From a virus: a DNA stretch of 64,000 nucleotides. Shown here in pieces: positions 1 to 64,000 of the stretch; within the stretch, counting starts at the first letter, position 1; every line of letters begins with the position of its first letter. A model generated the notes under the pieces. It was not told the origin of the DNA. It was given only the letters and a program-made list of their open reading frames with translations, and did not search any database. The DNA is taken from IMG/VR virus record IMGVR_UViG_3300037467_001050, positions 32,001 to 96,000 of that record; one strand, given 5' to 3'. The position numbers and the translations under genes are program-made.

Positions 1-255
1 GGCGCGAGACAGGACCCGCAGGATCTCCTCCAGCCAGGGCTTACCCTTGGTGTCGCGTGGCGCGTGGTGGAGGATGGCGGTCAGCGTCGACTCCGGCAGG
101 TACGAGACGAGCTCGCGACCGGGCACGCTGGCGACCTGGGCCGATTTGTAGACGATGCGCGCCGCCAGGGGACGACGCGACTGGATCAGGAACCGGACGA
201 TGGTCGACATCGTGACGGAGTTGGCGCGGATGGCGACGTGATGGATCTCGGACAT
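1..255 (-). CDS. hypothetical protein, runs off the left edge (MSEIHHVAIRANSVTMSTIVRFLIQ...)
   Basis: Translated by hand: ATG at 255, GAGGAGG RBS at 261-267, open to position 1. Confidence 0.65.
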   Translation of the reverse strand, partial: MSEIHHVAIRANSVTMSTIVRFLIQSRRPLAARIVYKSAQVASVPGRELVSYLPESTLTAILHHAPRDTKGKPWLEEILRVLSRA

Positions 256-265
256 CGATCCCTCC

Positions 266-445
266 TCAAGCCAGACGGTCGCGCAGCAGGTTTTCCACCC
301 GGTAGGTGGAACCGGTCTCGTTGCGGTTGGCGTAGGCCAGGGCGCCGCACAGGTAGCGCGCGGCGTCGGACGCCCGGTTGAATGTGGCGATCACCCAGCG
401 GGTGCCGTCGGTCTCGTATTCCACCACAGCCAGGAAATCGCGCAT
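266..445 (-). CDS. small hypothetical protein
   Basis: ORF track 266..460; start MRDF chosen after GGAAGG RBS. Confidence 0.55.
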   Translation of the reverse strand: MRDFLAVVEYETDGTRWVIATFNRASDAARYLCGALAYANRNETGSTYRVENLLRDRLA

Positions 446-745
446 GGGGGTGCCTTCCATAGGTTGCCCGCCGCTCCGGTTGCGTGCCGGTCGGACGGTC
501 GCCGGACGGTGCCGGTCGGACGGGTGAGGGGAGGGGCGCTTTCCACCTATGGGTGGAAGCGGTCACATGCCGGACTGCCGACATGACAAAGCCACCCGTT
601 GGGTGCGCGTGGTGCGCCGGGTGGCTTGGCGATGTGGGCGAGGCTTTCCACCCTAGGGTGGAAGAAACCAGGAAAACGGACAGCCGAAAGCCCCCGGAGG
701 ATTACCCTCCGGAGGGATCAGGCCAGATTGTGAGGCGCGCGTCGG

Positions 746-1099
746 CTACCAGACAGAGACGGTCGCGACACGCTGGCAAGCGCGAGACGGATCCGGCATG
801 ATGCCGGGAAGGGTATAGGGCTCATCCGCCCCGCAATCGTGCCAGACCGTGACCCTTTCGCCAGTCTCGGCAACGTGGCGCTTAGCGGCGGAAATGGCGC
901 ACCTATCATCGCCGGACAGGTATCCGCCGGTGAAACCGGACACGCAAACCGATCCCGCCATAAGGGCGCGCGCGTCGGCCATTTCCACCTGAATTGACCG
1001 GACGCGACCGCCGGCATTGCACCGGCGATAGGCCTTGATGTCCCATAGCAGGCTGGCGCGGCATTGGCGGTACAGGGCAAGGCGACTAGCTGCGGACAT
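746..1099 (-). CDS. hypothetical protein
   Basis: 117-aa ORF with GGAG RBS, same strand as neighbours. Confidence 0.5.
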   Translation of the reverse strand: MSAASRLALYRQCRASLLWDIKAYRRCNAGGRVRSIQVEMADARALMAGSVCVSGFTGGYLSGDDRCAISAAKRHVAETGERVTVWHDCGADEPYTLPGIMPDPSRACQRVATVSVW

Positions 1100-1222
1100 G
1101 GTGACGGCTCCGGACTAGGGGAGGAACGTGCCAGCGCACGGGAAACCGCCCCGCAGGGCGATTGCCGGTTCGCTAGACAGGAAGGGCAGGGCACCCCGCT
1201 AAGGGCGCCCTGTCTCGTTTGG

Positions 1223-2332
1223 TTAGGCCGCCTTGCGAGCGGCGCCCTTGCGCGCCTTGCGCACCACAACGACAGGAGCCGGAAGGGCAAGCGGCGCGGC
1301 GTCGGCTTCCACCGTCTCGGACACTTCCGAGAATTCAGCGTCCACCGTCTCCGCCGCTTCGCGCGCCTTGCGAGCCGCTTCGCCCGCCGCTTCCATCGCG
1401 GCGCGGGATGCCGCTTCGGCGTTGATCCGCTGAACAAGGCTATCGAACCCGAAAGCGGACAGTCCTTCGACGATGTCGAAAATCGCCTTGATCCGATCCG
1501 CATCGGTCGCGTCATTGGACAGGTGGAAGGGCGCCGCCGGGGCGTTCTCCGCCGCCGCGACAGCCTCAGGCGCAACCGTCTCGGCTTCCTTCGCCTTAGT
1601 CGCGCCCTTGTTGCCGCCCTTAGCCGCGCCCTTGCCCTTGTTGGGGTTGGCGTAGAGCGTTTCCAGCTTGTCCGACATCGCGGCGAAAGTATCGCCGAAC
1701 GTCGAAAGGACAGACTTGCGCCACGTCTGAGCACAGAGCTTGTGCTCGCCCTTGTCCTTAACCATCGCCGCGCAAGTGTTGATCAGAGCGGCGTTGTTAT
1801 CCCGCATGTAAGTTGCGAGCCGCATCCCATCCTGGCGGAGAAGGGCGAGACCCTTGGTGAGCTTGCGTCCCTTGCCAAACTTCATGACATACTCGGCGGC
1901 AAGGCTGCGCGCCTTGTTCATGTCACCGGCATCCCGCGCCGCGACAATCTCCGCCACCTTGTCGGCGCTGTCCGTTGTGTCCTTGGTGTTCCGGAAAATG
2001 ACCTTCCCGGACAGAGCGGCGTCGAAGTAGATCGAATTGAAAACGAATTCGTCCGTCTGCGGATCGATCAGGGCGATTGCGTTGACGCGGGCTTGCTTCA
2101 TGCAAAGCCGCAGGGCGACAGCCGAGACACCGTTGAACGTGGCGCGATCATGGGCGCCAATGGCAACGACGACGACGCGAGTGGTGTAATCTTCCAGCGA
2201 CACCGCGGCATCAAGCGCGGCATCTTGAGCGGCATCCGTAGCAGCCATTTCCTCCGCCGTCGGGAGCTTGGCCTCAATAGCGGCGGCCTGAGCTTCGGTA
2301 GCGGTGACGGTAGCGGTGTGAAGGTCGGACAT
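1223..2332 (-). CDS. Ala/Lys-rich hypothetical protein (369 aa), first gene of the leftward arm
   Basis: Start MSDLHT after AGAAAGG RBS; basic low-complexity C-terminus. Confidence 0.8.
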   Translation of the reverse strand: MSDLHTATVTATEAQAAAIEAKLPTAEEMAATDAAQDAALDAAVSLEDYTTRVVVVAIGAHDRATFNGVSAVALRLCMKQARVNAIALIDPQTDEFVFNSIYFDAALSGKVIFRNTKDTTDSADKVAEIVAARDAGDMNKARSLAAEYVMKFGKGRKLTKGLALLRQDGMRLATYMRDNNAALINTCAAMVKDKGEHKLCAQTWRKSVLSTFGDTFAAMSDKLETLYANPNKGKGAAKGGNKGATKAKEAETVAPEAVAAAENAPAAPFHLSNDATDADRIKAIFDIVEGLSAFGFDSLVQRINAEAASRAAMEAAGEAARKAREAAETVDAEFSEVSETVEADAAPLALPAPVVVVRKARKGAARKAA

Positions 2333-2639
2333 CGTATTGCCTTTCTGTGTGTGTCGTTTCGGTTGCTGTGTTCTAGGTTTCCACCGTAGGGTGGAAGGAA
2401 ACCGGAGTTTAGGCATAGCTTCGCCGGTAGGGTGAAACGCCCTCTGACTTGGCCTCTTCGCTATGTCTGCCGCCCGGTTGCCTTCGATCCCGCCTCGCTT
2501 TCCACCTAGGGGTGGAAGAAACCGCCCGTTTGGGCATAGCTTCGCCACCAGCGGGGGAAGCGCCCCCGCTCGCCCCCTGTCCGCCAGGGGAGCACAACCC
2601 TTAAACCCCAGACGTGTCTGGGTAAATACACATAGGTTA

Positions 2640-3300
2640 GTTTTCGCCAGAAAAATGCATTTCCAGTCGAGAAAAATGCAAATGGCTCTAGAATGCAAAT
2701 AAACAGGCTTGGAAAGCCCGCGCGAATTTTAGGCTAGGGTAGATCGGGAAAACGGTTCGATCCCGCTCATAGGCCAAATCTCGCAATTCTAGGCCCATTC
2801 CAGCCCTGACCCCTGGCCCCTTACGCGCGCAACGCGCGTGCCTTTCCTGGCCCTGGCCCTGGCCCTGGCAAAGCAGGGGAGAAAACGACGTGGCAAAAAT
2901 CGCCCTCGATGCACCGCAACAAATTGAGCAATTTCAACAGTTTAGCGCGCGCAAATGTGCGCTCCAGCTGCGGAAAAAAACGGCTCGAAAATGGCAGCTC
3001 AAGAGCGGTGCAACATAGCTTGTTGCAATGCAATAATTACACGCTTGTGAGAATGTTCGGCAAAGGTTGTGCCAAAGCACAGCTTCGAAGCTTAAAAATC
3101 ATGTCAAGTCAAAAATAATATGTTGAGAGCATTTCCTCGCAAAGAAATGTTGCGAGATCACATGTTCCCTAGAAGTCAACCCACCTAGGTTAGTTTCAAA
3201 GATTTAGTTTGTAAGTGTGATTTTTTTATTACAGTACCCCCCGGTGCATGGGGTAGCACCCATACAAAAATCACCCCTAAAAGACCCCTTTTTCCCACCC
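2640..3300. promoter_or_regulatory. AT-rich divergent control region (possible origin or terminus), with three AATGCA half-sites at 2651-2700 and (CCTGGC)x4 at 2846-2869
   Basis: No convincing CDS, marked GC drop, genes diverge from it. Confidence 0.55.
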
Positions 3301-3317
3301 CCGTCAAGGACGACATC

Positions 3318-3491
3318 ATGATCTACTCTTTCGTGAAGCATCTCTGGTCAATCCTCTGCGAGCCGATCACCATCAGCCTCTCTGCTCAGATCCAGATCGA
3401 GAGCACCGAGACCCCGCCTTCTCCAATGGCACACCTCACTGACGAGCAGCGCGCCTCACTCCTCACCTGGGCAGGCCCTGCCGCAGCCTGA
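3318..3491 (+). CDS. small hypothetical protein (57 aa)
   Basis: Translated by hand; AAGGA RBS. Confidence 0.5.
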   Translation: MIYSFVKHLWSILCEPITISLSAQIQIESTETPPSPMAHLTDEQRASLLTWAGPAAA

Positions 3492-3567
3492 GACCCCCAC
3501 CCCATTCACCCCCCCGGCCTGTTTGGGGCCCCATCCCCATCCGGCGAGCCCTAAAAGGCCCGTTTCT

Positions 3568-3885
3568 ATGACCCTGCAGACCCCTGAGGAGGAGCGCGCT
3601 GAGCTGGCGCGCATCGAGCGCGAAATGGACGAAGCAGAGGCTGCCATCTTCGCGGAGCTACGACGCATCCGGCAGGAGGAAGACACTGCCCGAGAGGCCG
3701 CAGAGCAGCTGAAACCCCGCTACCGCTGCGATGAGTGCGGGCACGTCTGCCAGGAGCGCCACATGGAGAGCGACGAGGTGTTCAACGACTGGGATGAGGC
3801 GTGGTCCAGCCACATCTGCCCCAACTGCAAGTTTTGGCACGACGGGCTTCGCCCGGGAGAAGGATGGACGAGGGTCGAGCCGTGA
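3568..3885 (+). CDS. Zn-ribbon protein
   Basis: CDEC and CPNC motifs after a coiled-coil N-terminus. Confidence 0.65.
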   Translation: MTLQTPEEERAELARIEREMDEAEAAIFAELRRIRQEEDTAREAAEQLKPRYRCDECGHVCQERHMESDEVFNDWDEAWSSHICPNCKFWHDGLRPGEGWTRVEP

Positions 3886-4145
3886 CCGCGCCCCGCAAGA
3901 TGATCGTCGCCTCCAGCCGGAGGTGGGCTCAGAACATCCGAGACAGCCTCGAGCTCGATCCGTCCGAGTGGGATGCCTTCGGCATAGGCGAGGGCCTGCC
4001 GGCCCGTCCCTACGACAAGATCCTGGTCTTCGCCGACCAGCTGGGCATCCGCCGCACGGAGACCGAGGTCGAGCATCAGCGCGCCTACATCAACATCAAC
4101 CTGCGCAACCGGCTCGCCGATGGCGGTGTCCTGAAGCTCCTCTGA
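3882..4145 (+). CDS. small alpha/beta protein, paralog A
   Basis: GTGA overlap; resembles 6177 and 7547 proteins by eye. Confidence 0.65.
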   Translation: MTAPRKMIVASSRRWAQNIRDSLELDPSEWDAFGIGEGLPARPYDKILVFADQLGIRRTETEVEHQRAYININLRNRLADGGVLKLL

Positions 4146-4211
4146 CACGTTTGCACTGCTTCGCTTGACTGACATTTGCAGGAATGCAAATGAGATCGAC
4201 GGAGAATGCAA

Positions 4212-4520
4212 ATGAGCAAGCCTCAACAGTTCCGCGAGTGCCTGTTGACCCAGGACGGCCACCGGGCAACCGCCTGGATCCGCGCCGATCTCGCCGTCAT
4301 CGGAAACTCGGTGACCATCCCGGAAGTGTCCGGACGGTGGACGATCTTCGATGTCGGCCGCACCAAGGATGGCCTGCAGCTGCGCGCGATCGCCGCCGAT
4401 CAGCCGCCGCTGCCGCGCCCGCGCATCGAGCTGGCAAAGCCCCGCGATCCCTTCCCGGGCTTCGAGCCGCCCGCGCCCGATCCGATCGTCCCGCATCGCT
4501 CGCACTGGGTGCCGGCATGA
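4212..4520 (+). CDS. hypothetical protein, Pro-rich C-terminus
   Basis: GGAG RBS at 4201-4204. Confidence 0.65.
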   Translation: MSKPQQFRECLLTQDGHRATAWIRADLAVIGNSVTIPEVSGRWTIFDVGRTKDGLQLRAIAADQPPLPRPRIELAKPRDPFPGFEPPAPDPIVPHRSHWVPA

Positions 4521-4786
4521 GCATCACCTTCGAGGACGAGCTCACCAAGCTCATCCGGCGCATGGCGCCCGGCGAGACGCTCCTCTGGTCCCAGCCGCTC
4601 GGTAGGGCTCTCGAGGCCGTCGCCTACTCCGCTCAGCTCGACCGCCACAATGGCCGGTCGGAGGCCCGCTACGAGAAGATCTTCGAGCGCGTGAAGGCGA
4701 TCCTGTCGTCGAACGCCACGAAGTTCGAGCTCGGGCTGGCCGTCGGCATCGCTCTAGCACTCGCAACCGAAGGATCCATTCAATGA
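4517..4786 (+). CDS. hypothetical protein
   Basis: ATGA overlaps at both ends. Confidence 0.65.
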   Translation: MSITFEDELTKLIRRMAPGETLLWSQPLGRALEAVAYSAQLDRHNGRSEARYEKIFERVKAILSSNATKFELGLAVGIALALATEGSIQ

Positions 4787-5199
4787 ACCGACGCAACCTC
4801 CTCATCGGCGCTGTGGCAGCGAGCGCCTGCGGCGCTGGTCTAGTGCCTGCAGCCGTCGCCGCTCAGCCGCAGCCGGGCCCGCACCCGCGCAGCCACTTGC
4901 GCCCGTTCTGGGACGCCGCTCGCGCCCACTACAAGGATCACCGCTACGGCATCGAGACCAACGAGGTGGTCAGCGGCCAGGTGCGGGCCTTCATGGCCGA
5001 GCACGGCATGACTTTCCCGATGGTCTTCCCAGGATCTCAGCCGGGCAGCTCCTTCACCATGCTCGGAATGCGCGAGCGCCGCCGCGACGACGGCGTGCTG
5101 GAACTCGGCATCAGCATCCACTCCGACGACATCGTCTTCCACCCGGAGAATTCTGGGACGCACTTCGAGATCATCAACACGGAGTACCCGCGCGCATGA
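4783..5199 (+). CDS. putative Tat-exported protein
   Basis: MNRRNLLIGAVAA twin-arginine signal. Confidence 0.65.
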   Translation: MNRRNLLIGAVAASACGAGLVPAAVAAQPQPGPHPRSHLRPFWDAARAHYKDHRYGIETNEVVSGQVRAFMAEHGMTFPMVFPGSQPGSSFTMLGMRERRRDDGVLELGISIHSDDIVFHPENSGTHFEIINTEYPRA

Positions 5200-5558
5200 A
5201 CGCGAAAGCCTTCTTCCTGGGGGCCTTCGCGCTCCTGTCCGTGTCGGCCTGCGATGTGATGGCTCCGGCACTAGCTGCCGGAACCTACAACTCGCAGATG
5301 CTGCTCGGCGCCTCGAAGATCGTCGAGAACGCCTACGCCGGTGGCGCTCGCAAGAGCGTCCAAGAGGTTCGCACCTCGCTGGAGAACTACCTGAAGGTCA
5401 TGAAGGTCAGCCTGCCGGCCACCTTCTCGGGCGACACCGGCACCATCACGGTGCTGCGCCTGGAACAGAAGGGCAACGAGCTGGTGGCGATCTACACCAC
5501 GCCGGACAGCCCGAGCGAGGGCCGCTTCAGCCTCTACACGGCGGGGAGCGTCCAGTGA
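5196..5558 (+). CDS. putative lipoprotein
   Basis: Hydrophobic signal ending LSVSA-C. Confidence 0.6.
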   Translation: MNAKAFFLGAFALLSVSACDVMAPALAAGTYNSQMLLGASKIVENAYAGGARKSVQEVRTSLENYLKVMKVSLPATFSGDTGTITVLRLEQKGNELVAIYTTPDSPSEGRFSLYTAGSVQ

Positions 5559-5845
5559 GCAAGCTCAACCTGCTCGTCCCGGAAGCCTCATCAGTCGAAT
5601 TCGCTCTGCTGATCCAGCGCGAGGTGAAAGGCCGGACTGTCTACTTAGCCCTCCAGCCCCTCACGGCCGGCGCCTTCGGCACCTACTGGACCACCGACCC
5701 GATGGTCGCGATCCGGTTCGTCTCGGCGAAGCTCGCCACGCAGATGATCGAGGACACCTTCGATCCGAGTGAGCGGGATAACGTCCGCTTCGAGAAGTAC
5801 ACCTTCGGCGACGAGCGCCTGCTCGCACTGGCGGCCCAGTCATGA
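5555..5845 (+). CDS. hypothetical protein
   Basis: Coupled ORF with phage-like codon usage. Confidence 0.65.
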   Translation: MSKLNLLVPEASSVEFALLIQREVKGRTVYLALQPLTAGAFGTYWTTDPMVAIRFVSAKLATQMIEDTFDPSERDNVRFEKYTFGDERLLALAAQS

Positions 5846-6180
5846 GCCGCCTCTCCAGCCGCAGCTACACGGCCTTCATCCCGGGCCACGAACCCATGCG
5901 GGCCACCATGCAACTGCCGGAGCTGGCCCCGCCGCCGGCGCCGCTCCTCGACGAGATCCCGATGGAGATCACCTTCGAGATGGACGTGGTCGAGCGCCCG
6001 GCGCGCACACCCACGGAGCAGAAGGCCTCCGACGAGCGCGTCTCCCTGATGGAGATGATGAACGTCATCGCCGGCATCGCGCTGGCGCGCGGAGACGAGT
6101 TCACCTACCGGCGCGCCGATCGGCTCTTCGGCAAGGCCTACGTCGACGAGTTCTGGGACGGTTTCGGGAGGCGCTCGTGA
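5842..6180 (+). CDS. hypothetical protein
   Basis: Coupled ORF. Confidence 0.65.
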   Translation: MSRLSSRSYTAFIPGHEPMRATMQLPELAPPPAPLLDEIPMEITFEMDVVERPARTPTEQKASDERVSLMEMMNVIAGIALARGDEFTYRRADRLFGKAYVDEFWDGFGRRS

Positions 6181-6482
6181 TCGACGACGCCGACGACATC
6201 GAGGCAAACGCCGAGAGCAGCCAGACCAAGGTGCATCCAGCACAGGCCGCCGGGGCCTACCTCCTCGTCGATCGCACCGTCAACCAGGGTCGACGGAAGC
6301 TGAAGCTGTTCGGCGCCGATCTGAACGCCTGGACGGTCCGCACTTTCGAGTCCGCAGGCACCGGCCGGCGCTTCGAGAAGATCGTCGTGGTCCTGCCGGA
6401 CCAGATGAGCGTCGACCTGATGAACCGGGTGCAGCATCTGCAGACCCTCCTCGCCATCAACGGCACGCTAGAATTCATCTAG
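6177..6482 (+). CDS. small alpha/beta protein, paralog B
   Basis: GTGA overlap; 3' part of ORF 5769..6482. Confidence 0.6.
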   Translation: MIDDADDIEANAESSQTKVHPAQAAGAYLLVDRTVNQGRRKLKLFGADLNAWTVRTFESAGTGRRFEKIVVVLPDQMSVDLMNRVQHLQTLLAINGTLEFI

Positions 6483-6524
6483 CAGTCCAACAGAATACAT
6501 CTAATCAAGAAGGCGTCAACGCCC

Positions 6525-6749
6525 ATGAAAACCCTTTCGATCGACCTCGTCGATCTCGACGAAGGTACGGTTCGACTGACGGATGGCACCGTTGTCGAGA
6601 TCGAGTTCTGGGAGGACCAGGACGGATTTCAGGACGATGAGCCGCTCGAAGAGCCCGCCGCCATCATCTTCCGCCTGCCGTGGCAACGCCCCGGCGAACA
6701 TGTCCGGCTCGAGATCGACGACCCGGACGCCGCCCACATCCTGCACTGA
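6525..6749 (+). CDS. small acidic protein
   Basis: 74 aa, D/E-rich. Confidence 0.65.
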   Translation: MKTLSIDLVDLDEGTVRLTDGTVVEIEFWEDQDGFQDDEPLEEPAAIIFRLPWQRPGEHVRLEIDDPDAAHILH

Positions 6750-6761
6750 GAGGACACCACC

Positions 6762-6959
6762 ATGCCCCGCATGAGCTCCGAGGAGCGCAAGTACCAAGCG
6801 ATGGACGATCTGCGCACGCTGACCCGCGCGCAGGAGATCCAGGCCGACCGCAGCCGCATGGCGGCCGTGAAGAGCCACGCCGCCTCGCAGGTGAAGACCC
6901 TGCAGGCCGTCACCGGCAGCCCGAAGCCGGCTGCGAAACCTCGGGCGAAGGGGAAGTAG
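6762..6959 (+). CDS. small basic protein
   Basis: GAGGA RBS, 65 aa. Confidence 0.65.
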   Translation: MPRMSSEERKYQAMDDLRTLTRAQEIQADRSRMAAVKSHAASQVKTLQAVTGSPKPAAKPRAKGK

Positions 6960-6963
6960 CGCC

Positions 6964-7107
6964 GTGGACTACGCCGCCCGCTACGTCGCCATGCGGCTGA
7001 ACGTGCCGCTCAAGAAGGTCTACGAGATGGACCTCGAGGAGTTCATGCTCGTCTACAGGCTGCTCGTCGCCAACGACAACACCGGCATCGCGGAGCGGGC
7101 CTCGTGA
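6964..7107 (+). CDS. small hypothetical protein (47 aa)
   Basis: Translated by hand; overlaps next start. Confidence 0.5.
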   Translation: MDYAARYVAMRLNVPLKKVYEMDLEEFMLVYRLLVANDNTGIAERAS

Positions 7108-7550
7108 CGGAACCGCTCGCAGGTCAGATCTACCGGAGCGAGGCCACAGCCCGTGCCGAGGAGGCCTTCTACGGCACCCTGAAGGCCGGTGGCGATCTGA
7201 GCCAGGATCCGCCGGAACTGCCGCTGCCCACCAGCGTCCGCATCGGCCCGCACGTCTACACGATCCGTGAGATGTCGGAGGTCGATTACCTCAAGTCCGG
7301 CTTCATGGGCTCGCATCTCGCCTCGCAGCTCGAGATCGAGATCTACCCGAAGCAGCCGTTCCGAGTGAAGGGTGAGGTGCTCCTGCACGAGATCCTGCAC
7401 GGCTGCTACTTCATGGCCGGCCTGCGCCACGACGGCCCTCCGAATGAGGAGCGCACCGTCGACGGTCTCGGTCTTCAGCTCTTCGGCGTGCTGCGCGACA
7501 ACCCGGATGTCCTCGCATACATCGTGGCTGCCTCTAAGGCCCAACCATGA
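7104..7550 (+). CDS. putative zinc metallopeptidase
   Basis: LLHEILHG HExxH motif with downstream EERTV. Confidence 0.65.
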   Translation: MTEPLAGQIYRSEATARAEEAFYGTLKAGGDLSQDPPELPLPTSVRIGPHVYTIREMSEVDYLKSGFMGSHLASQLEIEIYPKQPFRVKGEVLLHEILHGCYFMAGLRHDGPPNEERTVDGLGLQLFGVLRDNPDVLAYIVAASKAQP

Positions 7551-7858
7551 ACGTTGTCGTCGCCGACAGCCGGCTGCACGCCGAGGCCATCATCCGCTGG
7601 GCCGGCCTGAACCCGGAGAACTGGGTTCCCGGCGCATACGGCAAGAAGCTCAACGGGCTCTACGATCAGGCCTTGCTGGTACGCCCGCTGGCCGGGATCA
7701 CCGAGGAGCACTCGGACTGGATCATCGGCTACCTCGTGCCGCGCGTTCTGCGCGAGAAGGGCATCAAGACCCACCCGTCGGATTGGCTCCCGGGTGAGGA
7801 AGAGATGGCCGAGAGAGACGGTCCAGAGGCCTACGAGGCTGAGAGCGTCTTCGCCTGA
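7547..7858 (+). CDS. small alpha/beta protein, paralog C
   Basis: ATGA overlap; resembles 3882 and 6177 proteins. Confidence 0.65.
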   Translation: MNVVVADSRLHAEAIIRWAGLNPENWVPGAYGKKLNGLYDQALLVRPLAGITEEHSDWIIGYLVPRVLREKGIKTHPSDWLPGEEEMAERDGPEAYEAESVFA

Positions 7859-7903
7859 TCACCCATATACCATCAACAATAACAACAGCTTAGATCGAGA
7901 CAC

Positions 7904-8110
7904 ATGCTCAAGCCCGAGAACGCGCGCCGCTTCAAGTGGGAGGGTCAGCCCGTCTCGGAATGGCCGAAATGGCTCGTCGGCAGGAACTACGCCACCGATG
8001 GCAAGAAGGTCGTGCTGCACTTCCTGATTGAGGGAACGCTGACCGCTGAACTCGGCGACACGATCGTGATCAGCACAGAGCAAGTCGTCTCGATCGAACG
8101 GTCCACCTAA
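7904..8110 (+). CDS. hypothetical protein
   Basis: 68-aa ORF. Confidence 0.55.
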   Translation: MLKPENARRFKWEGQPVSEWPKWLVGRNYATDGKKVVLHFLIEGTLTAELGDTIVISTEQVVSIERST

Positions 8111-8134
8111 AACCCCAACAAGAGGGTCAGTACC

Positions 8135-8859
8135 TTGGGCAGACGCAGACAGCAGGACGATCTGAGCAACTGGGCCGACAAGGTCCGCGAGCGACGGATC
8201 AAGGCCAAGGAATTCGAGGACCGCAAGCCGGATCCGATCCAACCCAAGACCGAGACCCAGGCCACCTACCTCCGGGCGCTGCGCTCCGAGGAGCAGATCG
8301 TGGTGCTCGGGCCGGCCGGCACCGGCAAGACCTTCCTCGCCGGAACCCACGCCGCCGATCAGCTGCGGTCGCGCAAGATCCGCAAGGTCGTCATCACCCG
8401 CCCCAACGTCCCCGGCGGCCGGAGCATCGGCTTCTTCCCCGGCACCCTCGAAGAGAAGATCGCCCCTGGGTGGTCCCGCTCACCGAGACCATGAAGGAGC
8501 GCATGGGGGTAGGGCCGTTCGAGATCGCCCTCAAGAACGGCGACATCGAGATCGTGCCCTTCGAGGTGATGCGCGGCCGGACTTTTCGCGATGCCATCGT
8601 GATCCTCGATGAGGCGCAGAACACCACGCCGGCCGAGATCAAGATGTTCCTCACCCGCATCGGCGAGGACGCCCAGGTGATCGTCAACGGCGACGTGTCC
8701 CAGACCGACCTGCGCGAGACCTCCGGTCTGCGCACCGCGATCCACCTGATCAAGAGCCAGGCCCTGCAGATCCCGATCATCGAGTTCAGCAAGGACGACA
8801 TCGTGCGCTCAGGCATCTGCGCCACCTGGGTCGACGCCTTCGACACCGCCGGGATCTGA
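8135..8859 (+). pseudogene. phoH: PhoH-family ATPase split by a 1-nt deletion near 8463-8466
   Basis: GPAGTGKT, ITRP, GFFPG in frame 1; MRGRTF, LDEAQN, GDVSQTD in frame 2; adding one C restores EKIAPWVVPL. Confidence 0.85.
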
Positions 8860-8932
8860 ATGACAAGAGTTCCTGCCATTGGCCGCAGCTATGGCAGGAA
8901 CTCCATACACAACAAGAAACAAGCAACACAAA

Positions 8933-9196
8933 ATGCTAGACTGTCAACGTAGCGGTGCAATCATCATCTCGGTTGTCACGGTCCTCGGTTTCGCGATCGT
9001 GTGCGGGCTGACGTTCTTCATGCCGCGTCTCGACAACCAGCTCACGACCGTGATGCTCACCACCTACTCAGCTGGGTTCATCGCGGTCCTGAACTACTGG
9101 CTCGGCTCATCTGCCGGGTCGAAGGCCAAGGATCAGCAGATCGCCTCCTTGTCACAGAGCCTGACCGCACAGCCGGCAGAGCGAACCAACCAATAA
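8933..9196 (+). CDS. holin-like small membrane protein
   Basis: Two hydrophobic segments and the YWLGSSAGSKAKD motif seen in phage/GTA holin-like proteins. Confidence 0.55.
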   Translation: MLDCQRSGAIIISVVTVLGFAIVCGLTFFMPRLDNQLTTVMLTTYSAGFIAVLNYWLGSSAGSKAKDQQIASLSQSLTAQPAERTNQ

Positions 9197-9225
9197 GACC
9201 CCGGCCAACGGGGCGAGAGGAAACC

Positions 9226-9840
9226 ATGACGAAGCCCACCGGACGGCCGCGCGGCCGTCCCCGCAAGGACGCCGTCGAGCGTCCCGAGATCAGTGCCGAG
9301 AGCGAGAGCTGGCAGAGCCTGCCCTGGCGCCGGGTCTACGACATCATCGACGCCGACATGTCCGACGAAGACCAGGAGCGCATGCTCGATCAGGTCGACG
9401 ACGAGCAGTTCCTGAATTTCATCACGTCGCAGAACCCGAAGATCAACCCGCGGGCCAAGATCCAGATGAACCCGCTGACGCTGCGCACGCTCGCGGCGCT
9501 CGGCAAGCTCTTCTGCACCCAGCAGGAGGTCGCGGGCTATCTCGGCGTCTCGCGCGGCGCTCTGCAGAACTTCTTCGACCGCGAGCCCTACGCCCGCGAG
9601 GTGTTCGAGAACGGGCTGCAGCACGCCAAGATCTCACTGCGGCGCAAGCAGCTGGCGCTCGCCGACAAGAACGCGCCCGCCGCGATCTTCCTCGGCAAAA
9701 ACTATCTCGGCCAGCGCGACGAGCACCACAACACCACCACCAATGTGTCCGTCTCAAAGCTGTCGGACGCGGAGCTCGAAGAAATGGCACGGGCTGAAGC
9801 TGCCAAGGCAAAGGCCCAGACCAAGCAGTTCCACAGCTAA
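9226..9840 (+). CDS. terS: terminase small subunit
   Basis: Upstream of terL; HTH-like QQEVAGYLGVSR; AIFLGKNYLGQRD; N-terminal AT-hook GRPRGRPRK. Confidence 0.75.
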   Translation: MTKPTGRPRGRPRKDAVERPEISAESESWQSLPWRRVYDIIDADMSDEDQERMLDQVDDEQFLNFITSQNPKINPRAKIQMNPLTLRTLAALGKLFCTQQEVAGYLGVSRGALQNFFDREPYAREVFENGLQHAKISLRRKQLALADKNAPAAIFLGKNYLGQRDEHHNTTTNVSVSKLSDAELEEMARAEAAKAKAQTKQFHS

Positions 9841-9852
9841 GCAAGCACACCC

Positions 9853-11322
9853 ATGTCCAACAATGACGACGGCGGGAGCATCTCGCCGGCGACTGAGCTG
9901 CAACGCCGTCGGCGCGCACGCACGTCGCTCATCGGCTTTGCCGAATTCACCCTGGCCAAGTACAAGGCCGATCCCTTCCACTACAAGGTGGCGGAGAAGC
10001 TCGAAGCGGTCGAACGCGGCGAGATCAAGCGCCTGATGATCTTCGCGCCGCCGCGGCACGGCAAGTCCGAGCTGTCGACGCGCCGCTTCCCGGCTTGGTA
10101 CTTGGGTCGGAACCCGACCCACAACATCATCTCGGCCTCATACAACGCCGCGTTTGCCAAGGGCTTCGGCCGCAACGTCCGCGACATCGTCAACCAGGAG
10201 GAGTTCGGCGTCCTGTTCCCCGACGCCCGGGTGCGCGCCGATCTGCGCGCCGCGGATGAATGGGAGCTGGAGCAGGGCGGCCAATACTTCTCAGTGGGTG
10301 TCGGCTCAGGCACAACGGGCCGCGGTGCCAATCTATTTCTCATCGACGATCCAATCAAAGATAGAAAAGAGGCCGACTCCAAGACGTTCCGCGAGGATAT
10401 GTGGAACTGGTACCGAGACGTCGTCTACACCCGTCTCGAAGAAGACGCCCCGATCATCCTCACACTGACCCGGTGGCACTTCGACGACATCGCCGGCCGG
10501 CTTCTCGAGCTGCAGAAAACCGGCAAGGGTGAGCCGTGGGAGGTCCTACTCCTGCCGGCGCTCGCTACGCCGCGCAAGGACCCCGACACCGGAAAGCCCA
10601 TTCTCACGGAGGATGGCACCGTCCCGGGCGATCCGCTCAACCGCAAGCCCTTCGAGCCGCTGTCGCCGTCGCGCTTCTCCTACAAGGCCCTGAAGGACCG
10701 CGAGGAGGTTCTCGGCGAGCGCGGCTGGTCGGCCCTCTACCAGCAGAACCCCATCTCGGAAGAAGGTGGGATGTTCAAGTCCAGCTGGTTCGGGGTGGCC
10801 GACACGCTGCCCGCGCGCCGGCAGCGCGTGCGCGCCTGGGACTTCGGTGCCTCAATCGACGGCGACTGGACCGTCGGCGTCCTGATGAGCCGCGACAGCA
10901 ACGGCGTCTTCTACATCGAGGACGTGCGCCGGCTGCGCGGAACACCCCATGAGGTCGAGAAGCTGGTCTCGGAGACGGCCCGCGACGACGGCAAGGGCGT
11001 CCGGATCCGCATCCCCCAGGATCCGGGTCAGGCTGGTAAGGCTCAGAAGCTCAATTACATGAGGCTGTTGGCCGGCTACCGCGTGGAAGCCGAGCGGATC
11101 AGCGGAGACAAGAAAACCCGCGCCGAAGCCTTCGCGGCCCAAGCGCAGGGCGAGATGGTCAAGATCTACACCGGCGGCGTGGGCGGCTCCCACTGGCGGC
11201 AGGTGTTCTTGGACGAGCTCGCCACATTTCCCCTCGGAACCCACGACGACCAAGTCGACGCAGCCGCCGACGCTTTCAACGCCCTGCTCGGGCGGCGGAA
11301 GGCCGGCATCGCTGACTGGTGA
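9853..11322 (+). CDS. terL: terminase large subunit
   Basis: PPRHGKS Walker A, LIDDP Walker B, AWDFG and HDDQVDA nuclease motifs. Confidence 0.95.
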   Translation: MSNNDDGGSISPATELQRRRRARTSLIGFAEFTLAKYKADPFHYKVAEKLEAVERGEIKRLMIFAPPRHGKSELSTRRFPAWYLGRNPTHNIISASYNAAFAKGFGRNVRDIVNQEEFGVLFPDARVRADLRAADEWELEQGGQYFSVGVGSGTTGRGANLFLIDDPIKDRKEADSKTFREDMWNWYRDVVYTRLEEDAPIILTLTRWHFDDIAGRLLELQKTGKGEPWEVLLLPALATPRKDPDTGKPILTEDGTVPGDPLNRKPFEPLSPSRFSYKALKDREEVLGERGWSALYQQNPISEEGGMFKSSWFGVADTLPARRQRVRAWDFGASIDGDWTVGVLMSRDSNGVFYIEDVRRLRGTPHEVEKLVSETARDDGKGVRIRIPQDPGQAGKAQKLNYMRLLAGYRVEAERISGDKKTRAEAFAAQAQGEMVKIYTGGVGGSHWRQVFLDELATFPLGTHDDQVDAAADAFNALLGRRKAGIADW

Positions 11323-11353
11323 CTTGCAGGAAAGCAAATAGAGAAGCAAGAAA

Positions 11354-12892
11354 ATGGCTCAAACTGCAAATCCCGGCCTGTTCTCGGCTGCCTCCGCCTC
11401 GATGTCGGCACGGCGCGCGCTGATGCGCGCGGTCTACGGCGGCACAGAGACCCTGCGCGCCGCACGGGAAACCTACCTGCCGCGCTACGAGAACGAGAGC
11501 CCGACCCGCTACGAGACCCGGCTCGCCGCTGCCACGTCGCTGAACAAGCTCAGGGAGGCCGTCGACGCGGCTTCCGCGAAGCCGTTCAAGACGATGATCA
11601 AGTTGATCAACAACACCGACGCCGATCTCGATCAGTGGGTCCGTGACATCGATCTGACCGGCAACCATCTGCACATCTTCGCCCACCAGCACTTCAACGA
11701 CTCGCTGCTGATGGGGCAGGGGCACATCCTGGTGGATCACCCGACCACCTCGAACATGCCGAACCTCGGCGCTCAGCTCGCCTCAGGCGTTCGGCCGTTC
11801 ATGAAGTACATCCGCGACGACGACCTGCGCGCGGCCTACAGCGAGAACGTCGGCGGCGACATCCAGGTGACGCACGTCCGCATCTTCTCGACCCGCGTGG
11901 AGCGCGAGCCCGGCACCTTCAAGGAGAAGGTCTGGAACCAGATCTACGTGATCGAGAAGGAGGTCGGCGCCAACGCGGGCGTCGTGCAGGTCTGGGAGCA
12001 GGACGCGCAGGCCGGCGGCGACAGCTGGGATCTCATCTCCGAGAGCCCGCTCACCATGCCGGAAGTGCCGTTCGTGACGCTCTACGCGGGCGAGAAGGAG
12101 GGCGACTTCATCACCCGCCCGATCTTCCTCGACTTGGCGCACAAACAGGTGGAGCACTACCAGAGCTCGGCCGACCAGCGCTCGATCCTGTCCGCGGCGC
12201 GCTTCCCCATGCTCGCCGCCTCCGGCATTGAGTTCGACGAGGAGGAGATCTCGAAGTTCACGGTCGGCCCCTACAAGGCGCTGTTCTCCCCCGATCCGCA
12301 GGGCCGCTACTACTACGTCGAGCCGGCCGGACGGGCGATCAAGTCTGGCGCGGACGACCTCGCCGCCATGGAAATCCAGATGGACATGATGTCCCTCAAT
12401 CCCGTGGTCGGCACGCACCGGCAGTACGTGCCCGCCAACGAGCGCGACATCGCCGAGACGCGGGTGCATTCGGTGGTCCACGATCTGGCGCTGTCCGAGA
12501 AGGACGCGCTGGAGCGCGCGATCGGCTTCATGGGCACCTGGGTCAACCGGGACTTCTCGAACGTGGGCGTCGGCCTCAACTCCGACTTCACGAACACGAA
12601 GGACAAGATGATCCAGATGGGCGTCTTGTTGAACGCCTTCACCTCGAAGGCGATCTCGCTCGAGACCTTCCTGGAGCAGGCGCGCCGCCTCGATCTCGTG
12701 GACGACGAGTTCGACGTGAACGCCGAGGTCCAGCGGCTGGCCGCCGCCAACGCGGCGCTCGCGGACGAGGAGGATCCCAACGTCGACAACACCGGCCCGG
12801 TCGCCGGCTCGGCCTCCGACCCGGTACGTGCTTCGACCACGGCCCCGGTGGACTTCCCGAACGGCCGGACCCGCCCTAGATCTCAGATCTGA
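11354..12892 (+). CDS. portal protein (DUF4055-like)
   Basis: Follows terL; 512 aa; YLPRYENE...RYETRL pattern. Confidence 0.85.
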   Translation: MAQTANPGLFSAASASMSARRALMRAVYGGTETLRAARETYLPRYENESPTRYETRLAAATSLNKLREAVDAASAKPFKTMIKLINNTDADLDQWVRDIDLTGNHLHIFAHQHFNDSLLMGQGHILVDHPTTSNMPNLGAQLASGVRPFMKYIRDDDLRAAYSENVGGDIQVTHVRIFSTRVEREPGTFKEKVWNQIYVIEKEVGANAGVVQVWEQDAQAGGDSWDLISESPLTMPEVPFVTLYAGEKEGDFITRPIFLDLAHKQVEHYQSSADQRSILSAARFPMLAASGIEFDEEEISKFTVGPYKALFSPDPQGRYYYVEPAGRAIKSGADDLAAMEIQMDMMSLNPVVGTHRQYVPANERDIAETRVHSVVHDLALSEKDALERAIGFMGTWVNRDFSNVGVGLNSDFTNTKDKMIQMGVLLNAFTSKAISLETFLEQARRLDLVDDEFDVNAEVQRLAAANAALADEEDPNVDNTGPVAGSASDPVRASTTAPVDFPNGRTRPRSQI

Positions 12893-12916
12893 TTGGCAGG
12901 AATGCAAAGGTAGAAG

Positions 12917-13165
12917 GTGAGAGACACGTCGCTGGACTACACGATCGAGGTCTACGAATGCGAACTCTGCTCGATCCAGCAGGGCCGCCCTGTCGTGGAA
13001 CTCGTCCGCATGATCCCGGCGGCACTCACCTTCGCCGGAACCCTGATCGGCGACGAGGCGTGGTGCTGCCCGGTGTGCCGGACGGCCAAGTTCGATCTCA
13101 AGCGGCGCCGGATCGACCCGAACCGGCCCGCCAAGAGGCGGTCCCGACAGCGAAAAATGGCTTGA
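12917..13165 (+). CDS. Zn-ribbon protein
   Basis: CELC and CPVC motifs. Confidence 0.6.
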   Translation: MRDTSLDYTIEVYECELCSIQQGRPVVELVRMIPAALTFAGTLIGDEAWCCPVCRTAKFDLKRRRIDPNRPAKRRSRQRKMA

Positions 13166-13215
13166 CAGCGTTTGCATTTTCTGGGGTGTTGACATCCCGA
13201 AAGGAAAATGCTAAT
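13162..13215 (+). promoter_or_regulatory. probable promoter(s) for the RNA island
   Basis: TTGACA at 13162 and 13189, interleaved with ATGC/TTGCA half-sites; -10 boxes weak. Confidence 0.45.
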
Positions 13216-13248
13216 GGAATGGCATCCTGCAAAAGGTGTGAGTGAAGC

Positions 13249-13488
13249 ATGTCCGTCGCGACGTCCCTTTCCCGCTGGGAGCTACCGACCTTCGGTGGCG
13301 TGGCGGCCGAGGATGTCCCGGCATGGATCGTCGAGGCGATGCTCCTCGGCGTCCTCACCGTGAACCGCCTCGGCGGGTTCACCCTCGACGATGCCCGCGG
13401 CACGAGCTGCATGGCAGGCGACATCGTGGTCCGACAGCCAGACGGCTCGATCACGTTCGAGAAGCAGGAGCAGGCCATCGCGGCCTGA
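13249..13488 (+). CDS. hypothetical protein
   Basis: 79-aa ORF ending 1 nt before the first tRNA-like gene. Confidence 0.65.
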   Translation: MSVATSLSRWELPTFGGVAAEDVPAWIVEAMLLGVLTVNRLGGFTLDDARGTSCMAGDIVVRQPDGSITFEKQEQAIAA

Positions 13489-13489
13489 T

Positions 13490-13581
13490 TGGAGCGTAGC
13501 TCAGTTGGTTAGAGCGCTGGCTTACCCCCGGTCTAACGGGGACGCCGGAGGCCACAGGTTCGAGCCCTGTCGCACCATCCA
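13490..13581 (+). ncRNA. tRNA-like RNA, Asp-type body with a 15-nt hairpin insertion in the anticodon loop
   Basis: D arm GCTC/GAGC, stem CTGGC/GCCGG, T arm ACAGG-TTCGAGC-CCTGT, TCCA end, 22-nt loop. Confidence 0.8.
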
Positions 13582-13663
13582 TCGGGAGCTGATCTGAAAG
13601 CCGCGATCAACAGGCTGGCGGCAGCTGGCCCTCCCGGCCAATTTCGCCCGAAATTGGGCACGG

Positions 13664-13740
13664 TAGGGTGTAGCTCAGCGGTCTAGAGCGCGGGTCTCCA
13701 AAACCCGGTGTCGCAGGTTCAAATCCTGCCTCCCTAGCCA
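13664..13740 (+). tRNA. trnW: tRNA-Trp(CCA)
   Basis: Full cloverleaf, CGGGT-CT CCA AA-ACCCG, G73, encoded CCA; one T-T mismatch at 6:67. Confidence 0.92.
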
Positions 13741-13779
13741 ATAGTTAGCCCGCAAGGGTGTTTTTGGAGAGCGAAAAGC

Positions 13780-14349
13780 TTGACCACGTACAGCATTTTC
13801 GATCACGGCTCTTGGGAGTCCTACATCAAGCCCGATAGCTTCGGGTCCATCCGACAGATCGGAACCGGGATCGACTGGTACGACTACCGGCAGAATGCCG
13901 CGAACTTCCACGGTGGCGTTCTTGTCACCCTGATGCAGGATTATGCGAACCCGGACGGCTTCCTGTCGGCGGCGCCAAACACCGATGTGTCGATGGTGTC
14001 CCCCTTCGGACGACTGATCGAGATCTTGGACTACGCTGGCTCCACACCTTCCGGTCCCAACAGCGATCTGGCCAACGCTCAGGTCGTCATCAGCGGCAAT
14101 ACCGCGACGTTCACGAAGCCTTACACCCTGACCTCTCGCACGGTTGTGAACCGCATGACCGACGCTGAGATGTACGCCGCCTACATGGCCGACCAGCTGC
14201 AGCCGCTGCGGTCTCGCCTCACAGGGACCGCCGTGCTGCTGACGAGCTTCACGGCACAGAGCGGGACCTCACAGTTCAGCCTGATCAAGGCGGCCTTCGC
14301 CAACCTGTTCGGTGCAGCTCGCGCCGAGACGCTGACAGCGGCCCCGTAG
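13780..14349 (+). CDS. hypothetical protein inside the RNA island, tail-fibre-assembly-like C-terminus
   Basis: 189 aa, TTG start after GGAG; helical C-terminus resembles 31428 protein by eye. Confidence 0.6.
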   Translation: MTTYSIFDHGSWESYIKPDSFGSIRQIGTGIDWYDYRQNAANFHGGVLVTLMQDYANPDGFLSAAPNTDVSMVSPFGRLIEILDYAGSTPSGPNSDLANAQVVISGNTATFTKPYTLTSRTVVNRMTDAEMYAAYMADQLQPLRSRLTGTAVLLTSFTAQSGTSQFSLIKAAFANLFGAARAETLTAAP

Positions 14350-14464
14350 TCGCCAGACGAGAACGAGATCGGCCGGCCCGCGTGGCCGGCCCACAATCAT
14401 GCTCTACCCCAGAGCGCATTCCCTACGGGCACCAGCCCTGAAAAACGTTGACGCCCCAGGTTAG

Positions 14465-14642
14465 GCCTACCACCCCCTTCGAGGGGGAACTCGAGCCCTC
14501 GTATGCGGCTCGAGTGGCGGTACTATGGTCGGATTAAGTAGGCGGGGAATTGCGAGGCAAGGAAGGTGGCGAGAGCCCCGGGTTCCGGTGCGAAAGCACG
14601 ACTGGACCGGCCAGACCGACGGGTCGCAAATGGGTGCCAATT
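14465..14642 (+). ncRNA. candidate structured ncRNA with two multibranch domains
   Basis: Several 4-8 bp stems, GAGA and GAAA tetraloops, TTGACG upstream at 14448. Confidence 0.6.
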
Positions 14643-14649
14643 CGAGATC

Positions 14650-14738
14650 GACGACGTGGTGGCTGAGAGGCTGAAGGCACCACAGAAATGGGGCACGGCC
14701 TGCGGGTCGTCGGGGGTTCAAATCCCTCCCACGTCGTC
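14650..14738 (+). ncRNA. type II tRNA-like RNA with truncated anticodon arm, 10-bp acceptor helix and no adjacent CCA
   Basis: GACGACGTGG/CCACGTCGTC; D arm; variable arm ACGGCC/GGTCGT; T arm GGGGG-TTCAAAT-CCCTC. Confidence 0.7.
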
Positions 14739-14747
14739 GTTTCCATG

Positions 14748-14824
14748 CCCGGTGTAGCTCAGTCTGGTAGAGCATGTGGTTCATGCCCACGGAGCCGCTG
14801 GTTCAAATCCAGCCACCGGCACCA
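14748..14824 (+). tRNA. tRNA(CAT), atypical (C1-C72 mismatch, G37)
   Basis: Cloverleaf, TGTGG-TT CAT GC-CCACG, ACCA end; identity (Met, fMet or Ile2) unresolved. Confidence 0.8.
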
Positions 14825-14941
14825 ACTTTCGAGGCGTGGACCCCTCGGGACCTCTCCGGTCCTAAGGCCTCGATCCCACCACGGTCGTGCTCGAACCGTG
14901 GTCCCTGCGCATGCGGGATACGATGAAGGGAAGGGGTGTCC

Positions 14942-15051
14942 GGGAGGGCATGAGGGCGGAGAGCCCCATCGGGCGCGTCGAGCTGAGCGTGCTCAGCTTC
15001 ACCGGCCCGATGCCTTTTGGCTTGGCGGTGAAAATCCAGCCCCTCCCACCA
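14942..15051 (+). ncRNA. 110-nt tRNA-like RNA with a long extended central arm
   Basis: GGGAGGG/CCCTCCC plus ACCA; GGGC/GCCC; ATCGGGC/GCCCGAT capped by AGCTGAG-CGTG-CTCAGCT; GGTGAAAATCC T-loop-like end. Confidence 0.6.
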
Positions 15052-15056
15052 GTTTC

Positions 15057-15140
15057 GAGTGAGATGCCCGGGTGGACGGGCGGGAGGCTGTAACCCTCCT
15101 GGCTATGCCGTGGTGGGTTCGAGCCCTGCCTCACTCACCA
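15057..15140 (+). tRNA. trnY: tRNA-Tyr(GTA)
   Basis: GAGTGAG/CTCACTC-ACCA, GGAGG-CT GTA AC-CCTCC, long variable arm. Confidence 0.88.
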
Positions 15141-15165
15141 AAATTCAAACCTATCCGAGGGCTTC

Positions 15166-15387
15166 ATGGCCACCATCAGCACCACCGTCCATAAGCTCTT
15201 CGTCTCCGACATCACCTCGATCGTCGTGACCGACATCGTCGAGCAGGAGGACGGCTCGTTCGTTCGCGCCGTGCGCTTCTATGGCGACGATGACGCCGGC
15301 AACAAGGACCAGCTCATCGTCGAGGTGAAGGTCACTGCCGCCACCAAGGCGGGCGTTCAGATCCCAGTTCCAGCCTCGGGTTTCTGA
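15166..15387 (+). CDS. small beta-rich hypothetical protein
   Basis: GAGG RBS, phage-like codon usage. Confidence 0.7.
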   Translation: MATISTTVHKLFVSDITSIVVTDIVEQEDGSFVRAVRFYGDDDAGNKDQLIVEVKVTAATKAGVQIPVPASGF

Positions 15388-15578
15388 GGCTCATTCAATC
15401 CCCATCGCGCTCCCGGCTCATCCCCGGTTGAGCGCGATCGCGACGGCCCCAGCCTGCAGCATCCCCGGCACAAGACGGGCAGGGATACCAAAGAGCGCGC
15501 CCCCGCACCTCGCGCCGCCGTCCATCGATCGCGAACCGGCTCCAAGACCGCGTCGCGTCGGCCCATAGGCCGCCACTG

Positions 15579-15608
15579 AGCCCCGGCTTCGCGCCGGGGC
15601 TTTTTTCT
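15579..15608 (+). terminator. intrinsic terminator before the scaffold gene
   Basis: AGCCCCGGC/GCCGGGGCT followed by a T run. Confidence 0.8.
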
Positions 15609-15626
15609 TGCCCAAGATCAGGCGGG

Positions 15627-16559
15627 ATGCCTGATCGTATTTCCGGGATGGAAATGGCACTTCACGCAATTGTCACCGACATCAATACTGTTCCCGAAGC
15701 ACTCCGCACCGAATACACCGAGAAGGACGGGAAGTTCTTCCTCAATGTAGAGCCGGTCGACGGGTTCAAGCTCGAGAACGTGGATGGGCTCGTCAACGCC
15801 CTGAGCGCCGAGCGCACCCTCAAGGACCGAGCCGAAGCTGCTCTCAAGCAGTTCAAGGACATCGATCCGAAGACCGCGCGCTCCGCCATCGAGGCGATCA
15901 CCGCCTACGGTGACCTCACCCCGCAGCAGGTCCAGGCCCTCCAAGAGGAGGTCGCCAATCTGCGCGCCATCGACCCGACCAAGGAAGCCGGCAAGCTCGC
16001 CGAGGCCCAGGTCAGCGCTGCGGTCGCCGCCGCCAAGGCTGAAGCCGAGCGCGTGTTCGGCACCGAGAAGACCACGCTCGCAGAGCAGCTCAACGGCCTC
16101 ACGGCGCTCAACGAGGGCCTGAAGGGTCAGCTCAAGGATCTGCTCGTCGGCAATCAGGTGAAGGCGGAAATCGCCCGCCTGAAGGTCGTGCCCGGCCTCG
16201 AGCCGGCCGCCGAGATGCTCGCCTCCCAGTCGATCCGCACGGTCGAGAAGGACAACGCCTTCCAGGTCGTGGTCATCGACAAGGACGGCAACCCGCGCAT
16301 GAAGCTCGGCGAGAACAACTCGCTCGTGCCGTTCACGGTCACGGACCTGATGGACGAGCTCAAGAAGACCACCCCCGGCCTCTTCCAGGCGGAAGACAAG
16401 GGCGGTGTTGGCATCCAGCCCGGGCGTCACGCTCCGGGCACCGGGGGCATCTCGAACCCCTGGTCGAAGGAGGCCTGGAACCAGACGGAGCAAGCCAAGC
16501 TCCGGCTCTCGAACCCCACCCTAGCCGCTCAGCTCAAGGCCCAGGCCGGCGTCTCCTGA
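15627..16559 (+). CDS. capsid scaffold protein (start may be 15648 or 15654)
   Basis: Directly before the capsid gene; coiled-coil; NPWSKE...NQTEQ tail. Confidence 0.8.
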   Translation: MPDRISGMEMALHAIVTDINTVPEALRTEYTEKDGKFFLNVEPVDGFKLENVDGLVNALSAERTLKDRAEAALKQFKDIDPKTARSAIEAITAYGDLTPQQVQALQEEVANLRAIDPTKEAGKLAEAQVSAAVAAAKAEAERVFGTEKTTLAEQLNGLTALNEGLKGQLKDLLVGNQVKAEIARLKVVPGLEPAAEMLASQSIRTVEKDNAFQVVVIDKDGNPRMKLGENNSLVPFTVTDLMDELKKTTPGLFQAEDKGGVGIQPGRHAPGTGGISNPWSKEAWNQTEQAKLRLSNPTLAAQLKAQAGVS

Positions 16560-16621
16560 TGCCGGCATGACCCTGGCTCGTGCCGGGACGAGGGTGAACC
16601 TCAACAAGAAGAAGAAAACGA

Positions 16622-17608
16622 ATGGCTATTGAGATCACCCAGCTCAAGGACATGATCGTCCCGGAGGAGTGGAACTCCTACATCGAGCTGACCACGACCC
16701 AGAAGAGCGAACTGTTCACCTCGGGCATCGTCCAGGATCTGTCGGCGGAAGTCGGCAATCAGCTGGAAGGCCCGCTGGTCCACATGCCCTACTTCGACGA
16801 CCTCGACAGTGACGACGATCACGAAGAGCAGCAGCTCGACGACGAGGACGACATCGTGGTGGACGGCATCACCACGGGCATGGACGTCGCGGTCAAGACC
16901 GCGCGCGCCAAGTCCTTCGGTTCGACCGACCTCGCCGCCGACCTCTCGGGCGCCGACCCGATCGCCGCGATCCAGAACAAGTTCGCTGGCTGGTGGGCCC
17001 GTCGGTACCAGACCGCTCTGCTCTCCGTGCTCGAGGGCGCGATGGGTTCGGTCGGTATGGAGTCCAACGTGCTCGACATCTCCGGCCTGACCGGCGATGC
17101 CGCGAAGTTCGCGCCTGTCCCCTTCGTCGAGGCCGCGTTCCTCCTGGGTGACGCCGCCGGTGGCCTGACCGCCCTGGCCGTCCACAGCCAGACGCTGAAG
17201 TCGATGGTCCTGGCCGACATGATCACGGTCGTGAAGGACTCGACCACGAACCTCGACATCCCGACGTACATGGGCAAGCGCATCATCGTCGACGACTCCA
17301 TGCCGGTCACCGGCACGGGCGTGGACCGCGTCTACACCAGCTACCTGTTCGGGCCGGGCGCCATCGGCTACGCCACCAAGCCGCTGAAGGTGCCGGTCGA
17401 GGTGGGCCGCAACGCCCTCAAGACCATGGGTCAGGACTACGTCGTCAACAGGAAGCAGTGGGTGCTCCACCCGCGCGGCATCGCCTGGAAGGGCAATGCG
17501 GTGAAGAAGTCCGGTCCGGTCAACGCCGAGCTCAAGAACCCGGCCAACTGGAACCGCGTGTACGACCACAAGCTGATCCGGCTCGTGGCGTTCAAGCACA
17601 AGAACTAA
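16622..17608 (+). CDS. major capsid protein
   Basis: 328 aa after scaffold, highly biased codons, followed by a terminator. Confidence 0.88.
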   Translation: MAIEITQLKDMIVPEEWNSYIELTTTQKSELFTSGIVQDLSAEVGNQLEGPLVHMPYFDDLDSDDDHEEQQLDDEDDIVVDGITTGMDVAVKTARAKSFGSTDLAADLSGADPIAAIQNKFAGWWARRYQTALLSVLEGAMGSVGMESNVLDISGLTGDAAKFAPVPFVEAAFLLGDAAGGLTALAVHSQTLKSMVLADMITVVKDSTTNLDIPTYMGKRIIVDDSMPVTGTGVDRVYTSYLFGPGAIGYATKPLKVPVEVGRNALKTMGQDYVVNRKQWVLHPRGIAWKGNAVKKSGPVNAELKNPANWNRVYDHKLIRLVAFKHKN

Positions 17609-17621
17609 CTTGCAGGAATGT

Positions 17622-17651
17622 GAACGGGGACTTCGGTCCCCGTTCCTTTTT
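17622..17651 (+). terminator. intrinsic terminator after capsid gene
   Basis: GAACGGGGAC-TTCG-GTCCCCGTTC plus T run. Confidence 0.9.
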
Positions 17652-17698
17652 GCAAGCGACATCATGGCCTGCGCGCCGACATTCAGACGGAAGAATTT

Positions 17699-18079
17699 AT
17701 GTTCATGGAAAAGGGTTGGCGCGCACGCCATGCTGCCGCGATGGCGCGAAATGCAAACCGCGCCTCTAACTCCGGCGCCAGCGCCGAACTCACCGCCCTC
17801 CTGCACGAGCGCGAGCTGAAGCTCGCCGCCGCCCGTGAGGCCGAGCGGGCCGGCAAGGCCCCCGTCGGTATGACCACGGCCGCCACGATGCTCGGCGCCG
17901 ACAAGGCGCAGGAGACCGAGGCGCAGGAAGCCGCTCAGGAGGCCCAGGAGGCCGCTCCCGAGGCGCTCGCTTCCGAGACACCGGCCGAGCCAGCCGCGCC
18001 CGCTGTCGAGGCGCCTACCGCCACTGAGGCCGCCACTGCCGCCCCGGCCAAGGGTCGCGGTCGCAAGGCTCACACCTAA
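17699..18079 (+). CDS. Ala/Glu/Pro-rich hypothetical protein
   Basis: 126-aa ORF in head module. Confidence 0.65.
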   Translation: MFMEKGWRARHAAAMARNANRASNSGASAELTALLHERELKLAAAREAERAGKAPVGMTTAATMLGADKAQETEAQEAAQEAQEAAPEALASETPAEPAAPAVEAPTATEAATAAPAKGRGRKAHT

Positions 18080-18094
18080 TCACCGGAGGAGACC

Positions 18095-18520
18095 GTGGCG
18101 CATTACGCGACCGAGGAGGATATTGTCGCCCTCTACGGGATGGCGCAGCTCGTCATGGTCTCCGACCGGGACAACGACCGCCAGCCCGACCCGGGCGTCG
18201 TCGATGCCGGCCTCCAAGCTGCCGACGACACGATCAACCAGTACCTGTCGTCCCAGTACACCGTGCCGATCACGCCGGTCCCCGGCTCCCTGCGCAAGCT
18301 GGCCATCGACATCGCCCTCTACACCATGGCCCTCGGGCGCGCGGTTCGCACCGAAGAGATGCGGATCCGCTACGAGGACGCCATCGCCACGCTGAAGCTG
18401 ATGGCCAAGGGCACGATCGGCATCGGCTTGCCGCCCGTCGACAGCGACGGCGACGGCACCCCGGACACCAATCCGAACCGCACCCGCAGGGGCCGCGTGA
18501 TCGACATCGGCCGCGGGTAA
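18095..18520 (+). CDS. head-tail adaptor, Mu gp36/DUF1320-like
   Basis: YATEEDI, YTVPI, DIALY, RYEDAI..LK motifs. Confidence 0.85.
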   Translation: MAHYATEEDIVALYGMAQLVMVSDRDNDRQPDPGVVDAGLQAADDTINQYLSSQYTVPITPVPGSLRKLAIDIALYTMALGRAVRTEEMRIRYEDAIATLKLMAKGTIGIGLPPVDSDGDGTPDTNPNRTRRGRVIDIGRG

Positions 18521-18523
18521 GCC

Positions 18524-19060
18524 ATGGCCGAGCAAGGTTCGCTCCTGAAGGTCAGGATCGACACCCGGGCGCTTCAGAAGTTCAGCAACAAGATCGGCGA
18601 GCTCGCCAAGCGGCTCAACGACTACGAGCCCTTCGTCGACGACGCAGCCGCGTACATGGTCAACGTGACCAGAAACCGGATCCTGCGCTCGAAGCGAGGA
18701 CCCGACGGGGAGGCCTGGGCTCCGCTCTCCGAGCTGACCAAGGACCTGAAGGGGTCGAGCACGATCCTGTTCGACAGCGGCGAGCTGGCGCGGTCGATCT
18801 TCGACCAGAAGACGCGGCGCGGCTTCGAGATCGTGGCCGGTGCCGACTACGCCCCGTACATGCACTACGGCGTCAGGCCGGAGAAGCACGGCGGCTCGCT
18901 CCTCAACAAGGAAGGACGGCGCGTTCAACCGCGCGGCGGCATTCCTGCACGCCCATTCATGGGCCTCTCCCCCGAGAACGTCCGGCGCATCACCAAGATG
19001 CTGCGCGGGCACATCGCCGGCGAAGAAGAGGCCTCCGCCTACGGCGAGGGTTTTGAATGA
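18524..19060 (+). CDS. virion morphogenesis (neck) protein, Mu gpG-like
   Basis: PDGEAWAPLS, YAPYMHYG, IPARPFMGLS. Confidence 0.88.
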   Translation: MAEQGSLLKVRIDTRALQKFSNKIGELAKRLNDYEPFVDDAAAYMVNVTRNRILRSKRGPDGEAWAPLSELTKDLKGSSTILFDSGELARSIFDQKTRRGFEIVAGADYAPYMHYGVRPEKHGGSLLNKEGRRVQPRGGIPARPFMGLSPENVRRITKMLRGHIAGEEEASAYGEGFE

Positions 19061-19647
19061 TCGACGACATAGACGCCAACGGCGCGATCGTCGGCTACCG
19101 CACGCGCGTGGTCGAGGCGATCCGCGCTCAGTTTCCCGACTTCGTGACGGTCGACTGGTACGACGGCCTCTTCGACGAGGACGACGTGCGCCAGTGGGGC
19201 GGCGGCGCGCCGGCCTGCTACGTGGCCGTGCTGAACGTGCCGACCACGCACCACACCACGGGCGAGACCAACGGCAACGTGCGCGTCGTGTGCGCGGTCA
19301 TCACCGCAGACCGGGATTACCCGCGTCAGCACGACCCCGAGAACTACAGGTTTCTCGAAGGCATCCACACCTTCGCCAACCTCAACAAGTTCGGCGACCC
19401 GAACGCGGGCGCGGCCACCAACGGCTCGTTCAAGCGTCTGCGCCACCCGCAGATGCGCCGCGAGGGGATCGGCATCGGTGTCGTCGAGTGGGAGAGCAAC
19501 CTCACCTTCGGGGTGAACACCGCCCTGGAGCGCGACAGCATCCGCGACGAGGACGGTGCGCTGATCCCGATGCCGAAGGACATGGACGCGCAGATGCGCG
19601 ACTACCTCGGCTACAGCGAGACCTACACCTTCGATCCTGAGGAGTAG
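19057..19647 (+). CDS. probable tail terminator/completion protein
   Basis: Position between neck and baseplate genes. Confidence 0.55.
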   Translation: MIDDIDANGAIVGYRTRVVEAIRAQFPDFVTVDWYDGLFDEDDVRQWGGGAPACYVAVLNVPTTHHTTGETNGNVRVVCAVITADRDYPRQHDPENYRFLEGIHTFANLNKFGDPNAGAATNGSFKRLRHPQMRREGIGIGVVEWESNLTFGVNTALERDSIRDEDGALIPMPKDMDAQMRDYLGYSETYTFDPEE

Positions 19648-19650
19648 CCG

Positions 19651-20313
19651 ATGCGCCAGCTCCTCTCGATCCAGCGGCAGATCCAGGATCTGTTCGCGAT
19701 GGTGTTCAACCAGCGCCGGGTCGGCAAGATCACCGAGGTCAAGTTCGACCAGGAGAAGAAGCGCTGGTTCGCCAAGTTCCAGTCCGGCAAGGGCGACGAG
19801 AACGAGACCTTCAAGAGCGACTGGCGGCCGTGGAAGAGTTTTTCCAACGGCACGATCAAGATCTCGCTGCCGCCCCGCGTCGGCCAGATCGTGGCGCTGA
19901 CCGCGCTCGGCGGCCGTCCTGAGCTCGGGATCCTCGAGCCCTACCACAACGACCCGGACAACGTCTCGCCTCACGACAAGGAGGACGAGCTGTTCCTGCG
20001 CATCGAGAAGCCCTCGAAGGGCTCCGAGAGCGGCAAGACCAAGGACGAGACCCTCGACCTCCACTTCACCAAGGACGGCTCGAAGATCTCGATCGGATCG
20101 ACCCAGCACGGGCTCACCAAGGACGCCCAGTCGATCAAGACCAAGAACGACAGCATCGACACCGAGACCCACACCGCCAAGGCCTCCAAGAGCCACTCCG
20201 TCACGACCAAGGAGCATGCGGTGAAGGCGCAGAACCGGACCGTCGAGGCCGGCACCACCACCATCAAGAGCGGCACCTACAGCCTGACAGGGAAGACGCT
20301 CATCAACTGCTGA
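19651..20313 (+). CDS. baseplate spike protein, P2 gpV-like
   Basis: RVGKITEV, PPRVGQIV OB-fold start, beta-repeat tail. Confidence 0.8.
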   Translation: MRQLLSIQRQIQDLFAMVFNQRRVGKITEVKFDQEKKRWFAKFQSGKGDENETFKSDWRPWKSFSNGTIKISLPPRVGQIVALTALGGRPELGILEPYHNDPDNVSPHDKEDELFLRIEKPSKGSESGKTKDETLDLHFTKDGSKISIGSTQHGLTKDAQSIKTKNDSIDTETHTAKASKSHSVTTKEHAVKAQNRTVEAGTTTIKSGTYSLTGKTLINC

Positions 20314-20322
20314 AGGAGCGTC

Positions 20323-21162
20323 ATGGCCGGGTTCATCACGTTGCCGCAAGCGATCATGTCGGTTGTGGGCGGGATCCCGGTCCAGCCCGCAGGCCCGATG
20401 ACGATCATCGAGAAGCTGCGCGCCGCCAAGAGCATGCTGCCCGGCGACATCAGCGGCATTCTCGCCAAGGTCCTCCAAGAGGGGCCGCAGGCGCTGCTGC
20501 AGAACCCGATCGCCAGCATCACGGGCCAGCTGCAGGGCCAGCTCGGCGGACTGGTCAGCCAGATCCAAGGGCTCTCCGGCATGGGCCTCGGCGGCCTGCT
20601 CTCGGCGATCTCGGGAACCGGCGGCCTCCAGTCCGCGCTCGGTAACCTGACAGGCGTGGCCAACTCCCTATCCGGTCTTGCCGGATCCGGGCCGTTCTCG
20701 TTGATCGATGCGATCGGCCACGCGAACATCGTCGGCATGCTCGGCTCGGCCATGCCGGCCAATCTGAGCATCGCCAACGCGATGGGCCCGGTCCTGATGG
20801 GCTCCGGCCTCAACTCCATGCTGGGTCAGGTCCAGGGCATCGCCTCGGCGATCACCGCCGGCACCATCGACCCCGTCGCCGCCGTCGCGCAGGTGACGGG
20901 CATGACCAGCACCATCAACGGCGTACTCGATGCCAGCGCCTACGCCTTCAGCACCGTCCAGAACGCGGTGGTCGGCATCGCCCAGACCGCCGGCCTGATC
21001 TCGCTGGTCGCGTCCGGCCCGGCCGATTTCGGTCAGATCGCCAACATGCTGATCCGCGACGAGATGAAGCCGGCCATCCAGGCCGCGATGGACGAGCAGA
21101 TCCGGCCCGTGGACACGCCCATCGACCTGGGTCTCGGCGACGACGGCGACTGGGGTGGCTGA
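20323..21162 (+). CDS. Gly/Ala-rich hydrophobic hypothetical protein
   Basis: 279 aa between gpV and gpW. Confidence 0.7.
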   Translation: MAGFITLPQAIMSVVGGIPVQPAGPMTIIEKLRAAKSMLPGDISGILAKVLQEGPQALLQNPIASITGQLQGQLGGLVSQIQGLSGMGLGGLLSAISGTGGLQSALGNLTGVANSLSGLAGSGPFSLIDAIGHANIVGMLGSAMPANLSIANAMGPVLMGSGLNSMLGQVQGIASAITAGTIDPVAAVAQVTGMTSTINGVLDASAYAFSTVQNAVVGIAQTAGLISLVASGPADFGQIANMLIRDEMKPAIQAAMDEQIRPVDTPIDLGLGDDGDWGG

Positions 21163-21202
21163 ACGAAACACCGGCCGACAGGCCCAACAAGAAGAAAACG
21201 CC

Positions 21203-21520
21203 ATGGAACTGAAGGACTACATCACCATCGCGGTGATCCACCGGCATGGCATCCGGATCGAGCCGGGCACGCGCCTGCAGCTCTCCGACGCCGAGGTGAA
21301 GTACCAGCGCCACGCGCTGCTCGAGATCACCGACGAGGTGCCCGAGGAGCACCGCGCCGAGTTCGAGGCGCTCGAAGTGCAGGGGCTTGCCGAAGAGGCC
21401 GGCGCCGTCGAGGCGTCCGAGCCGGAGCCCGCTCCCGAGCCCGTGAAGCCGCACCGCTCCCGCAAGAAGGTCCACGAGGCCAAGGCGATCGAGGCCGCGG
21501 ATGGCGACGACCAGCACTGA
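21203..21520 (+). CDS. hypothetical protein
   Basis: A-rich leader, acidic C-terminus. Confidence 0.65.
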   Translation: MELKDYITIAVIHRHGIRIEPGTRLQLSDAEVKYQRHALLEITDEVPEEHRAEFEALEVQGLAEEAGAVEASEPEPAPEPVKPHRSRKKVHEAKAIEAADGDDQH

Positions 21521-21863
21521 TGAGCCGATCATCGATGTCGACCGCGACACCGGCGAGCTGATCTCGGGCTGGCCGCGCGTCCGCAAGAGCATCTTCACGA
21601 TCCTTCGCACCCGCCTGAAGACGCGCCTGATGCGTCTGTGGTGGGGCTCGGACTTCCTCGACCTGCAGGACAAGCCCGGCAACGACGAGGTGATCTTCAA
21701 GTCACTCGGCGCAGCGATCGTCGCGGTCAACGACTACGAGCCGGAATTCAAGATCACGCGCCTGATAGTCGGCGGTAACCGCGTCGCGGGCCAGACCGAC
21801 ATCACCGTGGAGGGGTCTTACAAGTTCGACGGCGTGCCCCGGAAAATCAAAGACACGATGTAG
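21501..21863 (+). CDS. baseplate protein, gpW/gp25-like
   Basis: RTRLKTRLMRLWWGS and YEPEF motifs. Confidence 0.85.
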   Translation: MATTSTDEPIIDVDRDTGELISGWPRVRKSIFTILRTRLKTRLMRLWWGSDFLDLQDKPGNDEVIFKSLGAAIVAVNDYEPEFKITRLIVGGNRVAGQTDITVEGSYKFDGVPRKIKDTM

Positions 21864-21896
21864 CGCTTGCGGACACGCAAACGCCAAGGGTTTGCA

Positions 21897-22838
21897 ATGT
21901 CCTCATTCGACTACTCCTCCTACTCTGGATCGCCCGCGCTCTACATCGACTTCTCTCGCCTCCCGCCACCGAAGGTGATCGAGGAGATCGACTACGAGAA
22001 ACTCCTCGCGATCTACCAGGGTCGCGTCGTCAACAAGCTCCCTACGCTGGAGCGCGCGACCAAGCTCGAGCAATCGCCGACAAACGTCATTTTGCAGACG
22101 GAGGCCTATGGCGAGATGATGGTGCGCGCCCGCGTCAATGCGGCGGCGCGCGCGATCATGCTGCCGTTCGCCACCGGCTCGGACCTCGACGTGCTCGCAG
22201 CCTTCTATGACGAGGCGCGTCCAGCCCTCGTCGATACCCCGCGCGGGACCGTCGATGAGTACCCGGAAGACTGGCTCGATGATGCGAGCTTCCGGCGCAT
22301 CGTGCAGCTCTCACCGGAGAGCTTCTCCACCGCGGGTGCCGAAGGCGCCTACATCTATCACTGCCTGAAGGCAGATCCGGCCAACATCCTCGACGCCTCA
22401 GCCAGCCGCGTGGATCTGCGTGGCGGCGTGCGCTGCGCCCTGATGGGTCGGAACGCGAACCCGGCGGTCACGCCCGAGACGATCGCCAAGGTCCGCGAGC
22501 GCCTCAACCGCAAGAACATCAAGCCGCTGACCGACACGCCCTACGTGGTCGGCGCCAAGGTCGTGCCGGTCGAGATCGACGCCCTCGTCACACTGTTCGA
22601 CGGCCCCGACGCCGCGCTGGTGAAGGCCGACATCGTCGCGGCCTTCCAGAACCTGCGCCAGCGCGTGGCTCTGCTCGGCCGGGATCTCACCCGGGCCGCG
22701 ATCGACCGGGCACTGATGCAGGAGGGCGCCCAGAACGCCCGGATCAAGTCGCCGCTCACCGACACCGTCGTCGGCAATGATGCCTGCGTCTGGATCACCA
22801 AGGCGACCGTCAACTTCGAGACATTTCGGGCGAGCTAA
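21897..22838 (+). CDS. baseplate protein, gpJ-like
   Basis: LPPPKVIEEIDYE, ATGSDLD, STAGAEGAY, PLTD motifs. Confidence 0.92.
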   Translation: MSSFDYSSYSGSPALYIDFSRLPPPKVIEEIDYEKLLAIYQGRVVNKLPTLERATKLEQSPTNVILQTEAYGEMMVRARVNAAARAIMLPFATGSDLDVLAAFYDEARPALVDTPRGTVDEYPEDWLDDASFRRIVQLSPESFSTAGAEGAYIYHCLKADPANILDASASRVDLRGGVRCALMGRNANPAVTPETIAKVRERLNRKNIKPLTDTPYVVGAKVVPVEIDALVTLFDGPDAALVKADIVAAFQNLRQRVALLGRDLTRAAIDRALMQEGAQNARIKSPLTDTVVGNDACVWITKATVNFETFRAS

Positions 22839-22841
22839 GCC

Positions 22842-24050
22842 ATGACCGCACCCGTTCGTGATCTCGACCACATCCTGCCCAAGAGCGCCAGCGCCTACGA
22901 GCGCGTGCTCGGTCTGAATGTCGAACGCCTCCTGGAACTCGACACCGACCGCATCCGCAACCTGTGGAACCCGTGGACCTGTGATGCTGACGATCTGCCC
23001 TACCTCGCGTGGGCGTTGTCGGTCGACGTTTGGGACACACGCTGGCCGCTGACCAAGAAGCGCTCGGTCGTCGCCAACGCCTTGAAGCATCACCGCATCA
23101 AGGGCACGCAGGCCGGCATCGAGACTTATCTCGGTCTCGTCGACACCAAGGTCGTCCAGACCATCACGCCGGGTGTGAAGCTGTTCTCCGGGCCGTCGCT
23201 CACGCGCGAGCAGCGCGAGGCATGGCTCTCGAAGCTGCCGCAGATCCGGATCTACCGAGCCTACAGCCGCGGCACTCCGGGGTCGCGCCTGTTCTCGGGT
23301 GGACAGCTCCAGAGCCGGTTTCGCGAGGGACGCTTTCCGCAACCCTCAGAGGCCGCCAAGCGGCTGCGACCGCGCGTCGACTGGGTGGTCAACGACGCTG
23401 CCACCGACGCCACGGTGCTGCCCCTGGACGTCAACACATACCAGATCTTCATCAACACCAAGGATCAGGGTTCGATCTTCTCGAACCAGTCCCCGAAGCG
23501 GAAGCGGTTCTTCCTGCCATCGAAGGCCGCGAAGCGGATCCTGACGGTCACGCCGGTATCGACGTCACCGTGGCGCACAGCGATCGGTCCGACGCTGACC
23601 CCGATCTCGTCGGAGCCCGAGCTCGTCGCCCAGCGACACCAGGCCGGACCCGGCGTCTTCACCGGAACCCGACCGAAGAAGCACATCCTCGTGCCCTCGC
23701 GCGCCCGCTTCCACCTGTACCAGCGGTTCGCTGTCGATGACGGATCGGCGCCGGCTAAGCGCCCGTCGATCCGGTTCTCAGGTGTTGGTCGCTACGGCTA
23801 CCCGGGTCACAAGGCCGAGTTGACCTTGCAGCTGCGGGCTCCGATCGACACGCGCAAGGCGCGCATCGGCGGCCAACCGACCGCGGCTCAGCGCTTCCTG
23901 ATGCCTCACAACGGCGAGCCGTTACGGCGCGCCAAGGCGGCCATCGTCGCCTCCAAGAGGCTCTCGGACAAGATCGTCGTCCGCACCGACACCTCGCGCG
24001 GGATCACCGCCGGCCTGCCTTTCTACGCCGGCGACACGTACCTCGCCTGA
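22842..24050 (+). CDS. baseplate/tail protein, P2 gpI-like with C-terminal extension
   Basis: LPYLAWALSVDVWD and HRIKGT motifs. Confidence 0.88.
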   Translation: MTAPVRDLDHILPKSASAYERVLGLNVERLLELDTDRIRNLWNPWTCDADDLPYLAWALSVDVWDTRWPLTKKRSVVANALKHHRIKGTQAGIETYLGLVDTKVVQTITPGVKLFSGPSLTREQREAWLSKLPQIRIYRAYSRGTPGSRLFSGGQLQSRFREGRFPQPSEAAKRLRPRVDWVVNDAATDATVLPLDVNTYQIFINTKDQGSIFSNQSPKRKRFFLPSKAAKRILTVTPVSTSPWRTAIGPTLTPISSEPELVAQRHQAGPGVFTGTRPKKHILVPSRARFHLYQRFAVDDGSAPAKRPSIRFSGVGRYGYPGHKAELTLQLRAPIDTRKARIGGQPTAAQRFLMPHNGEPLRRAKAAIVASKRLSDKIVVRTDTSRGITAGLPFYAGDTYLA

Positions 24051-24127
24051 TCCATCCGTTCACCGCCAACCACCGACCCGGGGATCCAACCCCGGGCGGT
24101 CGCGCATGCGTGCGCCTAGAGGAACCC

Positions 24128-26413
24128 ATGAAGAAGGTCATTTTCCGGGATTACCAGGAGGAGGTCGCCGACGACCATAACAACCTCCAGGACTACATCT
24201 ACGAGCAGCTCGACGACGTCACGTCGGATACCGTCTCCACCGGCCGCCGGTACGCTGGCATGCTGGTCCAGAAGACGGGTCAGGTCGAGGTGACGGTTGG
24301 CGTCGGCCGCATCTACGATGGCGGTCTCGTCTACAAGCGCCGCACCTCGTTCACGCAGTCGATGTCTCAGTACACGACCGCCGCGGCCAAGCGCATCGTC
24401 GCCATCACGGCCTACGGCAACGAGAATTTCACGGACGAGAACGAGCGGGACTTCCTCGTCGACGTCGACAACAACACCGTCGAGCCGCAGCAGGTCTCGA
24501 TGTCCACGTCCCGCGACGTGCAGCTGGTCTTCACGGCCGGTGCCGAAGCGGCAGATCCTCAGCCCCCGCCCGTACCGGCAACTCACGTTCTGATCGCCTA
24601 CGTCGTGATGGACACGACCCAGGTCATCTCGGTCACGATGCTGGTCGACAACCAGGTGGTCAGCACCGACAGCCTCGCCACCCGCGCCAAGGCCCTCGAA
24701 ACCTTCAAAAGCCAAATCGAGCCGCGCGTCGGTTCACTTGGCGCCGACCTCGCCGACCTCGCCAACCAGCTGCGCAGCTTCGCGAGCCCCGAGACGCTCG
24801 CCCGCGTCTACCTCGACGTTGCACGCCTGAAGTCGGCCCTGAAGTTCCCGACCAACTCGTCTGGCTACGGCTCCTTCCCCTACCTCGACCTGTCCTACTC
24901 GGACACGACCAACGCGGCGCAGCTCGGCTACGACGCCCGCGTCGAAGAGGGTATTCGCTTCCCGGTTGCCAACGCCGACAAGAAGGCGATCAACATCTTC
25001 GCGGCGAACGACCCGAACGCCAAGATCACAAGCGGCATCCTGCTGCCGGCATACACCGAGGAGCTGAAGCTCCAGACCGGCGACTTCTACTCCGAGTTGG
25101 GCATCGCCCAGTACGGCTTCCAGACGCTCACGACCAAGACCGGCTACATGAGCCGCTCGCGCATCCGCTACGGCGGGTCGCAGACGGTCTGCACCAACGG
25201 CACATGGTGGGGCACCACCGGCCAGCCGATGCCGGAAGCTGGTCTCTACGAGCCAGAAAGCGTCCCGATCCAGTTCCAGGACGACGTCTCGAAATACTAC
25301 CATGGCGTCAACGCCGGTCTTGGCGAGGTGATCCGCACCGACACCTACTGGTTCGACACCTGGCAGGAGCCGTTCAACTACACGGTTACGGTCGACAACA
25401 CGATCACCGGTGCTCAGGTCGCTCAGACCCTGCTGGTCTCGAACGACATGTGGGCGACGAAACTCGGCTTCTACATCACCGCCAAGGGCGCGAACGAAGA
25501 CATCAAGCTGATGGTCACCGAGGTGACCAATGGCCAGCCAGACCTCTCCAAGGTCATGATGAACGCGACGTATCCGCAGGCCTCGATCGTGGCTGGCTGG
25601 AACTACGTCCCGATCAAGCCGACCTTCTTCCAGAAGGGCAAGCGTCTCGCGATCGTCCTCGTCTCGAACGCCAACCACAAGATCGGCATGACGAGCGGTC
25701 AGTCCTACGTCGACGGCACGTTCTTCTACTCGACCGACAGCATCTACTACCAGGGCGACCTGACCAAGGACATGATGCTGCAGGTGTTCGGCGCGAAGTT
25801 CGCCGCATCGCAGGTCACAATCCCGTTCGCGGCGCTCAACCTCGACGGCGGCATCCGAGACCTCGACATCATCGCCGAGATGTGGGTGCCCTCGAGCACC
25901 CAGCTGATCTTCGAGATCCGCCCGAATGGCTCGGGCGAGTGGCTCGCGATCACCGATAACGACGTCACGAACCTCGCCGGCGCCCCGCCGCTCTGCGAGT
26001 TCCGCGGCCGGTTCATCGGCACCAAGGACATGATGCCCGCGCTCAACCTGAACGCGGCCACCGTCAAGATGTCCCGGCCGAAGACGGCCTTCAAGCACGT
26101 CTCGCTGGTCGAGGTTGTGCCGAGTACGTCGTCGATCACCGTCAAGGTCCTGTTGGAGCGCTTCAACGACCTGCCGCACGACTACGATCTGTCGCTCTAC
26201 ATCACGGCCGGACCCTCCGGCACGCTGCCCCGCATGGAGACGGCGGACTCTGTGGTCACGAAGCTCATCGACGCCAACGCCGGCCGCTACGAGCGGACCT
26301 TCGTCTTCAACCTGGATGCTCCCGCAACGGGACTGCGCTTCGTGCAGACCGGCCAGACGAACTCGCCGACCTCGACCTACCACGTCGCGGAGCTCGACTA
26401 CTACGTCGTCTGA
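24128..26413 (+). CDS. large baseplate or tail-fibre-base protein
   Basis: 761 aa, beta-rich, follows gpI. Confidence 0.65.
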   Translation: MKKVIFRDYQEEVADDHNNLQDYIYEQLDDVTSDTVSTGRRYAGMLVQKTGQVEVTVGVGRIYDGGLVYKRRTSFTQSMSQYTTAAAKRIVAITAYGNENFTDENERDFLVDVDNNTVEPQQVSMSTSRDVQLVFTAGAEAADPQPPPVPATHVLIAYVVMDTTQVISVTMLVDNQVVSTDSLATRAKALETFKSQIEPRVGSLGADLADLANQLRSFASPETLARVYLDVARLKSALKFPTNSSGYGSFPYLDLSYSDTTNAAQLGYDARVEEGIRFPVANADKKAINIFAANDPNAKITSGILLPAYTEELKLQTGDFYSELGIAQYGFQTLTTKTGYMSRSRIRYGGSQTVCTNGTWWGTTGQPMPEAGLYEPESVPIQFQDDVSKYYHGVNAGLGEVIRTDTYWFDTWQEPFNYTVTVDNTITGAQVAQTLLVSNDMWATKLGFYITAKGANEDIKLMVTEVTNGQPDLSKVMMNATYPQASIVAGWNYVPIKPTFFQKGKRLAIVLVSNANHKIGMTSGQSYVDGTFFYSTDSIYYQGDLTKDMMLQVFGAKFAASQVTIPFAALNLDGGIRDLDIIAEMWVPSSTQLIFEIRPNGSGEWLAITDNDVTNLAGAPPLCEFRGRFIGTKDMMPALNLNAATVKMSRPKTAFKHVSLVEVVPSTSSITVKVLLERFNDLPHDYDLSLYITAGPSGTLPRMETADSVVTKLIDANAGRYERTFVFNLDAPATGLRFVQTGQTNSPTSTYHVAELDYYVV

Positions 26414-26448
26414 TCCGACGCTTGCAGGAATGCAAACGACAGATCCTG

Positions 26449-26476
26449 AGGGTCGCCCAACCGGGCGGCCCTTTTT
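26449..26476 (+). terminator. intrinsic terminator
   Basis: AGGGTCGCCC/GGGCGGCCCT plus T run. Confidence 0.8.
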
Positions 26477-26500
26477 CATTCCGAACATGGGACAGGCCTG

Positions 26501-26668
26501 ATGCCCGCCAACAACATCGATCCGGAGAAGCAGTACCGGGTCAAGCTCAGCAAGGTCGTCGAACTCACTCCGCATGTGTTCGCGCGCCCTCACGACGCCC
26601 TCGTGGTGAAGGGCAAGGTTCTCAGCACGATCCTCGACAGCGTCGAGGCCTACGAGCCGGTGGAGTAA
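26501..26668 (+). CDS. small hypothetical protein (55 aa)
   Basis: Translated by hand. Confidence 0.6.
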   Translation: MPANNIDPEKQYRVKLSKVVELTPHVFARPHDALVVKGKVLSTILDSVEAYEPVE

Positions 26669-26674
26669 CGCCGG

Positions 26675-27424
26675 ATGAGCAGGCGCTATGAAACGATCTA
26701 CAGGGTCAAGCGCCGCGATAACCTCGGCGATCCTGACTACTGGAATGTGCGCCTCGAGGACATCGACCGGCGCGTAGATGCCAACGAGGCCGCCCTCACG
26801 AACCTCGATGATGTCGCGGCCCGTGTCGAGGGCGCCGCCTTCGACCGCATCAACAACGTCATCACTCCCATCGTTGTGGAGACGATCAACAGAGTGGCGA
26901 CGATCGCCAACCTGTTCTCAGCCACCTCGGCAACAGAGAACACGCTGGCCTTCGGGCAGACGGTCTTCGTGGTCGATGCCGGACAGCGCGAGACGTTCGC
27001 GCACCAGAACTACGTCTCGATCACCCCTGCCGACACCCGATCGGCAGGTCTGCTGGCTCCGGTCCTCTCCTACGACCGGACGACGGGCGCGCTGGTGATC
27101 GACCCTGAGGTCGTCTGGGGTTCCGGCACCTACGCGAGCTGGCTGATCTCCGCATCGCAGCCCGCCGACGCGCACGTCCTGCGCAAGGACAACCCGCACG
27201 AGACCACGGCCGCTCAGGTGGGTGCCTACACCCAGGCGCAGGTCGACAAGATCGTCTCCGATGCAGTCGCCGCTGCCGTCTTGAAGCTCATCGGCAACGC
27301 CTCCGTCAACGGCGACACCCTCGGCGAACTCGAAGCGCTCATCGCCGGCCTATCCGCGACCGTCGCAGCCAACGCCGCCGCAGCAACAGAAGAAGCCGTC
27401 GCCATGGCGATCGCGCTCGGATGA
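26675..27424 (+). CDS. tail-fibre-associated structural protein
   Basis: NPHETTAAQVGAYT repeat motif typical of fibre proteins; DTLGELEA. Confidence 0.65.
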   Translation: MSRRYETIYRVKRRDNLGDPDYWNVRLEDIDRRVDANEAALTNLDDVAARVEGAAFDRINNVITPIVVETINRVATIANLFSATSATENTLAFGQTVFVVDAGQRETFAHQNYVSITPADTRSAGLLAPVLSYDRTTGALVIDPEVVWGSGTYASWLISASQPADAHVLRKDNPHETTAAQVGAYTQAQVDKIVSDAVAAAVLKLIGNASVNGDTLGELEALIAGLSATVAANAAAATEEAVAMAIALG

Positions 27425-27433
27425 GGTGACCTC

Positions 27434-27763
27434 ATGGCAGTCGATTTTCCGAACTACAGCGACGCGGCGCTCCCCGCCGGTCGCACGAACCTCACCGGCT
27501 ACGTCCCGGCGGGCCACAAGTGGGTGGTGACGGGCTTCGTCATCGCCAACGGCGATACCGCCCCACAGACCGTCGTGGTCGAGAAGTTCACCGGCACGAA
27601 GTGGGTGAAGCTGCACCCCGGCCTGACGATCCTCGCCGGCCAGTCGTTCAACTTCCCTGGCGACGGCGCCAAGCTCAACCTGATGCCCGGTCAACTTCTC
27701 GCGCTGACGCCGAGCAAGGCCGGCGTCTTCGATTTCGACCTCTCGGTGATGGATAAGAGCTGA
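27434..27763 (+). CDS. small tail-associated beta protein
   Basis: 109 aa in the fibre cluster. Confidence 0.6.
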   Translation: MAVDFPNYSDAALPAGRTNLTGYVPAGHKWVVTGFVIANGDTAPQTVVVEKFTGTKWVKLHPGLTILAGQSFNFPGDGAKLNLMPGQLLALTPSKAGVFDFDLSVMDKS

Positions 27764-28875
27764 TGGGCGCGATCGGCTTTCTCCCGGCCACCGCGCCGCT
27801 CTCGGCCGAGCAGCTCGCGGTCGGCGACAAGCGCTTCGATCGGCTCGACGGGGGCAATCGCAGCCTGCACGTCTTCCCAAACGCGCTCATCAACTCGAGC
27901 TTCGACCATTGGCAGCGCGGCAACGGGCCGTTTGCTTTGACTGGCGGTGGCAGCATTTACGGACCGGACAGGTGGCGCCTGTTTAACGTCGGACCGAACG
28001 GTTCCGTGACGATCACGCGCCAGCCGCTTTCATTCGGCGACTGGCCGTCTCAGAGCCGCCTATCCGTGATCTTCGGTGGCTCGGGGAACACGGCGACGGC
28101 TGATGGGATCGTATTTCAGCAACCGATCGAGGGCGTGGACACCTTCGCCGGCAAGCGCGTGGTTGTTCGCGGCGGGATCCGTTTAGTCTCCGGCGCGGCG
28201 GGAAGCAAAGTCTCTGTTGAACTGGTGCAGAATTTCGGCACCGGAGGCTCCGCTTCGGTGTATACCGACGCTGGTCGTGTCGCTCTTAGTGGCGTGTTAA
28301 CGCCATTTGCTGCGATTGTTGATGTGCCGTCGATGGCCGGAAAGGTCATCGGCTCGGCCGGAGATTTCCTGGGCCTGCAATTCTGGTGTTCTTCCGGATC
28401 TGACTATGCTGCCCGCACCGGAAATCTCGGTTTTCAGGCAATCACCGTTCAGCTCGTCGACGTCGAGGTGAAGGAGGTCAAACCCGGCTACGGCGACCAG
28501 TATCCGGGGTTTGAGCGAGTTCCACGTGAGACGGACTACGATCGCTGCCTGAGGTTCTATGAGCAATCGTGGCTCACTGAAGTTGATATCGTGGGACTGA
28601 ATACTGCGGTAGGATTTGGTACGGTTCACCCGACCGGAGCTTGTCGTATCGCGGTGCGATACAGGAAGCGCAAGCGCATCAACCCTGTACTCGCTATTGC
28701 CGACACTAATCTGATACGCGGAGCCGTCTCCATCTACTACACCAGCAGTAACAGTTGGGTCGGCGGCCAGGGATACTCCCTGCTGTCCGGTTCGGCGGAA
28801 GGCTTTTATTTTGGCCATAACAACCCCAGCTCGATCGAGACGCAGGGCCACTACATCGCAAGCGCGGATTACTAA
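27763..28875 (+). CDS. receptor-binding/tail fibre protein 1
   Basis: NALINSSFDHWQRG ... YDRCLRFY; lower-GC 3' end. Confidence 0.75.
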   Translation: MGAIGFLPATAPLSAEQLAVGDKRFDRLDGGNRSLHVFPNALINSSFDHWQRGNGPFALTGGGSIYGPDRWRLFNVGPNGSVTITRQPLSFGDWPSQSRLSVIFGGSGNTATADGIVFQQPIEGVDTFAGKRVVVRGGIRLVSGAAGSKVSVELVQNFGTGGSASVYTDAGRVALSGVLTPFAAIVDVPSMAGKVIGSAGDFLGLQFWCSSGSDYAARTGNLGFQAITVQLVDVEVKEVKPGYGDQYPGFERVPRETDYDRCLRFYEQSWLTEVDIVGLNTAVGFGTVHPTGACRIAVRYRKRKRINPVLAIADTNLIRGAVSIYYTSSNSWVGGQGYSLLSGSAEGFYFGHNNPSSIETQGHYIASADY

Positions 28876-29020
28876 TCATTGGCATCCAGGGCGGTAATGC
28901 CGGGCTGATTGAGCCTGCGCCCTGGCACTCCGCCGCCTGGCTGACCGCCAACCGCAATCCCGCGCCCGCCGGCTTCGCCGCGCGGCTCGATCCCGCGCGC
29001 CACCTTCGGAGCAATCACCT

Positions 29021-30358
29021 ATGGGTTACATCGGACAGGCTCCCGGCCTCGGCCAGGAGCTTGCGTTCCGCTTTGTCGGCGTGGCCGGTCAAGGCGTGAT
29101 CGCCGGCCGCGACATGCGCGGCTTACCCCTCGTCTTCGTCCCCCGCTACGTCGAACTCTACCGCAACGGTCACCGCCTCACAGAGGGCGACGACTACACG
29201 ACCGACGACGGCTCGCAGATCTTCCCGCAGGGCTGGAGCATTCAGGCCGACGACGAGCTCATCGTCGTCGCGAAGGCGCCCTTCAGCCCGGCCGACACCT
29301 ACTCGCGGGCCGAGGCGGATGCGAGCTTCAACCGGCGGCGCAACCGCAGCCTCGATCCGGGGTGCCGCGTCGCGCAGCAATTTGGCACCACCTCGATCCC
29401 GCTCACAACCTCGTCGGGCATCTACTATGTCTCGGACGGCATGGTTGTGCAGCGCGGCGGTACGGTCGGCATGGCGTCGGCGCAGCGTATCGCGTCGCCA
29501 ACACCGGGCGGGTCCGGTTTCCGCAACCGGATCACCGTCACGACCGCGAACCCGACCCCCGGCGCGCAAGACATCCTGCGTGTCGCGTTTCCCGTCGAGG
29601 GCAATGAGATCGCGGACCTCAAGTGGGGCACGGCTGCGGCTCGGCCATTGCTGAAGCGGTTCGGGTTCAAGTCACCTATCGCCGGCACATTCCCGGTGTC
29701 GGTGGTGAATGCCTCGGGAACGCAGTCTTATGTTGCTGCTACGGTCACGGTGCAGCCCGGCGAGGTCAATTCAGATCTGGTACGCTGGATCGTCATCCCT
29801 GGTCCGACTACTGGATTGTGGCCGAGCGACAATGGGCTGTCTTTCACGATCAGCATCGCTCTTCTAGCTGGGCCTAGCTACCAAGGCGTAGCTGGCTGGC
29901 AAAACGGCGTGTTCTACGGCCTCTCGACCGGCATCAATGGCATGCAGACTGCCGGACTGAGCTTCGACGTCTTTGACTTTGGGATGTACGACGTTTCGGA
30001 CATCACGAACCCCGCTCCGTTCCGGTTTGAACTGGCGCCGCAACGGGACGATGAGTTCGCTTGTTTTCGGTACTACTGGCAGGCTGATAGCGCCAATAAC
30101 GCAATGTATACCGTTTCTACCGGCGGTCGAATGATGAACCAGGGGTCAATAACGCAGTCGTGCTATGCAGCCATCAAGCATGCGCGAAAGATGCGGATCG
30201 CCCCCAACACCACCATAACTTACGATATCAGCGACGGGGGTGAGCAAACCGCGTCAGGACAGCAAAGTTCGACGGACTTGACGATTTGGGGTGTAACCGT
30301 GCCGCCGCAAAACTTCCTCGATATCCATAATTTCACCGCCAGCGCGAGGATGATCTGA
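29021..30358 (+). CDS. receptor-binding/tail fibre protein 2
   Basis: NRSLDPGCRVAQQ ... EFACFRYY; lower-GC 3' end. Confidence 0.75.
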   Translation: MGYIGQAPGLGQELAFRFVGVAGQGVIAGRDMRGLPLVFVPRYVELYRNGHRLTEGDDYTTDDGSQIFPQGWSIQADDELIVVAKAPFSPADTYSRAEADASFNRRRNRSLDPGCRVAQQFGTTSIPLTTSSGIYYVSDGMVVQRGGTVGMASAQRIASPTPGGSGFRNRITVTTANPTPGAQDILRVAFPVEGNEIADLKWGTAAARPLLKRFGFKSPIAGTFPVSVVNASGTQSYVAATVTVQPGEVNSDLVRWIVIPGPTTGLWPSDNGLSFTISIALLAGPSYQGVAGWQNGVFYGLSTGINGMQTAGLSFDVFDFGMYDVSDITNPAPFRFELAPQRDDEFACFRYYWQADSANNAMYTVSTGGRMMNQGSITQSCYAAIKHARKMRIAPNTTITYDISDGGEQTASGQQSSTDLTIWGVTVPPQNFLDIHNFTASARMI

Positions 30359-31425
30359 TGACCCGGTCCGCAGAACAGGCCGGCATTCAGGCCGGCGACC
30401 TTCAGGGCATGGCCATGGCCAACATGGCCGTGAACTCATTCTGCGAGATCAGCCAGGAGAGGGGCAGCAGTGTTGTGTCGACCCCGAACGCCTCGGCGTA
30501 TCCGGTCGACCAGAACTGTTTCACCTCCCTCGGGAGCATGGTCATCACGGCGCAGCAGGTCGCCAACCCGTTCCCAACGGTGCCGAACCTGCTCAACGCC
30601 GTGAAGCTGACCGTGACGACCGCGCAGGCGACGCTCGGCGCGAACGATCTCATTCAGTGGTATCAGCCGATCGAGGGTGTGCGCGTCAAGAAGCTCGGCT
30701 GGGGAAGCCCGCTGGCGCTACCGCTCACCAGCGCCCGCTTGTTCCGGGCCCTTCAGAACACGACGATTTACGTTTGCATTCAGGACAAAGACAGCACCCG
30801 CAGTCGGTTCAAGCGCGTGTTCCTGCCGGCCAATCAAGACGTGCTCGTGTCGAACGTCTTTCTGCCGGACACGGGCGGGACATATCCGAGAGACAAAAAC
30901 GCCAGTATCTTTGATCTCGTCATTCTGGGGGCGGGTTCGAACTACCAAGGGACGCCTGAGATCCTGAATACGTCGGGCAACAAGAAGTGCGGCGCGGATG
31001 TGGGCAACTTCGCGGCGACGGTCGGCAACACCCTCTACGTGTCCGGCCCGGTGATGTTCGCCGGTATCGTTCCGATCAGCAAGGAGACGTTCGCGCTCAT
31101 CAATCGGCACGTCTCGGACGAGTACCGTCTGTGCAAGCGGTACTGGCGGCAGAACCCGGTAGGTTTTGGTCTGGGTGGGGGCACGACTTCGTGGCAGGGC
31201 TATGCCCGCTTGGAGGAGCCGATGCGCGACACACCTACCGCGTCGATCAATGGAAGCTCAAACCAGATCATATTCAACTGGATCCAGTTTGCTACGCTTA
31301 CCAGTATTACGGGCATCGCTATGAACGGTGACGACTTAAACTTTCAAGGCACCGGATCCGGCATGGTCGATAGAGTTATGGGAGCGCTTGTGCCGGGCGC
31401 TCTCAGTCTGAACGCGAGGTTCTAA
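30358..31425 (+). CDS. receptor-binding/tail fibre protein 3
   Basis: NMAVNSFCEISQE ... EYRLCKRYW; lower-GC 3' end. Confidence 0.75.
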   Translation: MTRSAEQAGIQAGDLQGMAMANMAVNSFCEISQERGSSVVSTPNASAYPVDQNCFTSLGSMVITAQQVANPFPTVPNLLNAVKLTVTTAQATLGANDLIQWYQPIEGVRVKKLGWGSPLALPLTSARLFRALQNTTIYVCIQDKDSTRSRFKRVFLPANQDVLVSNVFLPDTGGTYPRDKNASIFDLVILGAGSNYQGTPEILNTSGNKKCGADVGNFAATVGNTLYVSGPVMFAGIVPISKETFALINRHVSDEYRLCKRYWRQNPVGFGLGGGTTSWQGYARLEEPMRDTPTASINGSSNQIIFNWIQFATLTSITGIAMNGDDLNFQGTGSGMVDRVMGALVPGALSLNARF

Positions 31426-31427
31426 TC

Positions 31428-32060
31428 ATGGCGATCACCGCAAAGTACAGCAACGCCGGCAAGACCAACGTCAACGTGACCCTGGAGCCGGGCGATCACC
31501 TCGCCTCGCTCAACGTCCAGGCCGAGCACACCATCCCCGGCTACACCATCCCGGCGCACACAGTGCCGTCCTTCGTGCTGGATGGGGTGACCTATCCAGC
31601 GCGTGACGTGCCGGCCGAGGACGTGCCCGAGCAGCACATCCCGGCAGGGAAGACCACGACCTACAGCGTGCCGTGCGATGACGCGAACCCGGTGTGGGTC
31701 GCGCTGAAGGCGCTCGTCGACGCCGGAGAGGTGGTCATCGCCGACTTCGAGCCGCCGCCTCCGACGGTCGTGGAGGAGATCAGCGACCGGCAGTTCTTCC
31801 AGCAGCTGGCGATTGAGGGCGACATCACCGAAGATGAGGCGCTCGCGGCGGTCCAGACCGGCGCGATCCCCTCGGATCTTCAGGCGGTGATCGCCACGCT
31901 CCCGGCCGACCAGCAGTTCAACGCCAGGATGCTATTGGCCGGCGCGACCGTGTTCAAATTCTCCAACCCGCTCACCGCAGCCCTCGCAGCCGCGCTGACG
32001 CCGCCGCGCACGACCGAGCAGATGCAAGCGCTCTGGGCGTCGGCCGCAAAGCTCGTCTGA
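31428..32060 (+). CDS. tail fibre assembly chaperone-like protein
   Basis: EISDRQFFQQLA and helical C-terminus; follows fibre genes. Confidence 0.65.
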   Translation: MAITAKYSNAGKTNVNVTLEPGDHLASLNVQAEHTIPGYTIPAHTVPSFVLDGVTYPARDVPAEDVPEQHIPAGKTTTYSVPCDDANPVWVALKALVDAGEVVIADFEPPPPTVVEEISDRQFFQQLAIEGDITEDEALAAVQTGAIPSDLQAVIATLPADQQFNARMLLAGATVFKFSNPLTAALAAALTPPRTTEQMQALWASAAKLV

Positions 32061-32094
32061 TCACTTGCAGGAATGCAAACAAGCGGCATCTGAA

Positions 32095-32454
32095 ATGGCA
32101 AACCCCTTCACCACCGCGGCGGGGTGGCTCCTGGGCAATCCGCTCGTGAGCCACGCCGTCGTGGCCTCGGCTCTGACCGCGGCAGGGTCCGCGGCCGGGC
32201 ACGTCGCCGGCATCGCCCATGCTCCGGTGATCGCGGCCGGCGTCATCTCTGCGGTCTACTACGGCCGCGAGGCCGGCCAGCTGGAGCATGACCTCAAGCA
32301 TGGCACGACCTCCCACGGGGTCGTCTCTCCCTTCCTGGCGTTCGCGGGTGCCGAGTTCGGCTTCCTGTGGAGCCTCGACAACCTCCTGCAGTTTCTCGCT
32401 GCAGCTGGAGCCTCCGCAGGTGTTGCGGCGGCCTTGACCCTCACGGGCAACTAA
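32095..32454 (+). CDS. multi-TM small membrane protein (holin candidate)
   Basis: Almost entirely hydrophobic, 119 aa. Confidence 0.55.
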   Translation: MANPFTTAAGWLLGNPLVSHAVVASALTAAGSAAGHVAGIAHAPVIAAGVISAVYYGREAGQLEHDLKHGTTSHGVVSPFLAFAGAEFGFLWSLDNLLQFLAAAGASAGVAAALTLTGN

Positions 32455-32498
32455 ACGGCTGCCGGATCACCGGCTCAGCCCAAGAAACGTCCCCTCCG

Positions 32499-32530
32499 AA
32501 AGCCGCCCAAACAGGGCGGCTTTTCTTTTT
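32499..32530 (+). terminator. intrinsic terminator
   Basis: AAAGCCGCCC/GGGCGGCTTT plus T run. Confidence 0.8.
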
Positions 32531-32545
32531 GGAGCAAAGAGAAAA

Positions 32546-33973
32546 GTGGCTGTTACATACCTGCACGGTGTCGAGACCATCGAGCTCGACGACGGCATCG
32601 TTCCCGTCCAGACCGTCAAGTCCTCGATCATCGGCGTGATCGGCACGGCGCCCGACGCTGATCCCGACCTGTTTCCCTTGAACACGCCGGTGGCGCTGTT
32701 CGCCAACCCGACCAAGGCGACCAAGCTCGGCAAGGCCGGCACGCTGCTCGACGCGGTCAACGCGATCTACTCGCAGGGCTCGGCCACCGTGGTCGTGATC
32801 CGCGTCGAAGGCGAGACCGGCCGCGAAGCGATGGCCAACGCCGTGGGCTCGCCGACCGCCAAGACGGGCGTGTGGGCCCTCCTGAAGTCGCGCCCGATCC
32901 TGAAGCTGATCCCGAAGATCCTGATCGCCCCGGGCCTCACCTCCGAGCGCCCGTCCGACGGTCTGGTCGACGCCACTGTCGGCGCCCCGGGTGACGGCTA
33001 CGTCCAGGCGACCACGAAGGTGGTCTTCGATCCCCCGGCCGCGGGTGGCCGGCAGGCGCAGGGCACCGTCCAGGTGGTGCTCGGTAAGGTGACCGGCGTC
33101 ACCATCACTGACCCCGGCTACGGTTACGCGGCGGCCCCAGCGGCCACCGTGACCGGCGACGGCACCGGTGCCACCGTGACGACCTCGCTCGGCTTCGTCG
33201 CCAACCCCGTCGCGAAGGCCCTGGAAGCCGTGGCGCCGCGCCTGCGCGCGATCGCCCTCGTGGACGGACCCGGCACGTCCTACGAAGACGCGGTGAGCTA
33301 CAGAAACGACTTCGGCTCGCAGCGCGTGATGGTGCTCGACCCCGGCGTCGTGGTCTACGACATCGAGACGGCGACCAACGTCACCAAGCCCGCCTCCGCC
33401 TACGCTGCCGGCATCCAGGCCCGCATCGACAAGGAGAATGGCTTCTGGTGGAGCTTCTCCAACAACGAGATCCAGAACATCCTCGGCCCGGCACGCCCGG
33501 TCGACTTCATGTACGGGGATCCGGACGCGGAGGCGAACCAGCTCAACGGGCAGCAGATCACGACCATCATCCACGATGATGGTTTTAGGTTCTGGGGTCT
33601 GCGCGGCACGGGTCAGGATGCCCTCTGGGCCTTCCTGAGCGTCCGCCGCACCGCGGACATGATCTACGAGAGCCTCGAGGCGGCCCACCGGCCCTTCCTC
33701 GATCGGCCCTTCAACTACGCGCTGCTCGACGTCATCGAGAACTCGGTGAACGCCTACCTGCAGCAGCTGCGGGCCCGCGGCGCGCTGATCAACGGCACCT
33801 GCACGATCGACCCGAACGTCAACACGAAGGACACCTTCGTGAACGGCGAGCTGATCGTCGACTTCGACCTGGAGCCGCCCGCCCCGCTCGAGCACCTGAC
33901 GTTCCGCGCCCGGCGCAACCCGAACTACTACACGGACTTCATCGAGGAGTTCGTGGCGGCTACGCAGGGCTAA
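32546..33973 (+). CDS. tail sheath protein, P2 FI-like
   Basis: YLHGVETIE, GFWWSFSN, GFRFWG, SVRRTADMI, PPAPLEHLTF. Confidence 0.95.
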   Translation: MAVTYLHGVETIELDDGIVPVQTVKSSIIGVIGTAPDADPDLFPLNTPVALFANPTKATKLGKAGTLLDAVNAIYSQGSATVVVIRVEGETGREAMANAVGSPTAKTGVWALLKSRPILKLIPKILIAPGLTSERPSDGLVDATVGAPGDGYVQATTKVVFDPPAAGGRQAQGTVQVVLGKVTGVTITDPGYGYAAAPAATVTGDGTGATVTTSLGFVANPVAKALEAVAPRLRAIALVDGPGTSYEDAVSYRNDFGSQRVMVLDPGVVVYDIETATNVTKPASAYAAGIQARIDKENGFWWSFSNNEIQNILGPARPVDFMYGDPDAEANQLNGQQITTIIHDDGFRFWGLRGTGQDALWAFLSVRRTADMIYESLEAAHRPFLDRPFNYALLDVIENSVNAYLQQLRARGALINGTCTIDPNVNTKDTFVNGELIVDFDLEPPAPLEHLTFRARRNPNYYTDFIEEFVAATQG

Positions 33974-34088
33974 TCACTTGCAGGAATGCAAGTGAACATC
34001 GTCTGACAAAGCAAACCGCTGATGGGCGGGCGCGGCCGAGTGGTCGCGCCCCGCTCGAGCGCGTCTTCGCAACAAAAAGAAGAAGAAA

Positions 34089-34619
34089 ATGGCGAACACC
34101 AACCTGCGCGACAGCGATATTCTGCGCGACTTCACCGTCTGGATCAAGGGCAACGGTAAGATGGGGACTTGCCCCAGCTTCCAGCTGCCGGAAATCAAGA
34201 TCCAGACTGAGGATTTCCGCGGCGGCGGCATGGATATGGCCGTCGAAATCCCGATGGGCGTGGAAAAAATCGAATTTGATTTTGACATGCATGTGTGGGA
34301 TCCGGAGATCTTCCAGAACCTCGGCTACGATGTCGGGGCCATGGATGTGCCACTCATGTTCCGCGGCTACATGCTCTCGCCCAACGGCGCCCAGAAGAGC
34401 GTGATGATCGCGACCCAATCGCTGATCAAGGCGATCAAGCCGGGCAAGGTCGAGCCGGGCAAGAAGACCGAGATCTCGGTCTCCGTCTCCGCGAACCGCT
34501 ACGTCCACAAGATCGACACCAAGATCGTCAACTCGTTCGACGCCTTCAACAAGGTCATGATCATCAACGGTCAGGACAAGAGCTCTGAGGCGCGCCGGAT
34601 CCTGGGCTTCGACTACTAA
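34089..34619 (+). CDS. tail tube protein, P2 FII-like
   Basis: LPEIKIQTEDFRGGGMD; follows sheath. Confidence 0.92.
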   Translation: MANTNLRDSDILRDFTVWIKGNGKMGTCPSFQLPEIKIQTEDFRGGGMDMAVEIPMGVEKIEFDFDMHVWDPEIFQNLGYDVGAMDVPLMFRGYMLSPNGAQKSVMIATQSLIKAIKPGKVEPGKKTEISVSVSANRYVHKIDTKIVNSFDAFNKVMIINGQDKSSEARRILGFDY

Positions 34620-34708
34620 GATCCCCATATAATCCATCTGAAACCCAGCCGCCCCGCCGGTTCGCCGGCGGGGTTCGTGCTGCCAAGGTGTAACAAGAAG
34701 AAAAGACA

Positions 34709-34981
34709 ATGTCGGGACTGACATACAAGCTGAAGTTTCCCTTCGAGCACGCCGGTGTGAACTACACCGAATTCTCGCTGCGCCGCCCCAAGGTGCGCGA
34801 CTTCCGGAACTTCGCCAAGAACATCGAGCGGGATCCGATCACGGCCATGGAGGAGATCATCTCCGACCTGTGCGAAATCGACGGAAACGTCATCGCCGAG
34901 ATCGACATCGAGGACTGGGGCCCGATGAAGGATTTCTTTGAGGGTTTTTTGGACAAGCTCTCGAAAAAGTCGGAGAAGTAA
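34709..34981 (+). CDS. tail assembly chaperone, gpE-like
   Basis: LKFPF, LRRPKVRD motifs; between tube and tape measure. Confidence 0.88.
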   Translation: MSGLTYKLKFPFEHAGVNYTEFSLRRPKVRDFRNFAKNIERDPITAMEEIISDLCEIDGNVIAEIDIEDWGPMKDFFEGFLDKLSKKSEK

Positions 34982-35130
34982 TTCCGGCTGCGGTGCCAAT
35001 GTTTGAACGTTGGCACTGGAATATGGAAAACATCGAGAACCTGGACTGGGAAGAGTTCTGGGCTCTCTCTGAGGGAGCGAAGCTCCTCTACAAGCGAGAA
35101 GCAGAAGCGAGAGCGCGCGGGGGTCGATGA
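34942..35130 (+). other. -1 frameshift site G GGT TTT and the extension ORF (gpE+E')
   Basis: Slippery heptamer 34942-34948; -1 frame open to TGA 35128-35130. Confidence 0.85.
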
Positions 35131-35160
35131 CCCTCGCGCCAAACTCGCCAGGGGAGCGCC

Positions 35161-38100
35161 ATGGGCCAGGAGACCACCGAACTCAAAGCAGTCGTTACCG
35201 TCGAGACCCGCGCGGAAGCGCAGATCGACCGGCTCGAGAAGAAGATCAAGTCGCTGGCGGGCGCTGCCAACTCCACCTTCAAAGCCCCGCTCGACACCAC
35301 CACCAAACAAGCCCAGCTGATCTCGAAGGCGTTCGAGAAGCACCGCGGTGACATGCAGGACTTCGGCCGCGCACAGCGCGACTGGGCCAACAGCATCTAC
35401 CGCCAAGGCAAGATGACGGTGACGCTCTACGACGAGCTCGAGAAGAGCGTCCGGAGCATGATCACCGCGCAGGGTCAACTGCGCAAGGGTGCGGACGAGG
35501 CCAAGTTCATCCGCGCCGTCCGAACCCTCAACGCCTACGCCTACGTCTGGAACCGGCACCACGACACCTACGTGCGGAACCTGCGTCAGCAGGATCGCCT
35601 GCAGGCCCAGATCGAGGACAAGCGGCTCTATCTCGCGCAGCGCGCCACCCAGGCCTTCGAGCGCGGTGAGAAGCGCCGGGCCGATAGCGCCGCAGCTCTC
35701 GACCGGCAGCGCTCGCGCGCCTTCCTGGCGGCGGAGAATGAGAAGGAGAGTGCGCGCCGGGCACTCGAACGCCAGCGATCGCGCGCCTACATCGCGCAGA
35801 TCCGCACCGAGGAGGCTGCCGGTCGCAAGGCGGAAGCCAACAAGATCCGCGAGCAGCTGCGCGCCCAGCGTGAGGCGGAGAAACTCCGTCGTGCCGACGA
35901 GCGGGCAAAGCTCAAGGTTGCCGCTGAGCAAGAGAGCGCCAGACGCGCCCTCGAGCGGCAACGGTCGCGCGCCTACATCGCGCAGATCCGAGAGCAGGAG
36001 CGGCTTGGCCAGAGAGCCGAAGCGGAGAGGGTCCGCGAAGCTCTTCGCCAGCAGCGCATGCAGGAGAGCTCTCGTCGCGCGATCGAGCGCCAGCGGTCGC
36101 GCGCGTACATCGCCGAGATCCGAGAGCAGGAGCGGCTCGGCCGAAAGGCTGAAGCCGACAAGATCCGCGAGAAGCTCCGACAGGAACGCTCCCAGGAGAG
36201 CTCTCGCCGAGCCCTGGAGCGCCAGCGCAGCCAAGCGTACATCAAGGAGATCCGGGATCAGGAGCGTGCCGGCCGAAAGGCAGAGGCCGATAAGATCCGC
36301 GAGCAGTTGCGCCAGCAGCGCTCCCAGGAGAGCGCCCGCCGGGCTTTGGATCGGCAGCGCACTCAGGCCTACACGCGCGAGCTGCGCGAGCAAGCCGGAG
36401 CTGAAGCCAAGAACGCCCGCTACATCCAGCAGTTGAAGAACAACTCCTGGATCATGCAGATGCGCCAGGACGAGCAGGCGCGCAGGGCGCAGGAGCGCGC
36501 CGCTCGGTCCTCGTGGCGCCAGTTTGGCGTCGACGGCAAGCAGTCCCTGCGCGGGCTCGGCATCGGCACGCAGTCGATCGGCAGCGCGCTCAACCGCACG
36601 GGCGTCATCGCCATGTACGGTGGCGCAGCCGCCGGTGCCGCATCGGCCGCCGCCCAGCGCGGCGTGCGCTCGCGCATGAGCGTTGAGGCTGCCGAGACCG
36701 AGCTGCGCATGTTCGGTGGTGAGCTCGCCCGCCCGGGCAAACCCGCCAAGCCGATGACGGCTGCAGACGTCGCCGGGATCCGCAGCGAGTGGCTCGATGA
36801 GGCCGCAATCGGCTCAGGCGTCTCGGCCACGACCGGCCTCAACGTCCTCACCGAGGTGATCAAAGCCGGTATCGATCCGGCGAAGTCGCGCGAAATGACC
36901 GAGCTCGTCCTCGGAGCCTCCGCCGGCATGGACATGAACACCCGGGAGACCACCCGCGTGCTCGGACGTGCCGCGACCAACATCCCCAACGTCGACAGCG
37001 CCCGCATGAAGAAGATCATGACGGGCATGGCGATCGCCGCCGCAGAGACCGCGGCCGACCCGGACGAGATCGTGTCCGGCATGGATCGCGGCATGGGCGC
37101 GCTCTCCTACGGCATGTCGCCCGAGGATCTTGCGGCCTGGGTCGCCGTCGGTCGCTCGACCGGCATCCAAGCGGCAAAGTCCGGCAACTTCATCGCCACC
37201 CTGCTCTCGAAGGGCGTCAACGCCAAGAACCTGCGCGGCAAACCCGGCAGGGATATGGATGATGCTGCCCGGATGCTCGGCATGGGCAGCGCCCGCGGCA
37301 TGTCCCGGCGCGCCTCGGCTGACCCGAACCAGTTCCTTGAGGACATGTTCGAGAAGGTCGAGAGCATGAGCGTCGACAAGCGCGCCAAGCTCTCGAACCT
37401 CATGGGCGGCCAGGAGTGGGACGACGAGATCCTGCAGATGAAGCAGGGTCTCCAGAAGCTCAAGGAAGTCCGCGCCGCCATGAAGGACGAGCGCAACAAG
37501 AACTTCCTCGAGGACAACAAGGACCTCAAGAACAACTCGCTGCGCGGCCTCTGGGCTCGCATGCGAGCGCGCTTCGGTCTCCTGTGGGAGACCTTCGGTG
37601 ATGGCTTCACGAGCACCTTCGAGGAGGTCTCGCGCTGGTTCATCATCAGCGGTCGTGCGGTGAACCTCGGTGGTCTTCGGACCATCGGCGCATCGTTCAT
37701 GACCGGACTTGTGAATGGTCTCGGGTTCGAGAACTGGACCGCGCTGCTGAACAAGTATTTCAACGGCGGCCAGTTCGACTGGGGCGACATCAACGACAAG
37801 GTCCAGCGCTTCGCCAAAGGCTTCGGCAAGGGCCTCAAGGCGGTCTACGACAACCTGCAGTCGATCCTCGGGATGGTGCCCGGCTCCGGCAAGATGGACG
37901 CCGAGTCCCTCGGTGAGATGACCGCCAAGCTCGTCGGGTTCGCGCTCGGCGTGCAGGCCGGAAAACCCGCCTGGGATCTGCTCGGCATCGTCAAGGACGG
38001 CCTCATTGCCCTCGCGGGCGGCGTCATCTTCCTCAACGGCGCGCTGGGCCTGCTCGGGCTCGGCGGGATCAAGGGTCTCGGCGGCAAGGCGCTCGGCGTA

Positions 38101-40233
38101 CTCGGCGCTCGCACCTTCGCGGGCGCAGCTGGTGCTGTCGGCTCGGTTGCGATCGGCGAAGCTCTGGGCACCGTCGGTGTCGGTGCAAGTCTCGCGGCCA
38201 TCGCCGCTGGCGGCATCCTGATCGCCGGTCTCGCGGCCGGCGTGGCGGCCATCGCCGTCACGATCATGAACTGGGACGCGATCAAGGAGTGGTTCAAGCC
38301 CTATCAGCAAAAGGCGCAGGGCAACCTCACCGACAAGGAGTTCCAGGACAATCAGGGTCTGGCCGAAGGCCTCAACGCCGAAGCCGACCCGCTCGCCAGG
38401 GCCATCGGCCGGTGGCTCAAATCGTGGTTCACCAAGGACGCCACACCGGCACAGCGCCGGCAGATGTCGTTCTCCGGTGATGGCGACTTCCGCTCGATGC
38501 TCCATTACGCGAGCTTCGAGGCCTCCGGTCTCAGCGACCTGAAGCACTCCGTCGACAAGATGGGCGCCAAGTTCGAGCTTGCCGCCCTGACGGGTCCGGG
38601 CATCGCAGCTGGCTCTCACGCCATGCTGGGATCAACAGGCACCGGAACCGGCAGCGGCAGCACCAGCTATGGTCTGCCGCAATACTCGATCCCAAACTCG
38701 GATCCGGCCCAGCGCTACGGAAAGCGGTTCTTCTCGGTCCCGGGCGGCCTGTTCGACGGTAGAGGTAACCCGTCGGGTATCGTCGGGTACGGCGCCAACC
38801 CTGGAGCCTACAAGCCGTTCCTCGACTACATCGCCGGCACCGAAGGTACGGCAGGTGGCAAGAACAACGGCTACGATGTCACGCTGGCCAACGGCAAGCT
38901 ACTACCGGGAGGTAAGGAGCAGGATCTGACCAAGATGACCTTGGATCAGATCGACGCCATGCAGACGGGGATGCTGAACAACCCGAACAACCGCTGGAAT
39001 TCTTCCGCGGCGGGTCGTTATCAGATCGTCCGCAAGACCCTGCGCAATCTTCGCCGCCAGCTCGGGCTCAAGGGCAATGAGCTGTTCGATGAGGCGATGC
39101 AGGACCGGCTCGGCGCGACGCTCGCCCAGCAGCGCGGTGCCAACGGCTCGCTTGGATCTGAGTGGGCTTCCCTGCGGGGAGGCAAGCTCTCCCAAGCGAT
39201 CGCGATACTCGGTCAAGTGCCGAAGGACGCATCAACCACGCCCGGAGCTCGCCCGGCCGATGCGGTCTCAGGTCTCGACCAGTTCGAAGGTCTGCGGCTG
39301 AAGAGCCGTGAGGCGATCGCCGGCGGGGCTACGGCTCTCGGCATCACCGATCTGGCTCGTCAGGCGCAGGCGAACCTGCCTGGCGGTGTTGCGCGGTTCT
39401 CGTCGTTCAACGACGCCTACCATCACGGCGCGAACCCGAATAGCAAGCACACGCAGGGCCTCGCCTTCGACACATCGCTCAACGATCCACGGCAGCACGC
39501 TGCCGCGGCCGAAGCGATGCGCGAGAAGCTGCGGGCAGCCGGCCTCGACGAGAACGCCTTCAAGGTCATCGACGAGTACGCGAACCCCTCGGGGCATGCC
39601 ACCGGCGGTCACATCCACACGCAGTTCAATACCAAGGAGGCGGCCCAGAAGTACCACGACTACGTGGCGGCTCTGGACCAGAAGGCCAAGGCAGTCGTTG
39701 CCTCGAACAAAGTCGACGGTGCCGACGGCATGACCTCCACAGGATGGAAGTCGGCTGGATGGAAGCAGGAGAACGGCGGACCGTGGATCAACAAGGCGAC
39801 CGGCCAGGAGGCCTCTCCCGAGAAAGCCGCCGAGCTCAACAAGAAGATGGCGGACTGGGATGAGCGCAAGAAGAGGATGTTCGGTCGGGGTCGTCCGCGG
39901 ACCCTGGCTGACGACGGCTTCACCGGCGTGCCTTTTGGGGCAAGCAAGGAGCTGATCGACAAGGCGAAGGACGCGGCGAACGGTGGTGGCGCTGCGGCGA
40001 CCGCCAACGGCGCCCCGAGCTCCGGTGCCGAGCGCATGATCAAGAACGTGCCCGCTCCGTCGGTCGGCGGCGGTCAGGGCGGCGGCGGCGGTGGAAGCGC
40101 TCCGCAGATCCACGTCACCCAGCACATCAACGGCTGGGAGAAGTCGCCCAAGGAAATCGCCGACATGTCGCAGAAGCACATCACCGAGGCGTGGAACCAC
40201 CCGAACTTCGACCTCGAGCCAGGACTCGGCTGA
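35161..40233 (+). CDS. tape measure protein with muramidase-like and peptidase M15-like domains
   Basis: 1690 aa helical; FLDYIAGTEG...AAGRYQI; SKHTQGLAFD...GGHIH. Confidence 0.92.
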   Translation: MGQETTELKAVVTVETRAEAQIDRLEKKIKSLAGAANSTFKAPLDTTTKQAQLISKAFEKHRGDMQDFGRAQRDWANSIYRQGKMTVTLYDELEKSVRSMITAQGQLRKGADEAKFIRAVRTLNAYAYVWNRHHDTYVRNLRQQDRLQAQIEDKRLYLAQRATQAFERGEKRRADSAAALDRQRSRAFLAAENEKESARRALERQRSRAYIAQIRTEEAAGRKAEANKIREQLRAQREAEKLRRADERAKLKVAAEQESARRALERQRSRAYIAQIREQERLGQRAEAERVREALRQQRMQESSRRAIERQRSRAYIAEIREQERLGRKAEADKIREKLRQERSQESSRRALERQRSQAYIKEIRDQERAGRKAEADKIREQLRQQRSQESARRALDRQRTQAYTRELREQAGAEAKNARYIQQLKNNSWIMQMRQDEQARRAQERAARSSWRQFGVDGKQSLRGLGIGTQSIGSALNRTGVIAMYGGAAAGAASAAAQRGVRSRMSVEAAETELRMFGGELARPGKPAKPMTAADVAGIRSEWLDEAAIGSGVSATTGLNVLTEVIKAGIDPAKSREMTELVLGASAGMDMNTRETTRVLGRAATNIPNVDSARMKKIMTGMAIAAAETAADPDEIVSGMDRGMGALSYGMSPEDLAAWVAVGRSTGIQAAKSGNFIATLLSKGVNAKNLRGKPGRDMDDAARMLGMGSARGMSRRASADPNQFLEDMFEKVESMSVDKRAKLSNLMGGQEWDDEILQMKQGLQKLKEVRAAMKDERNKNFLEDNKDLKNNSLRGLWARMRARFGLLWETFGDGFTSTFEEVSRWFIISGRAVNLGGLRTIGASFMTGLVNGLGFENWTALLNKYFNGGQFDWGDINDKVQRFAKGFGKGLKAVYDNLQSILGMVPGSGKMDAESLGEMTAKLVGFALGVQAGKPAWDLLGIVKDGLIALAGGVIFLNGALGLLGLGGIKGLGGKALGVLGARTFAGAAGAVGSVAIGEALGTVGVGASLAAIAAGGILIAGLAAGVAAIAVTIMNWDAIKEWFKPYQQKAQGNLTDKEFQDNQGLAEGLNAEADPLARAIGRWLKSWFTKDATPAQRRQMSFSGDGDFRSMLHYASFEASGLSDLKHSVDKMGAKFELAALTGPGIAAGSHAMLGSTGTGTGSGSTSYGLPQYSIPNSDPAQRYGKRFFSVPGGLFDGRGNPSGIVGYGANPGAYKPFLDYIAGTEGTAGGKNNGYDVTLANGKLLPGGKEQDLTKMTLDQIDAMQTGMLNNPNNRWNSSAAGRYQIVRKTLRNLRRQLGLKGNELFDEAMQDRLGATLAQQRGANGSLGSEWASLRGGKLSQAIAILGQVPKDASTTPGARPADAVSGLDQFEGLRLKSREAIAGGATALGITDLARQAQANLPGGVARFSSFNDAYHHGANPNSKHTQGLAFDTSLNDPRQHAAAAEAMREKLRAAGLDENAFKVIDEYANPSGHATGGHIHTQFNTKEAAQKYHDYVAALDQKAKAVVASNKVDGADGMTSTGWKSAGWKQENGGPWINKATGQEASPEKAAELNKKMADWDERKKRMFGRGRPRTLADDGFTGVPFGASKELIDKAKDAANGGGAAATANGAPSSGAERMIKNVPAPSVGGGQGGGGGGSAPQIHVTQHINGWEKSPKEIADMSQKHITEAWNHPNFDLEPGLG
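35746..36400 (+). repeat. 132-bp (44-aa) coding tandem repeats in the tape measure gene
   Basis: ES(A/S)RRA(L/I)ERQR units start near 35746, 35932, 36064, 36196, 36328. Confidence 0.85.
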
Positions 40234-40317
40234 TCACGACAACGACCCGCGCGGGGACCTCTCCGCGCGGGCCCACCACCCGAACGAGAGCCGGGATCAA
40301 CCCGGCCGGAGGTGCCT

Positions 40318-40788
40318 ATGGCCGACACGCTCCTGAGCATCGGCAAGAACTTCTTCTACTCGCCCAAGCCCGGCGAGGAGACCCCGAACTATCAGGCCCT
40401 GACCCGCGACCTCAACTGGACGTGGACGGCCCAGCCGCGGCTCTCGCGCGAGAACGCCAACCAGTTCACCGGCATCGGTGAGAAGCGCGCGATCGTCGAG
40501 GGGCGGCTCTACCCGCACATCTTCGGCGGCCTGAAAACCCTCGACGCGATCGAGGCGACCGGCGACGAGGGGAAGCCCGTGCCGCTGATCCGCTACTTCC
40601 GCTTCACCAATCCTGTCGAATACATCGGCGAGCTGGTCGGCCTCTACGGCATCGCCCGCCTGCGCCGACAGGAAACCAAGATTAATTCTGGCAACGTGCC
40701 GATGGCTGTCGATTTCACCCTTGAGCTGATCCAGTTCGGCGAGGACTCAGCCAGCACGTCGCCAGACGAATTCCTGAGGCTCGGCTGA
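40318..40788 (+). CDS. tail protein, P2 gpU-like
   Basis: After tape measure; QFTGIG, GRLYP, DFTLEL. Confidence 0.85.
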   Translation: MADTLLSIGKNFFYSPKPGEETPNYQALTRDLNWTWTAQPRLSRENANQFTGIGEKRAIVEGRLYPHIFGGLKTLDAIEATGDEGKPVPLIRYFRFTNPVEYIGELVGLYGIARLRRQETKINSGNVPMAVDFTLELIQFGEDSASTSPDEFLRLG

Positions 40789-41015
40789 TGGCTAAGCCCT
40801 ACATCACCCAGATGTACGACCGGCTCGATAAGATCTGCGAGCGGCGCTACGGCATCTACGACTCGAAGACCCACCAGCACGTCTGGGACGCCAACCCAGG
40901 GCTGGTCAGTCACGGCATGCTGCTGCCGATGGGCATGGCCCTCAAACTGCCGCCGCTGCCGACGCCGAACACCGACACCACGCCGGTCATCGATCAGATC
41001 CGCCTCTGGGACTGA
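40788..41015 (+). CDS. tail protein, P2 gpX-like (LysM-type)
   Basis: DRLDKICERRYG, DANPGL, LKLP, IRLWD. Confidence 0.92.
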   Translation: MAKPYITQMYDRLDKICERRYGIYDSKTHQHVWDANPGLVSHGMLLPMGMALKLPPLPTPNTDTTPVIDQIRLWD

Positions 41016-41041
41016 TCCAATCCACCCCTTTAGACCAATCC

Positions 41042-41068
41042 AGGTCGCCCCATCCGGGCGGCCTTTTT
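41042..41068 (+). terminator. intrinsic terminator
   Basis: AGGTCGCCC/GGGCGGCCT plus T run. Confidence 0.75.
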
Positions 41069-41084
41069 CTCTGCGTGAGGACCC

Positions 41085-42215
41085 ATGCCTGTCGGCTACA
41101 CGCCGATCTTCCGGATCGAACAAGAGGGGATCGACATCACCAGCCGGTTCAACGACCGGCTCACCGAGATCGAGGTGACGCTCACCAACGGCCAGGGCCA
41201 GCAGGACACCTGCGAGATCACCCTCGATGACCGCGAGTGGAAGATCGCCAGCCCGACAGTCGGGCGCAAGCTCGAGATCTATCTCGGCTACAAGGAGGTC
41301 GGCCTCGCCCAGCAGAACGTCTTCACGATCAAGACGGTCGAGTACCTCGGGCCGCCGCGCTCGATCAAGATTACCGGGACCGCCACCGACTTCATCGGCA
41401 CGCTCAAGCAGCCGCGGGTCAAGGAGTATGAGGGCAAGACCCTCAAGGAGGTGATCGAGAGCATCGCCAAGGAGGCGAACGTCACCGCCATGGTCGAGCA
41501 GGGGCTCGGAGAGATCCGGGTTCCGTTCATGAACCAGACCCAGAGCTCAGTCCACCTCCTGCAGGAGCTGGAGCGGCGCTACGGCGCCATCGCCCAGTTC
41601 GACAGCGGCAAGCTGATCTTCATCCCCCGCGACGCCAACACGACCGCCAACGGCATCTCGCTTCCGGCGCTGCTGCTGAAGCCCGAGCACCTCGCCAAGT
41701 GGTCTGTCCGGCACGACAAGCGGAACGACTTCACCGGCGCGCGGGGCGCCTACATCGACCCGGACACGCACCAGCCTGTCTGGATCGAGGAGCAGAACCC
41801 CCGGGCCGAGACCGATCCCGAGTACGGCCGGCCGGAGAAGAACCCCTACCGTTTCCCGAAGCCGTTCGTGTCGGAAGAGGAGGCTCGGGCCGGGCTCAAG
41901 TCGGCCATCTCGACGATGAACCGCTCGCTCGGCGAGTGCAATCTCGTCCTGTCCAAGGGCGATCCGTGGATCCGCGGCAACCAGCTGACGCTGATCTCCG
42001 GGATGCGCGATGGCATCAACGGGGTCTATATTTCTGAAACCGTAAAACACACATACACGAAAGGCACAGGTCTGCTCACGACCATCATGGGCAAGCCGCC
42101 CGGCGGCGAGACCTCGCTCGATAACGGCGCCGGCTCGGACGAGAAGGTCTTCAGCCCAAAACCCGGTGAGAAAATGGGTGAGCGGTTCATCCCGCCCACC
42201 TTCGACAACACATGA
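41085..42215 (+). CDS. baseplate hub protein, P2 gpD-like
   Basis: DTCEITLDDR, LGYKE, QTQSSVHLLQEL..RYG. Confidence 0.9.
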   Translation: MPVGYTPIFRIEQEGIDITSRFNDRLTEIEVTLTNGQGQQDTCEITLDDREWKIASPTVGRKLEIYLGYKEVGLAQQNVFTIKTVEYLGPPRSIKITGTATDFIGTLKQPRVKEYEGKTLKEVIESIAKEANVTAMVEQGLGEIRVPFMNQTQSSVHLLQELERRYGAIAQFDSGKLIFIPRDANTTANGISLPALLLKPEHLAKWSVRHDKRNDFTGARGAYIDPDTHQPVWIEEQNPRAETDPEYGRPEKNPYRFPKPFVSEEEARAGLKSAISTMNRSLGECNLVLSKGDPWIRGNQLTLISGMRDGINGVYISETVKHTYTKGTGLLTTIMGKPPGGETSLDNGAGSDEKVFSPKPGEKMGERFIPPTFDNT

Positions 42216-42259
42216 CCGGACGCTTGCAGGAATGCAAGCCAACCGGCGGAGGAATGCAA

Positions 42260-43432
42260 ATGACCATGCTGACCAGCGAGGCGCTGCGCCGCATCGCCCC
42301 GTCGGCGCGCGCTGACATCGTCGCCGCCCTGATCGCGGCCGAGCCCGAGATGCGTGCGGCCGGCATCACCGCCAACGAGCGCCGCCTGCGCCACTTCATC
42401 GCCCAGACCGCCTGTGAGAGCGCCGGCTTCCGCCATCTGGAAGAGGGGCTCTCCTACACGGCTGAGCGCCTGCATGCCGTGTGGCCGAAGCGCTTCCCGA
42501 CTGTCGCCTCGGCGCGCCCCTACGCGCGCAACCCAGAGAAGCTGGCGAACAAGGTCTACGGCGGCCGTCTGGGTAACACCCAGAGTGGCGACGGATACAA
42601 GTACCGCGGTGGCGGCCTGATCCAGACCACCGGCCGCGACAACTACCGGGCGGCCGGCCACGAGCACGACCCCGAGACGGTCCGGACGCCGGCCGGCGGC
42701 GTCGCTGCTGCCATCGAGTTCTGGAAGCGCAACGGCCTCAACATCATCGCCGACCGCGACGACATCGTGGCTGTGACCCGCAAGGTGAACGGCGGCGAGA
42801 ACGGTCTTGCGGAGCGCCGGAATTTCTACCGGCTCGCCTGCAAGTACATCGTGCCGGTCTCCGACGAGGTCGAGGACGGTTCCGAGGGTGAGACCCGCGC
42901 CCCGGCGCCCGCCGACCTCGCTCTGTCCGCCGGCAAGATCAAGGCCCTGCAGGAGCAACTGCTGCAGCTCGGCTACGCCCAGATCGGCCGGCCCGACGGC
43001 GTCATGGGCTCGAAGACCATCGCGGCGATCTCCCAGTTCCAGGCGGAGAACGGCATCGAGGTCAACGGCCGCTTCGACGAGCAGACGCAGGAACACCTCT
43101 ACGAGGCCAGCCCCCGGGTCACGAACTACGCCGACCCGAAGGAGAAGGGCAGCAAGATCACCAAGCACGCCGAGACGATGATGAAGGGCGCGCTGGGTCT
43201 GATGGGTGCCACCGGCTTCAGTGCCGCGGCTGACCCGCTGTCGCAGATAGAGGCGGCCAAGGGCTACCTCGACCGCATCAAGTCAGTGATGGCGCCGTTC
43301 CACGCGATCCAGGAGTTCGTGACCGGCCACGTCTGGCTCGTCGCGATCGCCGCCGCGCTCGCCGTCTACCTCTACGGACGGACCATCGCCCACCACGACG
43401 CCGACAATCACGCAACTGGAAAAACGGCGTAA
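42260..43432 (+). CDS. GH19 endolysin with peptidoglycan-binding domain and C-terminal TM segment
   Basis: HFIAQTACES, YRGGGLIQTTGRDNY, VNGGENGLAER; PDGVMGSKT..AISQFQ. Confidence 0.92.
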   Translation: MTMLTSEALRRIAPSARADIVAALIAAEPEMRAAGITANERRLRHFIAQTACESAGFRHLEEGLSYTAERLHAVWPKRFPTVASARPYARNPEKLANKVYGGRLGNTQSGDGYKYRGGGLIQTTGRDNYRAAGHEHDPETVRTPAGGVAAAIEFWKRNGLNIIADRDDIVAVTRKVNGGENGLAERRNFYRLACKYIVPVSDEVEDGSEGETRAPAPADLALSAGKIKALQEQLLQLGYAQIGRPDGVMGSKTIAAISQFQAENGIEVNGRFDEQTQEHLYEASPRVTNYADPKEKGSKITKHAETMMKGALGLMGATGFSAAADPLSQIEAAKGYLDRIKSVMAPFHAIQEFVTGHVWLVAIAAALAVYLYGRTIAHHDADNHATGKTA

Positions 43433-43444
43433 GGGATCCCCGAA

Positions 43445-43828
43445 ATGCTCAGCAAGCTCAAAGACTTGCTCGCCGGGTTGATCCCCGGCGGCACGGCCGT
43501 CACCGCGATCTGGAACTTCGTCACCTCGACCGTCGGCATGGTGCTGATCGCCAGCACCATCGCCTTCGTCACCGGCTACCACCTTCGGGCGGAGAAGGCC
43601 GAGCTCGACGACCTGCGCCATCAGGTGCTGGTGTTGAAGACCGACAACGAGCTGTCCGAGAACGCCCGCAAGCTGGTCGAGCGCCAGTCGGCGAGCCTCG
43701 AGGCGAAGCTCAAGTCCAACCAGGGGAGGGTGGCTGCTCTGCAGGCCGATCTCGCCAAGCGCGCACCGGCTCGCAAGGCCTGCGGGCTGACCGAGGACGA
43801 CGCGCGCAAGCTGCGGGAGATCCAGTGA
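43445..43828 (+). CDS. i-spanin (Rz-like)
   Basis: N-terminal TM, coiled coil, C-terminal Cys; overlaps next gene. Confidence 0.7.
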   Translation: MLSKLKDLLAGLIPGGTAVTAIWNFVTSTVGMVLIASTIAFVTGYHLRAEKAELDDLRHQVLVLKTDNELSENARKLVERQSASLEAKLKSNQGRVAALQADLAKRAPARKACGLTEDDARKLREIQ

Positions 43829-44169
43829 TGGCCCCGAAGGCTCTCCTCAAGATCTCCGTCACGGCGGCGCTCGCCGCCTCCCTGGCGGCCTGTGCCACCT
43901 CCGGCAATCCGGGTCTCGCCCGGAAGCTGCCACTGGCGCCCGACTACGCGCGCCCGGTCCTCACCGCCGACCCCAAGGCCGGCGAAGATGCCCTGATCGT
44001 TGCCGCGCGCGAGCGCCTCGGCAAGGCTCAGGCGAACTGCATCATCCAGAACTTCCGGAACTGGTACGAGCGCGTCCGCGAGGCCTACGCCCGCGGGGAC
44101 GACGGTTCGGCACTGGCGAAGGAGACGGCTGAAAAGTGCGGCCCCCTGCCGAGGCGGGGGCGCCCATAG
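43828..44169 (+). CDS. o-spanin (Rz1-like) lipoprotein
   Basis: Lipobox LAA-C, Pro-rich mature part. Confidence 0.75.
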   Translation: MAPKALLKISVTAALAASLAACATSGNPGLARKLPLAPDYARPVLTADPKAGEDALIVAARERLGKAQANCIIQNFRNWYERVREAYARGDDGSALAKETAEKCGPLPRRGRP

Positions 44170-44262
44170 TCATAGACCGTCGCCCAGACCCCATGCCCAC
44201 ATTCGCCCCGCCCGCCGCCGCTGTCGCCGAGAGCGGCAGCCCGACGCGCCCCTCATGACAGG

Positions 44263-44700
44263 GTGCAATTTATGGAAGATGAGACCATGGCCACGGCGCA
44301 GATGCAGTCATTCGACTCGCGCCTCTCCGTGCTTGAGACAGAAGTCAAAGGCATCGTTGGAACCCAGCAGAGCATCATCAACGCGGTCGATCGGATCGGA
44401 TCCAAGATCGACCAGAAGTCGACGCCCCAGTGGAGTGTCTATATCTCGGCCGCCGCGTTTCTGCTGACCGTCCTCATCACGATCGGCGCCGCCTGGAAGG
44501 CACCGATCGAGACCTCGATCACGAAGCAGGACAGCGACATCCGCAAGCTCCAGGACAGCATCGTCAGTCGCACGGAACATGCCGAGCACTGGCGCTGGTC
44601 GGAGAAGGAGTTCGACATCCTGCGCCAGCGCGTCACGCGCGAGCACGATCAGATCGAGAAGCGCATCGACCGCTTGGAGGCCCAGCGCCTCGGCAAGTGA
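44263..44700 (+). CDS. single-TM coiled-coil protein (start may be 44287)
   Basis: Central hydrophobic helix WSVYISAAAFLLTVLITIGAAW. Confidence 0.6.
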   Translation: MQFMEDETMATAQMQSFDSRLSVLETEVKGIVGTQQSIINAVDRIGSKIDQKSTPQWSVYISAAAFLLTVLITIGAAWKAPIETSITKQDSDIRKLQDSIVSRTEHAEHWRWSEKEFDILRQRVTREHDQIEKRIDRLEAQRLGK

Positions 44701-44754
44701 TTTGCAGGAATGCAAATGACGTGCTAGGGAAAATGCAAACGGAGATGCTAACGC

Positions 44755-45267
44755 ATGCGGCGTTTGTTCGGTTCCCTGGTAGCCCTCACGATCCTCGCAA
44801 CTGGGGCCCTCGCGGCGCCCCAGTGCGAGCGGTCGGAGGCGAAGTCATCGGCCTCTGCGCCACCCCCGTGGACGGCCAAGCAGTGCCCCATCGCCTGCCG
44901 CGTCCGCTACAGCCCGGGCGGTTGGATCGACGATTTCAAGAAGTCAGCACTGCAGCTCAAGGCTGATGGGCGCACGCTGATCATCGACGGTCAATGCATC
45001 TCCGCCTGCACGGTGGCGGCCGACCTCGCGCGCCCGAACGTGTGCATCACGCCGCGCGCCAGCTTTCGCTTCCACAGGACCTATGCCTGGGACATGGCCA
45101 CTCTGTGCTTCCTCGGGCGCGATGACGCCTATGAGGACTACAGCGCCGACATCGGCGGCTGGATCCGCGCGCACGGCGGTTTCCCGGGCAAGACGCTGCA
45201 CGACGATGCGCTGCTCGACATGAACGCGAAGGAGGCCGCCGCCTTTTTCCCGGTCTGCGGGGCCTGA
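44755..45267 (+). CDS. secreted protein with ClpP/crotonase-like motif
   Basis: Signal peptide; SPGGW, IDGQCISACT, FRFH. Confidence 0.6.
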   Translation: MRRLFGSLVALTILATGALAAPQCERSEAKSSASAPPPWTAKQCPIACRVRYSPGGWIDDFKKSALQLKADGRTLIIDGQCISACTVAADLARPNVCITPRASFRFHRTYAWDMATLCFLGRDDAYEDYSADIGGWIRAHGGFPGKTLHDDALLDMNAKEAAAFFPVCGA

Positions 45268-45268
45268 G

Positions 45269-47233
45269 ATGCCGACACCTCTCATCCCCACGCCCGAGCG
45301 CATCCGCCGCAAGGAGCGCATCGAGGAGCTGTTGCGCCAGGGCTATGCGCCCCTGAAGGTCCGCGGCGGAAAGGGTGCTGCGTGCAATCACGCTGCCCTC
45401 GCCGAGGACATCAACTACCACCGCTGGGTCCGCTCCGAAGAGAGGGAGCGTGACGCCGGCCGCGAAAGCTACGTCCCGGACTGGTCCCTGTACGCGGGGG
45501 AGATCCAGCCGGAAGCGCCCCACGTCACCGTGATGGGCGACGATCTGAAGCCCACCCAGATCGAACACGCGCAGGCTCGAGCCGCTCTGCTCGCCACCCA
45601 GGTCAACAACCTGGTCACGCGCTCCCGCTTCCCCCTGATCAATCCCGACGCGATCATCATCGCGAGCAACATGAACCAGGCCTACGACGTGATGCTCGGC
45701 GAGTACGTCGAGCGCCAGGGCCGGCCGCGGACGTGGCTCACCGACACCCTGCGCGTCGCGCCGGTGCCGGACGCCCGCAACCGCCGCTTCCTGTTCACGG
45801 CCGCCCAGAACGACGCGCCGCTGCATGACGGCTTCTGGCTGAACCTGCAGGCCTATGCCGAGCACATCGGTGCCGAGATCGTGGTCGGGCCGTTCACCTA
45901 CGAGACGACGTGGTGGTCCGAGAACGATCCAACGAGCCGCGAGTACGCCGAGGAACTTACCGAGCACCTGTGCTTCGGCCAGATGGAGATCGGCGACAAC
46001 TTCATCTTCGCTGGCGAGATGAACACTCTGCCGACCGCCTCGCAGCCGATCTCGGACCTGACCACCTACAGCCGGAACCGCTGGGCCGTGTTCCCGCATG
46101 CCAAGCGCCAGCTCAAGAGCGTGCCCTCGACCGATCCGGCCGTGCAGGCGCATCAGGTGATGACCACCGGCAGCGTCACACGCCCGAAGGTGATCCCGCG
46201 TAAGGCCGGCGTAAAGTCTCTGTTCCATCAAGTGGTTGGCGCCGTCGTCGTCGAGTTCGACGAGGAAGCCAATCCGTTCTGCCGGCAGATCACCGCCAAC
46301 GAGGATGGCAGCTTCTACGACCTCGACCGGCACATCTCCGGTGGAGAGGTCACCACTGGCCACCGAGTGCGCGCCGTGGTCGCGGCCGACCTGCACATGC
46401 GCAAGATCGCCAACGACAACGCGCTCGCCACATTCGGCTTCGATCCGTCAACGCAGGCGCGCTACCGCGGCAGCCTGATCGACGTGCTCCGGCCGGAGTA
46501 CCTGATGCTGCACGACATCTTCGACCACGAGGCTCGAAACCACCACAACCAGAACGACCCGGGTCACGCCTACGAGATGCACGTCCGCGGGCGCGCGAGC
46601 ATCCTCGGTGAGATCGTGCAGGTCGGCGGCTTCCTGGAGAAGCTCCAGGTGACGGTGCCCGAGACTGAGATCGTCGTTGTGGAGAGCAACCACGACATCG
46701 GCCTCGACCGCTACGTGCGCGAGGGCCGCTACCGGCAGGATCCGGTCAACATCCGGCTCGGGCTGAAGCTGGAGGACGCGATGCTCGGCCAGCGCGCCGC
46801 GGTTGCCATGGCGCTCGACAACGACCAGACGCCGCCGCGCTTCTCGCTGCTCGAGGCGGCCCTGCGCGGCACGGGCGCCGAACTGGACCGGGTCTCCTGG
46901 GCGTATGATGGCTACAGCCGATTGATCGATGGTATCGAAGTCGGTCACCATGGTTTTCGTGGTGTAAATGGCTCCAAGGGCACAGTACAGGGCTTCGCTC
47001 GCACCGGTCGCAAAATGTCAATCGGAGACAAACATTCGCCTGAAATCAATGAAGGCGTGTACGTTGCCGGTGCTATAAACTTGCAGATGGGCTATAATCG
47101 TGGACCAAGCACTTGGGCTGTCTCTCACATAATTCATTACGCTGACGGCAATAGATCAATAGTCACACTTCAGAAAGGCAGATGGAGAGCAGAGAAACCT
47201 CGTGTTTCAGTTCCAGCATCGAGAGCTGCGTAA
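45269..47233 (+). CDS. large putative metallophosphoesterase (calcineurin-like C-terminal domain)
   Basis: ADLH, HDIFD, SNHD, HHG and GDKHS metal-binding pattern. Confidence 0.7.
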   Translation: MPTPLIPTPERIRRKERIEELLRQGYAPLKVRGGKGAACNHAALAEDINYHRWVRSEERERDAGRESYVPDWSLYAGEIQPEAPHVTVMGDDLKPTQIEHAQARAALLATQVNNLVTRSRFPLINPDAIIIASNMNQAYDVMLGEYVERQGRPRTWLTDTLRVAPVPDARNRRFLFTAAQNDAPLHDGFWLNLQAYAEHIGAEIVVGPFTYETTWWSENDPTSREYAEELTEHLCFGQMEIGDNFIFAGEMNTLPTASQPISDLTTYSRNRWAVFPHAKRQLKSVPSTDPAVQAHQVMTTGSVTRPKVIPRKAGVKSLFHQVVGAVVVEFDEEANPFCRQITANEDGSFYDLDRHISGGEVTTGHRVRAVVAADLHMRKIANDNALATFGFDPSTQARYRGSLIDVLRPEYLMLHDIFDHEARNHHNQNDPGHAYEMHVRGRASILGEIVQVGGFLEKLQVTVPETEIVVVESNHDIGLDRYVREGRYRQDPVNIRLGLKLEDAMLGQRAAVAMALDNDQTPPRFSLLEAALRGTGAELDRVSWAYDGYSRLIDGIEVGHHGFRGVNGSKGTVQGFARTGRKMSIGDKHSPEINEGVYVAGAINLQMGYNRGPSTWAVSHIIHYADGNRSIVTLQKGRWRAEKPRVSVPASRAA

Positions 47234-47261
47234 ATCTGGCTTTCTGTTATTGGTATGTAGC

Positions 47262-47744
47262 ATGCTCACTCAAGACAGAGTCTCTCAGGTACTCGATTAT
47301 GACCCAGAGACCGGCCTGTTTACATGGAAAGTTAACATATCGCGTCGCATGCGTGCTGGATCGCGTGCCGGCACGATCGATGCAAATGGCTACTTGAAGC
47401 TCAAGATAGACGGCCATTCTGATTACGGGCATCGCATCGCCTTCCTCATCATGGAGGGTTGGATGCCCGACGAGGTCGATCACAGGAACTTGGTTCGGTC
47501 TGACAACGCCTGGAGCAATCTCAGGCCAGCCACCCCTGGTCAGCAGATGAGCAATCGTCGCACGCCGAAATCGAACACGTCTGGCGTCAAAGGTGTCCGT
47601 CTTGAGAACGGACGCTGGAGAGCGCGGATCAAAGTTGGCGGCAAGAAGCTGCACTTGGGCTCATTCGATACCATCGAAGAGGCATCCGCAGCCTACGCGG
47701 CAGCATCAGAACGGCACCACGGTGAGTTCGGGAGACTGAACTAG
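47262..47744 (+). mobile_element. HNH-AP2 homing endonuclease
   Basis: HRIAF, VDHRNLVRSDNAWSNLR, NTSGVKGV, HLGSFDTIEEA; lower GC than flanks. Confidence 0.92.
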
Positions 47745-47746
47745 CC

Positions 47747-47935
47747 ATGATGCGCTGGACCAAGGAGCGCGAGAAGGCGATCAAGCTCCATCGCAAGGCG
47801 GCACGCCACTACGCCTACGCCATGGAGCTCATGCTCCGCGACAGACCGACGGCGGCTTCTCGTGCCTTCCGTGCCTGTCTGCTCGCGCGCCAGAAAGCCT
47901 GGAGGCTGGATCCGGAGAGCCACCTCTTTTCCTGA
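47747..47935 (+). CDS. small basic protein
   Basis: 62-aa ORF. Confidence 0.55.
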   Translation: MMRWTKEREKAIKLHRKAARHYAYAMELMLRDRPTAASRAFRACLLARQKAWRLDPESHLFS

Positions 47936-47974
47936 GGCCACGCTTGCAGGAATGCAAACAGTGTGCGAGGGAAA

Positions 47975-48466
47975 ATGCAAACGCAGGGGATTGCCGTGAA
48001 CCCGAAAGTGTACCTCGCTGGGCCAATCAGCGGCCTCTCCTACGGAGGAGCCACCGATTGGCGCGTCCTCGCCAAAGCCATGCTCCGCACCAACGACATC
48101 GACGCCTTCTCGCCACTTCGGCACCAACAGAACCTTGCCAGCATCCAGATCTTCTCTGACCTCGGCTCTGAGACCGAGCGCCTGAAGGATCCGATGTCGA
48201 CCACGCGCGGTCTGACTGTGCGCGATCGCTGGGACGCCCAGCGCTGCGACGTGATGCTGGTGAACTTGCTCGGCGCCAAGAAGGTGTCGATCGGCACTGT
48301 GCTCGAGCTGGCGTGGGCAGATGCCCGCCGCATCCCGATCGTGGTCGCGATGGAAGCTGACGGCTCGAACCCACACGAGCACGCGATGATCCACGAGATC
48401 ATCGGCTTCCGCACACCAGACCTCGACAGCGCCGTCGTCACCACCGTGAAGATCCTGAAGCCATGA
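47975..48466 (+). CDS. nucleoside 2-deoxyribosyltransferase/nucleotide hydrolase family protein
   Basis: VYLAGPI, FSP, D..RCD, SIGTVLELAWA. Confidence 0.85.
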   Translation: MQTQGIAVNPKVYLAGPISGLSYGGATDWRVLAKAMLRTNDIDAFSPLRHQQNLASIQIFSDLGSETERLKDPMSTTRGLTVRDRWDAQRCDVMLVNLLGAKKVSIGTVLELAWADARRIPIVVAMEADGSNPHEHAMIHEIIGFRTPDLDSAVVTTVKILKP

Positions 48467-48744
48467 GCGGCATCATCGACAGAGATGTGGCGAAAAAAAT
48501 CATCCAGGATTTCCTGGATGACGTCGGTGCTCGAGAAGAGCTCGAGGTTCGCGGTTGGTATGCTTCTACGCGCAAGTTCAAGATCGGTGACGTCCCTGGA
48601 TATCTGATGGACCACGCGATCGAGAAGCTGATCCACAACGTCTACGCGCAGGCGATGGTAGCAGCTGCGGACGACGCGAAGAGCCGGATCGAGAATAAGA
48701 TCAGGGCCCGCATCACGGCGATCATCGACGAGGCCGTGAGATGA
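48463..48744 (+). CDS. hypothetical protein
   Basis: Coupled ORF. Confidence 0.6.
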   Translation: MSGIIDRDVAKKIIQDFLDDVGAREELEVRGWYASTRKFKIGDVPGYLMDHAIEKLIHNVYAQAMVAAADDAKSRIENKIRARITAIIDEAVR

Positions 48745-49025
48745 AGCGCGGCTCCGAGAAACAGAAGGTCATCCCGGTCTCGCCGAAGCTGCAGGCCGCC
48801 TGGGACGCCCTCGTCGAGCGCCGCCCCGCCGCCGTGGCCTTCCACGCCCACGAGCTGCCGGGTGCCGACGCCGAAATCGAGCGAGTGTTGAAGCAGACGA
48901 CGCAGGCCGAGGCGGACACCGCCTCCGCGGCCTTCCTGCTCCAGCCGCACAGCAAGCTGTCGATCGAGGTCCGCTGGGTCCTCGATCCCGAAGTGGTCAA
49001 GAAACACAAGGGGAAGCAGAAGTGA
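48741..49025 (+). CDS. hypothetical protein
   Basis: Coupled ORF. Confidence 0.6.
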   Translation: MKRGSEKQKVIPVSPKLQAAWDALVERRPAAVAFHAHELPGADAEIERVLKQTTQAEADTASAAFLLQPHSKLSIEVRWVLDPEVVKKHKGKQK

Positions 49026-49732
49026 ACGCGATCGGCCTGTCCGGCTTCGCGGCGTCGGGGAAGACGACCGCGGCCAAGTATATCGAGAAGACCTACGGTT
49101 TCGAGCGGCGCCACATCGCCGAGCCGCTGCGCGCCATGATCGCCGTTCTGATGCGCGCCAACGGCATCTCCGAGGAGATGATCGACCGCTACCTCGTGGG
49201 CGACCTGAAGGACGGCGTGGTGATCCCTGAGCTGGGCAAGACCTCGCGCGAGCTGCAGATCACCATCGGCACAGAGTGGGGGAGGGAGTGCGTCGGCCCT
49301 GACGTCTGGGTGAACACCTGGGTCCGCGGCGTCGGCCCGGGCGAGCGCGTCATGAACGACAGCGTCCGCTTCCCCAACGAGGAAGACGCCATACACTCGC
49401 TCGGTGGCCTCACGATCCTGATCACCCGCAAGGGCACTGGCCCGGCCAAGTTCAAGTGGTTCGGCCTCGGCAAGCTGCTCTACAAGGCCACCGGCCTCAT
49501 GTGGGGCGTCCACGACAGCGAGCGCACCGACCGGCTCAGCCCCGACATCGTCATCGAGAACGACGGAACGGTCGAGGATCTGGAGCGCGCGATCGACGCC
49601 GCCCTGCGGGACTTCTGGGCCGACCGGCAGCCGAAGGGCGCCACGTACCCGGTGCCGGAACTCGCCAACGACAACCGGGCCGGCGTGATCGCGCTCGCCA
49701 CCCAAGCCTTCGCTATGCGGGGTGTCGCGTGA
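49022..49732 (+). CDS. deoxynucleoside monophosphate kinase
   Basis: IGLSGFAASGKTT, AEPLR, RELQITIGTEWGR, DSVRFPNE. Confidence 0.9.
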   Translation: MNAIGLSGFAASGKTTAAKYIEKTYGFERRHIAEPLRAMIAVLMRANGISEEMIDRYLVGDLKDGVVIPELGKTSRELQITIGTEWGRECVGPDVWVNTWVRGVGPGERVMNDSVRFPNEEDAIHSLGGLTILITRKGTGPAKFKWFGLGKLLYKATGLMWGVHDSERTDRLSPDIVIENDGTVEDLERAIDAALRDFWADRQPKGATYPVPELANDNRAGVIALATQAFAMRGVA

Positions 49733-49917
49733 TGTGGCTCTTCAAGCGCAAACAGAAGCCTGCTCCATACAAGTCGCGCGACGGCTCTGAAATCCTCGCT
49801 CTGCGCTGGAACTGGTCGCCGAAAGACATCGCCACTCTTCGTGACGACGAATTGGCTATGCTGGTTGGAGCCGCACGGATGCTGGAGCGCCGCGAACAGC
49901 TGGTGAGGGCCGCGTGA
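49729..49917 (+). CDS. small hypothetical protein
   Basis: Coupled; begins MWLFKRK. Confidence 0.55.
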   Translation: MMWLFKRKQKPAPYKSRDGSEILALRWNWSPKDIATLRDDELAMLVGAARMLERREQLVRAA

Positions 49918-50177
49918 TGTGGCCATTCAAGCGCAAGAGCAAGAAGGTCGAGTCGAAGATCCTGCACGTCTACCGTTTCCGTCCGCAGGAGGACATGACG
50001 GCACGGGAGCTGGCCATGCTGCTGACCTTGGCCAATCCGCTGCTGTCCACTGTGCTCGAGCCGGAGGCGAAGTTCGATGGCGACGAGCCCCCGGACTTGT
50101 TCTTCATGCGCGAACTCGGCATGCCCGAGCTGGGGCGTCATTTCGAGCCGACCTTCAACCTGGTGGATCGGCCATGA
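49914..50177 (+). CDS. hypothetical protein
   Basis: Coupled; begins MWPFKRK. Confidence 0.6.
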   Translation: MMWPFKRKSKKVESKILHVYRFRPQEDMTARELAMLLTLANPLLSTVLEPEAKFDGDEPPDLFFMRELGMPELGRHFEPTFNLVDRP

Positions 50178-50437
50178 CCGGCTTCCTGGACGCCCAGGAT
50201 CGCCCGTGGCTGGCGATGAAGGAGAAGATCGGCGAGGTGATCGAGAAGGAGCGGATGCTCCCGCTCACCCGGCACAGCCTACAGCAGATGCTCGACAAGA
50301 TCGGCACGCTGCTGCTCAACAGCGCCGGCGTGCAGGGCTTCATCACCACCGAGATCAGCCATGTCCCGGTTCCCTACGACAGCATCAAGGAGCTGGTGCC
50401 GCCGACCGAGTATCTGGTGGACCCCGCCCATGCGTGA
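50174..50437 (+). CDS. hypothetical protein
   Basis: 3' part of ORF 49919..50437, ATGA overlap. Confidence 0.6.
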   Translation: MTGFLDAQDRPWLAMKEKIGEVIEKERMLPLTRHSLQQMLDKIGTLLLNSAGVQGFITTEISHVPVPYDSIKELVPPTEYLVDPAHA

Positions 50438-50702
50438 CTGGCTCGAAGCGTTCGGCGTGGCCGTCGGCATGACCGTGGCCTGCGCGATCCCGTTCCTCGT
50501 GATCCTGCTGCTCGTGGCGAGCTGCTCTGTGGACCAGGGACGGTGCCTCGCCAGTGAGAAGCGCATGGAGACGCAGATGATCCAGACAGGGTCGATCCCT
50601 GTCGGTGGTGGCGTCTCGATGCCGATCTACACCTACTACGACGAGGATGTGGATCACTGCACCCAGTGGGAATTTCCCGAGGGTCGCACACGCGCACGTT
50701 GA
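50430..50702 (+). CDS. small membrane protein or lipoprotein
   Basis: Long hydrophobic stretch ending VASC. Confidence 0.55.
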   Translation: MRDWLEAFGVAVGMTVACAIPFLVILLLVASCSVDQGRCLASEKRMETQMIQTGSIPVGGGVSMPIYTYYDEDVDHCTQWEFPEGRTRAR

Positions 50703-50711
50703 AAACGGCTC

Positions 50712-50743
50712 GGGCGCAGCCTAGCTTTGCTGCGCCCTTTTTT
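50712..50743 (+). terminator. intrinsic terminator
   Basis: GGGCGCAGC/GCTGCGCCC plus T6. Confidence 0.85.
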
Positions 50744-50756
50744 CTGAGCCGGACCC

Positions 50757-51029
50757 ATGCGCGCCGCTATCGCCGCCCTTGCCCTTCTGATCCCCACCAC
50801 AGCCCTGGCCGACGAGAAGTGTCGGATGACCGTCGATCAGTTCGAGGCGATCCGTCTCGACTGGCCTGTCTCGCGCGTCAACAACCTGCTGGGTTGCGAC
50901 GGCGAGCTCTCCGGGGCGTCCAAGTTCGGGGACATCGAGACCAAGGTCTACGTCTACTACGGCGAGCACAACAACTTTCAGCTGCTATTCCAGAACCGAC
51001 GGCTCGCACGCAAGCTGAAGCTCAGCTAG
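50757..51029 (+). CDS. small exported protein, BLIP/SmpA-like fold candidate
   Basis: Signal peptide ending ALA; MTVDQFEAI...V..LLG pattern. Confidence 0.6.
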   Translation: MRAAIAALALLIPTTALADEKCRMTVDQFEAIRLDWPVSRVNNLLGCDGELSGASKFGDIETKVYVYYGEHNNFQLLFQNRRLARKLKLS

Positions 51030-51328
51030 GCTGCATCGGCCTCGTAGGCGATCACCAGCAGGCCTTCCTTCGTGATGTCGTAGGCGTGGGTGACCTCCAC
51101 GTCGGGAGCTCCGACGTCGTTCTCCCCAGCCTCGAGGGCGATCGTGCTCTGGAGTGGCTCTGCCTTGAGCCAACCGGCCCGTAGCAGGCTTTCAATGTCC
51201 TCGCCGGCCACGAAGCCGTTCGGTGTCTCGACGGCCATGTAGGAGGCTGCATTCGACCCAGGCGTGAGGCCGCCGAACGGCACCACGTCTACGATCTTCG
51301 CGAGCTCGATCTTGAGGCGCAGGCTCAT
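51026..51328 (-). CDS. hypothetical protein
   Basis: ATGA-coupled; last gene of the leftward arm. Confidence 0.6.
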   Translation of the reverse strand: MSLRLKIELAKIVDVVPFGGLTPGSNAASYMAVETPNGFVAGEDIESLLRAGWLKAEPLQSTIALEAGENDVGAPDVEVTHAYDITKEGLLVIAYEADAA

Positions 51329-51618
51329 GGCTTGAGCCATGGCCCGAGCGGCTCCTCGCCGCGCACCTCGCGGATCGCGTTGATGATCTCTAGGGCGACC
51401 TCACGCCCGGTCGCCCCCTCCCAGCGCTCCGAGAGCTTGGTCAGGCGCTTCTCGATGCTCAGGATGGCCTGAGAGGGTCCATCAGTGACTCTCTCGGCCA
51501 GCAGCGCCCGGATGACCCTAGCGCCGTGGAAGCAGGCCTGCTCGCGCCCGTGGCCGTTCTTGTCGGCATAGAGCTCGAGGTGGTCCAGCGTGTTGTCGAT
51601 GTCGGCTTGGTCGATCAT
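51325..51618 (-). CDS. hypothetical protein
   Basis: 97-aa ORF. Confidence 0.6.
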   Translation of the reverse strand: MIDQADIDNTLDHLELYADKNGHGREQACFHGARVIRALLAERVTDGPSQAILSIEKRLTKLSERWEGATGREVALEIINAIREVRGEEPLGPWLKP

Positions 51619-51623
51619 GCGTA

Positions 51624-51863
51624 TCAGCCCTCCCTGACGTACCCGACGCCACGCGGCGCGCAGTTCTCCAGCATGCCGCGGTAGACCTCCATAGCCTTCT
51701 CACGGCTCTCGAACTGCAGCAGCGTCGGCTTATGCGCGAGCAGCGCTTCCACGTCGAAGATCAGGTCCCACGCGCCGTGCATGGTCCCGACCTTCGCGGC
51801 CTCTGCGCGAACCTGCGGCAGCAGCCTGCGGATCGCCTGTTCGTCCTCATCGATCTGCTTCAT
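51624..51863 (-). CDS. hypothetical protein
   Basis: GAGG RBS. Confidence 0.6.
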   Translation of the reverse strand: MKQIDEDEQAIRRLLPQVRAEAAKVGTMHGAWDLIFDVEALLAHKPTLLQFESREKAMEVYRGMLENCAPRGVGYVREG

Positions 51864-51867
51864 GGCC

Positions 51868-52080
51868 TCAATAGTCCTCGTGGATCGCCATCCGGAGCGC
51901 ATCGAGCCGCTTGAGGTGGGCCTGCTGATCGGGCGTGATCTGATCGCGGCCGAACGGCCCACGCTTCACCCCGAACTCATTCTCCAGGGCGGTGATCGCC
52001 AGATCGAACGACCAGCGCAGGTCGCGCAGGCTGTCGTTCGGGACCGCCAGAACGCGGCAATCGCTGTGCTTATGGATCAT
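51868..52080 (-). CDS. hypothetical protein
   Basis: 70-aa ORF. Confidence 0.55.
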   Translation of the reverse strand: MIHKHSDCRVLAVPNDSLRDLRWSFDLAITALENEFGVKRGPFGRDQITPDQQAHLKRLDALRMAIHEDY

Positions 52081-52102
52081 GTCGGATGCCCCCGCTTTCG
52101 AA

Positions 52103-52345
52103 CTACGCCCGCGGCGGCAGGCCGATGTAGCTGGCCCGCACCCGGTCGATGGTGCCGTGCCGCAGCCCGTCTATGGCGTTCTGCGCGTGATAGAGCGCGT
52201 CCTGTGCGCGGCACGCTACCGGGGCGCCCGCACCCTTCGACGCCTCCGGTTCGAAGTCGTCGCGCTCCGACAGCTTGCTCGCCTCGACCAAGAATGGAAG
52301 GGCGGCCTCAAGTGCCGCAAGCGCCTGTTTCTGTGTGTCGTTCAT
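52103..52345 (-). CDS. hypothetical protein
   Basis: 3' part of ORF 52103..52501. Confidence 0.55.
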   Translation of the reverse strand: MNDTQKQALAALEAALPFLVEASKLSERDDFEPEASKGAGAPVACRAQDALYHAQNAIDGLRHGTIDRVRASYIGLPPRA

Positions 52346-52379
52346 CGCCAAACCCTGCCCCCTCCGTCGAACGCCGAAC

Positions 52380-52607
52380 CTATTTCGCCGACACCAATCG
52401 GATCGCCTTGATTGCGCGGCCAAGGCACTCCCCGGCCCAAGCCAAGCACGCGACAAGCGCGACCGTGGTTGCTCCGGACGGGAGCGGCTGCCCCGCTTCA
52501 TTGGCTGCGGCTATCGCCCATACGGCCCAACCTGTGAGGGCGAGCCATGCTGCGCTCGAAGCTATGGTGAAGCTATTGCTGATAAGGACTTTCGCCCGAC
52601 TGCTCAT
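52380..52607 (-). CDS. small two-TM membrane protein
   Basis: GGGAGG RBS; hydrophobic. Confidence 0.55.
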   Translation of the reverse strand: MSSRAKVLISNSFTIASSAAWLALTGWAVWAIAAANEAGQPLPSGATTVALVACLAWAGECLGRAIKAIRLVSAK

Positions 52608-52661
52608 TGTTCCCTCCCGCATGGCGGGACCCTTGTCCGCCATACTGGCGGCCCCGCTTCC

Positions 52662-52889
52662 CTACTTCGGCAGATCCTTGAGCCCGGCGCCGGCAATCGC
52701 CGCCTCGGCCATGCTCAGCATTTCGTCCAGCACCTCAACCTCACGCGGCGACAGCGTAAGGGGCCGAAATTCTGTGCGCCTACGGCGGCGCAGCGCCTCA
52801 CGCTCCTCCACCGTCGAGGGCTCACCCGTGGCTTGTCCCGGCTTGTTTTCCATCACCCTCTCCCTGATGGCGGAGCCCCGGTCCGTCAT
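52662..52889 (-). CDS. hypothetical protein
   Basis: Start adjacent to upstream stop. Confidence 0.45.
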   Translation of the reverse strand: MTDRGSAIRERVMENKPGQATGEPSTVEEREALRRRRRTEFRPLTLSPREVEVLDEMLSMAEAAIAGAGLKDLPK

Positions 52890-52893
52890 ACTC

Positions 52894-53082
52894 TCAGCCC
52901 TGCGGCACTGACCGTCCTTCGGCGTCGAACCACCGCTCGTCGTGGAAGTCGCCATCGTCACAGGTGGCGCAGATGATCTCGATCTTGCAGACGCTCGCGG
53001 GGATGCTCGGGTCGATCCCATGGGCGTATGGCGCTGTTGCCTGACACCTCGGGCAGTGCAGGGTTATGGTCGGCTCGCTCAT
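52894..53082 (-). CDS. small Zn-binding protein
   Basis: CPRC and CATC motifs. Confidence 0.6.
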   Translation of the reverse strand: MSEPTITLHCPRCQATAPYAHGIDPSIPASVCKIEIICATCDDGDFHDERWFDAEGRSVPQG

Positions 53083-53127
53083 GCTGTCCTCCCTGGTATG
53101 GGTTCTCCCCTGTCCGCCACTAGCCGC

Positions 53128-53346
53128 CTAGTCGCGCAGAACGAACGTGATTGGCTCGCCGGTCAGACCGGAAGTAACGGCCGCGCAGAACGCCACGTCC
53201 TCGCACATGCCGCCGGCAACAAGCGCCGCAATCACGCGGTCGCCGTGCGTGCATCCGGGCTTGCTTAGCGCAGCCTGTACGCCCGAAAGCTCGGCCCGAT
53301 TGATGCGCAGTCGCTTCTTCACGAAATCCCACTTCCCGGCGTCCAT
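53128..53346 (-). CDS. hypothetical protein
   Basis: GGAG RBS. Confidence 0.55.
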   Translation of the reverse strand: MDAGKWDFVKKRLRINRAELSGVQAALSKPGCTHGDRVIAALVAGGMCEDVAFCAAVTSGLTGEPITFVLRD

Positions 53347-53415
53347 TGATTTGCTCCTCTTTCCCTGTTGGCGGCGGCCCCGTCCGCACAAAGTGCTCGC
53401 TAAGCCTTTGAAGTA

Positions 53416-53718
53416 TCAGGCGGCAGGCGCGGGAATGTCGGCTCCGGCCCTAACATCGGCCCCAACAGCAAGCGCCGCTCGGGCGTAGTCCAGCGCCCTG
53501 ATGCGCCCAGCCGGAGAGCCCATGTGCAGATCATAGACGATGATGCGCAGCGCCTCGCGCAACCGCTCGATCTCGGCCCTATCACCGGCCCCAGCTTGCG
53601 CGGCGCGTAGGGCGGAGATTTCGGCGATGGCCACGCGAAACTCTTGCGCTTCCGCACTGTATCCGCGGTTGTCCAATTCTCCGCACATCCTTCGGAGTTC
53701 TGCGAGGTCAGCCGCCAT
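53416..53718 (-). CDS. helical hypothetical protein, paralog of 53772
   Basis: AIAEISALRAAQAG. Confidence 0.6.
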   Translation of the reverse strand: MAADLAELRRMCGELDNRGYSAEAQEFRVAIAEISALRAAQAGAGDRAEIERLREALRIIVYDLHMGSPAGRIRALDYARAALAVGADVRAGADIPAPAA

Positions 53719-53771
53719 AACTTGTAGCTCCCGTATAATGCTTGCCGAATTGCCCGTGATCGCTTCCGCCC

Positions 53772-54050
53772 TCAGGCGGGGGCGTTGATCTGAGCCGCCA
53801 TGGCCGTGATAGTGTGCCGGGCTGTCTCTAGCTCGGCCTGCAACCGGGCGTTCTCCGACCGCTCATGCTTCAGCTTGCCATCAAGCTCGCTGATGCGGTC
53901 CGCAACGGCCCTGTCAACGTCCCCAACTTGCGCGGCGCGTAGGGAGGAGATTTCGGCAATGGCGTCGGTAATGCAATCCCCGGCTGCTCTGAAGCCCGAA
54001 GACTTCAATATGCGCCGGACCTCGACCAAGTGCTCTAACAGGTCTGCCAT
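53772..54050 (-). CDS. helical hypothetical protein, paralog of 53416
   Basis: AIAEISSLRAAQVG. Confidence 0.6.
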   Translation of the reverse strand: MADLLEHLVEVRRILKSSGFRAAGDCITDAIAEISSLRAAQVGDVDRAVADRISELDGKLKHERSENARLQAELETARHTITAMAAQINAPA

Positions 54051-54103
54051 TGCTTGCCGCCCTCCTTAATTACTTGCCGAAATATCCGCAATCCCATCCG
54101 CCA

Positions 54104-54307
54104 TCAGGCGGTGGCCGCTTCGTCGTCCTGTCCGGCCGTCAGGTACAAGCCAGCCGGGCCCTCGTGATCTTCAAGGGTGATGCGCGGCACGAAGCCCTTG
54201 GCGAGGCACCGCTCAACCAGTTCGCGAAGGCCAAGGTCAGCGATCTGCTCGTCTGTCATCCCGAGGACGCGGTTCCATTCCGGGTCCACGTAGAGGTGAT
54301 CAGCCAT
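54104..54307 (-). CDS. hypothetical protein
   Basis: GAGG RBS. Confidence 0.55.
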   Translation of the reverse strand: MADHLYVDPEWNRVLGMTDEQIADLGLRELVERCLAKGFVPRITLEDHEGPAGLYLTAGQDDEAATA

Positions 54308-54349
54308 CGTATTCCCTCTGCTAAACCGTTCGAGTGCTACCGTCTCCGT

Positions 54350-54613
54350 CTAACCGGCCTCTGCTCCAGCGACGGCATGGTCTAGGCGCATCCAGTCCTG
54401 CGTGGTTAGGTTTCCGGTGCTGATCGACACGTCGCCGTTGTCGTTGAACACACACGCCGAGAACGGCCGAGCGGCCTCGCGCAGCTCGGCAATGTCGGCC
54501 TCAAGCTCTGCGATATAGGCCAACCTCGCATCGAGCGAGTTGTCCAGCACTTGGTTAAGGCCGCGCAGGTGCTCCACCTGCCCGGTATCGGGGTGCTCAA
54601 AGATGTCCATCAT
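54350..54613 (-). CDS. hypothetical protein
   Basis: GGAGG RBS. Confidence 0.6.
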   Translation of the reverse strand: MMDIFEHPDTGQVEHLRGLNQVLDNSLDARLAYIAELEADIAELREAARPFSACVFNDNGDVSISTGNLTTQDWMRLDHAVAGAEAG

Positions 54614-54650
54614 GTCCTCCCTGGTATGGCGGAAATCCCAGAAATCGAAC

Positions 54651-54884
54651 TCACCGAGGATGGTCGGGGCACAGGTCGCCCGCGCAGTCGGGCGAAATGC
54701 ACATGGACGGGCAGCGGCAGAAGTTGTCGGCCGGCAGGTCGCCCTTCTTCCGAGCGTAGGCCTCCTCGCGCATGTCATCGAAGGCCTCCTTGCACGTCGC
54801 TGAGCACCACGATCCGACGAAGCTCTCGCTGTCGTAGGCCTGCCCGTGGATTTCGCACTTGCAGTTCACGCAGACGTTCGACAC
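54651..54884 (-). CDS. Cys-rich small protein
   Basis: Ten Cys in 77 aa; GAGGAG RBS. Confidence 0.6.
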   Translation of the reverse strand: MSNVCVNCKCEIHGQAYDSESFVGSWCSATCKEAFDDMREEAYARKKGDLPADNFCRCPSMCISPDCAGDLCPDHPR

Positions 54885-54889
54885 TGCCG

Positions 54890-55033
54890 CTACTCCTCAC
54901 CATCCGGCACGTAGCCGAGCAGGGCAGCCGCGTTGTCGGAGACGATCTCGACGGTCTCCGTCCCGTCGGGCCACTGGATGGTGAGCGCCCAGTCGCCGGT
55001 CAGCGTATTCGCGGCCTCGATGATCTTGTGCAT
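54890..55033 (-). CDS. small hypothetical protein (47 aa)
   Basis: Translated by hand; GAGGAG RBS. Confidence 0.55.
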   Translation of the reverse strand: MHKIIEAANTLTGDWALTIQWPDGTETVEIVSDNAAALLGYVPDGEE

Positions 55034-55056
55034 GGTCAGCTCTCCTCTCGGCCTGC

Positions 55057-58476
<3,420 letters not shown>

Positions 58477-58489
58477 AGGGATCCTTGGT

Positions 58490-58696
58490 TCAGGCTGCTT
58501 GCTGGGTTTCGCGCTCGATGATGCGGGCCACGAGCGCCTCATCGAGGTCCGAGGCCGGCTCGGCGCCGATCTCGATCCTCTGCTCGTCCTCGTCCCAGAC
58601 GAGGATCGGCACCATGTCGATGCCGAAGATTTTCTTGACCTTGTCGACGTAGGCGTCGGCGATGCGCTTGGCCCGGCCCTTCGTGTCGTAGTTCAT
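58490..58696 (-). CDS. hypothetical protein (start uncertain)
   Basis: 3' part of ORF 58490..58825. Confidence 0.5.
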   Translation of the reverse strand: MNYDTKGRAKRIADAYVDKVKKIFGIDMVPILVWDEDEQRIEIGAEPASDLDEALVARIIERETQQAA

Positions 58697-58755
58697 CGGC
58701 AGGCCCTCGAGGTAGGACACCTGCCGAGCACACTCCCTGGCGAGGCCCGTGAGCG

Positions 58756-59007
58756 TCAGGTCGTGGGAGGCCAGTCGACGTGGATTTGGTTCAACTCCAT
58801 TGCCTCCCGCAGGTACTGGATCCACTGCTCGTCACGCTCCCTGAGACGGGCCTGGATCAGCTGCTCCACGGCCTCGGTGATGGCCTCTGCGGCCTCGATG
58901 GAGAAGGGCGCCACGCCGAATGGCGACCGAGACTGAAGAAGGGTTCGCGAGAGAGCGCGAGCCCGTCGGAACGCCTCGGTGGCGGCATGTGCAAGCAGGC
59001 TGGCCAT
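58756..59007 (-). CDS. hypothetical protein
   Basis: Directly downstream of a motif copy. Confidence 0.55.
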   Translation of the reverse strand: MASLLAHAATEAFRRARALSRTLLQSRSPFGVAPFSIEAAEAITEAVEQLIQARLRERDEQWIQYLREAMELNQIHVDWPPTT

Positions 59008-59046
59008 TTGCATTTTATTACTTGCATTCCTGCAAACGCGCAAGCG

Positions 59047-59358
59047 TCAAGCAGCGTTCCGTGCTGAGAGGCCGTGCTCTTCGCGCCACGCCCGGGCCTT
59101 GGGCAGGAGATCCTTGTCGATCACCTTCTCCTCGTCGGGCTCGAGCATGGCCTGGACGAGCAGCGCGTCCGCCAACCTCGATTGGCAGACCTCGTTTTTC
59201 GTCGGGACGCAGCCCTGTGTCATGTCGGCTCGGATCTCGAAGAGCTCGGCCTCCTCGCCGAACACGGCCGCGATCTGTTCCCGCGGAAGACTAGCTTCCA
59301 ACCCACACTTCGTGCAGACGATCCTCACTTCGGGGAGCGGCCAGTCCTTCAAATTCAT
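59047..59358 (-). CDS. Zn-binding hypothetical protein
   Basis: CTKC plus two further Cys. Confidence 0.65.
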   Translation of the reverse strand: MNLKDWPLPEVRIVCTKCGLEASLPREQIAAVFGEEAELFEIRADMTQGCVPTKNEVCQSRLADALLVQAMLEPDEEKVIDKDLLPKARAWREEHGLSARNAA

Positions 59359-59575
59359 CGATCGCCCTCACCAGCATGTCGAAAATCTTCGGGTCGTAGA
59401 CCCACTCGCCGCCCTGTCCGCGCCACCGGCGCCGGGACCGCCGGGACAGCTTCATCCACGGCGGGGTCTGGCGGCTGTCGAGCAGCCGGCGAACCAGGTA
59501 CCGGACGTTGAATTCCTTCCACATCCGGTCGCTGACCAGGAGGGTTTTTTCGCCCCAGATCTTCAGCTCGGTCAT
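59291..59575 (-). CDS. basic hypothetical protein
   Basis: ATGA-coupled to the deaminase; overlaps next gene. Confidence 0.5.
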   Translation of the reverse strand: MTELKIWGEKTLLVSDRMWKEFNVRYLVRRLLDSRQTPPWMKLSRRSRRRWRGQGGEWVYDPKIFDMLVRAIDEFEGLAAPRSEDRLHEVWVGS

Positions 59576-60147
59576 GCTGCGCACCCGCAGGCGGCGGCCG
59601 GCGCGTCGTCGTTCGTGGCGCCCTGCTCGTACCAGAGATCGTCCGGGGTCAGGACCGGCTTGAAGGTCCCGAGATGGCCGTCGTAGAGGTCGATGACGAT
59701 GCCTGCCTTGAGCATGTTCATCGCCGCCCAGCGCATGTTCTGAGCCCAGCGCAGGGGCACCATGTTGTTGTGGGCCACGACCCGGGTGATCTTCTTCTGG
59801 ATGATCTCCGAGGCGCAGTTGCAGCACGGGGGCAGACCGGAAACGTAGATCGTGTGCCCGGCGAGGCTCTGGTCCTTCGCGAAGCCAATCGCGTTCTCCT
59901 CCGCGTGCCGGACTGTGGCGATCTTGTAGTCGCGGTCTTGGTACAGCTCGGGAGCGTCGGACAGACCCTGCGGGAAGCCGTTGAAACCGATCGAGGCCAG
60001 CGTGCGGTCCGGGCGCACGAGGACGGCGCCGATCTTCGAGGACGGATCTTTCGACCAGCTGCCGACCAGCCGGGCCATTTCCAGGAAGCGCAGATCCCAC
60101 TTCGGATCCGCATCGGGCAGGATCAGGAACTTGGCGAGGTCCAGCAT
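59572..60147 (-). CDS. dCMP deaminase family protein
   Basis: SKDPSSKIGA, GFNGFP, HAEEN, PCCNC. Confidence 0.92.
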   Translation of the reverse strand: MLDLAKFLILPDADPKWDLRFLEMARLVGSWSKDPSSKIGAVLVRPDRTLASIGFNGFPQGLSDAPELYQDRDYKIATVRHAEENAIGFAKDQSLAGHTIYVSGLPPCCNCASEIIQKKITRVVAHNNMVPLRWAQNMRWAAMNMLKAGIVIDLYDGHLGTFKPVLTPDDLWYEQGATNDDAPAAACGCAA

Positions 60148-60149
60148 GG

Positions 60150-60593
60150 TCAGGCTCCGATGAGCGTCATCTGATCGGGATGGGTGGACGTGCGGCGTGA
60201 GGCACGGCGCGCGACGATCTCGCGGCTCTCTGCGAGCCTCTGCAGATCCAGCCGGGCGGATTGCTGCGGCTGGCTGCGCCTGCGGACTCGGGTGCAGCCC
60301 CTCGCCAGGACGCGGGTGCCGCGCAGACCTAAGGGCTCCATCACCAGCCGGAGGTTGGCCGGCTTCCACTCCTTGCCGCTCTGGGTCCGGTAGCCGAGCT
60401 CGTTGATGATCGCCGTGATCTGCCGGTAGGTCATTCCGGGCTTGTGGTGGTGCTTGAGCGCCTGCTCCAGCGTCATCGGCTTCCGCTGGCGCGGGGGAGG
60501 GGGCTCATGAACGGGCTCTGCGGGCTGCTGGATCGGTGCGCGTGACGGCGCCTCGATCGCTCTGACGACGGCCTTGAGGATGCGACGGAGCAA
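60150..60593 (-). CDS. stand-alone Recombinase-type DNA-binding domain protein
   Basis: TYRQITAIINELGYRTQSGKEWKPANL; no catalytic resolvase domain. Confidence 0.7.
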   Translation of the reverse strand: MLRRILKAVVRAIEAPSRAPIQQPAEPVHEPPPPRQRKPMTLEQALKHHHKPGMTYRQITAIINELGYRTQSGKEWKPANLRLVMEPLGLRGTRVLARGCTRVRRRSQPQQSARLDLQRLAESREIVARRASRRTSTHPDQMTLIGA

Positions 60594-60595
60594 GA

Positions 60596-61282
60596 TCAGG
60601 CTTCCTTTCCGGTTGCGTGGTTGTAGCCGCTGGAGTCGATGCAGGCGGGCAGCTTGGTGACCCGCCCGGCAGCGATGACCTCGGCGATCAGGTCCTGCTC
60701 GGTCTTGCCGGCGGGTGGTGGCGGGAGAGAGCGCTTCCGCCGGGTCGGGATGGTGCCGAAGTTCTCGACGAAGCTGCCCTTGGCAGGCGGGGAGGCATCG
60801 GGCGTCCGCATCGAGCGGAACGAGCCGCCCGAGCTCTTCAGGCCCAGCCGGTCGAAGGTCTTCACGAGTGTGGCGGCATAGAACTTGCCGCCACGTTCGG
60901 TCTTGATCCCGCGGTTGTTCAGCTCGGTGGCGATGCCATTGAGGGTCGTGGTCCCGCCCTCGAAGATCTCGATGATCGTGGCGTCGAGCGGATCCGGGGC
61001 CGGCGGCGCCTCCGGGAGGCGCTCTTCGATTTCAGCCTCAGGGGTCGGTTCGACTGCTGCGGGCAGGATCGCTGCAGCTGGAGAGAGCAGGATCTTCGGT
61101 TCGAGCTTCACCTGGGTCAGGGCTGCGAGCGGCTTCATCCACTCCGGAAGCTCTCCGGTTGCCGGCTCGTAGTCGGGTTCGCGCGTCTCGCCGAGGCCGT
61201 CCGCGATGCGCTCCAGGGCGTCAGCGATGCGCCCGACATTGGCGAAGAAGGGTGTCAGATCCACCGCCGTCCCCATTAGCAT
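60596..61282 (-). CDS. Recombinase-type DNA-binding domain protein with extra N- and C-terminal regions
   Basis: TLNGIATELNNRGIKTERGGKFYAATL. Confidence 0.7.
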   Translation of the reverse strand: MLMGTAVDLTPFFANVGRIADALERIADGLGETREPDYEPATGELPEWMKPLAALTQVKLEPKILLSPAAAILPAAVEPTPEAEIEERLPEAPPAPDPLDATIIEIFEGGTTTLNGIATELNNRGIKTERGGKFYAATLVKTFDRLGLKSSGGSFRSMRTPDASPPAKGSFVENFGTIPTRRKRSLPPPPAGKTEQDLIAEVIAAGRVTKLPACIDSSGYNHATGKEA

Positions 61283-61298
61283 TTTAGATCATAAGCCG

Positions 61299-61709
61299 TT
61301 AGCATTCCTGCAAGCGTTCGACAAGGCCTGTATGGTCGACGGTCAGAACCTCCATCCTCGCGCGTTGAGCGCGCTCGATCATGTCGGCCGTTCCTTCGTT
61401 ACCAGGAAGGGCCACCAGCGCGCCGGGCCTCCAGCGGGTGATCATGGCCTGGTTGCGCATCCGACCAGCCATCGCCCGACCCCAGCGCGCCCAGTCCGCC
61501 GGCATGGTCTCGTAGGGCACGCCGCGGGCGATCGCCCATTGCAGCCCCCACCAGTCCCCGCCACCGACGGTCTTGCCCTTCACCCGGCTGCGCTGTCCGC
61601 CCTCGATCACGCCGCAGATGCCGCCCAGCATCACGTCGGCCTGATCGAGAGCCCGCATCGCCATCTCGCCATCGGTGAAGTCGCGCCCGCCGGCGACGAT
61701 GGTGATCAT
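61299..61709 (-). CDS. SLOG-superfamily protein (DUF2493/YspA-like)
   Basis: IVAGGRDF, IEGG, GGD, ADW, RNQAM, PGNEGTADM. Confidence 0.85.
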   Translation of the reverse strand: MITIVAGGRDFTDGEMAMRALDQADVMLGGICGVIEGGQRSRVKGKTVGGGDWWGLQWAIARGVPYETMPADWARWGRAMAGRMRNQAMITRWRPGALVALPGNEGTADMIERAQRARMEVLTVDHTGLVERLQEC

Positions 61710-62125
61710 CGCCAGTTCATGTCGGAGAATGAGACCCGCATCTGCAGCTGGTCGTCGTTCTGTATGCTTGCAGCGGACGCTGGGTCCAGGAGCCACCCAG
61801 CGAGCCGAGCGCGATCCTCGACATCCCAGATGAGCCATCGGCGCTGCTCGTGCTGATACAGCCCGTCGCGACCATAGCCGTCCGGCGTGGTGACATAAAA
61901 GTCGCCAGCGACGTGATCCGGGCCCGGCTTCCAGAAAGCGCCGAAGGTGTCGGAGCTGCGCAGCTGCGGCATCAACTCGGCAACGACGAAGTCGTTCGGC
62001 TCGCCGTGCTCGGGTAGGAAGCCGCCTAGGATCTGGAGGCCATCATGGATGTTCCCGCCGCCCAACTCCTGGAAGATCGTCCCGACCGGCAGCGTCTTGA
62101 ACTCGGCCCAGCTGACGACCCGCAT
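61706..62125 (-). CDS. hypothetical protein
   Basis: Coupled ORF. Confidence 0.65.
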   Translation of the reverse strand: MRVVSWAEFKTLPVGTIFQELGGGNIHDGLQILGGFLPEHGEPNDFVVAELMPQLRSSDTFGAFWKPGPDHVAGDFYVTTPDGYGRDGLYQHEQRRWLIWDVEDRARLAGWLLDPASAASIQNDDQLQMRVSFSDMNWR

Positions 62126-62424
62126 CAGTTCGGCCTCCGCTGCTGATTGTTTAGCTCGGCCGACAGCTCCCGCATCAGCCGGACTGCCTCGCTGCTGAAG
62201 CCAGGCCTGCCGGTCTCGGAGCGCTTGATCAGACCCACCAGCATCGCCTGCAGGGCCATTGCCTGCATCTCGTCGATCTCGACCGGGTGCGTCTTGAAGG
62301 GTGTCCGCAGGCCCTCGATCGTCTGCGCCGCATCGGGCTTGCCCAGCTGCAGAGCCGAGTTGGAGATCATGCCGAGCAGGTCGTCGAACAGAGCGGCGTC
62401 GGTGGCCTTCATCGTGATCTTCAT
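62125..62424 (-). CDS. hypothetical protein
   Basis: GGAG RBS. Confidence 0.6.
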   Translation of the reverse strand: MKITMKATDAALFDDLLGMISNSALQLGKPDAAQTIEGLRTPFKTHPVEIDEMQAMALQAMLVGLIKRSETGRPGFSSEAVRLMRELSAELNNQQRRPN

Positions 62425-62428
62425 GGGG

Positions 62429-62821
62429 TCACTCCAGGATGCACCGCCACTCGGGCGGCAGGATGCAGTTGTCGGACGCGCCACGGAACAGCGGCGCGAT
62501 CTGGTCATGGGTGTAGCCGGCAAGCCCGGTACCGATCGGGGTCACCTTGAACAGCAGGTTCGGATGGCTCTCTGCGAAGAGCAGGAAGCGGACGACATGC
62601 CACTCGATCTCCCACAATGGGAGGGTAGTCAGTGGGCCGGTCCGGCCTCCGCGCTTGGTCGGGATGGCGTAGCTGAAGCCCTGAAGGCCCTCGTCCTGCC
62701 CGTAGATTGCCCCGTGGTTCTGGACAGCGAAAAGGGCAGCGCCCTTGCCGTGTCTCCCGTGGGGCTTGTTCGAGCCGAAGACGAATATGTCGCGTCCGAC
62801 GTGCCCGTAGTCGGAGTTCAC
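62429..62821 (-). CDS. A1S_2505-like phage protein (macrodomain-related candidate)
   Basis: IFVFGSN, HGKGAA, SYAIPT, FKVTPIGTGLAGY. Confidence 0.8.
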   Translation of the reverse strand: MNSDYGHVGRDIFVFGSNKPHGRHGKGAALFAVQNHGAIYGQDEGLQGFSYAIPTKRGGRTGPLTTLPLWEIEWHVVRFLLFAESHPNLLFKVTPIGTGLAGYTHDQIAPLFRGASDNCILPPEWRCILE

Positions 62822-63660
62822 TGGACGACGCCGACTGTCGCTTCCTCGGTTTCAGGGTTGGCGGCGTCGAACACCACCGCTACCCGGTTCTTCACCGTCA
62901 CGAATGGCGGCATCTCGAGGCAGGCCACATCCGAGCGCATCAGCTTGGCGCCAGGCTCAGGCCGGAACTTCTCCGGGATCGCAGCCCGCTCCTCCTCCGT
63001 CAGCTCCCGCTCGCCTGAAACGCGCCGCAGGTAGGTCCCGCGCTTGAAGAAGACGGGATAGGCATCGAAGTCGACACCGGCCTCTCTGAGCATCGCGCGC
63101 ATGCCATCGACCGAAACACCGTGCAGCTGCTTCGCCGAGAAGTGGTGAAAGGCCGCCATGCTGACGGCGTTGCGGGTCGCATCGAACTCGCGCCACAGGA
63201 AGGCGTTCGCACCTTCCTCGCGGCTCGGCAGGTTGAAGACGCGGGCATCGAAGTGCGGCAGGCGACTGGCGTAGGCAGCGAACTCGGGGTCGTGGAAGGT
63301 TGCCACTGTCCGGCCGAATGACGCGGTCGCCAACCCGGCGAGCACCGAGCACAGCTTCTGCACCTTGGCGTCGAAGAACATCTGCGAGCCCGGCACGTCG
63401 GCAGGAACGTGCCAGATCAACGAGATCTCGTCGGACTGGGTGTAGCCGAGCCGCGCGCCTGCCTCCCTGATCAGGTGGCGGGTGGTCTCCCGCATGGCGA
63501 ATGACATGCGCTCGTCGAAGGGCCGGCGCATCCCGCGCGTGAACCGCGAGAAGCCGCGCCCATCGATGCGGGCGTAGACGGGCAGGTGCGGGTCGAGGCG
63601 GCGGCCGGTCTCGACGGCCTCGTACCCCTTCAGTCGATCCCCAAACGGATCCTTGCTCAC
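62818..63660 (-). CDS. tRNA-His guanylyltransferase-like protein (Thg1-like, 3'-5' polymerase)
   Basis: ARIDGRGFS, YTQSDEISL, HFDARVF, FLWREFDATRN, FKRGT. Confidence 0.9.
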   Translation of the reverse strand: MSKDPFGDRLKGYEAVETGRRLDPHLPVYARIDGRGFSRFTRGMRRPFDERMSFAMRETTRHLIREAGARLGYTQSDEISLIWHVPADVPGSQMFFDAKVQKLCSVLAGLATASFGRTVATFHDPEFAAYASRLPHFDARVFNLPSREEGANAFLWREFDATRNAVSMAAFHHFSAKQLHGVSVDGMRAMLREAGVDFDAYPVFFKRGTYLRRVSGERELTEEERAAIPEKFRPEPGAKLMRSDVACLEMPPFVTVKNRVAVVFDAANPETEEATVGVVQ

Positions 63661-64000
63661 GCTGCCTTCTCCATACCAAGAGCCAATCGGATGATTGAGA
63701 TTGCCTCGCGCATCTTCGCAGGCGTCAGCTGCACCGGCCCGTTCGTGCTTGGGTGTGGCGTCAGGTACGCCAATGCGCGTTCAAGCTCGCTGCGATCAGG
63801 CGGACCTTCAGGGAACATCTCGTCAGGGCTCGCCAGCTTCCCGTCCTGATCGAACAGGAGGAAGTTGCCATTGCGGGTGTCGACGCGCAGCTGCACGTAC
63901 TTGAACCGCCACGGTCCGGAGACCCAATGGTAACGGCGCAGGCGCTCGATGAATGACGGCAGGTTCCGATACCAGCGGTTGAGCCGGATCCCATTGTTCG
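63657..64000 (-). CDS. hypothetical protein, 5' end outside the window
   Basis: Frame of ORF 63657..63896 is open to the window edge. Confidence 0.6.
   Translation of the reverse strand, partial: NNGIRLNRWYRNLPSFIERLRRYHWVSGPWRFKYVQLRVDTRNGNFLLFDQDGKLASPDEMFPEGPPDRSELERALAYLTPHPSTNGPVQLTPAKMREAISIIRLALGMEKAA

What the first reader, a model, noticed from the sequence alone, without database searches (positions are those of the whole stretch)
14942..15051. 110-nt CCA-ending RNA that is tRNA-shaped but not a tRNA
Seen: perfect 7-bp acceptor plus ACCA, a D-like hairpin GGGC-GGAGA-GCCC, a 7-bp helix, an internal loop, a second 7-bp helix capped by CGTG, a GCC-TTTT-GGC mini arm and an imperfect T arm with GGTGAAAATCC. 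It sits 5 nt before tRNA-Tyr. Inference: a tmRNA/Y-RNA-style tRNA mimic of a new family. The apical GTG (His) together with GTC in the first mimic and the real GTA tRNA would all be GUN (queuosine-family) triplets, the class cut by colicin E5, but a GTG in a tetraloop could be chance.
Basis: partly seen in the sequence, partly recalled or inferred. Interest (0 to 1): 0.75.

Follow-up and report, generated by a model that had tools for sequence, protein, structure and literature searches.

The report
Anticodon-less tyrosine-tRNA look-alike in phage
A 123-kb soil phage carries a 110-base gene descended from a tyrosine tRNA whose codon-reading loop is replaced by a long closed helix, so it cannot decode; whether it is a working tRNA decoy or a dying gene copy is open.

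Summary
Window 14942-15051 (+) folds as described: a perfect 7-bp acceptor stem plus ACCA, a small D-like hairpin, a 7-bp helix carrying a 30-nt closed extension, a 3-bp mini arm and an imperfect T arm. It ends 5 nt before tRNA-Tyr(GTA).

It matches no Rfam family (tRNA, tRNA-Sec, tmRNA, YrlA and the rest) even at E<=10, and ARAGORN misses it.

It is not a new tmRNA- or Y-RNA-style family. It is a derivative of the unusual class II tRNA-Tyr lineage carried by this phage group (BDU-MI-1-like Bradyrhizobium/Methylobacterium phages):
- It shares C8, extra bases before the D stem, the GGGC/GCCC D stem, A73 and an almost identical GCC-loop-GGC variable arm.
- A model built from four of those Tyr genes hits it at 27.6 bits, E 0.001.

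With a 4-nt apical loop it cannot decode. I found no homolog in about 140 related loci, 18 whole relatives or 201 host-family genomes, so there is no covariation evidence. No expression data could be obtained.

Best reading (about 45%) is a processed, non-decoding tRNA-Tyr mimic, one of three anticodon-altered tRNA bodies in this island. The main rival (about 38%) is a relic made redundant by the cell-type tRNA-Tyr next door.

Notes from this scan report sealed-anticodon tRNA mimics in other phages, in different gene contexts.

The parts
14942..15051 (+). Whole 110-nt tRNA-Tyr-derived, anticodon-less tRNA-like gene
   Evidence: Sequence. Fold energy -57.4 kcal/mol, z -2.88. Pair probabilities. 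The tRNA-Tyr model R2 scores it at 27.6 bits, E 0.001. No Rfam family matches.
14942..14948 (+). Acceptor stem, 5' strand (GGGAGGG)
   Evidence: Seven Watson-Crick pairs with 15041-15047. Pair probabilities are 0.8-1.0 for six pairs and 0.38 for the innermost, which competes with the T stem.
14949..14953 (+). 5-nt linker (CATGA) in place of the usual 2 nt; it starts with C8
   Evidence: C8 and an over-long linker are shared with family Tyr genes L088 (CACA) and L030.
14954..14966 (+). D arm: GGGC stem, 5-nt loop GGAGA, GCCC
   Evidence: Pair probabilities 0.93-0.94. Among 108 distinct tRNAs, the GGGC...GCCC D arm occurs only in 4 family-type tRNA-Tyr genes. The loop is 3 nt shorter than in those genes.
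14968..14974 (+). Basal 7-bp helix of the anticodon arm, 5' strand (pairs with 15005-15011)
   Evidence: Pair probabilities 0.68-0.96.
14975..15004 (+). 30-nt closed extension where the 7-nt anticodon loop should be: 2x2 internal loop, 2 bp, C/C mismatch, 8-bp helix, CGUG loop
   Evidence: Pair probabilities 0.86-0.98. It is not a repeated element in the genome. No bulge-helix-bulge motif is present (read from sequence).
15005..15011 (+). Basal 7-bp helix, 3' strand
15012..15023 (+). 12-nt class II variable mini arm: GCC, TTTT, GGC, then TT
   Evidence: Pair probabilities 0.72-0.77. It is nearly identical to the variable arm of the tRNA-Tyr gene L018:10142-10226 (GCC-TTA-GGC-TGT).
15024..15040 (+). 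Degenerate T arm: 4 bp with a bulged A at 15038, and loop TGAAAAT (T54 and A58 kept, positions 55 and 56 changed)
   Evidence: Pair probability about 0.45. The 3' strand CCAGC equals that of L030 Tyr. G55 is shared with the L002 and L018 Tyr genes.
15041..15051 (+). Acceptor stem 3' strand (CCCTCCC), discriminator A73 and encoded CCA
   Evidence: ACCA is shared with all family Tyr genes.
15052..15056 (+). 5-nt spacer to the next gene
15057..15140 (+). Neighbouring decoding tRNA-Tyr(GTA), cell-type class II
   Evidence: ARAGORN. It is 77-80% identical to cellular tRNA genes in 20 of 61 host-family genomes. It has a different D arm from the phage-family lineage.
15578..15602 (+). Intrinsic-terminator-like hairpin plus T run, closing the tRNA/small-ORF unit before the head scaffolding gene
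   Evidence: The scaffolding protein gene is at 15627-16559.

Best explanation
Shown:
- The element is a gene descended from the class II tRNA-Tyr lineage that this phage group carries after its portal gene.
- It keeps the tRNA topology: acceptor stem, A73, encoded CCA, D stem, variable mini arm and a T-arm remnant.
- The 7-nt anticodon loop is replaced by a 30-nt closed helical extension ending in a 4-nt loop. It therefore cannot read a codon.
- A second tRNA-Tyr(GTA), of cell type, lies 5 nt downstream and can do the decoding.

Inferred from established tRNA processing, not shown here:
- It is transcribed with the neighbouring tRNAs.
- RNase P cuts it at G14942. Its 3' end forms when RNase P cuts the downstream tRNA-Tyr and exonucleases trim the 5-nt trailer back to the CCA.
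- The product would be a stable RNA of about 110 nt.

Proposed:
- It works as a non-decoding tRNA-Tyr look-alike.
- It would offer the acceptor end and the Tyr-type variable arm to a protein that recognises tRNA-Tyr, without offering a cleavable or decodable anticodon loop.
- The likeliest target is a host tRNA-targeting defence nuclease. The phage's own RNA enzymes are an alternative target.
- It is one of three anticodon-altered tRNA bodies in this island.
For: Descent from tRNA-Tyr:
- The single-sequence model R1 finds the relatives' tRNA-Tyr genes as its best non-self hits (L088:2274-2358, E 0.0047; L030:9506-9592).
- Model R2, built from four family Tyr genes, hits the element at 27.6 bits, E 0.001.
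- In pairwise ranking, Tyr genes take ranks 1, 2, 6, 7 and 8 of 107 tRNAs.
- The GGGC/GCCC D arm occurs in only 4 of 108 tRNAs, all of them family Tyr genes. C8 occurs in 9 of 108, including all five family Tyr genes.
- The variable-plus-T region has 22 of 31 bases matching L018:10142-10226, including the GCC-loop-GGC arm.

Non-decoding:
- The apical loop is 4 nt and the arm is stably closed.

Not chance:
-.

Setting:
- It lies in a non-coding tRNA island between the portal gene and the scaffold gene, with a terminator after the unit.
- Two further tRNA bodies with altered anticodon arms lie at 13490-13581 and 14652-14738.
- Every helix except the T arm is free of mismatches.
- The phage alone among 11 sampled relatives has a Thg1-like gene, and it is one of two with RtcB.

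Precedent:
- Phage tRNAs neutralise tRNA-targeting defences. Examples are PARIS (PMC11464382), Retron-Eco7 PtuAB, which cuts the tRNA-Tyr variable loop (PMC12673091), and anticodon-loop variants (PMC10264068).
Against: - No homolog exists in anything I could search, so there is no covariation and no sign of selection.
- The elbow is damaged: the D loop is cut to 5 nt, C56 is changed to A, and the T stem has a bulge. Many tRNA-binding proteins, and RNase P, use the elbow.
- A redundant functional tRNA-Tyr next door is the setting in which an old copy is expected to decay.
- No partner protein is identified. The flanking ORFs have no known family.
Confidence: 0.45

Rival explanations
1. It is a relic. 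After the phage gained a cell-type tRNA-Tyr, the older phage-lineage copy became redundant. A palindrome-forming insertion inactivated it, for example by template switching at the anticodon hairpin, and it is now drifting without function.
For: - It is a singleton, absent from all relatives, which keep intact Tyr genes.
- It carries several degenerative changes outside the anticodon arm: a shortened D loop, a bulged T stem and loss of C56.
- A working tRNA-Tyr lies 5 nt downstream.
- Three mismatched layers in the extension could be decay of a once-perfect palindrome.
Against: - All 21 pairs of the acceptor, D, basal anticodon and variable helices are intact. Only loops and the T arm are altered.
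- Three of the island's tRNA bodies are hit specifically in the anticodon arm, which random decay does not predict.
- The extension is a clean, stable helix rather than scattered damage.
Confidence: 0.38
2. It is a pre-tRNA with an intervening sequence. A nuclease removes the 30-nt extension and the phage RtcB ligase seals the ends, giving a working tRNA.
For: The phage encodes RtcB, which is the splicing ligase of archaea and eukaryotes. Three island genes carry changes in the anticodon arm.
Against: - No bulge-helix-bulge motif can be drawn around the extension (read from sequence).
- The genome has no EndA-type splicing endonuclease.
- At 30 nt the insert is far too short for a group I intron.
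- No contiguous 23-nt excision gives a Tyr (GUA) loop. The only products with U33 have anticodon CAC and C37 (my reading).
- ARAGORN with introns of 0-80 nt finds nothing.
Confidence: 0.05
3. It is the founding member of a new tmRNA- or Y-RNA-like class of tRNA mimic, unrelated to ordinary tRNA genes.
For: No Rfam family matches. A long helix in place of the anticodon arm recalls helix P2 of tmRNA.
Against: - Specific shared features with tRNA-Tyr genes show descent from a tRNA.
- It has no G3-U70, no tag reading frame and no pseudoknots, and ARAGORN calls no tmRNA.
- YrlA has the reverse topology, with its ends at the Ro-binding stem. The phage has no TROVE/Ro60 gene.
- No second member exists.
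Confidence: 0.03
4. It is a chance fold in GC-rich spacer DNA.
For: A perfect 7-bp stem plus NCCA occurs 54 times in the genome. The neighbouring 117-nt spacer is unstructured.
Against: - The Tyr model hits it at E 0.001.
- The fold has z -2.88.
- Placing the 3' end 5 nt before a tRNA has a probability of about 1.3%.
- It shares lineage-specific D-arm and variable-arm sequence with the family Tyr genes.
Confidence: 0.02

Closest known systems
Class II tRNA-Tyr(GUA) genes of BDU-MI-1-like Bradyrhizobium/Methylobacterium phages (L018:10142-10226, L088:2274-2358, L030:9506-9592, L002:8573-8656, L010:8875-8960)
   Same: - 7-bp acceptor stem, A73 and encoded CCA.
- C8 and a GGGC/GCCC D stem, with extra bases before the D stem (L088, L030).
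- C26 (L018) and a 12-15-nt variable arm, GCC-loop-GGC in L018.
- G55 in the T loop (L002, L018).
- Position after the portal gene.
   Different: - No 7-nt loop and no GUA anticodon; a 30-nt closed extension stands in its place.
- The anticodon stem is 7 bp.
- The D loop is 5 nt rather than 8.
- The T stem has lost one base and C56 is changed to A.
Phage tRNAs that neutralise tRNA-targeting defences (T5-like tRNA-Lys against PARIS, PMC11464382; SP15 tRNA-Tyr against Retron-Eco7 PtuAB, PMC12673091; anticodon-loop variants, PMC10264068)
   Same: A phage-encoded tRNA body of the targeted type, here Tyr, sitting in a tRNA cluster. Its proposed role is to blunt a host tRNase.
   Different: The known cases are decoding tRNAs that replace the cleaved host tRNA. 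This RNA cannot decode, so it could act only by binding, and no defence system is identified here.
tRNA-like domain of tmRNA with helix P2
   Same: An acceptor stem with CCA and a reduced D region, with a long helix where the anticodon arm would be.
   Different: It has no G3-U70, no messenger part and no pseudoknots, and it is only 110 nt. ARAGORN and Rfam do not call it.
T4 RNAC and RNAD, small stable RNAs encoded in the T4 tRNA region (PMC3014915)
   Same: Non-tRNA small RNAs made from a phage tRNA gene cluster, with function unknown.
   Different: Any relationship is untested.
Engineered 'tRNA scaffold' RNAs, in which a foreign hairpin is inserted in place of the anticodon loop (own knowledge: Ponchon and Dardel, Nat Methods 2007)
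   Same: The same architecture: a tRNA body carrying a helix in the anticodon arm. In bacteria that design gives correct processing and high stability.
   Different: Those are man-made and keep an intact elbow. Here the elbow is degraded and the cargo helix has no known ligand.
Sealed-anticodon tRNA mimics noted by this scan in other large phages (notes e1-5361260, e1-4045518, e1-5770567, e1-5345864; unchecked AI notes)
   Same: tRNA-shaped, CCA-ending phage genes whose anticodon loop is closed into a hairpin.
   Different: - Those lie beside Pth2-like genes or a phage GluRS and have short caps. This phage has no PTH2 or Pth gene.
- Here the arm is much longer.
- Here the body is Tyr-type.

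Membership tests
Canonical tRNA (Rfam RF00005) | 7-bp acceptor stem, discriminator base and 3' CCA | tested here: met
   14942-14948 pairs with 15041-15047 and is followed by ACCA.
Canonical tRNA (Rfam RF00005) | 5-bp anticodon stem with a 7-nt loop carrying U33 and a 3-nt anticodon | tested here: not met
   The arm is a 7-bp helix plus a 30-nt closed extension ending in the 4-nt loop CGUG.
Canonical tRNA (Rfam RF00005) | D loop and T loop able to form the elbow (G18 G19 with psi55 C56; 5-bp T stem) | tested here: not met
   The D loop is 5 nt. The T loop is TGAAAAT, with G55 and A56. The T stem is 4 bp with a bulge, at pair probability about 0.45.
Canonical tRNA (Rfam RF00005) | Score at or above the family's gathering threshold (29 bits) | tested here: not met
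   No tRNA-clan hit at E<=10, even on a 127-nt search. ARAGORN is negative.
Phage-group class II tRNA-Tyr lineage (model R2) | Body signature: C8, GGGC/GCCC D stem, A73, 12-15-nt variable arm | tested here: met
   R2 scores it at 27.6 bits, E 0.001.
Phage-group class II tRNA-Tyr lineage (model R2) | GUA anticodon in a 7-nt loop (decoding function) | tested here: not met
   Absent. It is therefore a derivative of the lineage, not a working member.
tmRNA | G3-U70 in the acceptor stem, a tag reading frame and pseudoknots | tested here: not met
   Pair 3:70 is G-C. There is no room for a reading frame in 110 nt. ARAGORN's tmRNA search and the Rfam tmRNA models are negative.
Y RNA / YrlA (RF02553) | 5' and 3' ends forming the Ro-binding stem, with a tRNA-like module closed by a loop, and an associated Ro60 (TROVE) gene | tested here: not met
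   The topology is that of a normal tRNA. No YrlA hit falls on the element. The genome has no TROVE gene.
Intron-containing pre-tRNA (archaeal type) | Bulge-helix-bulge motif at the exon-intron borders and a splicing endonuclease | tested here: not met
   No such motif can be drawn (structure). There is no PF01974 gene. ARAGORN's intron mode is negative.
Aminoacylatable tRNA-Tyr (TyrRS substrate) | A73, the anticodon bases G34 and U35, and a long variable arm (bacterial identity set; own knowledge) | not testable with these tools
   A73 and the variable arm are present, and the anticodon is absent. Charging needs an enzyme assay.
T4 RNAC/RNAD-type stable RNAs of tRNA clusters | A discrete stable non-tRNA transcript processed out of a tRNA operon | not tested
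The existence of RNAC and RNAD is taken from PMC3014915.

The most novel reading that the evidence does not exclude
The RNA is a phage-made decoy. It would be an uncleavable tRNA-Tyr body that binds and titrates a host tRNA-targeting defence nuclease, or another tRNA-Tyr-recognising factor, while the cell-type tRNA-Tyr next door does the decoding. With the Asp-like and Ser-like sealed tRNA bodies, RtcB and the Thg1-like enzyme, it would form an RNA-based counter-defence kit. No RNA decoy acting against tRNA-directed immunity turned up in the papers I searched.
Probability: 0.2. Interest if true: 0.8.

Novelty: new variant of a known kind. Interest (0 to 1): 0.5.

Why it matters
Phage tRNAs are now understood partly as replacements for host tRNAs destroyed by defence nucleases. 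A tRNA body that keeps its identity end but has its anticodon arm closed cannot replace anything. If it is functional, it points to a second strategy, RNA mimicry of the nuclease's target.

This phage offers a compact test case:
- three differently sealed tRNA bodies;
- a matching decoding tRNA-Tyr;
- RtcB and a Thg1-like enzyme.

If it is only a relic, it still records how a phage swaps its own tRNA-Tyr lineage for a cell-type copy. It also shows that standard tRNA finders miss both the relic and the unusual Tyr genes of its relatives.

Tried and rejected
Known families
- Rfam at gathering and at E<=10: nothing on the element.
- ARAGORN tRNA, tmRNA and intron modes: nothing.

Homolog searches, all empty for the element
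- An exact 25-mer in viral contigs.
- blastn and nhmmer against the related loci then fetched.
- Model R1 against 60 related loci and the window, 18 whole relatives' records and 4 host-type genomes.
- DNA against 201 host-family genomes gave only 20-45-nt chance pieces.
- The phage and plasmid collections hold no close relative. The best cultured relative is Bradyrhizobium phage BDU-MI-1, with 55% portal identity.
- The flanking ORFs and the Thg1-like protein have no relatives in viral contigs.
- The portal protein as a single query found nothing in metagenome contigs.

Tools not available
The closest portal relatives, P0002 and P0003 at 62-63% identity, could therefore not be inspected.

Ideas rejected
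- A repeated palindromic element: the hairpin is unique in the genome.
- A spliced intron (see rivals).
- A Pth2-type cassette as noted in other phages: no PTH2 or Pth gene here.
- A structured RNA in the 117-nt spacer 14825-14941: z -0.96.

Other points
- R2 with filters off gave a poorer, different alignment (14.4 bits), and I set it aside.
- Comparing the Ser-like gene with the L018 Ser genes was uninformative.
- A bare count of 7-bp stems plus NCCA is too noisy to find such elements.

Full report
Setting. The window is bases 32001-96000 of a 122,894-bp IMG/VR virus record that CheckV rates complete. GC content is about 64%. The large terminase (9853-11322) and a DUF4055 portal (11354-12892) lie just upstream, and the head scaffolding gene (15627-16559) lies just downstream. 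Portal relatives reach at most 62-63% identity. They come from Methylobacterium and Bradyrhizobium prophages and soil viromes, and the nearest cultured phage is Bradyrhizobium phage BDU-MI-1 at 55%. Between portal and scaffold lies a tRNA island:
- a tRNA body with 15 extra bases in the anticodon arm (13490-13581);
- tRNA-Trp;
- an ORF with no known family;
- a structured spacer;
- a Ser-type body with a shortened anticodon loop (14652-14738);
- a CAT tRNA;
- a 117-nt unstructured spacer;
- the 110-nt element;
- tRNA-Tyr(GTA);
- a 73-codon ORF and a terminator-like hairpin.

The observation. The minimum-energy fold is the cloverleaf-like structure with a long central arm. Its energy is -57.4 kcal/mol, z -2.88 against dinucleotide shuffles. 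Pair probabilities are 0.7-1.0 for nearly all pairs outside the T arm (the innermost acceptor pair is 0.38, competing with the T stem), and about 0.45 for the T arm. The same fold appears when 341 nt of context are folded. A perfect 7-bp stem followed by NCCA is not rare in this GC-rich DNA, with 54 in the genome. One ending within 10 nt of one of the six predicted tRNAs has a chance of about 1.3%. Minor corrections: the apical helix has 8 pairs including a G-U, five bases precede the D stem, and the T stem has a bulged A.

Known families. No Rfam family reaches even E 10 on the element, whether 64 kb, 3.4 kb or only 127 nt is searched. That covers tRNA, tRNA-Sec, tmRNA, YrlA, mascRNA and the recently described bacterial tRNA mimics that Rfam holds. 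ARAGORN finds no tRNA, tmRNA or intron-bearing tRNA there. A weak YrlA hit at 14707-14774 is an artefact: it joins the T arm of one tRNA to the D arm of the next.

What it descends from. A covariance model made from the element alone (R1) finds two class II tRNA-Tyr genes of relatives as its best non-self hits on the + strand, L088:2274-2358 (E 0.0047) and L030:9506-9592. These genes form an unusual lineage:
- C at position 8, and two of them have extra bases before the D stem;
- a GGGC/GCCC D stem;
- an A-C mismatch at the top of the anticodon stem;
- in two of them G55 and an 8-nt T loop.
ARAGORN missed several of them.

A model of four of these genes (R2) recovers a sixth member, L018:10142-10226. 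It hits the 110-nt element at 27.6 bits, E 0.001 in 1.46 Mb, despite the 30-nt insertion. Among 108 distinct tRNAs from the window and related loci, the GGGC...GCCC D arm occurs only in four family Tyr genes. C8 occurs in nine, including all five family Tyr genes. The element has both. In a simple pairwise ranking, Tyr genes take ranks 1, 2, 6, 7 and 8 of 107.

The closest match is the L018 gene, from a Methylobacterium provirus. It shares the same C after the D stem. Its variable arm reads GCC, loop, GGC, against GCC-TTTT-GGC in the element. Over the variable-plus-T region, 22 of 31 bases match. The T-stem 3' strand equals that of L030, and the bulged A is what loss of one base from the 5' strand would leave. 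The T loop differs from that of L018 by the C56-to-A change and by being one base shorter. I conclude, with good confidence, that the element is a derivative of this phage-group tRNA-Tyr lineage. The tRNA-Tyr(GTA) 5 nt downstream belongs to a different, cell-type lineage. It is 77-80% identical to cellular tRNA genes in 20 of 61 host-family genomes, whereas the element finds nothing comparable there.

What it cannot be. With a 4-nt apical loop on a closed 20-layer arm, it cannot decode. It is not a tmRNA: no G3-U70, no reading frame and no pseudoknots. It is not a Y RNA: the topology is wrong and the phage has no Ro60 gene. It is unlikely to be a pre-tRNA with a removable insert:
- no bulge-helix-bulge motif can be drawn;
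- there is no EndA-type endonuclease;
- no single excision restores a Tyr loop.
The phage does encode RtcB. The hairpin is not a repeated element.

No relatives. The element has no homolog in about 140 fetched loci, 18 complete or partial relatives' records, 4 host-type genomes or 201 host-family genomes. Its flanking ORFs also have no relatives in viral contigs. There is therefore no covariation and no transcript evidence.

How it most likely works. Three points favour a retained, processed, non-decoding mimic:
- The damage is selective. All 21 pairs of the acceptor, D, basal anticodon and variable helices are intact, and the new arm is a clean, stable helix.
- It is one of three island genes altered specifically in the anticodon arm.
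- The decoding job has been handed to a neighbouring gene of another lineage.
The encoded CCA, the 5-nt spacer and the tRNA-like acceptor/T stack are what RNase P and 3' trimming need. This is established for bacterial tRNA operons but inferred here.

A tRNA-Tyr body without an anticodon loop could occupy a protein that recognises tRNA-Tyr by its acceptor end and long variable arm. Retron-Eco7 PtuAB cuts tRNA-Tyr in the variable loop and is neutralised by a phage tRNA-Tyr (PMC12673091). Other phage tRNAs neutralise PARIS (PMC11464382) or escape anticodon nucleases (PMC10264068). This phage is unusual among the 11 relatives searched. It alone has a Thg1-like gene and it is one of two with RtcB. 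It also has a ProQ/FinO-domain protein. These links are circumstantial.

The main rival is plain decay of a redundant copy. That view is supported by the degraded elbow, the singleton status and the working tRNA-Tyr next door. I put the mimic at about 0.45 and the relic at about 0.38.

Relation to other notes of this scan. Other readers flagged the island and its two sibling genes. A follow-up on 13490-13581 reached a similar 'sealed look-alike, single copy' verdict. Notes on other phage genomes describe sealed-anticodon tRNA mimics beside Pth2-like genes or a phage GluRS. This phage has neither PTH2 nor Pth, so it is not that cassette. Those notes do suggest that closed-anticodon tRNA bodies recur in phages. 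They are unchecked leads, not evidence.

Verdict. This is a real tRNA-Tyr-derived, anticodon-less tRNA-like gene, a new variant of a known kind (tRNA-derived look-alike or pseudo-tRNA). Its function is unproven. Interest is moderate, and would be high if the decoy role were shown.

Noticed in passing
L002:8573-8656, L030:9506-9592, L018:10142-10226 (also L088:2274-2358, L010:8875-8960): The relatives carry a non-canonical class II tRNA-Tyr(GUA) lineage. Its marks are C8, extra bases before the D stem, an A-C mismatch at pair 27:43, and G55 and/or an 8-nt T loop. In the first scan ARAGORN missed the genes in L002, L030 and L018.
   Followed up: partly
window 16434-16531 (-): ARAGORN calls a 98-nt tRNA-Ala(GGC) on the minus strand inside the head scaffolding gene (15627-16559, phrog_206). 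It is almost certainly a false positive.
   Followed up: partly
window 14707-14774: A weak Rfam YrlA hit (25 bits against a threshold of 69) arises from the T arm of the Ser-like gene lying next to the D arm of the CAT tRNA. It is not a Y RNA.
   Followed up: yes
window 15057-15140: The decoding tRNA-Tyr(GTA) itself falls below the Rfam tRNA threshold; its best clan hit is tRNA-Sec at 25.5 bits. It is still 77-80% identical to cellular tRNA genes of the host family.
   Followed up: partly
window 62818-63660 (-); G000 about 111237-112319 (-); G000 28445-28747 (-): The phage encodes a Thg1-like protein, RtcB and a ProQ/FinO-domain protein. Among 11 relatives searched, none has Thg1 and one has RtcB.
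   Followed up: partly
related loci L003-L082, about 1.1-1.3 kb after the portal gene: tRNA-Asn(GUU) is the tRNA most often kept after the portal in relatives, in about 22 loci. Tyr(GUA) recurs too, so tRNAs of the GUN (queuosine) group are prominent in this phage group. This phage has no tRNA-Asn.
   Followed up: no
window 13490-13581 and 14652-14738: These are two sibling tRNA bodies with altered anticodon arms. One has 15 extra bases forming an added hairpin. The other has a 6-nt loop, for which ARAGORN reports a 2-base anticodon. Both keep canonical T arms, unlike the 110-nt element.
   Followed up: no
window 13780-14349 and 15166-15387: Two ORFs inside the tRNA island have no Pfam or PHROG family and no relatives in viral contigs. 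The first also gave no usable protein-atlas hit.
   Followed up: partly
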